Source: Epiperipatus broadwayi | Lineage: Eukaryota > Animalia > Onychophora | DNA: 64,000 bases | Direction of reading: 5' to 3' | NCBI GenBank assembly: GCA_028023455.1 | Contig: JAQFVV010000001.1 | Coordinates: 29,760,001 to 29,824,000 of the forward strand | Part shown: piece after piece, positions 1 through 64,000 of the stretch | Position numbering within the stretch: the first letter of the stretch is position 1 | Layout of the letters: each line of letters opens with the position of its first letter | Notes under the pieces: model-generated | The model's database searches: none | The model's input: only the letters and a program-made list of their open reading frames with translations | Told to the model about the DNA's origin: nothing | Program-made: the position numbers and the translations under genes

Positions 1-349
1 GCAAATACTGTGTCATATACATATATAAATAAATTTTAAACATGTATTTTTATATGATTCAAATATGTCTAGAAATTATACCGCATGTCTGTGTGCAGAT
101 ATGTTTTATATTGGCACATATATGTAAAACACAATGTAATAACGAATTTTGTATATTAATCAAAATCAGAAGGCTTATATGTGTATAGCTGTATTCTAGA
201 GACCTTAATATCATTTTTTTTGTTAATAAGCTTGTATTCCATTGTTAAAATTATTCCAGTGACTTAATTCTAAATGGTTTTTAGATTACATGTTGCATCA
301 TCTCTTGTTCACAATAACAGTTATAGAACTTGTGTTCTCTGAGCTAGAT

Positions 350-950
350 TTATACATATATGGGTATCTAGTGATGATGATGATATCCTGGTTGGCATGA
401 AGAACTTAAAGTCCCATGCACTATATTTTTTTTTAGTTTAGGATTTATAATAATTTAAATTTAGTGGTCAATACATCAATGGTACTAAATGGCCAGAGCA
501 CTGATGATGATCATCATGTTTTAATACCCTAGCATTATAGTTTTTATGGTTGTATATTCTATGGATTAACATTTAAGTTTGTGCATCCAAATTAATGTTT
601 AAATAATTGCCCCAAGCTGGCAAAGTCTAAATAGTTGGCCTAGTCTACAGTAGATCCATTTCAAATCCAGTCACCAGATTGACTGTTGATTTATTTTATT
701 GATCATTCATGATAATGAATGATTATTATTTATTTGTAATGTTAGTGAACTTAATTATATTTATAGTTACTTTACTGAGTTAACTGGGCTGATCTCTCAG
801 AGTGATCTCAGTGATCTGCCATGCTCATTATTTAAATAATTACTTTATATCATTACTTTATATTTTATATTAAATTTCATTATGAGATGTTTTGTTATTT
901 TGAGGATGACTGCCACCACCCCATCCCATTATTATATATATATATAAAAG
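350..950. repeat. Dispersed LTR-like repeat family, copy 1
   Basis: Shares colinear blocks (tcctggttggca, ggtactaaatggccagagca, aaataattgcccaagctggcaa, terminal gccaccacccc...tatata) with about 44720-45460 and more distantly with about 26450-26957. Boundaries approximate; no TSD found. Confidence 0.7.
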
Positions 951-1189
951 ACACAATTCATCTTAAATTTTCAGCTGAAAAAAGAAGGAATATGAAAATA
1001 TTTCAAAACAATCCATTAAAGGGAGTTCAATGTCTAAGGTTCTGTAAAATGGTATAAAAAAAATTAATAATGATATAAAAAAATATGAGAATTGACAAAG
1101 AAAGTTATAGAAGAGAATAAGTTTCAAAAAAATAAAATAACATTTTAGTATTGAAATAAAATTTATTTCAGCAATTAAAAGAAAAGATG

Positions 1190-1560
1190 AAATTATTGTT
1201 ATAAATAGGGATATCATGAAATGTGTGGAAGAATTGTTCAAAGAATTATAAACTAATAAAAAACAAGAAATAAAGAAACAATTACAATTATGTCTTCTGA
1301 ATTAAATTGTATTTTAAATAGAAGACATTCAATTAAATCTATGAAGAAGAGAGAAACACCAGGAAGTAATGAAATTATTAGTGATAACTTAAAAGAAACA
1401 CACAAATAGAAAATTGGTTACAAAACTATATACCAAATGTTTAAATGATAAAGATGGACCAGATAATTGGAGATATTTTAAAAAAATATTAAAAATGCTA
1501 GAAATTACAAATCTAACAGTCTTCTACACAAAACTATTATCAAAATTATTATAATTCATT
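1190..1560 (+). mobile_element. Degenerate non-LTR (RTE-like) reverse transcriptase remnant
   Basis: Broken frames give NRDIMKCVEELFKELY, KSMKKRETPGSNEIISDNLK and KCLNDKDGPDNWR, resembling LINE RT N-terminal motifs (K.PG.D.I..E.LK). Multiple stops. Confidence 0.55.
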
Positions 1561-1934
1561 TGTTTCACATCAAAATTTCCATATGTGAAACTCATTAACT
1601 ATTGACTTTAATCTGGTAAATTCTTGGAAATGTCTCTCAATTTTACAATGAAGAGTTATTATTTCCTCATAATATTTATCTTTGACAAATGTACATCATT
1701 TTTTTTTTTTTTTTACAATTTATCAGAAACATTTTTGAAATATTTCAATTCAATCTTCATCACTAGACAGAAAACAACATTAACTTATTTTTAAAAATAT
1801 TAAAATATCCAAACATTTCAGTTATTGTTTTGTTTCTTTGTAGAAACTGTAAATTCAATTGATTACTATGGTTAATTATGCTGATAATGAAACTAAATCC
1901 ACCAATCATCATTGTCACTAAGTTTAATATACAC

Positions 1935-2300
1935 TTGATTTTAAAAAAATATTTTACCTCTTCTAATAGATTCTTGAATCTTTGTAGAAATATTCCTCAA
2001 TTTAACCAACTAACAACATCTGCATAATACAGCAATTTACCATACTTAGATTCATTTTCTAGTTGAGCCTGAAACATTCTTATCTGAAGTCTTTTAGCTC
2101 AAACAGAGTTCATAATTATCATGCAGATTATTATAATGTGACACAAATTTAATATTTTACAACAGAGGGCCTGCTGGTAAATAATGCTATGATATGAAAG
2201 GAAATCATCATCTCTGGTATATGTAAAAGTCCACTGATTACTCTGGTCATGGATGATGCATTATCAATTGTTATTGATGCAACTTCATAAATTTGATTTT
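1935..2300 (-). mobile_element. hAT transposase remnant (SPIN/Charlie/GTF2IRD2-like)
   Basis: Minus-strand translation across a frameshift and stops gives VASITIDNASSM...IIYQQALCCKILNL...ESKYGKLLYYADVVSWLN*GIFLQRFKNLLEEVKYFL. This matches the hAT motifs TTDGA.SM, HCIIHQ.AL and YG.LL....VRWL.RG. Confidence 0.75.
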
Positions 2301-2813
2301 TTCACCCCTCGTATATTTTTTAAAATGCAGAAAAATATCTCCATCTTGTGTTTTATTGTTAAAAATAATATTAATTTTTTTTTGACATTTATATCCTTAA
2401 AACCTGTTCTAAAAATATAAATTTGGGAATAACAAATACATCGGAAGATTCATCAAACTGTAAGGAAAAACAAATACAATTAGTCATGTCTGGTTAATTT
2501 GGTTAGTTGTTCAACCAGATCAGAATTTATAATTTCTATACAGCTTGTGACAATTCACAAAAATGTTGTATTCTTTAATTGTTAAAATAATTAATTTTTT
2601 GTTCTTGAATGAATAAAATAATGAATAACAGAATTCTAAAAATGCTTTATCATTTCTCCATTTGCAAAATATTTCTATATATTTTGTTAATACATACATA
2701 ACTCATACAAAATGATGGAAGTAATATAATTTTCTACTTCTTCTTTTCCTAAGTATTGATTTCTATTATATCATACCATTTACACCTTTTTAGACACTTT
2801 ATCAATACTTTTA

Positions 2814-2868
2814 TTTGTATTAAACTAACAGTTTCGACTGTCCTGCAGTCATCATCAGAGCTACAATA
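2814..2868 (-). ncRNA. Penelope-type minimal hammerhead ribozyme motif, possibly degenerate
   Basis: Minus strand reads CTGATGA-T-GACTG-cagga-CAGTC-GAAAC-T-GTT-AG-TT: conserved core, perfect 5-bp stem II, short stem III. Stem I is imperfect. Confidence 0.55.
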
Positions 2869-3975
2869 TTCAAATATATAATTATACAATTATTACACTT
2901 ATCCACATATTGATATACATAATTAAATACACAATATAAACAAAAATAATTATACATTTTAATGTTTTACCTTTTAAATAATTTTATCAACATTTTATAT
3001 TAATTTATTTTATATCACTTTATTTTATTTTTTAAAAATATTATTTAATATAATAATTATAACTTTAACATTTATTTTACTATTTAATGTATATTATTAT
3101 CATTTTTCTTATATTATAATTATATATTTGAATATCAAAACTGTTAATTTAATACAAATAAAAGTATTGATAAAGTGTCTAAAAAGGTATGATATATACA
3201 AAATAATGAAACTATTGTGGCTTTAGATTTAATAAAATATAATTAAATTTTTTTAAGTTTTATTTATGTAATTCATTTTTAATGGAAAATCTTTATCAAA
3301 AACATGCATGAAAATGTCTTTCAACCTTTCCTTTTTTATAAGTAGCCACTTGCATGGCATATATAACATATATCTTGCATTTAACAATGTAAAAAAAAAA
3401 CCCTGTTCTTCCTATTCTATACTGAAATTGTAGATCTTTCTTCTCTTTGAAGTTGTTTCAGACATTACACAACTCCTTTAAAATATGATAAAGTACTAAT
3501 TTTTCACAAAAAAATAATTAAAATCTGTGCACCTGTTACAATAAAAATTACAGTTAGCAGCTTTGTGTCTAAAAAAATGTACTCGATGCTTCCAGTTATG
3601 CCTTTGCATTGTGTAAATATGTATCTCAAATGAAAGCAGTTGTGTCATACAACCCAATCACCAGTAAGTATCTGACTACACACAGCCTCAATTCTAAAGA
3701 TCTGATTCCCTCATTTGTAGTGAGAATAATGTATTTCTTTTATATTATAATGGTCGACGCAAGCTCACAACCCCCTATCTGCCATGCCAGGGTGCCACTA
3801 GGCTATTCGAACTTAGAAAATTTATAAAAGCAGCAGATACATACGGGTGAGGTTCAACTTTTATCTAACCGAAAGCCCCAGTCACTAGCTCATGGAGAAG
3901 CTGAGCTTAAAATATCATTCTGTATATTTAAAATTTCTAATTCTTAATTTTAAAATATTATTACTAAAATATATA

Positions 3976-4188
3976 AGTTACTGCTAAAATTACTTCAAAA
4001 AACATTTTACTGCACACACACATTAATATAAATTCTGGAAATTAAATTTATTAAATATACTTGATTTAAATTATATGTACAGTTACTGCTAAAATTAATT
4101 CAAAAAACATTTTACTGTGCACACACACATTAATATAAAATTCTGGAAATTAAATTTATTAAATATACTTGATTTAAATTATATGTAC
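3976..4188. repeat. Tandem duplication, about 105-bp unit x2
   Basis: agttactgctaaaatt...ttaaattatatgtac starts at both 3976 and 4081 with few differences. Confidence 0.9.
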
Positions 4189-5616
4189 AGATGGGTACAT
4201 TCAATACATTTAATACAATTTTAATATTTTGCTAAGCGTAAATACACTGCATAGAATATGGATTTAACTAACCCAATTCTTATAAATCTAGGCTAAAAGT
4301 TTGCATCCAAACCAACATTAGCTTACCAATGCAAAATGAGAATGTTAGCATAACACAATTATGCTGACAGGAATTTATATCTGTAGCATAATATCATCAG
4401 AGAAATAATGAATCATGGTGGAAAGGAATGCACATCTTCCCCATAATCATTAACAAATTTCACCAACAGACAGGAACTATCCATTGCCCAATTGGTGATA
4501 CGAAACAAAATCATTTGAAATATATATAAAAGAGATGCTCTATAAATGGGGATAGCGGTCTTTGCCGACTTACTGCCCCAATCAGAGTGTACGAAAATCA
4601 ATGGTGTAGGAAATATGTCTATGACCATTGGCTATGCAAGGGCTGCCATTTTGGGCCATGCATTCAGGTGGTTATTATGCCCTGTATGCTAGCGCAATTC
4701 AAGGAAACAAGTATCCAATGTGTCTACCCAGATTACATTGACATAAAACATCCGTAAATCTTTCCACCAGCACCGATTCAAGGTATGAAACAATTAGCCC
4801 AAAATTAACGAACTATATACCTGTTTTAAAGTTATTAATTTAAATGAAATTAATGTGAATGGAAATGATTGCAAACATATATATATAAAACATATAATAA
4901 ATAATTTAAAACTTTACTTCGACAGATAAGAAATTTCTTTAAAAATTAAGTGACGTTTAAAATTACCACTTGAAAAAGATATTATATAATTAAAATTTAT
5001 ATTTCATATAAAGCAAAAGTTCATACTTTCCAATGTTATAGGTTTATTGAAGTCCGTCTATATGATTCTTAAAACAATACACAACTCCATTCGAAAGTCC
5101 TTCCATCTCATATTAATATTGTTCTTGGAAAGACAAGTCTGTTGTTTGCTACTTTCTGGGAACCATCATTCTGGAAACCACCTCAGCTGGTGCAAATACG
5201 GGAAACAATTTATTGTGTGACCCCTATATTTTGGAGATCCACAATACATGTATAAAATATGTTTAAATAATATGCAATCAGCAAGAGCAATCCAAATCTA
5301 GCAAAAGTTTTCTTTTTATATCATTTTGAATTTCTTATTATCAAATTCCAAGATCCATCTTTCCGGGCTTGGGGCTGTTCTTATTTTTGATGATGATTTT
5401 TTCTCTGTGGATTGTCTATTCATTCACATCGTTATGGGCCAGCTTTCTTTAGAACAAGAACTCAAAATTTTATCACTAGTATTTTTTAATTGATCTCTTA
5501 TCTAACTTATAATCGGTTAAAGGTCCAAGGGCCTGTTTGCTATTTAGAAAATCATTTTCATTCTAAGATTAAATTAACAGTTTATTTATTTTATTCTTAT
5601 AAAAAAAAATAATAAT

Positions 5617-5970
5617 AATAATAAAAATTTTATTTAAATTAATATATAGAATGTACAGATGACACACTAATTATATAATTATTTAAAGTTAAAAATTTAA
5701 AAAACAAAATTGTTTTTATGGTGTTACATCATTTTCAAATAAAAGTGGAAAAGATCCATAAATAAAATCACCCTCAAATAGAAATATATAAAAAAAAATA
5801 ATAAAAATTTTATTTAAATTAATATATAGAATGTACAGATGACACACTAATTATATAATTATTTAAAGTTAAAAATTTAAAAAACAAAATTGTTTTTAAT
5901 AATTTCTATTTGAGGGTGATTTTATTTATGGATCTTTTCCACTTTTATTTGAAAATGATGTAACACCATA
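5617..5970. repeat. A-B-A-B' structure: ~100-bp direct repeat plus 69-bp inverted repeat
   Basis: A at about 5617-5717 and about 5797-5898. B at 5717-5785 has its exact reverse complement at 5902-5970. Confidence 0.9.
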
Positions 5971-8138
5971 TATGTATCACATTACAATATCAATTACCAT
6001 TATTTTTCTTAATTCAAGTAGTAACTCCAAAGTTTCTTGGTGATCCACTGTGGATTGAAATCAATGACTTGCTACCCTGATCTAGCTTTTGGTAACAATA
6101 TCACAAATTGACTAAAAGTTATGAATGTATTTGATTGCAAACTACAAGAATTATTGATGGTAGTTGAATCTGCGAAAAAATTGAATACTTTAAATAACCA
6201 GCACAATCAAAAATAAATAACAGAAAAGGCTGTAGTAATTGTTAGAAAAAGCTGCCAAAATTAAGATATTTTAAAGGTGCTAAACAGAAATTACAAAAGG
6301 TATTCTGAAAAAATAAAAAAACAATATCAAAAACAAAATTTACTGTGGCATTGGAAAAGCAAATAAGATCTTGAAAAAAAAAAAAAAAACAGCTATACTT
6401 TAGATTTGTAATATCAAAAGAAAATTCCAGCCAAGACATTTATGGAAAAATGCCAATGAATAGATTATAACAAATAAAAAAAAATTAAATATACAGGAAA
6501 CTAAACGACAAAGGTATGATTACTGAAAATGTCAGCATTATAGACACAAAAATTCAAATATTTTTCCTTATAAGGATAAAAAATTTTAATGCCATTTCAG
6601 CTGGACTACATTATTTTATAATTTAAGATTGGATATTTCAAATTCAATGCCAAAATCATCTTTACTTAAGTAAGTCCTTATGAATTTTTGATTTAAAACA
6701 TTATGCTTTCTCTTTATCTAGTAATAAAAATTTATTTATCATTTATAATATTACAATCACAATATCAGGAATATACTGCAATCTCATATATATATATGCT
6801 AAAGAAAACTCTATTTTTCTAAAATCTAATAAAAAATATGTTAGGACTTGTTTATTAGAAGTTACTTTTGTCATTATCTAGGCCAATCATTAATATCAAT
6901 ATTTATTATAATATTTATTACAATAGATAATTATATTTATTTATCAAATGATAATATTTTCACTCTCACAAACTCTTGTTCTCAATTTTAAAGTTGGGTG
7001 AAATCATTGCCAGATAAATGAGACCCTAAATTACACTCATTCCATTCTATATATTTCCAAATCAAAAATATATCATTTTTGTAAATACATCAAAGTTTAC
7101 TATTCCATGATGAGAAAAAAAAAAAAAAGCAATATAATAAAAACATGAAGATTATAGTTTAGTATGTAAGGCAAAATAAAAAATATATATATTGGATATT
7201 TTAAACCTTGTATCCACTCCCAACACACATTGATAATATAAAATTTAAAAAAGAGAATGTTTAAACTAGAACAATTCTTGATTGATTAATAAAACATTAA
7301 AATAATTGTTTTGAATTAATTTTAAATATTGATTAAAATTTGTTTAACCGGTATTCTGTTTTTACTCCTATAAATGTCAAGAATTGCTATTTCTTAATTA
7401 CTTTTCACTCTAATTTTAAAACAACTTCCTAATTAGAATACAAAATGCTATATATATATAAAATCAATATATTAATTTGGGAAAAGATCAGACTCTGATA
7501 GATCCCCCCCCCCCCACAATAAAAAACTTATGACAGAAATTCATGGTAATAGTATATATTTCATTTGTTTTTAAACAGATCTTTCTAATATATCTTACAA
7601 TTTATCTTTAAACCTACAATAGATAATTATTCTTTTTTCAAATATTTATTTGATAATCAATTATAAGAATTACCAAATGATCCTAACAATAAATAACTTT
7701 ATCAAAAAATTTTATGTGATTTTTTTAAATTAAAAGCCAGAATTTTAATTAATGATTTCATCATAACATATTGATTTTATTTAAAGTTATATGTTTAACT
7801 TACATAAGCAGCTCACTCACCAACATATTTCATTTTATCTATAACATTAATATATATATGTGAAGGTTTGTTTGTTTATTATTACCTTATAACTGACAAA
7901 TATTGCAGTAATCTTAATGAATCTTGCACAATTTTCTTTCTTTTTTGTGGAGAATTACTTAAAAAACTTTAATAGTAATAATAACAAGTCAGATGTCACA
8001 TGACTTATATATAGCTTGCACTTACAAATATGTAAAATTAAGAGCATGCTAATAGCTCTAAACAAGCTTTTTTTTTTTTTTTATTTATGATAAATGCTAC
8101 TACAAGAGAAGGCATTCAAATCATTTTTAACTTGGATT

Positions 8139-8194
8139 GTCCCCATCCCCAGACTGGTTTCGACCTATGGGTCTCTTCAGTGAGGAGTTGGGAC
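8139..8194 (-). ncRNA. Type I hammerhead ribozyme, copy 1 (stem III loop variant ACCAGT)
   Basis: Minus strand: gtcccaactcctca CTGAAGA GACC cata GGTC GAAA C ca G TC tggggatggggac. Predicted cut after position 8152. Confidence 0.8.
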
Positions 8195-8566
8195 ATTAGA
8201 TCTAAAAAACCAACTCAAGCAAAGCATTTATCTAAAAGATAATTGTTAGAAGAAGATCTGAAACTTTTAGACATCTACATGTCTTTAAAGTCAGCTCTCC
8301 AATTCAAAAAATCATATGGGCCTGAACTTAATTCAGATACTCCATATATTAGTAGGCTTAGCTCTTTAATTTAGCTAAAGCCACAACAGCAAAATAATAA
8401 TAGCAATAATAACAAGTCAGATGTCACATGACTTATATATAGCTTGCACTTACAAATATGTAAAATTAAGAGCGTGCTAATAGCTCTAAACAAGCTTTTT
8501 TTTTATATTTATTTATGATAAATGCTACTACAAGAGAAGGCATTCAAATCATTTTTATCTTGGATT

Positions 8567-8622
8567 GTCCCCATCCCCAGACCGGTTTCGACCTATGGGT
8601 CTCTTCAGTGAGGAGTTGGGAC
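8567..8622 (-). ncRNA. Type I hammerhead ribozyme, copy 2
   Basis: Intact core CUGAAGA...GAAA, stem II GACC/GGUC, palindromic stem III ACCGGU, GUC cleavage triplet (C17 = 8580), stem I UCCUCA/UGGGGA. Confidence 0.88.
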
Positions 8623-8860
8623 ATTAGATCTAAAAAACCAACTCAAGCAAAGCATTTATCTAAAAGATAATTGTTAGAAGAAGATCTGAAACTTTTAGAC
8701 ATCTACATGTCTTTAAAGTCAGCTCTCCAACTGAAAAAATCATATGGGCCTGAACTTAATTCAGATACTCCATATATTAGTAGGCTTAGCTCTTTAATTT
8801 AGCTAAAGCCACAACAGCAAAATAATAATAAATTTTTATTAAACGCTCACTATTATTTCA

Positions 8861-9017
8861 GTAATAGTTTTAACAAGGCTGTAAACCTTAGCAATGAGCG
8901 TCTGAAAAAATCGTCACTAGGGACCTCTGCATGTGTTTTAAAGACCTACAGAGGTCCCTAGTGACGATTTTTTCAGACGCTCATTGCTAAGGTTTACAGC
9001 CTTGTTAAAACTATTAC
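8861..9017. repeat. Perfect 69-bp inverted repeat with 19-nt loop
   Basis: 8861-8929 is the exact reverse complement of 8949-9017. It sits between hammerhead units 2 and 3. Confidence 0.95.
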
Positions 9018-9190
9018 CAAAATAATAATAGTAATAATAACAAGTCAGATGTCACATGACTTATATATAGCTTGCACTTACAAATATGTAAAATTAAGAG
9101 CGTGCTAATAGCTCTAAACAAGCTTTTTTTTTTTATTTATGATAAATGCTACTACAAGAGAAGGCATTCAAATCATTTTTATCTTGGATT

Positions 9191-9246
9191 GTCCCCATCC
9201 CCAGACCGGTTTCGACCTATGGGTCTCTTCAGTGAGGAGTTGGGAC
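9191..9246 (-). ncRNA. Type I hammerhead ribozyme, copy 3
   Basis: Same sequence as copy 2; C17 = 9204. Confidence 0.88.
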
Positions 9247-9488
9247 ATTAGATCTAAAAAACCAACTCAAGCAAAGCATTTATCTAAAAGATAATTGTTA
9301 GAAAGCCACAACAGCAAAATAATAATAGTAATAATAACAAGTCAGATGTCACATGACTTATATATAGCTTGCACTTACAAATATGTAAAATTAAGAGTGT
9401 GCTAATAGCTCTAAACAAGCTTTTTTTTTTTTATTTATGATAAATGCTACTACAAGAGAAGGCATTCAAATCATTTTTATCTTGGATT

Positions 9489-9540
9489 GTCCCCATCCCC
9501 AGACCGGTTTCGACCTATGGGTCTCTTCAGTGAGGAGTTG
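9489..9540 (-). ncRNA. Type I hammerhead ribozyme, copy 4, truncated at the inversion junction
   Basis: Core and proximal stem I are intact. The distal gtcc is lost where the sequence flips to the opposite strand at 9540. C17 = 9502. Confidence 0.8.
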
Positions 9541-9931
9541 AAACCGGTCTGGGGATGGGGACAATCCAAGATAAAAATGATTTGAATGCCTTCTCTTGTA
9601 GTAGCATTTATCATAAATAAAAAAAAAAAAGCTTGTTTAGAGCTATTAGCACGCTCTTAATTTTACATATTTGTAAGTGCAAGCTATATAAAAGTCATGT
9701 GACATCTGACTTGTTATTATTACTATTATTATTTTGCTGTTGTGGCTTTAGCTAAATTAAAGAGCTAAGCCTACTAATATATGGAGTATCTGAATTAAGT
9801 TCAGGCCCATATGATTTTTTCAGTTGGAGAGCTGACTTTAAAGACATGTAGATGTCTAAAAGTTTCAGATCTTCTTCTAACAATTATCTTTTAGATAAAT
9901 GCTTTGCTTGAGTTAGTTTTTTAGATCTAAT

Positions 9932-9987
9932 GTCCCAACTCCTCACTGAAGAGACCCATAGGTCGAAACCGGTCTGGGGATGGGGAC
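9932..9987 (+). ncRNA. Type I hammerhead ribozyme, copy 5 (inverted unit)
   Basis: CTGAAGA 9946-9952, GACC-cata-GGTC 9953-9964, GAAA 9965-9968, CCGGTC 9969-9974 (cut after 9974), stem I arms on both sides. Confidence 0.88.
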
Positions 9988-12859
9988 AATCCAAGATAAA
10001 AATGATTTAAAAACTTTAGTAATTTGTAATGTGTTAGAATTTGTAATGATATCATAAAAATGCAAAAAGAAGAGAGCACAGATTGATGTTGCAGCCTGCA
10101 GCCACATATTTAACTTGACTTGTAAGTGCAATATGAAAAAAAAAAAAAATCATATAAAAATTTCATAGTTTTTGAGATACTTCTGTTGATTTGCAATATA
10201 AAAATGCATCAAAATTGTTTTCATTTGCAGGGAAATATTACATAAATACATAAGCCATAGGAACAGCATTAGCATTTATGAACAATTTTTAGAATTTCAT
10301 TTTAAATAGATTTCTCCTGTGATAAATTGTTTTAAAATGGCTCAGAAATTTTAATATACGGGTATGGTATAAATGAAATTTAATTAACTTATCTGTTTCC
10401 AGAAAAACATAACAAACAGAGTATACACATAAACTTAATGTGAGATAAGCTACTGCTTACTAAAATTTTTTGATGGTAAATGGAGGTAACATTTTATTAT
10501 ACACATATATTTTAAATTAATTAAATTTTGTTTCAACCTTGTATTCAATTTGGCACTTGTAAGTAGAACATAAAAAAATATCAAGTTAAATTTCATAATA
10601 AAAAGTTACACTTTTTGCGATACTGCTGTTAATAACTCAGGGATTATTATTTACTATATAAAAATGTGTTGAAATTGTAACCATTTTCAAAAAAAAGCTG
10701 CAAGAACAGAATTATCATTTACCATCAGTTAAACTACTGATCTTGATCAACTTTTAGGATTTATTTTAAAAAGATTTGTCACATAATAAACAGTTTTAAA
10801 ATAGCTCAGAAATTTTAACATGTGAGTATGATATAAATGAAATTAAAAATGATCTATTCAAATTAAACACATTTTATTTGACATGCAACAGTATTTACAA
10901 ATATGCATTATAATAATCATTTTAATTGCTGTTAATAACTCATATATTATTATTTCATGTAAATATTAAATATATTTTAATAATCAACTATATTATATTC
11001 TTTTAAGATTTGCAATCAACAAGCAGATTAAATAATAGAGCAATAAAACAATCTATTATGTCTATCTATTATATATATAAATTTGAAAATTGGTCTGTTA
11101 TTTAAAATACTGCACCAACTTTGATGAATTTTGCATGATTTTCTTTCTTTTTTTTTAGATTTTTGCTTTATGGTATTTAATTGTTTTTAAAAAAAATTGT
11201 TAATTTTCTACTAATGCAAACAAAGTCATGAGAATAGTTAGTATGAGATAAAGCATTTTTTAAAACAACAAAAGTTTTGTCCCCCAAATCTTGTCTAAAT
11301 ACATACTATTTAATTTTTGTTCATTTCTATATATTTGTATTTACTTCTCTTCTGGCACACTTTAAAAAAAAATTACTTCTTTCTCAAAAATATTTACTAT
11401 CTTACTAATTCCATGTTATATTAATCCAATTTCTACCTCTCTTTAATAATCCTGTTTTCATATTTTTCCAGTTCTGAAAGTATATTATATATTTTTCTAA
11501 AACATCAAACTTTATCTTGACCAAAAAAAAAAAATATATATTTTTTTAAAAATGCAACTAAAAAGCATGTGAAATTGTTAAGTTATTATTGATTTTCAAA
11601 AAATAAAATATAATTAGAATACAATGGAGTTTTTATTTTTATATCACAATAATTTTTATAGATTTCTTCAACTGTCAATTCTGACAATATTTTACTTTAG
11701 AATTGTATTCCTTTTAAGAGAGACTTTATCTTAAATTATTATTTCTCTTTCATTTATTTTTAATCAAATTTTACATACTGTTTAATTTTAAACTTTAAAT
11801 TTTCCAATATATAATTTTTGTTTTTTGAAAATTTTTGTATTAAAATTTAACTTATCTGTAGTTTTAAAAATTCAATTGGAATAATTTTTTTTTTTAATTT
11901 CAATATTGACAAGATATTAAATAATATTTAAAATTAAAAAAATAGCAAGATAAAAAATAAATAAATTGAGATTGCAAATGAAATTAAAACTAAAACATGA
12001 CTTTATAGTTTATTTTATTTTTTAAAAAGTAGAAATATTTAAAAAAAGTCAATATATAAAAATAAAAAAATCTAATCAGATGAATGTACATTTTTCTATT
12101 ATAAATAATAAAGAGCAAAGGCAGTTAGTAACAGCACTCAATTTATAATCATTAAAGTATGGTCATTGAACTAGTTTGTATATATCTAATCAAAATGACT
12201 TGAATTCAAAACGTTATGATGTTAAAATGTTTTAAGACAATAGCCGGACAAGCATATATATAAAATAAGAGATTTAAAATGAATACAACATTGTAGACCA
12301 CATCCAAAATTTAAGAAAAGTAACATTAGAATTATTGATAATGAAAAGATACTTGACTCTATATGCATTTTATGGTTATATTGTCAATTACTGAAAGATA
12401 TTTATCAAAATGTAAAAGGTGTAATTAGATGATTCTACATAAAGTCAATGGGAGATCCCAGCAGTATGATTCCACTTCTCTATTTTATAGCAGTTTTATA
12501 ACACCTATTTTTAAATTAAAATGAAAAGCGAAAGAAATAAAGATAAATGTAGATTATATAAATCACAGAGATTTATAATTGAAGTGATTACTCACACAAA
12601 TAATATTTTCATAATTGCAGAAAATATTGAAAAAGCTATCACACAAAAGTGGAATTAAAGATAAATACAAAAGAAATATTTAATGACTTAGGAAAAAAAA
12701 CCTGAGTAATAATAAATTACAAGAAGCTACCAAATATAAATATCTTAATTAAATAAAACATACGGAAATATATTGGGCAAAAATAATTATAGAAACAAAT
12801 TTGGTATAAGAGCTTTTGATAGACATCATCATTTTCAACCATTATTAATCCACTGCGGA

Positions 12860-13900
12860 AAATGCCAGCCAAAAGATCAAGGCAAGACTCTGCTCGAAGT
12901 TATTTCTTCTTTTTATACCCACGACCAGTTTTGATATTTCTCTGTGCATATATTTTTTTTATCTTTTGTTTTGTTATCAGAGGCAAGATTTCTATTTTTT
13001 TTTGTCCACTAGAGAGAGCCTGGGATTCCAGTTTTTGCTGTTTCAGGCTCCCTGTTCTATTCAGCAAAGTCATAGTCCATTGTTGGATTCATAAACAAAA
13101 AGGTTACCAAAATGTAAGTGAATGTCTGCTTTATTATTTTTCCATCTTTAGAAGAAATTTTGAAACAGTTTTCATTCAATGATAATTGAAATTATCCATC
13201 GTTCCGTTTTATGTAAATGGATGCCATTAGAAAGAGACAAAAGCTACCTTAAATAATTCTTGGAATCATTAAAATATATAAACCTTTTAAAAATAATTTT
13301 AAATGAAACCAAATATTTCTAAAAAGAATAGACACTAGAAATCCTAATTTTATTAATAGAATAAACAGGAAATTCATTTGCACATCAAATCTCATAGAAA
13401 ACACGGAATATAATATGTTAGCAATGATGGTTTTAAGAATTTTATCTTTGCATGAGATTTTAGCAGTGTTAAACAAGTTTCAATTATTAATTTGATCTCA
13501 ATTTTGGAAGTGAACATTATAGAAAATAACCTAAGCTATCGCCCTGCTCAAAAATCAGATTTCTCCGATGATCAGGACAGAAGTTATCACTCCCCTTCCG
13601 GTGGATTGCCCCCCCCCCCCCTAAAAAAAATCAATAAATAAAAATTTTTCAAATCAACACAGAACTACAATGAAGTGATTCCTGAGCTAAAAAATAATGA
13701 TCTAAAGACAAAAATGAGTACAAATGATGTTTTAGACCTAAACAGAAACTTTGAAGCTACAAATTAATCATACTTTTCAAGCAATAATTATTGAGAATTT
13801 TCCAAAGTTTAACAACAAACTTTCAGATTATACTTGTATCATTCGTTACTAACCAAAACCTAAAATTCAATCAAAAAAAGCAGATCCCAACTAGTATCAA
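12860..13900 (+). mobile_element. Highly decayed DNA transposon remnant, possibly hAT
   Basis: Only faint motif resemblance (FQSLTTNFQIILVSFVT near 13800, like the hAT dimerisation region). Many stops. Confidence 0.25.
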
Positions 13901-14950
13901 CAAAGAAAAATCATTGTGAACCCTGAAGGACTTTGGTTGGTGGGTTTGGCAGCTGCTGTGAACATTTGCAGACACAGGAGTCTGATGATGATCAAGGGCA
14001 GATGTTCAGCTCCATTGACCTCAGTGTGCAAGATGATATGGACACATTATTTATTCCCATGGTGTGCATGTAAATCCAGCTTGATTTCAAGACTACATGA
14101 ATTAAATGTTGTATTGGTGGGTGTGAGTTGCACTCCTTTTCCTCAAGTGTGGTGATAGTGGTTATAAGGGGTTTGGTTCATTTGGAGGGATGGTCGACGA
14201 TCATTGTCTAGCCCGGGAAAACCTGCTGGGAGGGTGAAAGCCACTACCTTCATATGGACTTTGCCACGAAGGGCTACTGCACCCCTTGATGGATTATTTG
14301 ATAGGTCAGTGTTCATTTGCACTCACTATCATTAGATTTCATTTGTTAGTTTTAAATTTAGTGCATTTGTAAAGCGGTTGGTCTATTTTGAGCCACCATC
14401 ATTTTTTTTTGTAACATGGATGTTCTGTTTTGTGGGCATGGGTCTGCACGCCCCCCTTTTTCTTCAGGGGTGGCTGGTTGTAGACATTAGGTATCTGGTT
14501 TATGGTGTGGGCTGTTAACAATTTTGCCACTGCCCAGAACACCTGCTGGGGGGCTACACAGTCAAAGTTGGTGCTATTCCTGCTCTGGCTGACTGCTGTG
14601 TCTCAGGCTGGTTTTGGGCAGTGTCGATCTGGTTCTTTACTTATTACTTCTTAGTTTTACCCAAGTTGGCTTTCCAAATCTGGGCAGGTAGATCGATTGT
14701 GGTCCCTGCTCATTTGGACTGCTAATTGGGAGGCAGAGGTATTCAGAATTGTCTTGACATGGCTCGGCTATGGTTTGAGAGTCTATTGCTTGGTGAACTT
14801 GGGCCTTGGACCTCGCTGCCTGTTGTGGTGGTTGGCACAATGCTGGACTTCACTCATTCAGCTGAAGCATTTGAGTCTTCGCTTCGGGGCCCCAGGGGTG
14901 AGACCATTGGGTGGTGGTTAACTTCTTGATGGCCGGGCCATGTGGATCCA
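13900..14950. other. GC-richer block of unknown origin, probably a retroelement fragment
   Basis: Sharp compositional step relative to the flanks and short overlapping ORFs with no recognisable motif. Confidence 0.3.
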
Positions 14951-16168
14951 CATACAGATACACATTAATCACATTACAGCAATGTTTATGAATGTAATTA
15001 TTTTTGAACATATGTACATTTTATCTTGTTACATTGAATCACTGTGTAATCCTCAATGGGTAAGTGTACCCAAAATTTTTGTAGTCTTTTATTAATAAAG
15101 GTTACTTTGAGAAAAAAAAAAAGATTTCTATTTTTTTTTCTTTCTGTTTAGCTACTAAGATTTCCTTTTTTTTTTTTTTTATAAATCCCTTAGGAGCCAT
15201 ATTAAATTATTGGTAAAACTCTGATCATAATCACTTATGTTTGGAATGTCTTTCTTTTATTTATCTGGATCAATAATCTGTATGCATTTCTATTCCCTCC
15301 AATTTTAACTTTAATTAAATAGATAATATCCAACATAAATAACTTTCATTGTACATATCCAAAAAAATGAATTTCATAAAAAAAGTATTTATTGAACTAT
15401 TTCTAATTTTTTTTCAACTTTTAAATATTACTCTATGCCAACACTTGAACCATACATATAAATATACAATTCAATATGCTGGACCTTAAGTCCATTTAAA
15501 TACAAAGAAGAGGGATAGGCAGAGTATGGGCTGAATATGTAATATAAAATATAAGTATATTATACATACTTTTAAACTAAATGTAATTATAGAGTATTTG
15601 AACACAGACTTTCAAGCTCTCTTTTGTCATTCACTCCATCTTTATAATATAATAAATAAATAAATATAGTAAATAAATAAAAAGATCACTTAAATCACAT
15701 CACATTCAAATACCCAAATTACAGGCGGAGTATAAGTTTTAGTCATTGACCAAATGGGATTTTTCTTTTTCTTGATATTATTCAGTTGAAATTTTAAATT
15801 CTTAAATCCATATATTATATCAATGTGCTATATTACATAGGTCATTTCAATAGTGGATTTCATTAAATTCTTTCACTTTTAATAATAAGAACTATATACA
15901 CACATTGAAGTTTTTTACATCTTGGTATAAAAAATTTTATGCAAAATTACCTTATTCTTTTTTCTTTTTAGAGTAGGACAATTTGTCAGTCAAATTTTAT
16001 AGATTCATAAGGTCTATTTCTGTTTCTTTTAGTTTTTATAATGAAAAGCATTGTCAATTTGTAGATAATACTGCATTTATAACCTGAAAATGATTTTATG
16101 TATTATTTCAATTATTGTTACAGGTAGTATGTGTTATGTATATATACATTTTTTGGATATAAAATTAC

Positions 16169-16259
16169 CTATTTTCAGAATGATCACTCTGAATTACAAC
16201 TCCATTTATGTTTTCATTCACTTTCAGAAAAACATGACTATCCAAATTCGGTTGCAACA
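16169..16259 (-). CDS. GINS4: GINS4/SLD5 internal coding exon (91 nt, phase 1-2)
   Basis: Acceptor atttttttcag, donor gtaatt. The G|TG junction gives V, then LQPNLDSHVFLKVNENINGVVIQSDHSEN, similar to human VPKPDLDSYVFLRVRERQENILVE. Phase matches the 43164 exon across a 26,904-nt intron. Confidence 0.92.
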
Positions 16260-16330
16260 CTGAAAAAAATATTAAAAATAAAACTATTAAAATATTTATT
16301 TCATTAAGATATATTTGTATATTATTAGTC

Positions 16331-16780
16331 CAGGAGTTGGCAAACTATGGCTTGTGAGCTACATGCACTCTTTGATCCCAATCTCGTGATTCTTTTTATC
16401 ATAATAAACGTAAAGATATTTTTTATTTCCTTTTGTAATTTGTAAATAAATATTTTGATGACTTTAGAAAAAGAAAAATGCACTTTACAATGTTGTTTAT
16501 TGAATTCAGCCTTATTATAGCATAGTAATTATTTTATGATGAATGTTTAAATATTACAAATTTGTTAAAAAATCAAACTTTCAAAGTAATTTTTTGTTTT
16601 TGTTTGTTTATTTTTAAGAGAATTTTTATTTTTATTAATTTGTTCTATTAAAATAAATGTTCAAATATATATATCCACAGCCAATCTGAAATTCATATTT
16701 TTCATTCTTTCATTATTGGGGAGAGGAGGTAGATATTTAAACAAAATGACTCTTCATATTAAAAAGTTTGCCAAACCCTG
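16331..16780. mobile_element. Non-autonomous hAT element (MITE)
   Basis: TIRs caggagttggcaaact and the reverse complement of agtttgccaaaccctg. Degenerate 8-bp flanks tattagtc/cactagac (5/8 match). Confidence 0.7.
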
Positions 16781-16997
16781 CACTAGACTAACATAAAATA
16801 ATATTGTGACCATTATATAAATTAAATTACATAAAAAATAAACAAATAATTAATTGTCAAAGACATTTTAACAGTAATAATGTGTATGGTTAGCATTTTA
16901 AATGTATATTTTGGAAATAGAGCCTTTAAAAATCCTTACAGGACCAATTGCTTTTCGAAAAAGCTTTTCAAAAGAGAAAGAGAAGCTATTATTCACC

Positions 16998-19900
16998 TGT
17001 TGTGTGCTGGCTAGCTTGTAAATATTTCATTTAATGAAGTTGTAGATGTGTGTACAGGTTGATCAGTATAGGCAATGTTGAATCAATCCAAAAATAATAA
17101 ATGCAAAAAAGAAAAATTAGTTTACAGAAAAAAGCAACATACTAATTAGCATTTCAAGAGAATTTAACATTATGCAAATTAGCAATTGTATTAAATGCCT
17201 CTAGAATTTTTAATAAAGAAAAAAAAAAGAAATTAGATACTCTAAATAGAGTGAAAACTAATTATGCAGAGTAAACCAATATTAGCAGCGAAATTGAATT
17301 GCACTAAAAATCTAATCAGACTAACTCAAGATTGTATGTGAGCAGTAAGGTGCTTAATTAAATAGTAATTAAAATGACAGTTAAAATACTAGAATAAAAA
17401 AAAAACCCAGATATATGATGTATAGTTGTCTTCAGTTGTAAAGATATATGTATATATGAGTTATCTTCAGAGATATGAACTGTGATCAAGATGGTATTAT
17501 GTTCGACTAACAAATTGCCATTTGATCTACTAATATTATTGTTAATCAGAATAAAATAAACTCTTGAAATTATAAATAAACTTGGGCTGTTTGTTTATTT
17601 AAACAATTTACATATATTATCTGATTGCCATATTATAGTTGGCCCTGGATATATTATGTGGCACAGTTAGTGAGAAGAAAAGTACGCTTGTGAAACAGTA
17701 TATGATGCAGTTAAAATTGATTAACTGTAAAGATTATTACACAGTAGTCTTACAACCTGAAAGATTATCGATACATATTAGTGATTAGAATAACTCAAGA
17801 CATATATGCAGAACAATGTAACAACGACCTTCAATGTAAAAAAACTGGGCTAGTGGCAGATATACATAAATCATGTATAAAAACACATGCTCATGAATGG
17901 AATAATTGACAAGTTGAAAGTCACCATCAATTTATATGATCCAAAGTCGCTTAAAGAATTATTAATAAAATTAAATGTCAATGCTTATTTTAACCCAATA
18001 ACAGTAAAATTACATAACGCATTGTTTCTACAGTACGATGCAATCGTGCAATGAAACTGTACGTGAATACAAGTTAATACTACAGACTTAAGCAAAAGAT
18101 TGCGAATTTAGGGACTATTACATGAGTATAAATTAATACTACAGACTTTAGTAAAGAATAGCGAATTTAGGAACTATGTCGATGAAATGTTGTTGAACTA
18201 ATTATTATCAGACATCAGAGATGTGAAGTTTAGGCAGATATTATTGAGCGAGTCTACACTAAAGCATAAGGTTGCTATTGAGTGTGCTATAACCCATGAA
18301 GCCATTTTACAATACATAGAAGCCTTCAAAAATGTGACAGATTTAGATACTTCAGAATCCAGTGTAAATAGTGCCATGAAAGAATTTAATGCAGACCCAT
18401 CCTACTTCTTGTTATTGCTGTGGAAAAACAGGTCATTTTAAATCGTGTAAATTTAAAACAAAAAAATGTTTTAGCTGCAACATGACATATCATCTATCAA
18501 AGCTATGTAAAATAAATGACAAATGGGGATTTACTGGATAAAAAGTAAATCAAGGGGAGGAACATTTAAGAGGTTTACAACTAAGAAGTTGAAAAGAAGT
18601 GATGATATGCCTAATATGTTAAATGTAAAAGTCGATGGTCAAATGATAGAAATGGAGACGGACAATGGATTGGCAGATATATCATTGATATCACAAAAAA
18701 GATTGGACAATAATTCAGAAAAGAACACAAGTTAACATTGAGTATTAGCCCAATATTAGGGTGCAATATAGGGATTAAGATTAACATCGTAAAAAGAGTT
18801 AAGTTGGAAGCTGAAATTAGAAATAAATTTTCAAAACTTTTCAAAATGTAACACAGCAGGATTTAAGACAAAACCAAGACATCGAGCTACAACAAGTTGT
18901 GTACAGACAAAGAAAGGCCATGTTTGCTCTTAAGCTGAAAGTAAAAAAAAAAGCAATGAATGAATTGAAGAATAAAGTTATGCTTACAGCTATAAAAGTC
19001 CATCTGGTTTGCATCTATAGTAGCAGTACTAAAACTGGACGGAAATGTGAAAATATGAAGTTTACAATCAAATTACAGGTAATAAGAACATTAACAAAGG
19101 CACATGTCATGTATCTAACATGAAAGAAGAATTAGCATCTCTGCAAAAAAATAAACAGTTCACAAAGCTAGATTTAAAATCAGCATTTCACTGAATTCCA
19201 GCTACAAATAGAAAGGCCGAGATACTAATAATAAACATGCAAATGGGATTATTTAATTTTAATAGACTACCATACAGGATAACTATAACACCAAATATCT
19301 TCCAAGCAAAAATAGAGAATTTAATCATATTTAGATGACATACTAGTAATTGTTAAAAATGAAGCAGAATTAAGGAAAGATTATACATAGTTTGTGAGAA
19401 ATTACATAAATTTGGCACAAGATTAACTGCTGAAAAATGTATATGGTCGATGAGGGAAATCAAATTTCTAGGACATATTATTACAGAAAATGGGAAATAT
19501 CTAAACCCAGAGAGAGTCACAGCCATGAAAAATGATTAAAGACAACAAATGTTATATAATTACAAGAGTCAAGGTTTTCTTAAAGGGTAAATTACATGAG
19601 ACTACATTCCTTTAAGAGCTTCTAAAGAAAAACCAAAAACGAAAATGAGGAAAACCACAAGACCATGCTTTTTGAAAAATAAAAGAATTGATATTTTCTG
19701 AAAATTTACTAGTCCACTATAGTGAGCAACAAGAAATGACTATTACAATAGAAGCTTCTAAATTTGGAGTTGGAGCCATATTATCAGTGCTTTCTGAGAT
19801 GAACTTCCTGTTACTTATGCTTCAAGAACATTGTCTATGGCTAAGAAAAACTACTGCCAGTTAGACAAGGATGGTTTACCCATAGATTTTGCAGTGAAGA

Positions 19901-22040
19901 CGTTTCATCAATATATATATATGGGCACTCATTTAAAATGTATATTGACCACAGACCATTATTGGGAACATTTAGAAAAAGTAAGAAAACCTGGACCATG
20001 CCAATCAGCTAATGTTAAGATGGATAAACATATTAGCAACATATAACTATGAATTGTTCTATAGACCGGGAAAGCTGATAAAGCATATAGATGCTCTCTC
20101 TAAAACTCCAGACAAAAGTACATAAAAGTTGAGTGTCTGTGAAATTAATTACATGGATGTGATATAAAGTCCGAAATTTCTAACAGCAAAGCTGTAGCAG
20201 AGTGGGCTAAAAGAAATAAACAGTATAGTTATTTAAACAACCAAATAATTTAATTCCCACAAAGTCTGTCAACCTGCCATGAATGCATTCTTATGACAGA
20301 CAGTATAATGATTCCGCCTGAGGGAAGGAAAAGTGTACTACAGCTATTACACAATTACACAAAGGACACCTCTGGAATAGACAGTACGAAACAGCTTGCT
20401 CATTCATATATTTGGTAGCTAGAATTGAATAGTGATACTGAGCAGACAGAAATTGTCTAGTTTACCAACAAATAGCAAATTTATTCATTAAAATATTCCA
20501 ATTTTGGCTTGAAGCTTTGAGAAGATAGCAACAATTCCATTTAGACTATCCTGAGCCATTTCATGGATATATTTTTTAATAGTCATAGATGCGTATTCAA
20601 AGTGGATAATATACAGCCTAGTAAAAGATATAAGTATAAAAAGTATGATAAAAGTTTTAAACGAACTTTTCTCAACGCACAGATCTGTAAGCCATTGAAA
20701 CAGATAATGGCATGGGTTTCAACTTAGAAAAACTTAACTTTTTTGCTCCAAAGGGAATAAGGTATATATATTGACACCAGCTTATCAACCTCAGTCAAAT
20801 GAAACAGGGGAGAAGGCATCGGCTAGAAACTATGTTAAATAAACAGGAATATGCCGATATTTATGCAGCATTTACAACAGTGATATTTTATCAGCATTTC
20901 ACATTCAGTTCTGTTACAAAGAAAGCACCCATGGAATTATTAATGAAATGACATGAAAAAAACACACATTTATTTTAATTCCAGGCAAAGAAAAAAGGAA
21001 AGACATAGATTTTGAAAATGTTAAATTTAAAGTAAACCAAACTGTATGGATTAGATATAATTAAGAAAAAATAACTACCAGGAATGTCTGCACAAATGCA
21101 TGGAATAAAACTGGAAAACGAGTTTGATAACCATATAAAAGGGCAAACTCAAAAATTACAGGATATAATTACTGCTTCATATATGGCTAAAGGAAATGAC
21201 TGATGTTTCTGCCAGCACAGAGTTAGCAGTAGCAGATAGCTCTTCAGTTCAAAAAGCTATAGAGTTAGATGGTGAATAGAAAAAATAGAGCAGAGAAAAA
21301 AAAAAATGCATACCAAAAAAGTGACAAGAGTATTTGTTCTAAATAAAACTGCTTATTTCTAGAGTGAAGAGGAGGTATATCCCGGGCCAACTATAATATG
21401 GCAGCCAGATAATATGTAAAAAAAAAGTTTAAATAAACAAAAACAGAAGTATAATAATAATTTCAAGAGTTTATTTTATTCTAAATAACAATATTAACAG
21501 AGAGGATTAGTAGCTAAACTGGTGATTTGCTAGTTGAATACAATATTATTCTTGATCATGTAACAGTTCATATTTCTGTAAATAAGTAATAAACACATGT
21601 ATCTTTACAATTGTAGATAATTCCACATCATACATATATTTCTTTTAATTCCAGTATTGTAACTGTCATTTTAATTACTATTTAAGTAAGCACCTTACTG
21701 CTCACACCCAATCTTGAATTAGTCTAATTAGATTTTTACTGCTAATATTTTTTTTACTCTGCACATTTAGTTTTCATTCTATACTTTACTTAGAGCCTTT
21801 AACTTCCTTTTTCCTTCTTTTTATTATAAGTTCTGGAGGCATTTTATTACATTTTGCTAATTTTCAAGTTAGATTTTATTGAAATACAAATTAGCATGTT
21901 GCTTCTTGCTGTAACCTAATTTTCCTTTTCTGCATATTATTATTTCTAGAGTGAATCAACATTGCCTATACTGACCAACCTGTACACACATATACAACTT
22001 AATTAAATAAAATATTTACAAACCAGCCCATCACCAAATA
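16998..22040 (+). mobile_element. Decayed Ty3/Gypsy (Mag-like) element with INVERTED terminal repeats
   Basis: 16998-17653 is the reverse complement of 21376-22040 (about 80% identity by eye). PBS-like TGGCACAGTTAG at 17659, PPT agagtgaagaggagg at 21361-21375. Gag, protease, RT (FTKLDLKSAFH, YLDD at 19328-19339), RNase H (YASRTLS) and integrase (IHLDY, VIDAYSKW, TDNG) remnants lie in order on the + strand. CACC flanks both ends. Confidence 0.85.
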
Positions 22041-23329
22041 CACCAATCATAAGGTGGATGGTGAGAGGATTTTAGTCATGTCTGATTTTACTTCATTCTT
22101 TAACTATAGACTAAAAATTATGAGATGATTATTAAAAATAAATAAATTGTAAGCTCGTCTGAAATCTGAGAAAATTTCCAAATTCTATCTCTTTCAAAAT
22201 GAACTACAACTAATCATGTTGCTATTTAGAAGTGTTACCTTCTTCCATTTGAATCTTTTGTTTCCTAGTTTATTTTCTGTTTTTTTAAAGGCTGTACTCC
22301 CATCTAGAGAGTTTGTTATAGTTGCAGCCCCAAAAAGTTGTTCTCAGTTTTTCAAAAATGCTTTAACATTCTTTTAACTTACTTTATCTTAATCAGGCAA
22401 TCATTAAAAAACATTGGTTACTGTCTTTTGCATTTGATTGAAATGCACACACACACACACAAATTTTTTGAAAATTCATGATTAAGACTATGATGTACTT
22501 CAGTATTTATGAAATGGTTACTTTGATTTGCCACTTGACTACTTGTAATTTTTTAAAACAAATGAATGTAGGAGCCTTAAATACATTAAGTTTCAAATGG
22601 ATATAAACTTGTACTAAGATATGAGAAATCATGGAATTATGTATTAGCTTTGGTTATAAAGCAAATCATAATCTTTATTTAAATGTCATATGATAATCAT
22701 AAATTATGTGTCACTACATTCCATCCTATAAAAATTTCTATGAAATAAATATTTCATAGTACCATAATTCATTTTAAAAATATTTTAAATCTCTTTGATA
22801 TAGATAATATCACAATCATAAAAGTTGGCAATCTATGTTTTTATTTTAGTTATAAATACCTTAATTAATGAGATCTATACAAGTAAAATAAATACAACAA
22901 AACATTAATTCCTCAAGAGACGTGATGCCTATAATAAAATAATTGGTAAATAGGAAGTTCACCAGAATTTAATTGTCAGAAATATGATTCAATATTCCCT
23001 GCTTTATTGTTTCATGTTTTTTAGAATAGTTCTGAAATCTCAGAAGAAAATTTGGCTTTTAACGAATCAACACAATTAACAAAAATGCTATTGTTGATGT
23101 TTAGATGACTATAAGGATCCTCAATATGATAACATCACATGCTAATAAAAAAAATTCAATGAATAAGTACTAATAAACTGACTCAAAAATTACTTTTGCA
23201 TTTAAGAAAGATTTAATCTTGATATAAATCACACACAATTCCAAATCACACTAATCTATTATGAGTTTTTTTAAGAGACTAACAGTAAAGGGTATATAGT
23301 TTTAAGCAATTACTTTAGATATTCACGTG

Positions 23330-23730
23330 TGCTCACAGAAAAAACTATTGAGCAAGTAGCAGAATTGCTGAATTCTTTGGACATGAATCAGCAAATACAA
23401 GGGATAGGAAAAAGGGATTAAACACCAATTTTGAAGATAAAAGACCACAAAAAAATTTGGAATAAGGCCAATGCAAATAGTATATCTGTCAAGAGACGTA
23501 AATAGATCTACTTCCTGCAAAAAGAAGACTCAATAGTAATTCAGAGAAAATAGGAGTAATTCATAGAAGAGGAGTTCAATCATTCCATTCCAGCTGTATG
23601 CAAGTCAAGAAATTCAGGCATGGTAAAAATCAGTCTCCAGTTATTTATAGACTATAAGTCTTACTTAAACATCCTTATAGAATTGTACAGCACCAATGAG
23701 ATAATGCCTCCATGTTAGAAAATAAAATAG
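23330..23730 (+). mobile_element. Short decayed Gypsy-like pol fragment
   Basis: Broken frame ...LYASQEIQAW*KSVSSLFIDYKSYLN resembles the RT motif SP.V.V.K....R.CIDYR.LN. Confidence 0.3.
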
Positions 23731-24402
23731 TGCCTGGCATACCAGATTTTATCTAAAAGAAAAAGATTAATAGTAGAGTTATTTCTTATATTTAAGAGAT
23801 AAATAAAAATGATGAATAGGCATATAATCAAAATGAAATATTTTTCATCTAAATTAATCATTGTATTTCCATTTAGTTGGGGGAATTTTGAAGAATTATT
23901 TCATCTTATGTTTTTTTTTGTCAAAATGTTAATTATTAAACTTATTAAAAAAAATACATTCCTTAAGAAATAATATGAAAATTCCAAACATGTGAATATT
24001 TACAGTTAGTTAGGGATAGTTATAAAAGAAAAAGAAGAGCATAAGAAAAAGTGTAACCTAAATATTAATAAATTTTTTCTCTCTTCTGTATTTTTACCTA
24101 TCTAATAGATTTTAACTTTTAAAAAAATAATAAAAGATAAATAGATGAAATTTTAAATAATGCCTATCAGTTGTTTTTTTTTTTTTAAAAATAAAGTTTT
24201 GTTGTTTTAAATAAATTAAAGTTGATTTTTTTTCTATTTCTAAAATAAAATGTAATGTTGTTCAAATCAAAGTATAATTAAAGGATTATTTATCTCTAGT
24301 AATTAAAAAAAAAAAAAATAACAGGAGGAATTTTTCAATAAATAGGGTATGCTTAGAAAAGCTGAGTATCACCATAGTTTAAACTGTTTCACTGGGTATT
24401 AA

Positions 24403-25417
24403 TCCTTTAGACATGCGTGCCGCTGCTTGATGACAGTTTGGACTTCTTAATTTTATTATGTTTTTTAATTTTTGTTAACAATGCGCTTTTTTTTTTAATT
24501 TCTTATTTTTATTACATTTTTTTGTAATTGTTTTTGTCTTAACATCATTTTACCTTTTTAAAACAATATTTTTTCATAATTCAGACACACACACACACAT
24601 AAACAGCAATGAAAAGTTTTTTTTTTTTTTAATTAATCAAAACACAAAACAAATTTGTTTTTTGTTATAACATTTTTTTACCTTTATAAAACACATTATT
24701 TTTGTATAATACAGACACACACACACACTTCAATACACAAAAAGAGCAATGAAAAATCATTTAGTTTTTTATTACTGAAACCACAAAACAAATTTCAAAT
24801 GACATCAACAATCAAACTGGGCCCGCCGCATTTGACGGCAAGGTCTGGCTTCCAGGCTATAACGGCACAGCTCACGCAGCCCATTGTTCCAATACAATAC
24901 GACATTCTTGGATAAGCCTTCTACTGTCAACTGTTCGCGGCTCCACTAATGACGGCAAATCTTTCAAGTGGGCAATGTGGTTGCTAAAATGCGCCATTTT
25001 TTTGGTCTCGACTAGGTTATCACAAAGACATTAATTTACGCATAACCTCCTCCCAATTAGGTTCCTCCCTACCTTTGGACTATGTTTGTCACCTTCAAAT
25101 TTGTCTTCAGGACGGTCTTAACTTTGGACAATTTCATCTTAGTCAAATTGTGTGATTTCCATTTTCAAAAAAAAAAAAAATCAAATTCAAAACTTTCAAA
25201 CACTTAAAATTCACATACCATCACATAAGACAGCAGCAAAATGTTATGTGTGAGAATTGTCATAAAGTAATTCACGAAACACAATGCAATGCCTACAAGG
25301 TCTAATACAACATACAGGGTGTATTAGACATAACTACATGTCTGCGGCCACTTAAACAGCATTTTTATGTGATTTTAACATAAACAATGCCATCAAGCAG
25401 CGTGCATGGCTAAAGAA
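24403..25417 (-). mobile_element. Non-autonomous piggyBac-like element
   Basis: TTAA at 24399-24402 and 25418-25421. Imperfect TIRs: tcctttagacatgcgtgccgctgcttgatgacagtttg versus the reverse complement ttctttagccatgcacgctgcttgatggcattgttt. GC-richer interior with faint Cys-rich remnants on the minus strand. Confidence 0.7.
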
Positions 25418-26449
25418 TTAATATCTTTCACTGAAAAGTAAATACCCTGGGAGATATCTGCATTAAACCTTGAGTCCATACAAAAGCATGACTGTCTTAA
25501 CTTCTCTTTAAGAAGACCAAAAAATTATATTGTAAAATGAATGATAATTTTAGCTTATCCTCACCTCTCCTGAATATTATTATATTGTAAAATGAATAAA
25601 TTTAACTTCATTAACATACCCAAGAAATTTGTGCTAATTTGGAATTTATCATCGTAATGGAAATTTGAAGCTATAAGAAGAAAAAATTAATGGTAGAACT
25701 TCTATAAGAGATTATTTAAACAACACTTGAAACTAAGAATGAAAACTAGAAGGAAAGAAACTGAAAACTATAACTACAAAAGGACTAATAGATACAAATC
25801 CATGATAAAAAAGGTATTATAGTATAAAAATTTATATTTCCAATTTTTAATATAAATAATAATTGATAATAATAATTTTAATTTTTTTTTATTGAAATAT
25901 GTTACTATCTTCTATCCCAAAATATAAAGAGTGTGTGGAACTTTTCCATTTTCATAAGAAAAGAGGAAGATTTTAGCTAATCTTACATTTTTTATCTCTT
26001 ATTGTAAAATGTTGTTTTCAGTTTTAATTACTGGAGAGAATAAACCAGAAAATAAATGTTAATTAATTAGAAAGAGTCAATAGGAAATAACCTTGTTTGC
26101 TACATGAAATTATATTTATTTTATGGACTTTGTTAGATTTGGAATTATCATATTTTTAAAAATTTTCTTATTTATTATTCATTTAGTAAATTTTATTAAA
26201 TAATTGTTAAAAAAATAAGTTTCTGAAAAGTATTTTTTGTGTGAATGTCTTTATTCCCACCAGGTATGTTCTATAAATGGGCAATGTGTGCATGTGACTT
26301 AATTTCATCATAGCATAATGCTTTACGAGATTTTAAAATTATCCCAGTAAAACTATTGAAGGAAAATTGGATTAAATGTAAGCATTTGCAATTTCTCTTG
26401 TCCACTTTCACAGTTTCTAGGGTCTTTGTGATCTTGAGCTAGCTTGAGA

Positions 26450-26957
26450 GCAATAATGATTAATTTGTATATGTGGAAGTATATATTTGTTTAGATATCC
26501 AGATGGTTCTATGATTGGCAGAGATCAAGATCACAATTAAAGTTTATTCACTGCACTTTATTTACACAGATTAAATTAGTTTATAGTTGGTCTGTACACT
26601 CATAGTATCAAATGGCCATAGCATTGATAATGATCAGCATGAATCAGTATCCCAGCATTTATTTTATGAGATACTTTCACACATAAGTATGTGCATGCAG
26701 ATGGTTGTTTTATATTATGCCCTGGAGTTTAGCATTGGCTAGATATTGGCCTACATCTTGATAATGAACCTTTTTTTGATTGTCACAAGGTTATGTAACT
26801 TATAATTGTTGTAACTACTTATTTTATACCAATTCTCTCAGGCTCATTTTATATTTTTTTGATGACTATTCATTGATAATGTTAATTGTGATGATTGATA
26901 TTTTATGGGGATGATGATGCCACACCTCATATTACCCCTTCATTAGTTCTGTTACAG
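26450..26957. repeat. Dispersed LTR-like repeat family, diverged copy
   Basis: atcaaatggccatagcattgataatgatcagcatg aligns with actaaatggccagagcactgatgatgatcatcatg at about 485. Ends in gttaca. Confidence 0.55.
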
Positions 26958-29900
26958 ATGACTATAAGAATCCTCAATATGTTGACATCACTTGATAACA
27001 AAAAAAATTCAATGAATAAGTGCTAGTAAACTGACTCAAAAACTTATGTATTTAAGAAAGAGCTCATTTTGATATAAAACATACAATTGTGAATTCACTC
27101 ATCTATCATGAGTCTTTTTAAGAGATTAACACTAAATGGTATATAGTTTTAAGCAATTACTTTAGATATTCATTGAAAGAGTATAATATAAAGAATTCTT
27201 TCAAAGTAGCAACAATATTTAATTTTTTTAACAATGAATTTTTTTAATGCATTATGGTATATATATATATATACACATTTAGATTATTCTGAAATTATTC
27301 CTATGTTAAACTATTTAATTTATTGGAGTGATCTTAGTTTTAAACAAATAAGCTCAAAAAGGCTCAAGAACTAATCATAAATTAGATGAAATACTTTTAT
27401 TAGCTGCTATTTGAAAATATAATGATGTTAATCTTAAATGATTGAAATGAAATTGTATGAAAAGTTATTTTGAAAGATTAATTAAAATAGTGAGCTAGCT
27501 CTATAAACAAGATGACTATATCATTTTAACTTCTTTTTATAAATGAGAAATATAAAGACATTTTGGAAATATATAATTGGGCATATCCTGTGAATAATAG
27601 CCAGGTTACAAGAAAATTACATATTTTATGACACATAGCAAACAAATGAAAACACGTAGTAGTTTTTAATAATTGTTATAAAGTAAAACTGTTCTTGTAT
27701 CAATCACAATCAATTATTATTAAATGCCTATTGTGCATAGACAAAAGTGTTTTAATGTAATATTGTAAGGTTACGAGGGAATCATCCTTCTAATAATTCA
27801 AAGTTGACTTCCAACTCTCACTAAACTGTAACAGAACAATGCTAGTGATTATTTATTGATCAAAAATTTTCCGATAAAATCAATCCTAAAAAAAGTTTAT
27901 AAATTTGGAAGTACTTGGTCAGATTTTTTTGTTATTAGTTAAAATATCATTTATCAGAATATATCAAGAGTTTGCAGCTAATGAAGTAATGGAATAATTA
28001 TATAATCTGCATTGCTATATTTTTTAATAATAATATCAACTACTAATACTATATAATAGTAAAGATTTCTTATTTGAATTATTATGTCATTTTGCATTAT
28101 GAAAGTTAAGAAATCTGCAACTGAAAATTATTAGTAAGCAATTTTATCTTTATATGAGTTATTATTATCTGATAATCTCATTATTACCTATTACTAATAT
28201 AACATATTTTGCATAAATAGTAGCTTCAAAATGCTGAATTAATAATTTTTAATAAAATTTCTAATAGTAATAGTATTAAAATCTTATTCTGTCATATGAT
28301 TATAATTAATATTCAATTTTATCAAAACACTTTGTTGTTAAAAAAAAGATATGAATATATAAAAAGTAGTTTCTAGTTTTAATAATTTTCTTTCATGGCA
28401 TTAAAGAAACAAAATGAATTGTAAAACTGAATTGTTTTATTCTAGGATCTAGTGTCAATTTGAGATAGAATTGTGTAACAATAAATCAGGTAGATCACTT
28501 GGTTGTCTGTTAAATCAAGTATTTGACTTCTAATAATGTACTAACTAGCAATTAAAAAATATATTTTGCATTTTAACACTAAGACTGAAAATTATGTGTA
28601 GACAAATATTTATGCAAGAGATAATTTCAAACAGAACAACATATTTAGACACCAAGCAGTTATACAAAAGATAAAGCAGTTATATTAAGAAAAATCATTT
28701 TACTGATTTTGCTATCAAATTGCAAAAGCATATCTAAAAAGTTTTGGTTAAAATCCCTCTGTGCATGAGATTAGATATAGGTGAAGTAGATGTTTTAAAA
28801 ATCCTTGTGGAATAGTGACTGGTTTGAATTCAGCCAAATGAATCTTGAAATTTTTTTCTGGTCATAAACAGTCTTGGGATTTTTCTTTCATATAGATGAC
28901 TTATAGTCAACTAAGCTATACATTCAATAATGGTCAGAAATGGTTATTTAGCTATTAAGATTTGTGTTAATTTATATTTTTCAGATAAATGTTGATGGGT
29001 AAGCAGATGATTGTTTTATATTATGCCCTGGAGTTTAGCATTGGCTAGATATTGGTCCACAGCTTGATATTGAACCTTTTTTAGATTATCACAAGGTTAT
29101 GTAACTTATACCAATTCTCTCAGGCTCATTATATATTTTTTGATGACTATTCATTGATAATGTTAATTGAGATGATTGATATTTTATGGGGATGATGATG
29201 ATGCCACACCTCATATTACCCCTTCATTTGTTCTGTTACAGATGACTATAAGAATCCTCAATATGTTGGCATCATTTGATAAGAAAAGAAATTCAATGAA
29301 TATGTGCTAGTAAACTGACTCAAAAACTTTTGTATTTAAGAAAGAGCTCATCTTGATATAAAACATTGTGAATTCACTCATCTATTATGAGTCTTTTTAA
29401 GAGATTAACACTAAATGGTATATAGTTTTAAGCAATTACTTTAGATATTCATTGAAAGAGTATAATATAAAGAATTCTTTCAAAGTAGCAACAATATTTA
29501 ATTTTTTTAACAATGGATTTTTTTTTAATGCATTACGGTATATATACATTTAATTTATTAGAGTGACCTTAGTTTTAAACAAATATGGCCAGAAAAGCTG
29601 AAGAACTAATTATAAATTAGATGAAATACTTTTATTAGCTGTTATTTGAAAATATAATGATTTTAATCTTAGATGATTGAAATGAAATTGTATAAAAAGT
29701 TATTTTGAAAGGTTAATTAACATAGCGAGATAGCTCTATAAACAAGATGATTATATCATTTTAACTTCTTTTTATAAATGAGAAACATAAATACATTTTG
29801 AAAATACATAATTGGACATATCCTGCCAATAATAGCCAGGTTACAAGAAAATTACATATTTTATGACATATAGCAAACAAATGAAAACAGTATTTAGATT

Positions 29901-31209
29901 AAGCTGATGTAGTCGTTTTTAATGACTGTTATAAAGTAAGACTGTTCTTGCATCAATCACAATCAATTATTAGTTAAATGCCTATTGTGCATAGACAAAG
30001 TGTTTTGATGTAATATTGTAAGATTACGACTGAATCATCCTTCTAATAATTCAAAGTTGACTTCCAACTCTCACTAAACTGTAACAGAACAATGTTAGTG
30101 AATATTTATTGATAAAAATTTTTCCAATAAAATCAATCCTAAAAAAAGTTTATAAATTTGGAAGGATTCTCGGTCAAATTTTTTTTTTATTAGTCAAAAT
30201 ATCATTTATCAGAATAAATCAAAAGTTTGTAGCTATTGAAATAATGGAATAATTATATAATCTGCATTCCTATACTTTTTAATAATAATATCAACTACCA
30301 TTACTGTATACTAGTAAAGATTTCTTATTTGAATTATTATGCCATTTTGCATTTGAAATTTAAGATATCTGCAACTGAATATTATTATTAACAAATTTTA
30401 TCTTTATATGAGTTATTATTATCTGATAATCTTATTATTACCTATTACTAATATAACATATTTTGCATAGATAGTAGCTTCAAAATGCTTAATTAATAAT
30501 TTTTAATAAAATTTCTAATAGTAATAGTGTTAAAATCTTATTCTGTTATATGATTATAATTAATATTCAATTTTATCAAAACATTTTGTTGCTAAAAGAA
30601 AGATATGAGTATATAAAATGTAGTTTCTAGTTTTAATAATTTTCTTTCATGACATTAAAGAAACAAAATCAATTATAAAACTGAATTGTTTTATTCTAGG
30701 ATCTAGTGTCAATTTGAAATAGAATTGTGTAACAATAAATCAGGTAGAGTACTGACTTCTAATAATGTACTAACTAGCAATTAAAAAAAAATATATTTTG
30801 CATTTTAACACTAAGACTGAAAATTATGTGCAGACAAATACATATACAAGCGATAATTTCAAACAGAACAATATATTTAGACACCAAGCAGTTATATTAA
30901 GAAAAATCATTTTACTGATTTTGCTATCAAATTGCAAAAGCATATCTAAAATGTTTTGGTTAAAATACCTCTGTGCATGAGATTAGATATAGGTGAAGTA
31001 TATGTTTTAAAGATCCTTGTGTAATAGTGATTGGTTTGAATTCAGCCAAATGAATCTTGACATTTTTTTCTGGCCATAAACAATCTTGGAATTTTTCTTT
31101 CATATAGATGACTTATAGTCAACTAAGCTATACATTCAATAATGGTCAGTTATGGTTATTTAGCTATTAAGATTTGTGTTAATTTATATTTGTCAGATGA
31201 ATGTTAATG
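26697..31209. repeat. Tandem segmental duplication, about 2.3-kb unit x2
   Basis: gcagat(g/a)gttgttttatattatgccctggagtttagc starts at both 26697 and 29003 (period 2306). Colinear throughout, roughly 90% identity by eye, with small indels. Confidence 0.95.
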
Positions 31210-34200
31210 AACTTATTGTAAAAAAAAAAAAAAAGATGCATCATTCATTAAAATCCTAAGGGAAGTGTTGTGTTGCTACAGTGGAGATACTATGGTTACC
31301 TTTATGCTAGTTGTTTTGAAAATTTTGATATTTTAGCCAAACATTTTAATCTAATAAAATTTAATACAACACTAAAGATGTTGAAATTTAAAATCCTATT
31401 TTAATTCTAATAACTTTCTACAAATTGAATTATATAAATATCTAGATTTATTAATATTATTATTATTCAAATGGATTTTTGTTTTGAGAAGAATTAAGAT
31501 ATCCATTCTAATATTTCAACTACATTAGTTTGCAATTTTCATTGGTTAATTCAATTTATTATTAATTGTTGTGATCATGATTGAATCCATCCATTATTGT
31601 TTTATCATACTTATTCTTTCTTTTTTCCTTCTTCTCTAAAATCATAGTAATTCTACAATTTCATTAAACACAGCAAATGAATTTAAAAAACTCTTTACAT
31701 CTGCAGCAATCAAAAAATGAGTAATTTCAAGTGTCTCCACTTATTTACATTGAGTGCCTGAACTTACTTGATGAAATCATTTTAATTTCATTCTAAGTAA
31801 TTAACTGAGAAATAGAAACAAAAAAAAAATCAGCTTTGTGAGAAAATTATTCTAATATTTAAATAGTAAGTTTGACCACCATGTAGTCAAGAGTGACAAG
31901 AAACAACATCAAAAATCAAATATAACTGTTAAACATAATTGACAAATAAAAGAGCAAGTGATAATATGTTCAAAAGAACAAAAACAATAACAAATATAGA
32001 TAAGATAAGCAATTTAATAATTAAATAATTGTCAGTCTTTAACAAATTACAAGCTAAATCCGGAGTATCGAATTTGGGCAATAGCTGAAGATTGAGTTCA
32101 TTGCATTCAGCAAAAGCAGATTCATTATCAATGACTTTCTTTCCACAATTATTTACTATTAGTCTAATTTCTTTTATTTGCAAGGAGAGTACATGATCAA
32201 ATCTATAACATTTTTGGCATTAACCAGTGTCATATTTTTGGATCTTAAGCTCAACTCTTTCACTTAAAAAAATATTTTTACTTTTTTTTTTTTATAATGT
32301 CTAAAACACACATCCTGAATCATTATTATTTTGCATAAGTTTACTTTAAATTCTATTTTTAATTTTATGCAAAGTGTTTGAAAAAAGCTGCTATTTCATA
32401 TTAATGATTTTAGCAATATTTCTACCAAATAAGTTGCAGATCCTTTGGTATATAGTAAAATTTTATCATTTATTATTTATATAAACTTAAAAAAAAATCT
32501 TTCCATGAAGAATGCATTCAACTGATATAATCTAGAAACTCTAAGTAATTATAGACACTGAACTTGACATAATTAAACTATTTATTCTATAAATTTCCAC
32601 TACCATGATTGTGAGAAGTTATTAATTATGACAATCTTAATAAAAATAAACTCGGGTAGCTTTTTATTAATATTACTTTTTATATTCTTAGTTTCTGATT
32701 CTTTTTTATTTTTGGTTCAATGATAACAATTTACAAAGAGGCTAAACTCTCCATACAGTAGCACCACCACTCAGTGCAAGCCAGAGTAATCAATGGATGC
32801 AAGAAAGTTTGTGCATAAAATCATTCACATATATAGTATTACATGTTTCATAATTTTAAAAAATATATATGATTAGTTAAGTAGATTTCAAAATGCAATT
32901 TTATAAAATAAAAAGATTGCTTATATTTTGCTTTTAAAATATAATAAAACTATTTGTTAAAAAGCGGGGGGGGGGGAGAAATCTAAAATAAAAAGATTTA
33001 AAACACTCTCCCTTTTAAAGAAAACTCTTTTTGTTGCATAAAGTAAAAATAAGTTAAAAGAATAAATAAGTAAATACAGAAAGTTAAAATAAAATCAGTT
33101 TGTAAAAGTAAAAACTTTTGAAAATGCAATTAGTTTCAAAGATTAATTAATTTGGAATGCTAATAAGATTTCTGATTGATAATGATATTGAAATTGTATT
33201 AATTAAAAAACTATGCAAACTATCAATGAGATAGTATATTAATCTAAGCAAAAGATTAGATTAAAGCAAATGTAAAAATAATAAAAAAAAAAACAGTATT
33301 AAGTTAAGATCAAAATTAAAAATAATAACAAGGAATTAAAAACAATGAGAGAAAAGGGTATATAAAGTTGCTGTGGTCTATTGTTATTTAGTCAGGGCTG
33401 CAATCTGTAATTGAGTCAGGTCTGCAATCTGTTACATCATTCCACTTTTGAATCTGTAGTTTAGTCCAGTCGGAATCCAGTCAGTTCGGATTATTATTAT
33501 TCAACTTGGACAGAAGGCAGAATATTCGAAAATTGTAAATGCAGTAGTAAGCAAGGCAATTACTGCTGCGATTAATATCAATGCAGAAGCCACAGAACAA
33601 TCATAGGAGTGTTCAACAACTTCAGGCCCCAATATCTATGGCTAAAATCAATTGTACTCGTGGGGAGGCAACACCTGGAGCAAATACCTAAACCCTAAAG
33701 GAGATTATGCCACATACCCCCCTCCCACTGTTGAACCAAAGAAATGAAGACTAGCACTGGAACCATCGATGAAACCAAAAGGCCAACCAGTTGGAAAATA
33801 CACACAAATGAAATCCTAGGTAAAGATACTTTAAATAACTAAATAGACACTTGATTTTAAATGAAATGAACTTTAATGAATGACTGTCATAACTATAGCC
33901 TAAAGTTATCATTTATATTTTCTTATATAGAAAATTTATTATGTTAAGTATATATTTATGTATAAATAATGTTTTCTTAAGTATTAGTTGGTCTATTCTC
34001 TCTCTCTCTCTTGTCACTGCATCACCACTAAATTAAGAATATAGTTATTATTTTTATATATTAAGTAAATGTGCTGGATCCTGGTTAAGAGTAAGAGCTA
34101 GCCATGGGATATTTTAAGCACTGGATAGTGTGCCTGTCATCCAAAGCATGCTGATTATATAACCTAATTTCAGATGGCACCTGAGGTTGATCCTCAAAAC

Positions 34201-36519
34201 AAATAAAATGCTTTAGATAGCAGGAGTTTGAATCCAGCAGTCGAGGCGATCCACGATCTGGAAATGTGATCATGTTATGCTTTGCATGGCTCGATCTGGC
34301 CATTGGTATCGTTGATGGCTATGCTATCAATGGTATTCTCCCCTCTACTTGAAGGGCTGGTCTATTTCTGTGTTTTTTTAAAAATTATTATAGAAGGTAT
34401 TTAAACCCAGATAAATAATTTATTTGGGGACTCGGTTCAATAAAGAATGGAGATCATGTGATGTTTAGTGGTTTAAAAACAATTTACATGTATACGACAT
34501 TACCAATTAGTAAAGAAATCATTTTTATTTGATTTGGAATTTCAAGGTTAACTAATGAAAACTTGGATAAATATTGAAATTTCCTTAATACTCATCAGAT
34601 TGGCACAGTTAATTTTTGAATATATACTTAATATTAAAGTTTAGAACATTTTGTATTTATTTCATATTTTGTTCTTATTTAATTATCTTAAAAAACTGCA
34701 GAAATATTTTTTTTTTGATTAAAATAAATTTAAAAATAGAATTAAAATCTATAAAAACATAATTTTTAACAATAACATGCAAACTGGGAATAACTGCAGT
34801 TTTAAAACATAGATAATTACTATAGAGAAATTAACATATGGCTGTTTAACATCTTTTAACAAATCCACATTCAGCTGTAACAAAATAAATCATGGACACA
34901 ATATATTATGCTGTCTTCTTTATTACTGATAAAGACTATATTATTTTATGATTAAATTTCAATTTTACTATCTGCAGAATGATATTCATTTGACGAATAT
35001 AAATAATCTGAAAATCTTTACTATGCAGTTATGAATAGGTAGATACTTATTAATAACCAAAACTGATGCCTATTTAGGATACTTATAAGCTGACTATCTG
35101 AAAAATTGCAAACACATATAATAACTCAGTTAACTATTAAAATTTTCAAATTTCACTAACCATAAGTCTTATTAATATATATTCAAATAAAAAATTAAAA
35201 AAAAATTTCATGAAGGAATAAAGCATTAAGTACAGTATACAATTATTTATTATTCATAAAAAATTAAAATGTGCAAATATGAAACAATTCAATATTTACA
35301 ATTTGTAACTTACTAAATATGATTCCTGTGGCTAAAAATCTTTATATGAAGTCAACATTTTCCAAAATAAACTATTTTTAAAAATAGAAATGATAAACTG
35401 ACAAAAAAAAAACAATTTTCATTTAGATATTTTTTTAAATATCTTTATTTTATTTCAGTAAATGAAAAGAATGTATTGCAATATAAATATGCTATATATT
35501 TATATAATATAATATAAATATACACAATAATTAAAAAGAAAAAACCTGCTTTTGTAAGCCAAATTATAATAAAAATAATATTATTTTATAAATTAATTTT
35601 TACTTTATTCAGAAGAGAGCAGCAGTATCCATCTCAAAAAATTTTGAAATCTCATAAAAAAAAAAAAAACCTCTTTATTTAATGGCAAAGAAACAAAAAT
35701 TTATAACTACTTAAAAATTGGTTCATTAAAACAATATTACACAGTAGAATTAAAAATGATTTATTTTCTGTATGCTTAGTAAAAATAGCTTTTGTGAAAT
35801 TTAAACAATTTCTACAATACAAATTTAATTAATTCATAATATTGAAGGATTAGATTAATTAGATAATAATGAAGTCTGCTAAGGCAACTGGAGAAAAAAG
35901 CATCTAAAAAATCTGTAGGATTTAAAGAAAATAACTGAGACACCAACAATATCTTTAATAGTAGAGTGAAACATTAATGTAATCAAGAACTATTGATATT
36001 CTTTGGAGGATGAAATTATATAACATTTAAATAGTATCTATATAAATAAAACAATCAAAACATCACATGATCACCATTTCATATGTTTTTCATATGGAGA
36101 GTTTGATACACTTATTATCTATATAAATATTAAGATATTCATCATAAGAAAAAGCCTTCAATTTTCTAAGTATATTATTAGAAAAAATCAACAACTTGGT
36201 CAAGCATTGCTTAGAAATTCAATTTCTTAAATAATCACGAGACTGTAAAAGCTAAATGATATGTATAAAACATCATTCTTCGATTCCTCAAACACGGTGA
36301 TCTATAGAAAGCAGAACATTATCATAAAAAAAAAAAAATGAAAATATTGAGTTAATATTACTAATCCATTAAAATGTTCAGTCTTTTGATTTTAAGGTGA
36401 TATATTTACATAGAGTTAACAATGAGAATATACTATAAGAATGCCAGTTTAAACAAGCTCAAAAAAACTAAGTTGTGATTATTCATTCCAAACATATCTC
36501 TAGCTTTCAATTCATCAGA

Positions 36520-37040
36520 ATATTATGAAAGGATCTACAACTAATAGCAAACAAATCTATTTTTGAAGAATTTTTTTTCAAACTTCAATGGATAATTCGT
36601 TGCCAAAAGAAGTTGTGATACCACAGCATCAGCACTGTAGCATTTACATCAGAAAAAAGCAGTTTTAAAGTGGCAGCTCAGCCATAAAAACTGTTCTTAT
36701 ATAGCTTAGGATGGAGTTTTATAAAATAAGAGTATTAAAATGTTTAGTGATTTTGATATGATCCTTCCTAATATCAGTAGGATTTTTCAGTGAGCATTGA
36801 TTTTCAACTAGTTAGTTCTAGTAATCATTCTTCTCTCAGCTTTCATGAATGCAATCATCATTGGCAAAATTATTGACTGAGAAATAATAATAAGTTCTTC
36901 AATTTTTAAGATTGATGCTTCGGATTATCAGACATTAACAATATGACTTCTTCTAAATGTTATATTACTTGTAAGCTATATATCTCATGTCAATTTCTCA
37001 TGATGTTCTTTATTACCTAACACAGATTTCTATGCCTTTA
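36520..37040 (-). mobile_element. Possible hAT (TTF zinc-finger type) remnant adjoining the Gypsy insertion
   Basis: The minus frame gives EQFLWLSCHFKTAFF*CKC, resembling the F.WL.....AFC..C TTF motif. Heavily broken. Confidence 0.25.
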
Positions 37041-37050
37041 TCTATAAAGT

Positions 37051-37603
37051 TGCTGTGTCCACAGGGAGTTTTAACTCAGCTGTGGTAGCATAAAGAAATA
37101 AATATACAACTAGGTAAAAGTAATAAAATATTAGTTTAATTATTAATACAATAGACATAAACAGCCTGCATACACGTATAACTAAGGTTGATAACACATC
37201 CTTTAATTAGAATTTGCAATGAATATAAATATATAATTCAGCGTTTAGCAAAAAGCACATTATACGTAGTTATTAGTTTACTGAACTTAGAACTGTCTTA
37301 TTCTTTCTCATATAGTCTACTTACGTAGAAATAGAAGTAAGAACTTCAGGAATGATTCCCAATTTAGTATTTCTCTTTAGTAGGTTCTATAACTGTAACC
37401 ATAATTTCAGTTTGTTAAATAAAAGACCGTTGTCTTATTAACCTTTTTAGAACAGACACGTAACTATAGAAACCAAACCTTATTACCGCACAGAATCCAC
37501 TAGAAGCTCTTCAATCGACTTCTCATTTAATTAATACAGTTAATTTACTTTAACTTTATTAAAGTACGTATATATATATATATATATATGTTTATATATT
37601 ACA
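37051..37603 (-). repeat. 3' LTR (553 bp)
   Basis: Follows the polypurine tract agagtaggaggagatatg on the minus strand and matches the 5' LTR. Confidence 0.95.
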
Positions 37604-37639
37604 CATATCTCCTCCTACTCTAGAAAATAATCACTAAAT

Positions 37640-40600
37640 TTAGCTGGTTTCTTCCGGATTCTTTGACTTCGTGGAATACAGCTTTCGGGAATAGGATCAA
37701 TCATTTTACTAGAGTCATCTGGGTCAGGTTCTGCATTGTCATCTTTTGATTTGCAGGTAATAATTTCTCTTGTGTTAAGGGAGGCAGATTATCAAACTCT
37801 GCTCTAGGCAATAAGTCCCATTGGGTTTCCTTTTTAACAGATTGTTTTGTCCATGTTGGTCATAGTAAATCTTTTTCTCAAATGATTAATATGACGTCTT
37901 ATAAGTAATCCATTATCAAGTTTTATTAATCGTATAACTTCAGATATATTATTGGTAATAATCCCTGATATCCAAATCCTTTTTAAATAATCACGAACCC
38001 ATACATTTTCGCCAATCATGAATCTTTGGGGAGTAGAACAATGGGATTCTATTGTTTTCTTTGCTTTTGGTAGTAATTTAGACAGATGTGTCCGACATGT
38101 TCTATTAAACAACAACTCTGCTGGTGATCTTCCATTAATCGCAATAGGCAGGAAATGTTGATAAAACATGATATCAACTAGTGCTTCATCCATGTTAAGT
38201 GCTTTACTTTTCTTCAAACTTGATTTCAAATTTTGAACTGCCTTTTCTGCTAGTCCATTTGAAGCTGGGTGATAAGCTGGCGTTAGAATGTGATGAATAC
38301 CTTTTTCTGCCAAATATGATTCAAAATCAGTAGACGTAAATGCAGTGCCATTATCAGACACTAATGTCTGTGGATAACCATGGGTTGCAAAAATCTCTTG
38401 TAAAGCTTTAATCATGCATCTAGTACTCGTAGTACTTACAATTCTATACTTGACCCATTTACTGTAAGAGTCTATTGCTACTAAAATTAAATATCCATTT
38501 ACAGGTCCAGCAAAATCTATATGTATTCTTTCCCAGGGTGTTTTAGCCTCCACCCAGGGTACTCGGCAAATTTGCTCCAACCTGACAATCGTGACACAAT
38601 TTTACAGTTCTTTCAATATCTTGATCAATACACGGCCACCAAACATAGGAACGTGCAAGAGCTTTCATGCGGATTATGCCTGGGTGACCAGCATGCAACA
38701 TTTTTAACACTTGTTGGCGTCCCTCTAGTGGTAAAAATACACGATCATTCATAACTATGCAATCATTACAAATAGATAGTGAATGACGTGCATTCCAGAT
38801 TGCTATAGTTACATAGTTTGGCCGATTATTTGGCCATCCATTTCGTATCCAGATTTTTTAATTGTCGGCAACCAGGATCTTTTACAGTCCATTTAGAAAT
38901 TTTTACACTATCTAGATTATCAGTTAATTTAATAATTTCCAATAAATTAACTTCAACAAATTTTTGTGGTATACTATCTCTAGCTGGCAAACATGACAAA
39001 GCATCAGCATGTGCTATCTCCTTTCTGGGTTTGTAGCATAGTTCATAGTCATAGGCAGCTAAAATGTTAATCCATCTGAGAAACCTTTGACTAACTTGCT
39101 CTGGTATTTTTTTATTTTTTCCAAAAATTCCAAGCAAAGGACGATGATCCGTGAATAATTTAAAACTGCGACCATAAATATATTGATGGAACTTTTTGAT
39201 CGCAAATATAATAGCCAAAGCCTCTTTGTCAAACTGACTGTAGTTTTTTTTAGCTGAAGATAATGTTCTGGAAGCATATGCTATGGGTCTTTCTTGTCCA
39301 GCTATGAGATGTGAGATTACTGCCCCTACTCCATGATCTGAAGCATCTGTTGTAATCACTACTTCCTGATCACTACAATAATGCATTAATAGGGTTTCGG
39401 ATGCCAGTAGATCTTTTGCTTTTTCAAAAGCAACTCTATGTTCATTCAACCATTTCCAGCGTTGTCCTTTTCTCAGTAAATCATACAGAGGAGTCAAAAA
39501 ATGAGCTTTACCACAAAGATAATTTTCGAAAAAATTCAATAATCCAAAGAAAGCTTGTAAATCCTTAACATTTTTTGGTGTAGCAGCTTTTTTCACATCT
39601 CTTACTTTTTCTGGATTAGTATATTTTCCCTGTCTATTTATTATGTGACCCAGAAATTTAATTTCTGGAGTGGACCAGATACATTTTCCTGCATTTATGG
39701 TAGCACCAATTTAGTTTAGTTTTGCACAAACTGCCATTACACGGTTTTCCAATTCTTCTTCAGATTGGGCAGAGATCAGTATATCATCTAGATATGGGAT
39801 TACACCATTCATAATTCTGAAACAATCTATCCATTTTAGCTTGGAAAATATTAGGTGCTATAGTAATCCCAAAAGGTAGCCTATTACACTTAAACAGTCC
39901 AACATGAGTAGTGAGTGTTAACAGATTTGCAGTTTTTTCAGTAACTGGAATTTGATGGAAAGCAGATTTCAGATCCATTTTTGCAAAGAATGAGGCCTTT
40001 TGTAATGATGCTAATATCTCAGGCACACTTGGTACTGGATAAGCACTTTTATTAGTGTACTTGTTAACAGTAATTTGGTAATCTCCACAAAAACGAATTG
40101 TTCCATCTGGTTTTACAATTACTACTACAGGAGTAGCCCATAATGAGTCCTCCACCAGTGACAAGACACCTTTTGCTACCAAATCTGCAATAGTTTCTTC
40201 TACCTTTGGTCTCAGAGCAAATGGAATTTTTCGAGGTCTGCAAACTATAGGCTGTGCATCATTAGTCAAATCTACATCCACTGGTCTTGTTTTTAATACA
40301 GCGATGTCTTTGTTGAATAGCTGTGGGAACTTATTTCGAACCTCAGTCTCTAATTTAAATTTTTTAATGATCTTTATACAAATGCCTAAAGGATGAAACC
40401 AATTTCTACCCAGTAAAGGGCTAATGTCTCTTTTAACAATGTATAATGGCAAAACTTTCTGTTTCTGATTTAATTTTACCAGAACACAAACCTTTCCACA
40501 TAGTTGTATCTTATTACCATTTACATCTGTAGCTATAACATTTGTTTTACACAATTTTAACTTCTGCTGAGCTCTAGCATTTATTTGGTTCCAATCTTTC

Positions 40601-41501
40601 AAAGATAATACAGACAATCCGGCACCACTGTCCACTTCCATGGTGACTTTGCTTTCACAAATGGATACTGCTAGTGTAATTTGATTATCTGCAGTGTTCT
40701 TCAAAGAGTTAATTGTGGATTTCTTAACAGCTGCCTTCTGTCCAGATTTAAAGTCTGGGCATTGATTTTCTTTACTACCCTTTTTGCATACACGGGCCAG
40801 ATGTCCTTTTCCACCACAGACGCGACAATTTTTCTTCTTATATCTGCAGCCCTTCTTAGTATGTCCAGCAATTCCACAACAGTAGCAAATCAGTTCATTT
40901 GGTGTAGTCCTGATAGCAACTTTTTCTATATTAGCTTTAAAAACGCTGGTGGTAGGATTTATTTCTTTACCGATTGTCTGGAATTCTGATGCATTAGCTA
41001 TTGTCAGCTCATGTGCTACACATTTCTCCACAGCTGTCCTAAATGTGATATCACCTTCACTTAATAGCATTTTCCTCAAATGGTGATCTGTCATACCATA
41101 TAGAAATTGATCTAACAGTGTGTCTTCCAAATCAATAAATTCACAATTCCTAGCACATCCTCGCAAGGCCAGATTGTATTCCTGACATGTCTCCCAAGGT
41201 AACTGCTTTCTCATTCGGAATCTTAAGCGAGCTATCCTCTTCGTGACTGCTGGATGGAAATATGTAGTTAGTTTTCCTACTAATTCACTATATGCACATC
41301 TTCAGGAATCTTTGTATCACATAGCTGCTTGGCAATTTGCACAACATCAGTTCCCGCATAAAATAATAAAGTTGAGACTTTTAACTTCTCATCTTCTACC
41401 TTACTAAGACACATAAAGCGGTCCAACTGCTCCACATATAAATTCCATCCTGAAGGATTACTCACATCAAACTCTCGTAAGTTTTGTGTGGGAATGGCCA
41501 T
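37640..41501 (-). pseudogene. gag-pol polyprotein pseudogene of the Mag-like element
   Basis: ORF pieces at 41280-41501 (gag N-terminus), 39784-41214 (CCHC x2, protease VDSGAG, RT), 38826-39596 (RNase H TDASDHGVG), 38543-38752 (HHCC) and 37834-38580 (integrase IHIDFAGP, SDNG, GLAEK). YLDD (39783-39794) is out of frame. In-frame TAA at 39711-39713, plus frameshifts near 41290, 39800, 38855 and 38555. Confidence 0.93.
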
Positions 41502-41590
41502 GTTTCTTGATTATGTCTACCAGTATTAAATTTCCACTAATACAATTTAGATTACAATCCTGGAATCTGTATTTTATCCTAAATATGAGG

Positions 41591-41608
41591 AACCTGTCGA
41601 CTGCGCCA
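41591..41608 (-). promoter_or_regulatory. Primer-binding site, probably tRNA-Ser
   Basis: TGGCGCAGTCGACAGGTT lies 2 nt after the LTR end. It is complementary to a serine-tRNA-type 3' end (...CGACTGCG-CCA, from memory of insect tRNA-Ser). Confidence 0.75.
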
Positions 41609-41610
41609 TC

Positions 41611-42150
41611 TGCACTGTCCACAGGGAGTTTTAACTCAGCTGTGGTAGCATAAAGAAATAAATATAAAACTAGGTAAAAGTAATAAAATATTAGTTTAAT
41701 TATTAATACAATAGACATAAACAGGCCTGCATACATGTATAACTAAGGTTGATAACACATCCTTTAATTAGAATTTGCAATGAATATAAATATATAATTC
41801 AGCGTTTAGCAAAAAGCACATTATACGTAGTTATTAGTTTACTGAACTTAGAACTGTCTTATTCTTTCTCAGTCTACTTACGTAGAAATAGTAGTAAGAA
41901 CTTCAGGAATGATTCCCAATTTAGTATTTCTCTTTAGTAGGTTCTATAACTGTAACCATAATTTCAGTTTGTTAAATAAAAGACCGCTGTCTTATTAATC
42001 TTTTTAGAACAGATGCGTAACTATAGAAACCAAACCTTATTACCGCGCAGAATCCACTAGAAGCTCTTCAATCGACTTCTCGTTTAATTAATACAGTTAA
42101 TTTACTTTAACTTTATTAAAGTATGTATATATATATGTTTATATATTACA
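41611..42150 (-). repeat. 5' LTR (540 bp)
   Basis: Begins TGTAAT and ends GTGCA on the minus strand. 12 substitutions and 3 indels relative to the 3' LTR. Confidence 0.95.
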
Positions 42151-43163
42151 AAAGTAAAAAATAATCTTACACTAGCATATTTTTCCATTTCTGTAATAAA
42201 ATATTTCAAAAATGTAATACTAATGTGAAAGATGATCAAGTTAATTTTGTTAAGCCTTTTACATGAGAAAAGAATTAGATGAGAGAACACAACAATTTCT
42301 AAACAGAATAGAAAAAATAAAATAAAATAAAAAATTATCAAAAAAAATCAAAAGATTAAACAGTTTTCTACATTAGAACAAATTTTTAAAATGCTCATTT
42401 TATTCTACACTTGCATTAATATTTATTTTAGCTACTATAACACAAAAATCCAGCAAGACTCCAAATAATATGAACAGATTCTAATATATAGATGTGGATA
42501 TATATTCCATATACACATATATCAATAATAAAACCATTATGGTCATATTGCTTATTTAAAAATATTTAATATATTATCCAAGGGCCGACAGATACTGAAA
42601 ACTATTATAATTCTTATTTCCATTTACAAATTGTATTTTTCCCCCTCTTATAGTAAACTTAACAAAAAAGTTAAATACCATCTCTTTTCCATGTTTAACA
42701 TAAAGTTAAAAAATTTTCTCATTCATACATTCATATTAATGAAAATATTAATGCAATTATATATTTATAAAATACATGTTAATATTGTTTTGGGATAGGT
42801 GGAATATTGACCAAAACTCTTTCAGAATCTGTTATTAAGGTTAAGATTTGAAATATAGGCATTCTTATACCTGGAACTTAATAGTAGATATAGGGGATTT
42901 GAATTCAGATTTTCAAACAACTTTCAACTATCCATCTCATTCTACTGATACACATATATTTATTAAGGTTAATAATAATTACCAATTTTATAATTTTATT
43001 TTTCAATATTAAATATGAATATTTTGAAATTAACTGCATTACTATATTTCTTTTCATAAAAACTGTTAACAATTCTTTAATTAAATTATTCTCTTTTATT
43101 ATTTAACTAAAATATTAAAAAAAAAAAACAATTTTAAATAATATATATGCGAATATTTCTTAC

Positions 43164-43252
43164 CTGTTTTAGTAGGATCCATAATTTGTAAATTTGATGG
43201 CATATGTCGCAAAGCTAATACTTGGAAATGATTTTTCGTATGTCTTAAATAA
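43164..43252 (-). CDS. GINS4: GINS4/SLD5 internal coding exon (89 nt, phase 2-1)
   Basis: Acceptor gtacatttag, donor gtaaga. The GA|T junction gives D, then YLRHTKNHFQVLALRHMPSNLQIMDPTKT, similar to human FMANTESYLKNVALKHMPPNLQKVD. Confidence 0.92.
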
Positions 43253-44719
43253 CTAAATGTACAAAAAAATAATAATCAACATGTTTTTAGTAATAGGGAA
43301 AAAAATTTTTTTTGTCTATTTGTGTTTATATGTGCACACCTATGTACATTCAAAGCAAGTTGTCATACAGTTTCATAACATAGCCAACCTTACATTAACA
43401 TTCACTTTTTAAAAAATAGAAAGTTGTAAAAACAAAGTTTTTTTAAAAAATAAAGTTTGGTTAGTTGGCCTTTAATTAATATAAGACACATACATATTGT
43501 AACAGGGACCGGTTTAAACTCTGTTCCAAGGTAAAAAAGAGTTTAGGTAGCTAGACATATTTTGATGTACATATTTGATTGAATGAATTAACCAAAGCAG
43601 TCTTAGGAGGTCTTGTGCACATTTTATTTTGATGGAGTATGTGCATGTATATATTAAAATATATATATATAGTGTGTAAAAGAATTTAGAAAAATATTTA
43701 ATATATATACTTTTTATCGTATCTAATTTTGTTTTAATAAGATAAAAATATGTAGCAACAACTTTTGTTTTTGTCTATGGAATGCTTTTAATGTAAATCC
43801 TACTGAAAGTTACTTTTAAAAATGTTTTAACAAAATATTGAATCTAATAAAAACTTGCTAAAAAATTTTCTTTTGTGAGACAAAATCTGAAGACAAAGAA
43901 AAACGGATCTAAAATCGTAATGTCCTGGACTAATGAGATTGCACAGGATAAGGTTTAAAATGTAGAACTCTTTGAAGAGTGACGGAAAATAATGCTTGGG
44001 GACGAAAAGAATCTTCTAGAAAAATAAAAAGGATATATATATAGCGAAATCAGAATAAAAGTGGGTTCTTCTGATTTGTATTTTTGTGTTGCTTAGAATT
44101 TTATGCTATTGTGATTGCTGTCAATTTTTCTGAACTAAGGTACTATAAATAAAATATATATGTTAGTCGACATAAGTATGTTGGGGTGAAACCATAAACA
44201 TGGTAGGTTTTCATTCCCACTGCTCCATGAAGGAACTCAAAGCTGCTCCATGAGCCCGTAATTATTCAAACTTCAGGAATCCACATCCACATACCTTCAC
44301 CGTGTCAAATATTTGGATTCACTATCATTTTGACAGGAATTAAAACAAAGACTTTCTTTATGGACACTCTTTGTGGCCATGTCATTATTAAGTAAGCTTA
44401 CTTTAGCCGTGAATATGGACAATCTAATTTCCACCGGGGACCCAAAGGTAACAATATATTTTATTTCAAATGTATATGTGTATATATTATTAATTTCATA
44501 GTATAGTCTGTAATTATTTCTATTAAATCTCACAGATAATTGTAAAGATAAAATATTTAAGCTGTGTAATCAATTAGAATTTAATCTGTCAAAATATGTA
44601 TTTATGTTTATATTTCCATTAAATGATTGAGCACTATCATTCTTTTTTTTCTTTGTTATTTCATAGTTATTCATTTAATTAAAACGTTTATATGTTTTCT
44701 TACTAAACAATTTAATGCG

Positions 44720-45460
44720 TACTGCCCCAACTAACACGGTCTGATTATATTGATGGGGAATGTATATTAGTGCTTAAGGGGCATCCAGTATGATTGATAT
44801 ATCCTGGTTGGCACACATTATATTCTTTAAAGCCCCTGCACTACATTTTATTTAGATTAGTATTATTAGAAATTAAGTTTATAATTGGCCAGTACATTAA
44901 TAGTACTAAGTGGCCAGAGCATTTATGATGATCAGCATGCTTTAATATCCCAACATTATTATTTTGATTATTATATATTCTGATGAATTGGCATTTAAGT
45001 TGGTGCATCTAAATTAATTTTTAAATAATTGCCCAAGCTGGCAAGGGCTCAATAGATAGTCTGGTCAATGGAAGACTCAGTTCAAATCCAGTCACAAGAT
45101 TAACTGTTGATTTATTTTGATTGTTGGTCATTTATGATGATGAATGATTATTTTGAGTATTACTTACTTTATTTATTGATAATGCTAGTGAATGTAGTTA
45201 ATTTTAGTTGCTCTAAGGAGTTAACTAGGCTGAGATCTCACAGAGATCTTCTGATCTCATCCTCTTTTGAATATATAACATTTCTTATATATTTTTGGAT
45301 ATTAAATATCTCTTGCAATACTATCATATTTTATTACTTTATTATTTTATCTCATTATTTAAATTAAATTTTAATTGAAATATTTTATTTTACTTGGTAA
45401 TATTTTGCCATCACCCCTGGGACGATCAAAATACCCCCATCCAGTTATAATATATATATA
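44720..45460. repeat. Dispersed LTR-like repeat family, copy 3
   Basis: Colinear with 350-950 in the same orientation. Confidence 0.7.
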
Positions 45461-45659
45461 AGGGCAATAAGATTAATAAATTCACATAAATTTACTAACC
45501 ATACCCCTGCTTCAATTCTGTCTTTAACTCCATACTAACTAACAGTATTTATTTTCTTTTAAAATTTAACTGTCCAAGCATTAATCATTAAAAGTTTATT
45601 TAGGTTGCAAAGTTTTTTCAACTTCTATCTGCACCTATTTATAATTTTTTTTTTTTTGA

Positions 45660-45830
45660 GTGTCTGCAAAATTGAACTGATATCAATCAATCATTTATGA
45701 GATTATATCCAATGACGATTCTTAAAATATTTTTCCTAACAATGAAAGCCATACCAATTCTTCTTTATTGTATTTAGTCTGAAGAATAGCCAATACAATC
45801 TCCGGATATAAAATTTCTCAGTCCAGTCTG
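45660..45830 (-). mobile_element. RTE-type LINE endonuclease remnant
   Basis: The minus frame gives RRIGMAFIVRKNILRIVIGYNLIND*LISV, like the RTE APE motif RRNGVAFIV.K......GY...NDR.ISV. Confidence 0.55.
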
Positions 45831-47438
45831 CAAAATAGCAAATACATATATATTTTGTATAAATATTTAAAGAAACCTGGCATATTATTCAAAACTTCTT
45901 CAATCACCTAGCAGAAATCAAATAGTATTTGGAGAAAATATAATTGCGCCTTTCTTCCAGATATCATTAAAAAATTCAATGCTATTTAGTAGGGGGTTTA
46001 AGATTTTCCATTTCTTAATATAACAAAATGCTTGCAACACAAGACTATTAAATGCCAAGATAGTGTAATAAGCACTCACATCAATAAAATAATAAGTCTG
46101 AAATAAATAAATAAAAAATTACAATGAAATGTTAAATTAAAATTAATAATGATAAATTTATTATACAATCTTATTATAAGGCAAAAATAAATTAAATATA
46201 GTTCTCTTGCATTATAGAAGATTATTGTCTTATTTTTATAAAGCTGTGATTCTTAGACAATGGCAGATAATCTTGCTGGGTCAGTCAAAACTAATAACCT
46301 GATGAGCCGACAGCCTGCTTAATGAAAAATTGAGTGAATTTGAACAGTAATCTAATTTACTGCAATACTACCATAGCACTATAACTTAAATATAATAATC
46401 AGCTTTATAGTTTGATTGCACTCTATTGTACTATATATAATCAATCATATTAATAGAATACATTTGTCTCTTTTTTTAAATAATCTGCTTCCATGCTCTA
46501 TCTTGATACAAATAAATTTCTTATCATCTTTCATGTTTCCTTTTAGCTGAATAAAAGATATTAGACTTTTTAAAATATTTTAGATATTCTTTGGTCAGCA
46601 ACCCTAATAAATATATCTGCCTAGCAACTGATTCTGAAATAATGACTTCACTATATAAAAACTTCAAGAACCAAGTAATTAAACTTTTATATAACAGATT
46701 TGCTAAGTCAACAAGAGAGATGTAAGGCAACCAATAAAAATTTAAATTGAGTAGCATGCACCAATAATTTTTTTTCTATTGTCAGTATTTAAGTTTTGGA
46801 TTGCAAGAAAATTCATTTTTCTAGCAAGCAGAAAAAATCAAGCAAATTAAATAAATTACACATAATAGTGGAAGTAATTACAAACTAAATAGAATTTTAA
46901 CCAATCAAACCTTCCAAATTTGCAGCATATTCATCAAAAGTCAGTTTACAAACAATCTGCTCATTAGATAAACTAGAGATCTGAACTGTGAATTATCCAC
47001 ATAGAAATAATGATGTGACTTTCTATTTATATATCTTAATTATTTACAATCTGTTTGATTAGTAGCTTGGCTGTTTTAGCAATAAATCGTACACAAACTC
47101 ATAATATGGTGTTTAATATGCCTCAATATGAAATCACACATTAATCAAATAAAAATTTACTGATTAATATTTTTTCCTCTCATCACCTTTTTCCAGTAAT
47201 GTTCTGTAATTTTTAGAAATTAAGATGTATCCTTTTATTTTTACTAGCTTTTAATCACATTTACATAGAAATACTGAATAGTTAAAAATAATAAGTTTTG
47301 AATTCTATTTGCTGGGGGGAGGGGAGGGGGTGAAAATCACAAATTAAGTACAGCAATTAGGCTAAAAAACAAAATAGAAATATGGCATCATGAGAATTAG
47401 ATCTATTTACTTACAGATATTTATTTAACCATATATAT

Positions 47439-47903
47439 CAGGGGTGGGCAAATAGTGGCCCGAGGGCCACATGCGGCCCTCCAAGACAATCAGGAAAATC
47501 CATCTTGAACTGAGATTTCCTTCCTGTGCATGACTGAAGATTCGTCTCTTATTTTCCACTAGGATGGCCACATCAATACACATGCACAGTGTAGATACTA
47601 TGTGCAGGGCTTTTCCAGTTGATCAACTTAATTTCAATTTTGTCTTTGCATTAACAAAATATATACATTTCCAACTTTAGTGAAACCATGAACCTTCCAA
47701 AAAAATCAGTGATGAATGTCATGTGTTTAATGAAGAATGGCCAAAAAAATATTTCTTTGGTAATACAGGGTATAAAGCAGAGTGTTTATTGCATCATGAA
47801 AAAGGCGCGGCCCTCCTCTAACCTTCACTTTTACAAAGTGGCCCCCAATGTGGCCCTCCACCAACCTCTGTGGCCCTCGAGCCAAAACAATTGCCCACCC
47901 CTG
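47439..47903 (+). mobile_element. Non-autonomous hAT (SPIN/Charlie-like) deletion derivative, 465 bp
   Basis: TIRs CAGGGGTGGGCAA / TTGCCCACCCCTG and exact 8-bp TSD ATATATAT (47431-47438, 47904-47911). The interior retains KKISDECHVFNEEWPKKYFFG...AECLLH, the N-terminus of SPIN/GTF2IRD2-like transposases. Confidence 0.9.
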
Positions 47904-49673
47904 ATATATATAATTTTAAAATTTGTATATAGTGGAACTGTAAACTATCTATATTTTATTCAAAGCTCCTTGCGCATGTAAAAAAATGTTATTTCACATT
48001 TTGTTGACACACATTGATTAGAATAGAATAAATACCTTATTTAACTGCATGTGTACAATAATTTTTTAACATGCACATATATATAATGTGTACACTCTTT
48101 TATATGGATAATATGTATAAATAAAGATTATAATATAAACAAAATTTTAAAAAGTAAATAGTAATATAATTATTATTATAATGAAGGGGCATATTTACAT
48201 ATATTTTACAGATGTGTTCACTCATGCATTCATTGAAGCAATAAGAATAAAAAAACAAATACTAACTACCATATCTTTATTTTTAAAATAAAGCAATAAT
48301 GATATATCTGACTTTCTTTGCTATTAAAAATGCACTGTGCAATACATTAGACTTTTTTTTTTTTAAAAAAAAACCAAACTTATTTCTCTTACAGAAACAC
48401 AGTAGTAAACTTCTTATCAAAAAATTAGGATCTCTAATTAGTTTGATGTAAAACTTTTAGCATTATTTTCAGAAAATATTTTATTTTGCAAAATACTGCA
48501 CATCAATTTCAGAAGAGATAATAAAGGAAGAATAAAATAAACTGAAGAAATTTTATTAATATATATAATCATGCATAGTATCTGAGGTAGAAAAACACAG
48601 GTGAATGTAAAATTTCTTTACAAATTTTATTTTATAAATGTGATTGCATATGGTGATTAGAGAAAAAATAATGGTTGCTTGAATACTGTAAATGAATTAT
48701 TAATGTTTTTTATTTGTTTATTTACATTTTTGTTTTGTTTGTCTACATTTTTCATTGGATAATGTATAAATAAAATCATGTAATTAGGTACAAGGTAGCT
48801 TGTGACTCTAATGAATATTAATTTATTTACTAGTGTTAATTTATTAATTTTTTAAAAAAGATTGAATATTCAGGATTAAATAAAAAATATTACTAAAGTA
48901 TATATAATTTATGAGGATGAAAAAATTTGAAGAGCTCCAAATAATTTTTACCTGATTAAGAATTGCTGTTGAAATATAGTGTACGTATAAATATAATTTA
49001 TGAACAGCAATATGAAATCATAACAAATCTTACCGATTCTGTCGGAAATAAAAATTCAAGAGTATCCTTGAACATAAATAATTTCTCTCCATATTATAAT
49101 TCCAAAAATTACTGTTTGTAAATGCATTATTATATATTTTTTCCTGTATTCAAGATTTAAACATGGCTTTCAAAATGTAGCACATACTAATTTTACATTT
49201 GATATTAATGCTGTTTTATTATTCACTTCATCTCGACTCATAGCCTTTTGTCCCAGAATACAGTTAAATCACCATAGGTGAATAATAAAACAGCGTAATA
49301 GAAAAGTAAAAAATTAATGTGATATATTATAGTTGGATGATTTTATTCACTGTTTATCTACTGAGTCATAATTTTCTTTTATTTAACAAATTTAGTATCC
49401 TTCTAAATTAGAAATCTTACATTAAATGCAATCTGTACATTAAAGCTAAAAAAAAAAAAGTTCATTCTTTTAATAATTTTCAGTAATACAGGCAAAATAA
49501 TATTAATCCACTATAATCTGAAAACTGTTACCATCAGAAGAAATGAGAAATTGTAATATATTATTGTTTACATAAAAAACATATTTAGATAACTTTAAAA
49601 AACAATATTTTATAAACAAAACAATTGAGTTAACAAGATTACCCAATATTTATTAATCACTCAATACACTTAC

Positions 49674-49771
49674 TCTTCTAAAAAATTTTTTTCTTCATCA
49701 GAAAGAAGAACTGGATCATTAGATTCTCTTTGTAAATCTTTATTTAATATGTACTGTGAAAATTTTTCAAT
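49674..49771 (-). CDS. GINS4: GINS4/SLD5 internal coding exon (98 nt, phase 0-2)
   Basis: Acceptor ttattattttag, donor gtaagt. Translates IEKFSQYILNKDLQRESNDPVLLSDEEKNFLE+GA, similar to human IEKFFPHVLEKE...LSPEELAF. Confidence 0.93.
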
Positions 49772-49929
49772 CTAAAATAATAATAAAAAAGTTTTAAATG
49801 CTCTCACATAACTTTAGTTAAAAAACAGAAAAAAGTAAAAGTAAATAGGCTGTGCTATATTTAATAAATGCAATAAAATAAAAGAAAGTTTTAATAATTT
49901 TTGTAACAAAAATAATATAAATAGAATAC

Positions 49930-49983
49930 CTTTTCTAACCTAATTCGCAGGTAACTTGATAACACAAAGCGAATTCGCTGCAA
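49930..49983 (-). CDS. GINS4: GINS complex subunit 4 (SLD5), internal coding exon (54 nt, phase 0-0)
   Basis: Minus strand: acceptor ttttttttaatag, donor gtattc. Translates LQRIRFVLSSYLRIRLEK, matching the SLD5 motif MERIRYVLSSYLRCRLMK (human, from memory). In frame with the next exon. Confidence 0.93.
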
Positions 49984-52900
49984 CTATTAAAAAAAATTAT
50001 TGGTTAATAAACAGAAAATGGAAGAAAATTCATTTATAACATTCCATTGCTATTATAATAATTTTAAAAAATGATAATTTTATTATGCGCAATATTCATA
50101 TAACAAAGAAAACTCCAAAATGAAGCATATTAATTCCAGAATAAAGTGATTTTTTAACAAACAAAAATATTCACTAATCTATGACACTATTTAACTTATA
50201 TTTTCAATTATCCAACCACACATACATATATAATAAAAAATCAACACACATACATGGTATGTACATATAGTTTACTATTTAGTTCAAACATTAAAAAAAA
50301 TCTGATTTAAATAAAGTCCTCATTCCCATGCAGTGTGAATGTCTTGTGATATACTGTAAAGTTAATTTTCAATTGTTTATCTGCACCATGGCTAATGATA
50401 AATATGTATATGATAGATAATAAGACTTAAGCAAAATTCATTTTATGTAAAAAATTATTTAACAGATCACTTATAAATAGAACACTGCTCGTATATACTT
50501 ATACTATGCATGATTTGTTATTAAAACTTTTTTTTAAATGTAGATAGATAATGGTTGTTCAGCACTATCAAAACATTTTGACAATAATTTAAAAAAAAAG
50601 ATAAAGACAGTCAGTCATGGGGTTAGTATCCATTACAGCATATCTCCCTCACCATCAGTAAAGGCTTTTTATACTAGTTGTATTTTTTTATTTTTATAAT
50701 CAGTGCATTGAGATTATTGAGATTTATCTGATTAACCAAGATTAATTAGAAAGTTCTACCATATAGCTAGATATCTATTTGCTGATCATTACTGGAAGGC
50801 TATCAATGTAGGCTAAAAGCCATCTACTTGAAAAAAAAATCCTAAGCCTGTCTGATATCAGAAAAAATTTCTAAGCTCACCTAATGCATGAGCTTTAAGA
50901 GAAAAGTTATTTTATTAATTACTGTACAAATTAGGCTTATGATGATGTAAAGGTGCTTGTACAGTTTAGTGCAATAATAGAGTAACAGATTCAAAAGTAT
51001 AGCTTTCTGAATTTAGACTCAACTTATCTATTCTGGTTTGCAAATGCAAAACGATCTTCTAAATAACTATATTGTTCAAGAAGTTCATTGTAAATTAAAA
51101 ATTAATTTTATAGATTTAAATGTATAATAATTTTCACTAACTATAATTAAATGTTTAAATTAAAAACTAAACAAAAAAAAATAAATCAATGGTGATTACA
51201 GAGCATCATATTGTATTTTGAAATATATAACATTTAAAATATGTAAATCTTGAGTAACAAATTACCAAACAGAGTGAATACCGATTTTACATAAGTTTAA
51301 GACAAAATTTAGATGTAGCTCCAAATACTATTAATAAATTTGAAATGTTTATGGTCAAAATATTTAACATTAGAGCCATTTAATTATTTAGTGATGCAGG
51401 ATAATAATTAATTATATTTACAAATGTATAATTCATAGAAAAAAAAATGACATAACAAAATTAATGAATAGAAAAGGCTTTTCTAATAATGGATTTGCTA
51501 TATAATGAGACAACACAATCAATCACTATGATATTCACAGTCCCTGACAGAATCAGAATCATTGATATATAAAATTACAAAAATTGAGATAATAGATGAA
51601 CTACATTGCACCTAGTACAGTTGCAATATGAGCATGACAATGAGCATTGATACACAATGATTTAACTTATCAAGAATCATATAGAAATCCATCTTCTACT
51701 ATTGCAAATATTGAATTTGTCTCAATCTATGATTATCAAGAATCAAATTTCCATATTAGTAATAAAAATTCATCTGAGAATGAATACTACTGTCCATATA
51801 GCCACTAAATAGACTAATGCTGGACAAAAATTCCTCTAACACATTCCTTTAATTAAAAAAAATTGTGAAGAAGATAGCTCTACAATGTAAATCAAGTGCT
51901 TGATGGAGAAAACTTAGTTTTCTATTATTATTTTCTAGACAAAAATAACAAGATATCCATTTATTGACTATTAAATGACTAATTGGGTTTTGTGATTAGC
52001 CAGCCATCGAAAAAAAATCCTAAGTTTGCTTAGAATCTGTAAAAAAAAAGTATTAAAATTTTATGCAGATTTGACATTGGAGGCAATTGTGTTTTATGCT
52101 AAGTTATGCCATAAAGCACATCATTGACTAATATCATTTATACATTTTTCATAATATACTGATACATTAGCCATGAGAAGTATATATGCGGTATATATTT
52201 CCCACAAATAAAACCATCAGTCAAATAAATGAATTACAATAAATAAATAAACGACCATTGAGTTTATTCACTTGAGTACTTTTGAAGCCTTTATTATCAA
52301 AGCTGTGTGAAAAATAAACTGCAGAGTAAAACAAACAAACAAACAATATTAAATAAATAAATTTGAAAAGATCTTTAACATTTTGGTAATAGGATAATCA
52401 AACTCTTGTGTAGTCAAAATACTCAAGTTGCTTTACCCCCCCCCCCCCTGCTTCCAAGTTAACAGTCAAGGACAACAAAAAATATTTCGATACAATTAGT
52501 GCTCATTTAATTTAAAATCAAAATTATTGACAGTGTACAGTGTTATTTTTGCTATTGAAAAAATGAAGGAAAAAAAGTATAAGATAGAATTACTTTGTAT
52601 ATGAATGTTATTAACTTCCAGTAACCAATTTCCAGTACTATAATAATTTTAATTGTTTATAATTATTATTTTCTTTTTTTAAAACATTAACAAGTAAAAT
52701 ATTTTTCGTATTTAAAATTGGTTCAAGTATTAATATATTTTAATAATACAATATATAAATAACTTTTAAATGTACTGTATATAGTTTAGATTTAATGCTA
52801 AAAACAAAAATTTAGCAGAAAGTTTACAATATAGAAATAATAAAAAGTATTTGAATTCACCAAGAATCATGATTGGTTTTGTAGGAGGAAAACTCTCTAA

Positions 52901-54249
52901 ACAATATTATATATGTCCATTTATCAGAAAACACTGATTCTGTAATAACCTTTATCTAATTGTAAATGTTGTTTTTTTAATTATTGACTAAATTTAAAAG
53001 AGCCGGAATTATGTATGAGATGAGGTCTGCAAGCATACAGAAAATATTTAGTTAATTGTTCAGAATAAATATTGAAGATTAAGCAATGATTCACAAAATT
53101 TTATATTTAGCCTAAACAAAAACCTTAAAGCAATGAAATTTTCCATTATTTGTGTGAAAAAGATTGTACATGAAGAACAGAATATATGTTTAACTTATTA
53201 ATCATATTCAATCAAATCTCCAAAACAGTATTAGGGATGCTTGGATATGTGTGTTTAAAAATGCTGCTGATGGGTTTGAGATGTGGAAACTGCTGCTGGT
53301 GCACATTTAAAACTAATAATTAAATCTTGAAACAATTTTATTATTTACTTTACTTTGGCATTATCTGTATTTTATTAAAATAGATATGTTTAATCCTATC
53401 ATTTAAGACATTTTTTAAAGATTCACATTTTATTCACACTTTGTATTTTAATGTCATTAAACTATTTTTTAATAATGATATATATTTTAAAATTTTGAGA
53501 GTTTATTAAACACGTATAACTTCATATATAAATATTTTTTTTATTGTTTCAAAAAATATTTGAAAAGATTCATTTTCTTTCAATTTTTTCCCCTTTAATC
53601 ATAAATTATTAATGCAGAAAATAATTACACTCTCTATTTCTTGATATCCATTTATAAAAAAATTTATTATCCATAACTTTCTTCTTAAAACTATATCTTA
53701 TAGATTTTGAAAAGTGATTTCGTGTATTATTTCAAATTCATCTTTCTGAGCATATTACAGACTTGTTCTTGTCCAATAATAATACCATCAATATTTTTAT
53801 TATTTAATTGCTTATGTCTAAAAACTCTGCAATTTCTTAATGATATTGTTGATTTCAGTTTTAATTACATTGAAAATCATTTGGAAAATGAAGAATAGTA
53901 TTGGTCAAACAGTTCACATGTTTGTATTGAACTATTTCCATCATTGAATTGAATTGTTAAATACTATTAGAGAAACTTAAAACTTTATTTTTGAAATGTG
54001 TAAGCTTATGGTTAAGACCTGTAGAGGTTCCTACCTTCGCATTTTCAATCGCACAAGCTTTAGGTTTATTGCCTTGGTAAAAAGTACATTCAACTGTTAG
54101 TAATAACACTTAAATCAGCAGCAAACACAACATTTGAAGTAGTCCTTTTTTCTTCAGGTATTACTGGCTTTACCAGTGACAATTTAGCTTGGGAAATGAG
54201 CTGTAACTTTTTAGACTGGTAAATACTGAACTAAATATGATGCTATAAT

Positions 54250-55200
54250 CAGTTACATTATTTTACCAAAGACAATACAGTCAAGGAAATTGTATATACT
54301 TATATGAGGATGCTTCTGATTTCTCTATTTATTTTTTTTTGTTTGATTATGTTAACATATGGGGCTATTTACCATTTGCCCAATGAACAACTTCTTCAAA
54401 GTTTTTGCTTTTTGATTAGTATTACTGTTTTTGTAATGGAACATATACTTATTGATATAGGCATGATCTCTTATTTTATTAGATTTTTCTATCTTTACCA
54501 CTCTAATCATTTTGTATTCTTTTATTTAATTTTTCAATAGAGCATTTAGTTTCACTGATATAAGTCTTTCACTATTCACATAATATTTCATAAATGCAGT
54601 TTGTTCTTCAGCATTTCATGCTTAGGTTTTGTAAGCTAAGAGTTCCTTGCAGTGTGCTATGGCTTTAGAAAGCTGAGTGATCATTTTCTTTAACTTGTCT
54701 GATATTTCTGAAGTGCTTATTACTGTTCTTTTGTTTTTTGATTTTTATATATATATATAAGGTTTTTATAATAACAGCTGATGGATAACAAATCTTGGAG
54801 AAGAGTTTGTTTTATAGTGAAAGTTGTAAATAACTTTCTTTTTGAATTGCTCCATAGTGGCAGCACAATTCCACTTTTTGTGTTTCTGTCTATGATTGTA
54901 CGTGTATGTCAAACATTTTCTAGTGTGTTGATTTACTTACATTAGTTTTGATTTTTCCATGAGATAGTCTTATCACAAGAATATCTAAAAATGTTAATTT
55001 TTGTTCTGGTTCTAATTTTAATTGTAGGAAATATGTTCTTGATGTTCGTCCAGAATGTTTGTAATAGTTTTATATCATGTCATCATATAATAAATGTATC
55101 ATCGGTATAGCAAAGCAAGACATTTAGTGGTGATGGATTAGTGTTTATGGCTGAGATTTTCACAATTCTATGTGAATGCTTTTAATCAGCTGTGATAGTG
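54250..55200 (-). mobile_element. Penelope-like element RT/thumb remnant
   Basis: Minus frames give CYTDDTFII (55086-55109 for YTDDTFII), FPTIK...EQKLTFLDILV and an HK.G motif, typical of PLE RT. Confidence 0.7.
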
Positions 55201-55904
55201 TTGAACACATAGCTATATCTTGATTTTGCTGAAAGAATTTTGTGTTATATTCAAAACATTTCATTGAAATATTAAAACTTTAACTATACTATCAATAAAA
55301 AAAGCTCTTTTTTTGTTTTCTATTTAGTTTTCTTAATGATAACTGAAGGATAATAATTCCTCATGAGAGTGTTCCATTTGGACTTTTCTTTTTTCAATTC
55401 TCTGGTTCTGAACAAATTTCTTTTGCTATTTGACATAGTATAATTCTACTTTTTAATACCAAAGGTATATACAATCATTACATGGCAAAGCAAAACAAAA
55501 ATTATTGTTTAAAGAAAATCTGTTACATTGGAAAATATTTGATATATACAATTATTGACACAAACATAAAAAGTGGATTTCGAGCAAAAGAAATTTGTTC
55601 AAAAACTAGTGATTTAAAAATAGAAAGTTCAATGTAGGACACATTCTCATAAAAATTGATTACCCATCATCTATCATTTCTTCTTGCTCTAACTGTGAAT
55701 TTAATTGAAGAAGATATGCCTGTGTCCAGAGTACTTTATAATAGTACTTCAACATCTGTTCATGTAATGAATGTGTCATTGTCATAGCGAAAACAGACTT
55801 TTGACGGGGATAAAATATTATTTATGGCTGTCATTTCAAGTTTTTAAATGTAAATGTTGCTAATTAAGAATAATATTGCTTGGAAGTTCATAAGAAGTTT
55901 GAGT

Positions 55905-55970
55905 GCCAGAATCAATCCTGGGATCGCCCAATCCCATGTTTGACGCTCTACCAACTGTGCTAAACTGTAC
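55905..55970 (-). mobile_element. tRNA-derived SINE head or tRNA pseudogene
   Basis: Minus strand has an A-box TAGCACAGTTGGTAGAGCG and a B-box-like GGATTGATTC. The cloverleaf is not intact. Confidence 0.6.
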
Positions 55971-56218
55971 AGGTTGCTAATCCAGGGTGATAATGGTGAA
56001 TTTATAGCCATATTTTGATTTTATTGGAAAAAATTTGTGTTGTACTGAAAATATGCAGAACATTAAAAGTTTTATTATATTATTAAGACAGGAAAGTTTG
56101 TTAAGGTTTTAGACTTTCAGACTCATTCAATCTTTTTCTTATTATGAAAAATGCTTCATGATGAGAACAACTGGTTTTTTAATTATCGTTTAATATTTTG
56201 CATATCAACATACTTTTA

Positions 56219-56345
56219 ATTAAAACAGGCAAAACTCTCCATACAGTAGTGCCACTCAGTGCAAGCCAGAGTAATCAATGGATGCCAGATTATTCTGGCT
56301 TGCACTGAGTGGCACTACTGTATGGAGAGTTTTGCCTGTTTTAAT
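56219..56345. repeat. Near-perfect 58-bp inverted repeat with 11-nt loop
   Basis: 56219-56276 versus 56288-56345, one mismatch. Confidence 0.95.
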
Positions 56346-56877
56346 AATAGTTATGAGCAAGCATAAGAAATGGTGATCATGTGGTTTAAACATACTTTTA
56401 AATCAACATAGAATTATTCCAACAAAAGTGAGGTATGGCTATGAGTGGACCACTGTCATCTCTAATTAGAAATACTTACATAGAAAAACTTGAACTCACA
56501 ACCACATATAGTATTTCATCCTCACCAATAGTCTAATTTGGTTATGTTGATATTTTCATACATGGCAGATTTTGGAAGCACATAAACATATTGCCTTCAT
56601 TTTAATATCAATTATAATAAATAACAAAAATATTATATACTATGGTTATATAAATATATATATATTAATAATTATACATAAAAAAAAATTTTTTTTTGAT
56701 ACATGATTTTATCTTATGCCTTTCTCAAATGTTAAACATCTTTTGTTAACCAATTACTGCAGATAGAACACTATCTAGAGTTCTATAATGGAAGTAAAAT
56801 AATAATAATAAAATAAAAAATGAATAAAACAATAAAATTATGATAGAGATTCAATAAAAATTGAAAGAATTGATTAT

Positions 56878-57120
56878 CTAACATAATATACAGAATAAAT
56901 AAAAACATACCCTATCAAGTACTAAATTTATTGAAGTATTATAAACATTTGTACAATTCTTTAAATTATGTTTAATATAAGGTTTAATATTTTTTGTAGC
57001 ATTATGTCCTATGTTAAGGTAAATGTATAAAGTAGATTTATCACTTAGTCTATTAATTATCATGTCATGTTCACTGGTTCTAACATCTAACCTTTTCCCT
57101 ATATGACCATAGTAAATCAT
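56878..57120 (-). mobile_element. Penelope-like GIY-YIG endonuclease remnant
   Basis: ORF YYGHIGKRLDVRTSEH...S.L..HLN.GH resembles YIGQT.R.L..R..EH of PLE endonucleases. Confidence 0.6.
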
Positions 57121-57578
57121 ATTGCAATGGTCACAATTAATTTTATATACAATTTATTTTTTTATTTTATGTCAAATTCTTATTTTATAATTACCTATTA
57201 ATTTTTCTAGACTTTTTCACTATTTGATAATCCAATATTTATACATTTATCAATATAATTTTGGTTTGTATTATAAACTTTGAAATAATATGGAAGTTTG
57301 ATCATTTTTTATTTTAACTATTGTTACTATCATCATTATAATAATTTTGCATAGAAAAATTATCTAATATAGATTTTTTATAATTGAAAAATATATTTTT
57401 AATATTTTTAGGGTTATGTCCAAAATCTTTATATAACTTAATAAATTGTTTCTTTTGTAAATCAACAAAAGTTTTATCTATATTATAGTTATTTCTATAT
57501 AATTGTCACCTTTTGTAACCATACTTTTTGTAAATCTATAGGAATATTTATCCTTAATATACCTTCTGTAATAAATAA

Positions 57579-57960
57579 TTTACTATCAAATTAGAACAAG
57601 AATAAAATGGTATTCTTAAATATTCTCATGCCAACTTCATGGAAAAACCAAAACTGTTGATTGCAGAAAAGCTAATAATATAATGTCACTTTTTAATGTT
57701 TCTATTATGACTGATAATTTACTAGCAAATTAGAACAAAAATAAAATGGGTATTCTTAGATATTCTCATGACAACTTCATGGAAAAATTAAAACTATTGA
57801 CTGCAGAAAAGCTAATAATATAATGTCACTTTTTAATGTTTCTATTATGACTGATTAACAGAAACACAAAAAGTGGAATTATATACAGAGCAAAAGAAGT
57901 TTGTTCAAAAATCTAACATAACACAAACTCTCATGAAAAATGGTTATCTATTAGCTATCA
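57579..57960 (+). mobile_element. Penelope-like RT/thumb fragment containing a ~139-bp tandem duplication
   Basis: Duplicated tttactatcaaattagaac...gactgat at about 57579 and about 57718. It is followed by cacaaaaagtggaatt...agagcaaaagaagtttgttc...aatggttatc, matching the HK.GII.RA..ICS...NGY pattern. Confidence 0.5.
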
Positions 57961-58368
57961 TTTAGAAAATTTTAAATAGACAACAAAAAAATAAATAAAA
58001 ATAAAACCAAAACATCAATACATACTACTGAGTATTCATATGAGAGATATCAGACAAAATAAAAATCTGCAACCAATTTAATATCAAAATAGTTTTCCAA
58101 ATTCATAACAAAATCAAATAATTCTAATTTCTATAAAACTAAAACATGAAATCCTAAAAAATAATAAATCTATGAAATTTCATGTACGAAACATCATACA
58201 TCAGTGAAACTAATTACTCCATTAAAAAATATTAAAAAAAATTCAAAATATGAAAGAAAAAAGATGCTATGTCTAAAGTGGCAGACTATGCATGCACCAC
58301 AACAATATTGGGCAGAGAAATAAAAAGAAAAAAAAATGAAGAAAAGCTGCAAACATGATAATGACAAA

Positions 58369-59105
58369 TAATCCCATAAGCCAATCTAGTGTGATAATCC
58401 ATATTCAGAAGATCACATCACTCATTAATTTTGCCTTTAAATAAAAATAGAATAAAAAAAAGGATCTTTATTGTAACAGGTCTACCCCTATTTTAACGTA
58501 TTAATATTTATTCTTTCCTTTAATCTAACTAGTGATGGAAATATAGTCATGATCAAACCTGTGTGTAACCAAATTCTTGGTTCACACCATTTAGTAATAT
58601 AAATTTAATATTCATTTTATTAATCACTTAAAAAATAATGGGAGATACAATACAGATAACGGATCTACCCCAAATTGTATTAACTAATATTATCAAAATG
58701 AATAAGCCTACTACCAATGTCTCAGATAACTGTGACTAATCCCATAAGCCAATCTAGTGTGATAATCCATATTCAGAAGATCACGTCACTCATTACTTTT
58801 GCCTTTAAAGAAAAAGGATAAAAAAAGAATCTTTATTGTAAACAGGCCTATCCCTATTTTAACGTATAAATATTTATTCTTTCCTTTAATCTAACTAGTG
58901 ATGGAAATATAGTCACAATCAAACCTGTGTGTAACCAAATTCTTGGTTCACACCATTTAGTGATATAAATTTAATATTCATTTTATTAATCACTTAAAAA
59001 ATAATGGGAGATACAATAGAGATAATGGATCTACCTCAAATTGTATTAATTAATATTATCAAAATGAATAAGCCTACTACCAATGTCTCAGATAACTGTG
59101 ACTAA
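58369..59105. repeat. Tandem duplication, 368-bp unit x2
   Basis: taatcccataagccaatctagtgtg starts at both 58369 and 58737; near-identical to gataactgtgactaa. Confidence 0.93.
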
Positions 59106-60929
59106 CTACTTGCTATATTTTCCTCAATAAAATAACTCCCTTAAAATAGATATATTTAATTGACCCTCATATATTTATGAGCATTGACTTATTGAGTAAA
59201 AATTACATCAGTACTATTACACATTGATTTCTCGTATATTAATTGGATATTTGCCCAACCTGTTCCAATTCAGTATCTCAAAGGGGTGGGGGTGCAAGCA
59301 CAGTTGGAGCACAGATCGTTCATGAGTAAGAATATATGACAATTTCATTTGAGTAATTTTTATGCTATATATAAAATCTCTTTCCCAAACCTTTCTGTAA
59401 AATAGGCTAAGACCTAAGTCTAAATTTGTTAGAATTCACTATTTCATCAATCTAAATGAATTATTTACTTTATAAGCCCTCTATATGACTAATTGTATAA
59501 ATTTGGCAGAAATCCGTATATATAAGTAAGTAAATAATTAGAACTATAAAAATAATTACATATATATTATGAAAAGACATACATCAAAAATCTTTTAATT
59601 ATTGATTCCCTAACATTTAGTATTGGTACAATACACTCGAACAATTTAAATATAATGATTAATGTACTAATTATGTTTACATTCTTTATTACATTTAAAA
59701 CATATTTGACAGATATAAAACATTTAAAATTATACATATAACAAAATAACACCTTTGTCCCCGGGAATGGATAAGATTACTACTTGTCGGTAAGCTTACA
59801 TTTAGGAGACCAACAATATTCATTACTATAAACAGTTCACTCTTTGTTTTTTTTTGTGGGTGTCCAATGTTCAGTTGAGAGTCACATTTAAGATTTCCTA
59901 TATTTGTCAGCAAGTCTTTAATGCAATATTTGACGGTGATAGGCAGGCGGGGGGTCGGTTCCGATGATTTGTGGGCACTAGGTAGAAGTCCAACACGCTT
60001 TAGCTTTACCCCACTCTAATCATATCATTTATTTTACTTATTTATCCTTTTTGCAGTTTCTTAAAAAAAATTTTTTTTTCTCTGACTTTCTTTTTATACC
60101 TTCCTTTGCCTATCCGGATGCCACGAACTTTCTTTTGGAATCTTCTTTCTTTTTCTTCCATTTCTTTAAATCAATTACATAAAAAATATAAAGTATTTTG
60201 GCACATGATCAGATTAGTTTAAAATAAAATTATTCCTGATGTTTATTTGCTTTGATGAAAAACTATTTTTGTACATTTACATCTTTCTTTTGACTGATTA
60301 CAAAATTTGAAAAAAAGCAGGAAAAATAATCTTTTATTGTAAATGTAGATTTTCCAAGAATTTGGAGATATAACAATGGAAAAACGAATAGACAAAACAA
60401 AAAAATATATACAGAAAGCATCTTTATCTCCAAATTAGATTTTTATATATTAACATAAATTATTATTATATATATTAAAATCCTCTCATAATATCTATAA
60501 GTGAAAAAAAAAAATCTATATTTCCATATATATATGTGCTGGTTATATGTTGAACATATGTGTGGGATTTAGATAAAGATTTTGTGGTGAGTAGTTGGCC
60601 CATATAACAGGGCTTGAATCTGTATCCCATTACAATTTAAAAAAAAAAAAAAAATGGATAAAAGAATGATTTTTATAGATAAACAAATAAAATTTATATT
60701 AACCGTGACCATAGGCAGAATAGTTCAATTAGTTATAGCGCCACTTTAAATTTAGTATTTCTAAATGTAAATTATCAAGTTAGGTTATCATTGGTCTAAA
60801 AATAATATATTTCACACAATAGATTATGTATTAATAGAGAAAGAGGGCATGAATAAAGTACAGAAAATTAAAGTGTTTGATAATGTAGAATATGTAATAG
60901 TGATCATAATTTCTTCATAATAGAAATAG

Positions 60930-63340
60930 TTAGTAATGTGATGGAAAATAACAATAAAAGTAGAAAGGACAGTGAAAGATATGGTGGGAGGATAAATTTT
61001 AAGAATAAATTAGAAGAATATAAACTAAAAATAGAAGAAATCATGCAAGAGTTTGTTAGGCATGAGTATAAGGACTGGTGTGGTGAAGTTGAAAAAGTGT
61101 TAAATAGGATTTTAGGTGAGAATATTCAGAAGAATAAAATAGAAAAGTGAGAATTAGTAAAAGTATAAAAGAGAGTAAACATGCAGAGAATGTAAATGTG
61201 CTATTAGAAACAAAAAAAGTGAAAATGACGTTAAAATGATGAGAAAAAAGAGTGTAGCTTAGAGAATAATTAGAAACAATCTTAAATAAGTATGTAGTGG
61301 ACATAGAAAAGATGTTAGATGTGAAGGACAAAGTGATAACAAACATAAAAGCACATAGTAATGGAAATATTAGTTTTACAGATAATGAATTGAATGAGGC
61401 AGGGAAGAAATTGCAAAGTGGAAAGGCAAGAGACTTAGATGAATGGGCAACAGAGATAGTGATGAATTTGTGAAATAGGGCAAAATTAAATCTCAGAAGA
61501 CAGAATTTCCAATATCTAGAATAATACAACAGTGAGGCGATTATTTAAAGAAAAGAGTAAGGACTATAGAAAGATAAACAATTATAGATTGGTAGCAGTA
61601 AAGTCAATGTTATATAATGTTTTTGTATATATGGTGACAAAATGGATGGGAAAAAAATAATAGTGGGAGAAATGCAACATGGTTTTAAAACGGATAGGCA
61701 TATAGAAAATAGTTTATTTGTAGTCATACAACTTATTGATATGAGTAGGAATACAGGAAAGCAATTATATATGGTCTTTATAGACATAAAGAAGGCATAT
61801 GATAAAATAAATAAAAATAGATTATGGGTAAGTTTAGTAAATTTGGGAATGAATGGAGCTTTAGTGGATCTTATTAAGAAATCGTATAAAAATAATTACT
61901 ATATGTATCAATTAGGAAGTTAAAATATGGGGTGGGACTACGGCAAAGATGCCCTATGTTACTGATTTTGTTTTTGCTGTATTTGAGAGAAATGGAGAGA
62001 GCAATAGCAAGACTAGAAAGAAGGGTATAGATGCCACTAATAGATGGCAAAATGGAGTGTATACATTATTAATGGGCTTTTATTTGCTGATGACGTTTTC
62101 TTTTTCACAGAAAGTAGGAAAAATGTGGAAGTTATGGTGAAGATTGTGCAAGAGTGGGTAAAGAGATGGGGATTAAATTCAGTGAAGAAAAATCAAAAGT
62201 AATGATGATAAATACTGGGGAAAGAGAAGAGAAAAATTTTTTATTGGGGAATATAAAGTTAAATATGATGAATAGATATAACTATTTGGAAATTTTCTTA
62301 AGTAATCAAAGGAATTCGCTTGGATGAATGTGAGAAAAAAATTGATAAATGAAGCAAAGAAAACAAAGGGACTGATAATAATGTTTTCATATAATAAATA
62401 TGATGTAGCAAAAATTGTATGGAAGGAAGTAGCAGTAGCAGGATGAACCTTTGGTGACTATGCATGCTAGTAAAGGGGTGTTAGATTACTTAGAAAAAGT
62501 GCAAGGAGAAACAGGAAGTCATAAATGTATTAGATGCAGATGTGTGGATGGCAAAGGAGGCAATTCAAGGAGAAATCAGATGGGCAAGATTTTATAGAGA
62601 GATACAAAAAATAAAATGAAAATATTTGATAGATTGCAATTTATGGATAGTTTTAAGAGAGTAGCCAAAATGGTATTTAATTGGATTAATAATAAAGGAC
62701 AGGCAACAAGATGGGTGAAAAAGATAGTATGGTATGCAGAAGATTTGGATAAAGACTTTATGTCATTACATTTATACAAAAAATGGTATGATTGTGTTAG
62801 AGAATTATTGAGTGTTATAGTGGCAAAGAATCAGATAAAAGAACAGACGCCTTAATCAAAAATAGGGAGCTGGAGAACTAGTATGGAGAAAAAAAAAGTT
62901 TAAATATATATATAGAAGTAAATAGAATATTGCATGCAAGTTAAATTACAATAATAGCAAAGAAAGTAGTTTACTGTTTAAGGCTTAAACAGGATTGTTA
63001 GCAAAAGGGACTATACACATAAATGGAGAAAGATGGGTGATTTAGTTTGTAAGTTATATATATATAGGGTATATGAGCACAGACTTTCACACAACCCACC
63101 ACTCTCCACACTATCTCACAACACTGATACACTTGAAAACATATATGCTGAAAAGATAAATAATCACCAATATACATAAGAAAGGCACAGAAAATATTAG
63201 GCATCTGCTAATTGAATATAAATGATTACAAACAGAAAAGGTACAAATAATGAAGTTGTGGGAAAATAAATATAAACAAAGTGATTATACAGAAAGTGGG
63301 TTCTTGGTTTTTGTGTTGGGTTTAAAAAAAGATAAGAAGG
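60930..63340 (+). mobile_element. Decayed non-LTR retrotransposon (LINE) ORF2
   Basis: Purine-rich broken frames give GKARDLDEW, EMQHGFK...LYMVFIDIKKAYDKI (61642-61923) and LFADDV at about 62080. Many stops and frameshifts. Confidence 0.8.
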
Positions 63341-64000
63341 ATTTAGACATAAAAAGGTCATAGAGTTAACAAAGATGACGTTGTGAAAATGAAATGGGGT
63401 AGGATAGAGAAGAATATGGAAAAACTTAGGTTGGGAAAAGGAAAGAAAAGGTGACTAATAAGTTTCTCTGGGCATAGTGGCTGAAAAATTCCTGACTGCG
63501 ATTAAGGAGTAACCATAACACATCACATTACATGACCAACAAGAAAGGAATAATATTTTATATCATTTCAAGTAACCTGGTCATAATCCTATTCACAACA
63601 ATAAAATTAGTTGCTACGATACATGAACACTCATGCAAGCTAAATATCTCTTTATTACTACCCTAAAAATGGACTAAACGTTGATGATAGAAAGGTAACG
63701 CTATGGAAATAATGCAACTTATTTCTTACATCATCAACAAATTAAAAATTCAAATGTGCGAATTAAAACACAATAAAATCTTAATTTTCGTTAAATATAC
63801 AATTCAATTAATCTATCTGATCACAATTTAAATCCCTATCTTATCAACTTCCTAGATCTCACTCCAAATCTTTTATAATCAATGTTTAACTAACTAAATT
63901 CTCTTTTAAATAACTATTAATGTATCTATAAGAGAGGTATGCATGAAAATGACATTACAATTGTCATGATGATTAAAAAGGAACCACCTGAACAATCACT

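Follow-up and report, generated by a model that had tools for sequence, protein, structure and literature searches.

Why does a Ty3/Gypsy retrotransposon in the genome of the onychophoran Epiperipatus broadwayi carry its two LTRs head-to-head rather than as direct repeats, and does this arrangement mark a new kind of element? The copy in question lies at 16998-22040 of the window, the 64,000-nt stretch of contig JAQFVV010000001.1 analysed here. We find that it is a long-dead, ancient copy of an ordinary Ty3/Gypsy family with normally direct LTRs, in which the right LTR is reversed. Because every other family copy checked has direct LTRs, it is an isolated accident, either of replication or of rearrangement, rather than a new kind of element. 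A first-pass annotation had left three options for its origin; two of them, an aberrant cDNA and a later flip of one LTR, both remain, with the cDNA favoured, and the third, a family with inverted termini, falls away given the direct LTRs elsewhere.

Structure of the inverted-LTR copy

The boundaries of the copy, from left to right, are as follows.

16993..16997, no strand: left copy of a probable 5-bp target-site duplication (TSD), TCACC, a 4/5 match to 22040-22044
16998..17656, plus strand: 5' LTR in normal orientation, starting TGTTGTG and ending GGATATATTA; the same LTR family is abundant in the genome
17657..17676, plus strand: 2-nt spacer TG, then the PBS, TGGCACAGTTAG, at 17659-17670
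21362..21378, plus strand: polypurine tract (PPT) and normal interior end, GAGTGAAGAGGAGGTAT; copies L007, L009 and L030 carry this tract too, with a direct LTR beginning after it
21376..22039, minus strand: reversed 3' LTR, collinear along its full length with the left LTR, U3 end outward
22040..22044, no strand: right copy of the probable TSD, ACACC; the best reading puts the reversed-LTR end at 22039

A repeat search of the window resolved the inverted repeat into four collinear inverted blocks (17009-17653 against 21376-22028). Global alignment of 16998-17656 with the reverse complement of 21376-22039 gave identity at 535 of 632 aligned positions (84.7%), with 59 gap columns and an arm-to-arm divergence of K2P 0.173 (~17%). 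Both analyses bear out the first-pass observation that the repeats occupy exactly the LTR positions, head-to-head.

The left LTR (659 bp), with TATA-like and AATAAA motifs within its final 200 nt, stands ahead of the PBS and a collinear gag-pol interior full of stops. Similarity between the arms ends at 17653, and other copies, whose LTR ends were located with short terminal motifs, place the true end of the left LTR at 17656. The LTR-spacer-PBS arrangement recurs in four of them (L017, L019, L021 and L023), and the PBS may resemble the 3' end of tRNA-Ser.

At the other end of the interior, the last base of the purine run GAAGAGGAGG, at 21375, adjoins the reversed LTR. The TAT at 21376-21378 is common to the normal interior end and the end of the reversed LTR and thus constitutes a microhomology; the reversed LTR goes on from 21379, and its U5 end is 3-6 nt short. 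Scrambling of the outermost ~20 nt of the right arm, which contain CACCAA twice, leaves the outer boundary uncertain by 1-6 nt. Both breakpoints lie 0-6 nt from positions where replication intermediates naturally end, namely the PPT/U3 border, the U5 end and the U3 end. The LTRs end in TA, and their terminal inverted repeat covers only about 6 of 10 nt.

The degraded interior retains the following features.

18060..18177, plus strand: two tandem 59-nt units, leader/gag-proximal, with 83% identity between units
18121..18538, plus strand: gag remnant interrupted by stops; translation shows two CCHC zinc knuckles (18380-18538); tblastn against the neighbouring element's ORF, E 3e-11 (match 18121-18511)
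18741..18842, plus strand: protease-region remnant; tblastn 55% identity over 38 aa, E 5e-7
19051..19536, plus strand: reverse-transcriptase remnant; weak Pfam RVT_1 matches on two pieces; tblastn 19069-19323, 55% over 85 aa, E 8e-23
19577..20164, plus strand: RNase H remnant; Pfam RT_RNaseH E 8.6e-9, RT_RNaseH_2 E 6.9e-6 on a neighbouring piece; tblastn E 3e-24
20505..20948, plus strand: DDE integrase remnant; a 47-aa piece matches Pfam rve at E 0.0044, short of the curated cutoff; tblastn E 8e-12 (20505-20942)

Translation, Pfam and tblastn agree on a collinear gag-protease-reverse transcriptase-RNase H-integrase order on the plus strand, with no internal inversion. The reference for the integrase tblastn was the rve-bearing ORF of the neighbouring element (rve E 4.8e-14), the Gypsy copy at 37-42 kb to which the first-pass annotation had declared the interior homologous. 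That homology stands at the protein level (27-55% identity, collinear), and the likeness is confined to that level; LTR homology between the two was also considered and rejected, no sequence relation having been found.

These features place the copy within Ty3/Gypsy. Its integrase lies downstream of reverse transcriptase in pol and is of the DDE (rve) type, although the Pfam match is below the curated cutoff. The PBS lies beside the 5' LTR and the PPT beside the 3' LTR, and other copies carry both motifs at corresponding places. A Pfam search of the interior pieces matched no other recombinase family. What departs from the pattern is the pair of direct LTRs, absent here and present in the family; the copy is therefore a rearranged member of that family, and a different kind of element is ruled out.

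The family in the rest of the genome

The LTR family is abundant in the 5.6-Gb genome, and its solo LTRs are very common. At other loci, ~24 interior/3'-LTR junctions and ~10 LTR/PBS junctions show the normal direct orientation; one set of 29 other loci yielded 21 full and 2 partial direct 3' junctions. Same-strand LTR pairs lie 3-8 kb apart on four contigs (C5, C396, C12707 and C6198), and a further pair on contig C6351 is also direct. The junction between the PPT and a reversed LTR was spanned by none of 39 other genome matches. Scoring LTR orientation in other copies, a check proposed at the first pass, thus found every copy examined to be direct and the inverted junction confined to one locus.

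As a separate observation, at locus L065, around 2,522,475-2,526,038 of contig C69, two family copies lie tail to tail, with one shared LTR and an imprecise junction.

The two arms of the inverted-LTR copy are 82-85% identical to each other and 76-82% identical to unrelated copies. In a star-like tree of LTR copies they are sisters, with a support of only 0.61, and phylogeny is therefore unable to show that both arms originated in one event. A candidate closer relative of the right arm, on contig C55 (87% over 200 nt), disappeared on whole-LTR comparison, the left arm being more decayed at that end.

Target site and flanks

Family insertions are flanked by 5-bp duplications, which match at 5/5 positions around solo LTRs L005 and L049 and at 4/5 around L004, L014 and L008. 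The first pass had instead read a 4-bp CACC outside both ends of the inverted-LTR copy (16994-16997 and 22041-22044); given the family's 5 bp, the best reading is TCACC and ACACC. We regard this target duplication as suggestive, because a Hamming scan finds matches of at least 4/5 at the same spacing by chance at 3.4% of window positions, for each boundary tried, and the boundary is itself uncertain. The reversed arm's own two flanks (the GGTAT side and ACACC) mismatch each other, although agreement would be expected of a separate solo insertion.

Within the genome, the right flank is unique throughout and the left flank over its proximal 200 nt; 16600-16800 alone forms part of a high-copy short repeat. 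The flanks being unique, no paralogous empty site could be reconstructed from the genome. To the right of 22040, neither a second interior nor a direct LTR has left a remnant.

Origin of the reversed LTR

We lean, with moderate confidence, towards an aberrant cDNA that had a U3 end on both sides and was inserted by integrase. This origin is favoured over a flip in situ because both breakpoints fall 0-6 nt from the natural ends of replication intermediates. We infer that the accident preceded integration. The strand due to pass from the PPT into U3 would have been joined to a plus-sense LTR copy, or have copied it backwards, running from the U5 end of that LTR to its PPT-defined U3 end. The step responsible may have been a template switch onto displaced plus-strand strong-stop DNA or, alternatively, end-joining or one-ended self-integration of an LTR at the PPT nick. 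Either would yield a linear cDNA with a U3 terminus at each end, and integrase could have joined both U3 ends to the target, producing the usual 5-bp duplication. Such a copy would possess neither a correctly oriented 3' R nor a correctly oriented polyadenylation signal and so could not be recopied, which fits the uniqueness of the inverted-LTR copy. We saw no sign that it has been mobilised again.

The strongest competitor, which we nonetheless consider unlikely, is a normal integration with direct LTRs, after which the 3' LTR alone was excised and rejoined backwards. Possible routes are double-strand breaks or a replication-based rearrangement, acting through the short AT-rich terminal inverted repeats of the LTR or through microhomology. 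Such an inversion would explain the TAT/ATA microhomology and the loss of 3-6 nt at the inner junction, and the scrambled ~20-nt outer terminus, with its short CACCAA duplication, could be a repair scar. Recombination was likewise suggested for the inverted LTR of a guppy endogenous retrovirus by its authors (PMC5210030). A flip in situ also keeps the TSD outside the unit. So would an accident before integration, and the sequence does not separate that accident from an exact flip after normal integration. However, an inversion in place needs two breaks, each 0-6 nt from an LTR boundary, within a 5-kb element, and we know of no mechanism that aims at such sites in the chromosome. For this inversion the LTR offers a terminal inverted repeat that matches at only ~6 of 10 nt, and the scrambling of the terminus may be mere decay in arms that have diverged by ~17%.

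Improbable, in our estimate, is a chain of independent events that left a copy lacking its 3' LTR beside an unrelated solo LTR of the family in the opposite orientation, for example through nested insertion and deletions. The arms resemble each other no more closely than unrelated copies do, solo LTRs abound, and the pair at L065 offers a tail-to-tail arrangement around a single shared LTR, if with an imprecise junction. Against this, the reversed LTR would have to begin 0-6 nt from the end of the PPT and the original 3' LTR to have been removed exactly, yet no trace of a direct LTR or second interior follows 22040. The right flank also matches the flank left of the 5' LTR at 4/5 positions, and not the other side of the reversed LTR. 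A related suggestion from the first pass, that the repeat might be an unrelated element inserted twice, finds no support.

It is very improbable that the assembler simply placed the LTR backwards, the misassembly that the first-pass annotation had named as a test. Assembly errors do favour repeats, and a single sample, probably that used for the assembly, supplied all the reads. However, independent read-derived de Bruijn contigs from four runs carry all four junctions (flank to LTR, LTR to PBS, PPT to reversed LTR, and reversed LTR to flank) with 0-4 differences, at a depth of ~30 that equals the depth of the single-copy flanks. Contigs spanning 16751-17364/17390 bridge the junction of the left flank and LTR, and a contig at 21922-22400 carries that of the reversed LTR and right flank; those at 21026-21405 enter the reversed LTR by only 27-30 nt, slightly short of our 31-letter criterion. 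The read-derived contigs contain no alternative joint, and arms differing by ~15% could not be confused with each other. A joint from 16841 to 22130 was considered as an empty allele and rejected, its sides being only 20 nt long and lying in repeated words.

Finally, a Gypsy lineage that normally carries and propagates with inverted termini, as the first pass had entertained, and that would behave like DIRS or Ginger elements but with gag-pol content, has the structure of this single copy in its favour and is exceedingly improbable, being already refuted for this family by ~24 other 3' and ~10 other 5' junctions that are direct and by an inverted junction found at no other locus, while the integrase of the interior is of the DDE type and no tyrosine recombinase occurs there, and a transcript of such a copy would presumably offer no usable 3' R for strand transfer.

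The locus is thus a fossil without function, left by a rare accident in a Ty3/Gypsy family that is extinct and otherwise ordinary. Its modest value lies in its cleanness, with breakpoints at the PPT/U3 border and the LTR ends and a probable target duplication outside. If the cDNA origin is correct, the locus would be evidence in vivo for the insertion, by a Gypsy integrase, of cDNA that ends in U3 on either side. More tentatively, and we think this rather doubtful, the copy may represent a recurrent class in this genome of LTR-retrotransposon cDNAs with an LTR reversed at replication-defined breakpoints and inserted by integrase through two U3 ends. Integrase-competent gag-pol units bounded by terminal inverted repeats (TIRs) would then arise regularly, with a geometry from which integrase-derived DNA transposons have been proposed to start.

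Comparison with known elements

The first-pass statement that no such case had been described was too strong. A guppy foamy-like endogenous retrovirus, PrERV-1, is reported to have an inverted 5' LTR (PMC5210030), and integrated HIV-1 proviruses with inversions form a recognised defect class (PMC9278108). As presented there, these too are one-off, integrated, defective copies of elements with direct LTRs, and are ascribed to recombination or reverse-transcription errors (PMC5210030, PMC9278108). They give a precedent for products of faulty reverse transcription that became integrated. They are young vertebrate retroviruses, whereas the copy described here is an ancient Ty3/Gypsy element whose whole LTR is reversed at the PPT/U3, U5 and U3 boundaries within a probable TSD; the likeness to the guppy and HIV-1 cases is drawn above the level of individual junction bases. 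Literature searches on inverted LTRs otherwise returned only papers on DIRS.

DIRS elements are, like this copy, retroelements bounded by inverted terminal repeats. They have a tyrosine recombinase, an internal complementary region and inverted repeats in all copies (PMC3950715, PMC7192593). Neither a tyrosine recombinase nor family-wide inverted repeats were found here; unlike DIRS, the inverted-LTR copy has a DDE integrase, a probable TSD and relatives with direct LTRs. Ginger and GingerRoot DNA transposons share with it inverted termini, a Gypsy-type DDE integrase and a short TSD (probable here). Their TIRs are family-wide, and gag, protease, reverse transcriptase and RNase H are absent (PMC6839031). 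Unlike Ginger, our copy retains a full gag-pol as remnants, gag, reverse transcriptase and RNase H among them, and its inverted arrangement is confined to a single copy.

The closest comparison is with ordinary Ty3/Gypsy elements (Metaviridae), such as the intact-looking neighbour on the minus strand at 37056-42150 of the window, which has TG...CA LTRs that are 95% identical, a TGGCGCAGTCGACAGG PBS and an ACTTT TSD. The two share a CCHC gag, the protease-reverse transcriptase-RNase H-integrase order and a DDE integrase, and are also alike in having the PBS 2 nt downstream of the LTR, a PPT that precedes the 3' LTR, and a 5-bp TSD (probable in the inverted-LTR copy). In contrast to its neighbour, the inverted-LTR copy has a reversed 3' LTR and is fully degraded; at K2P 0.17 it is also much the older of the two. 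Its LTRs, which show no sequence relation to those of the neighbour, terminate in TA where the neighbour's have CA.

Structure of the element

The window spans 29,760,001–29,824,000 of contig C1 in an AT-rich 5.6-Gb assembly, and the Gypsy copy is a 5-kb unit at window positions 16998–22039, read on the + strand. As the first-pass annotation had described, its LTR positions are occupied by an inverted pair: the polypurine tract (PPT) is followed by a reversed LTR, and the two arms are collinear over their full length (535 of 632 aligned positions identical, 59 gap columns, K2P 0.173 in the alignment).

Features of the element
16998–17656, + strand: left LTR, 659 bp
17659–17670, + strand: primer-binding site (PBS) TGGCACAGTTAG, after a 2-nt spacer TG (from sequence)
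Ending at 21375, + strand: PPT, ending GAAGAGGAGG, then TAT (from sequence)
After PPT and TAT to 22039, − strand: right LTR, the reverse complement of the left LTR (repeat search and alignment)

The left LTR is probably the correctly oriented arm, because it stands in a normal relation to the PBS and carries TATA-like and AATAAA motifs within its last 200 nt. Reversal is confined to the right LTR, and the element has no internal inversion.

The interior, on the + strand, is an uninterrupted Ty3/Gypsy gag-pol of normal layout. It contains two CCHC knuckles, and Pfam searches of its between-stop pieces returned RNase H (E 8.6e-9) with weak RT and rve signals. The homology proposed earlier with the element at 37–42 kb holds for the collinear order gag, PR, RT, RH, IN, but at only 27–55% identity; the matching ORFs of that neighbour carry RVT_1, RT_RNaseH and rve. 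Stop-to-stop open frames in the interior reach at most 98 codons, and none of its ATG/GTG/TTG-started ORFs exceeds 77 aa. The neighbouring element (37056–42150, minus strand) is younger and better preserved, with direct TG...CA LTRs of 535–548 bp that are 95% identical, a PBS TGGCGCAGTCGACAGG, a PPT, a 5-bp target duplication ACTTT and ORFs of 476, 256 and 248 aa with RVT_1, RNase H and rve, its pol being split into pieces. Two tandem 59-nt units, 83% alike, lie at 18060–18177 in the leader or gag-proximal part of the inverted copy; BLAST pieces suggest that their number varies among family copies.

Junctions and origin of the reversed LTR

At the inner junction the interior is complete through its normal last bases, GGTAT, and the reversed LTR then runs from ...ATCCCGGG. 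Compared with a perfect flip, 6 nt are absent or, equivalently, the LTR end lacks 3 nt and TAT/ATA overlap. At the outer junction, alignment with other copies projects the start of the reversed LTR to 22039; its outermost ~20 nt are scrambled, and CACCAA is present twice. Flanks at this projected boundary are TCACC (16993–16997) and ACACC (22040–22044), a 4/5 match. The CACC noted previously outside both ends is their matching core, but the family's target duplication, read from solo LTRs, is 5 bp rather than 4 (5/5 matches at loci L005 and L049, 4/5 at L004, L014 and L008). A 5-bp duplication around the inverted copy is suggestive only, because a match of at least 4/5 at that spacing is found at 3.4% of window positions.

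In the established model of LTR-element reverse transcription, plus-strand strong-stop DNA has its 5′ end where the PPT primer has its 3′ end, at the PPT/U3 border, and the U3 end is processed by integrase. The three boundaries of the reversed segment all lie within 0–6 nt of the PPT/U3 border, the U5 end and the U3 end. Because these are natural ends of replication intermediates, and random chromosomal breaks have a negligible chance of striking two of them in an element of 5 kb, we lean towards a cDNA accident before integration. Such an accident could have followed either of two routes. In one, a microhomology of 3 nt would let the plus strand ending at the PPT switch to a plus-sense LTR copy that had been displaced, which would then be copied back to its PPT-defined 5′ end. 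In the other, the LTR duplex, held by the minus strand alone at the PPT nick, would be reattached in the reverse direction through end-joining or one-ended self-integration. By either route the linear DNA would end in U3 on both sides; integrase, which normally handles U3 ends, could insert it with the usual 5-bp duplication.

An exact flip of the 3′ LTR in situ, which the first-pass annotation had offered beside aberrant cDNA, is retained as a less probable alternative, as the improbability of two breaks at natural replication ends counts against it. What probability remains is divided among independent insertions with deletions, a misassembly, and a family whose termini are inverted. A separate solo-LTR insertion is argued against because the right flank and the sequence on the reversed LTR's other side do not match.

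In a star-like LTR tree the two arms group as sisters, but with support of 0.61 and a negligible shared branch, and they are no more identical to each other than either is to unrelated copies. This pattern is to be expected after an old burst, but it leaves phylogeny unable to prove that the arms share a single event of origin. At an assumed neutral rate of 1–3e-9 per site per year, an arm K2P of 0.17 would correspond to tens of millions of years. The flanks are unique, so this genome offers no paralogous empty site. About 200 nt left of the insertion, at 16600–16800, lies a short high-copy repeat, possibly a SINE (686 first-look candidates, ~70–83% identity, ~100–200 nt).

Read support

The stretch is represented in four sequencing runs of a single sample; the reads probably stem from the individual that was assembled and hence do not form an independent sample. 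Read-derived contigs cover each junction at a depth of ~30 per run, equal to that of the single-copy flanks, with 0–4 differences from the assembly.

Contigs covering the junctions
16751–17364 and 16751–17390: flank to LTR
17525–18260: LTR to PBS
21026–21405: PPT to reversed LTR
21922–22400: reversed LTR to flank

The inner-junction contig extends 27–30 nt into the reversed LTR, slightly short of the 31-letter rule, and stops there because the next words are common to other copies. No well-supported alternative joint occurs among the read-derived contigs of the four runs, and the arms, 15% different, are therefore not confusable with each other. A misassembled inversion, which had been allowed for at the outset, is thus very unlikely.

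The LTR family in the genome

The family is abundant and old (611 first-look candidates, those scored 70–78% identical), and many members are solo LTRs. In most copies the LTR has TGTTGTATAC... or TATTGTATAC... as its first bases and ...GGATATATTA as its last; a TG and a TGG-type PBS come after 5′ LTRs, and interiors run ...GAGGAGGTAT immediately ahead of the LTR start. We scored LTR orientation at all junctions within reach. In the first locus set, five of five 3′ and five of five 5′ junctions were direct. Among 29 loci fetched with the interior's 3′ end, a direct LTR lay downstream in full at 21 and in part at 2, and no LTR was found within 1.5 kb at 5; the last, L065, has two interiors tail to tail around one LTR. 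Same-strand LTR pairs 3–8 kb apart occur on contigs C5, C396, C12707 and C6198, with further normal copies, by coordinates, on C6351, C217, C9, C12431, C188, C6223 and C12407. Used as a query, the PPT/reversed-LTR junction and its surroundings matched at 39 other loci, and no match there extends across the junction. On this evidence the family replicates with direct LTRs and the inverted copy is unique. A family truly replicating with inverted termini is refuted on the very ground that the first-pass annotation had named, direct LTRs in the other members checked. Because the 3′ R and the polyadenylation signal point the wrong way, the copy would be incapable of completing another round of replication, which agrees with its being unique.

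L065 (contig C69, 2522475–2526038; locus 181–2516) comprises two same-family copies sharing a single LTR: an interior end with PPT leads into a direct LTR that is ~35 nt short at its end, and the 3′ part of another interior, reverse-complemented and ~18 nt short at its PPT end, abuts that LTR. The two interiors are 76.6% alike. Read on the opposite strand, the junction is of the type found in the inverted copy, an interior end against a reversed LTR end, but imprecise. It may reflect a pair of insertions, tail to tail and accompanied by a deletion, or a snap-back cDNA.

Neither of two known systems fits the inverted copy. DIRS elements also have inverted repeats but rely on a tyrosine recombinase (PMC3950715, PMC7192593), and Ginger-type transposons combine TIRs with a Gypsy-like integrase but lack gag, RT and RNase H (PMC6839031). 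Inverted ends are not a family trait here. The earlier statement that no described case was known gives way to one-off precedents: an inverted 5′ LTR is known from a guppy foamy-like ERV (PMC5210030), and one survey places inversions in about 1–3% of integrated HIV-1 proviruses, classing them among defects arising in reverse transcription (PMC9278108). In our reading, an ordinary Ty3/Gypsy family suffered a rare accident, of which the studied copy is a clean fossil, ancient and non-functional.

Other repeats in the window

Sequence at 26689–31185 is tandemly duplicated at a period of about 2.25 kb, with blocks 91–99% identical, and a related 173-nt piece lies at 23057–23229. Short tandem duplications, 90–96% identical, are found at 58369–59105 and 57604–57855; their periods are about 366 nt and 140 nt. 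Between 7949 and 10011 there is a dense array of ~428-nt units, direct and inverted, that are up to 99% identical.
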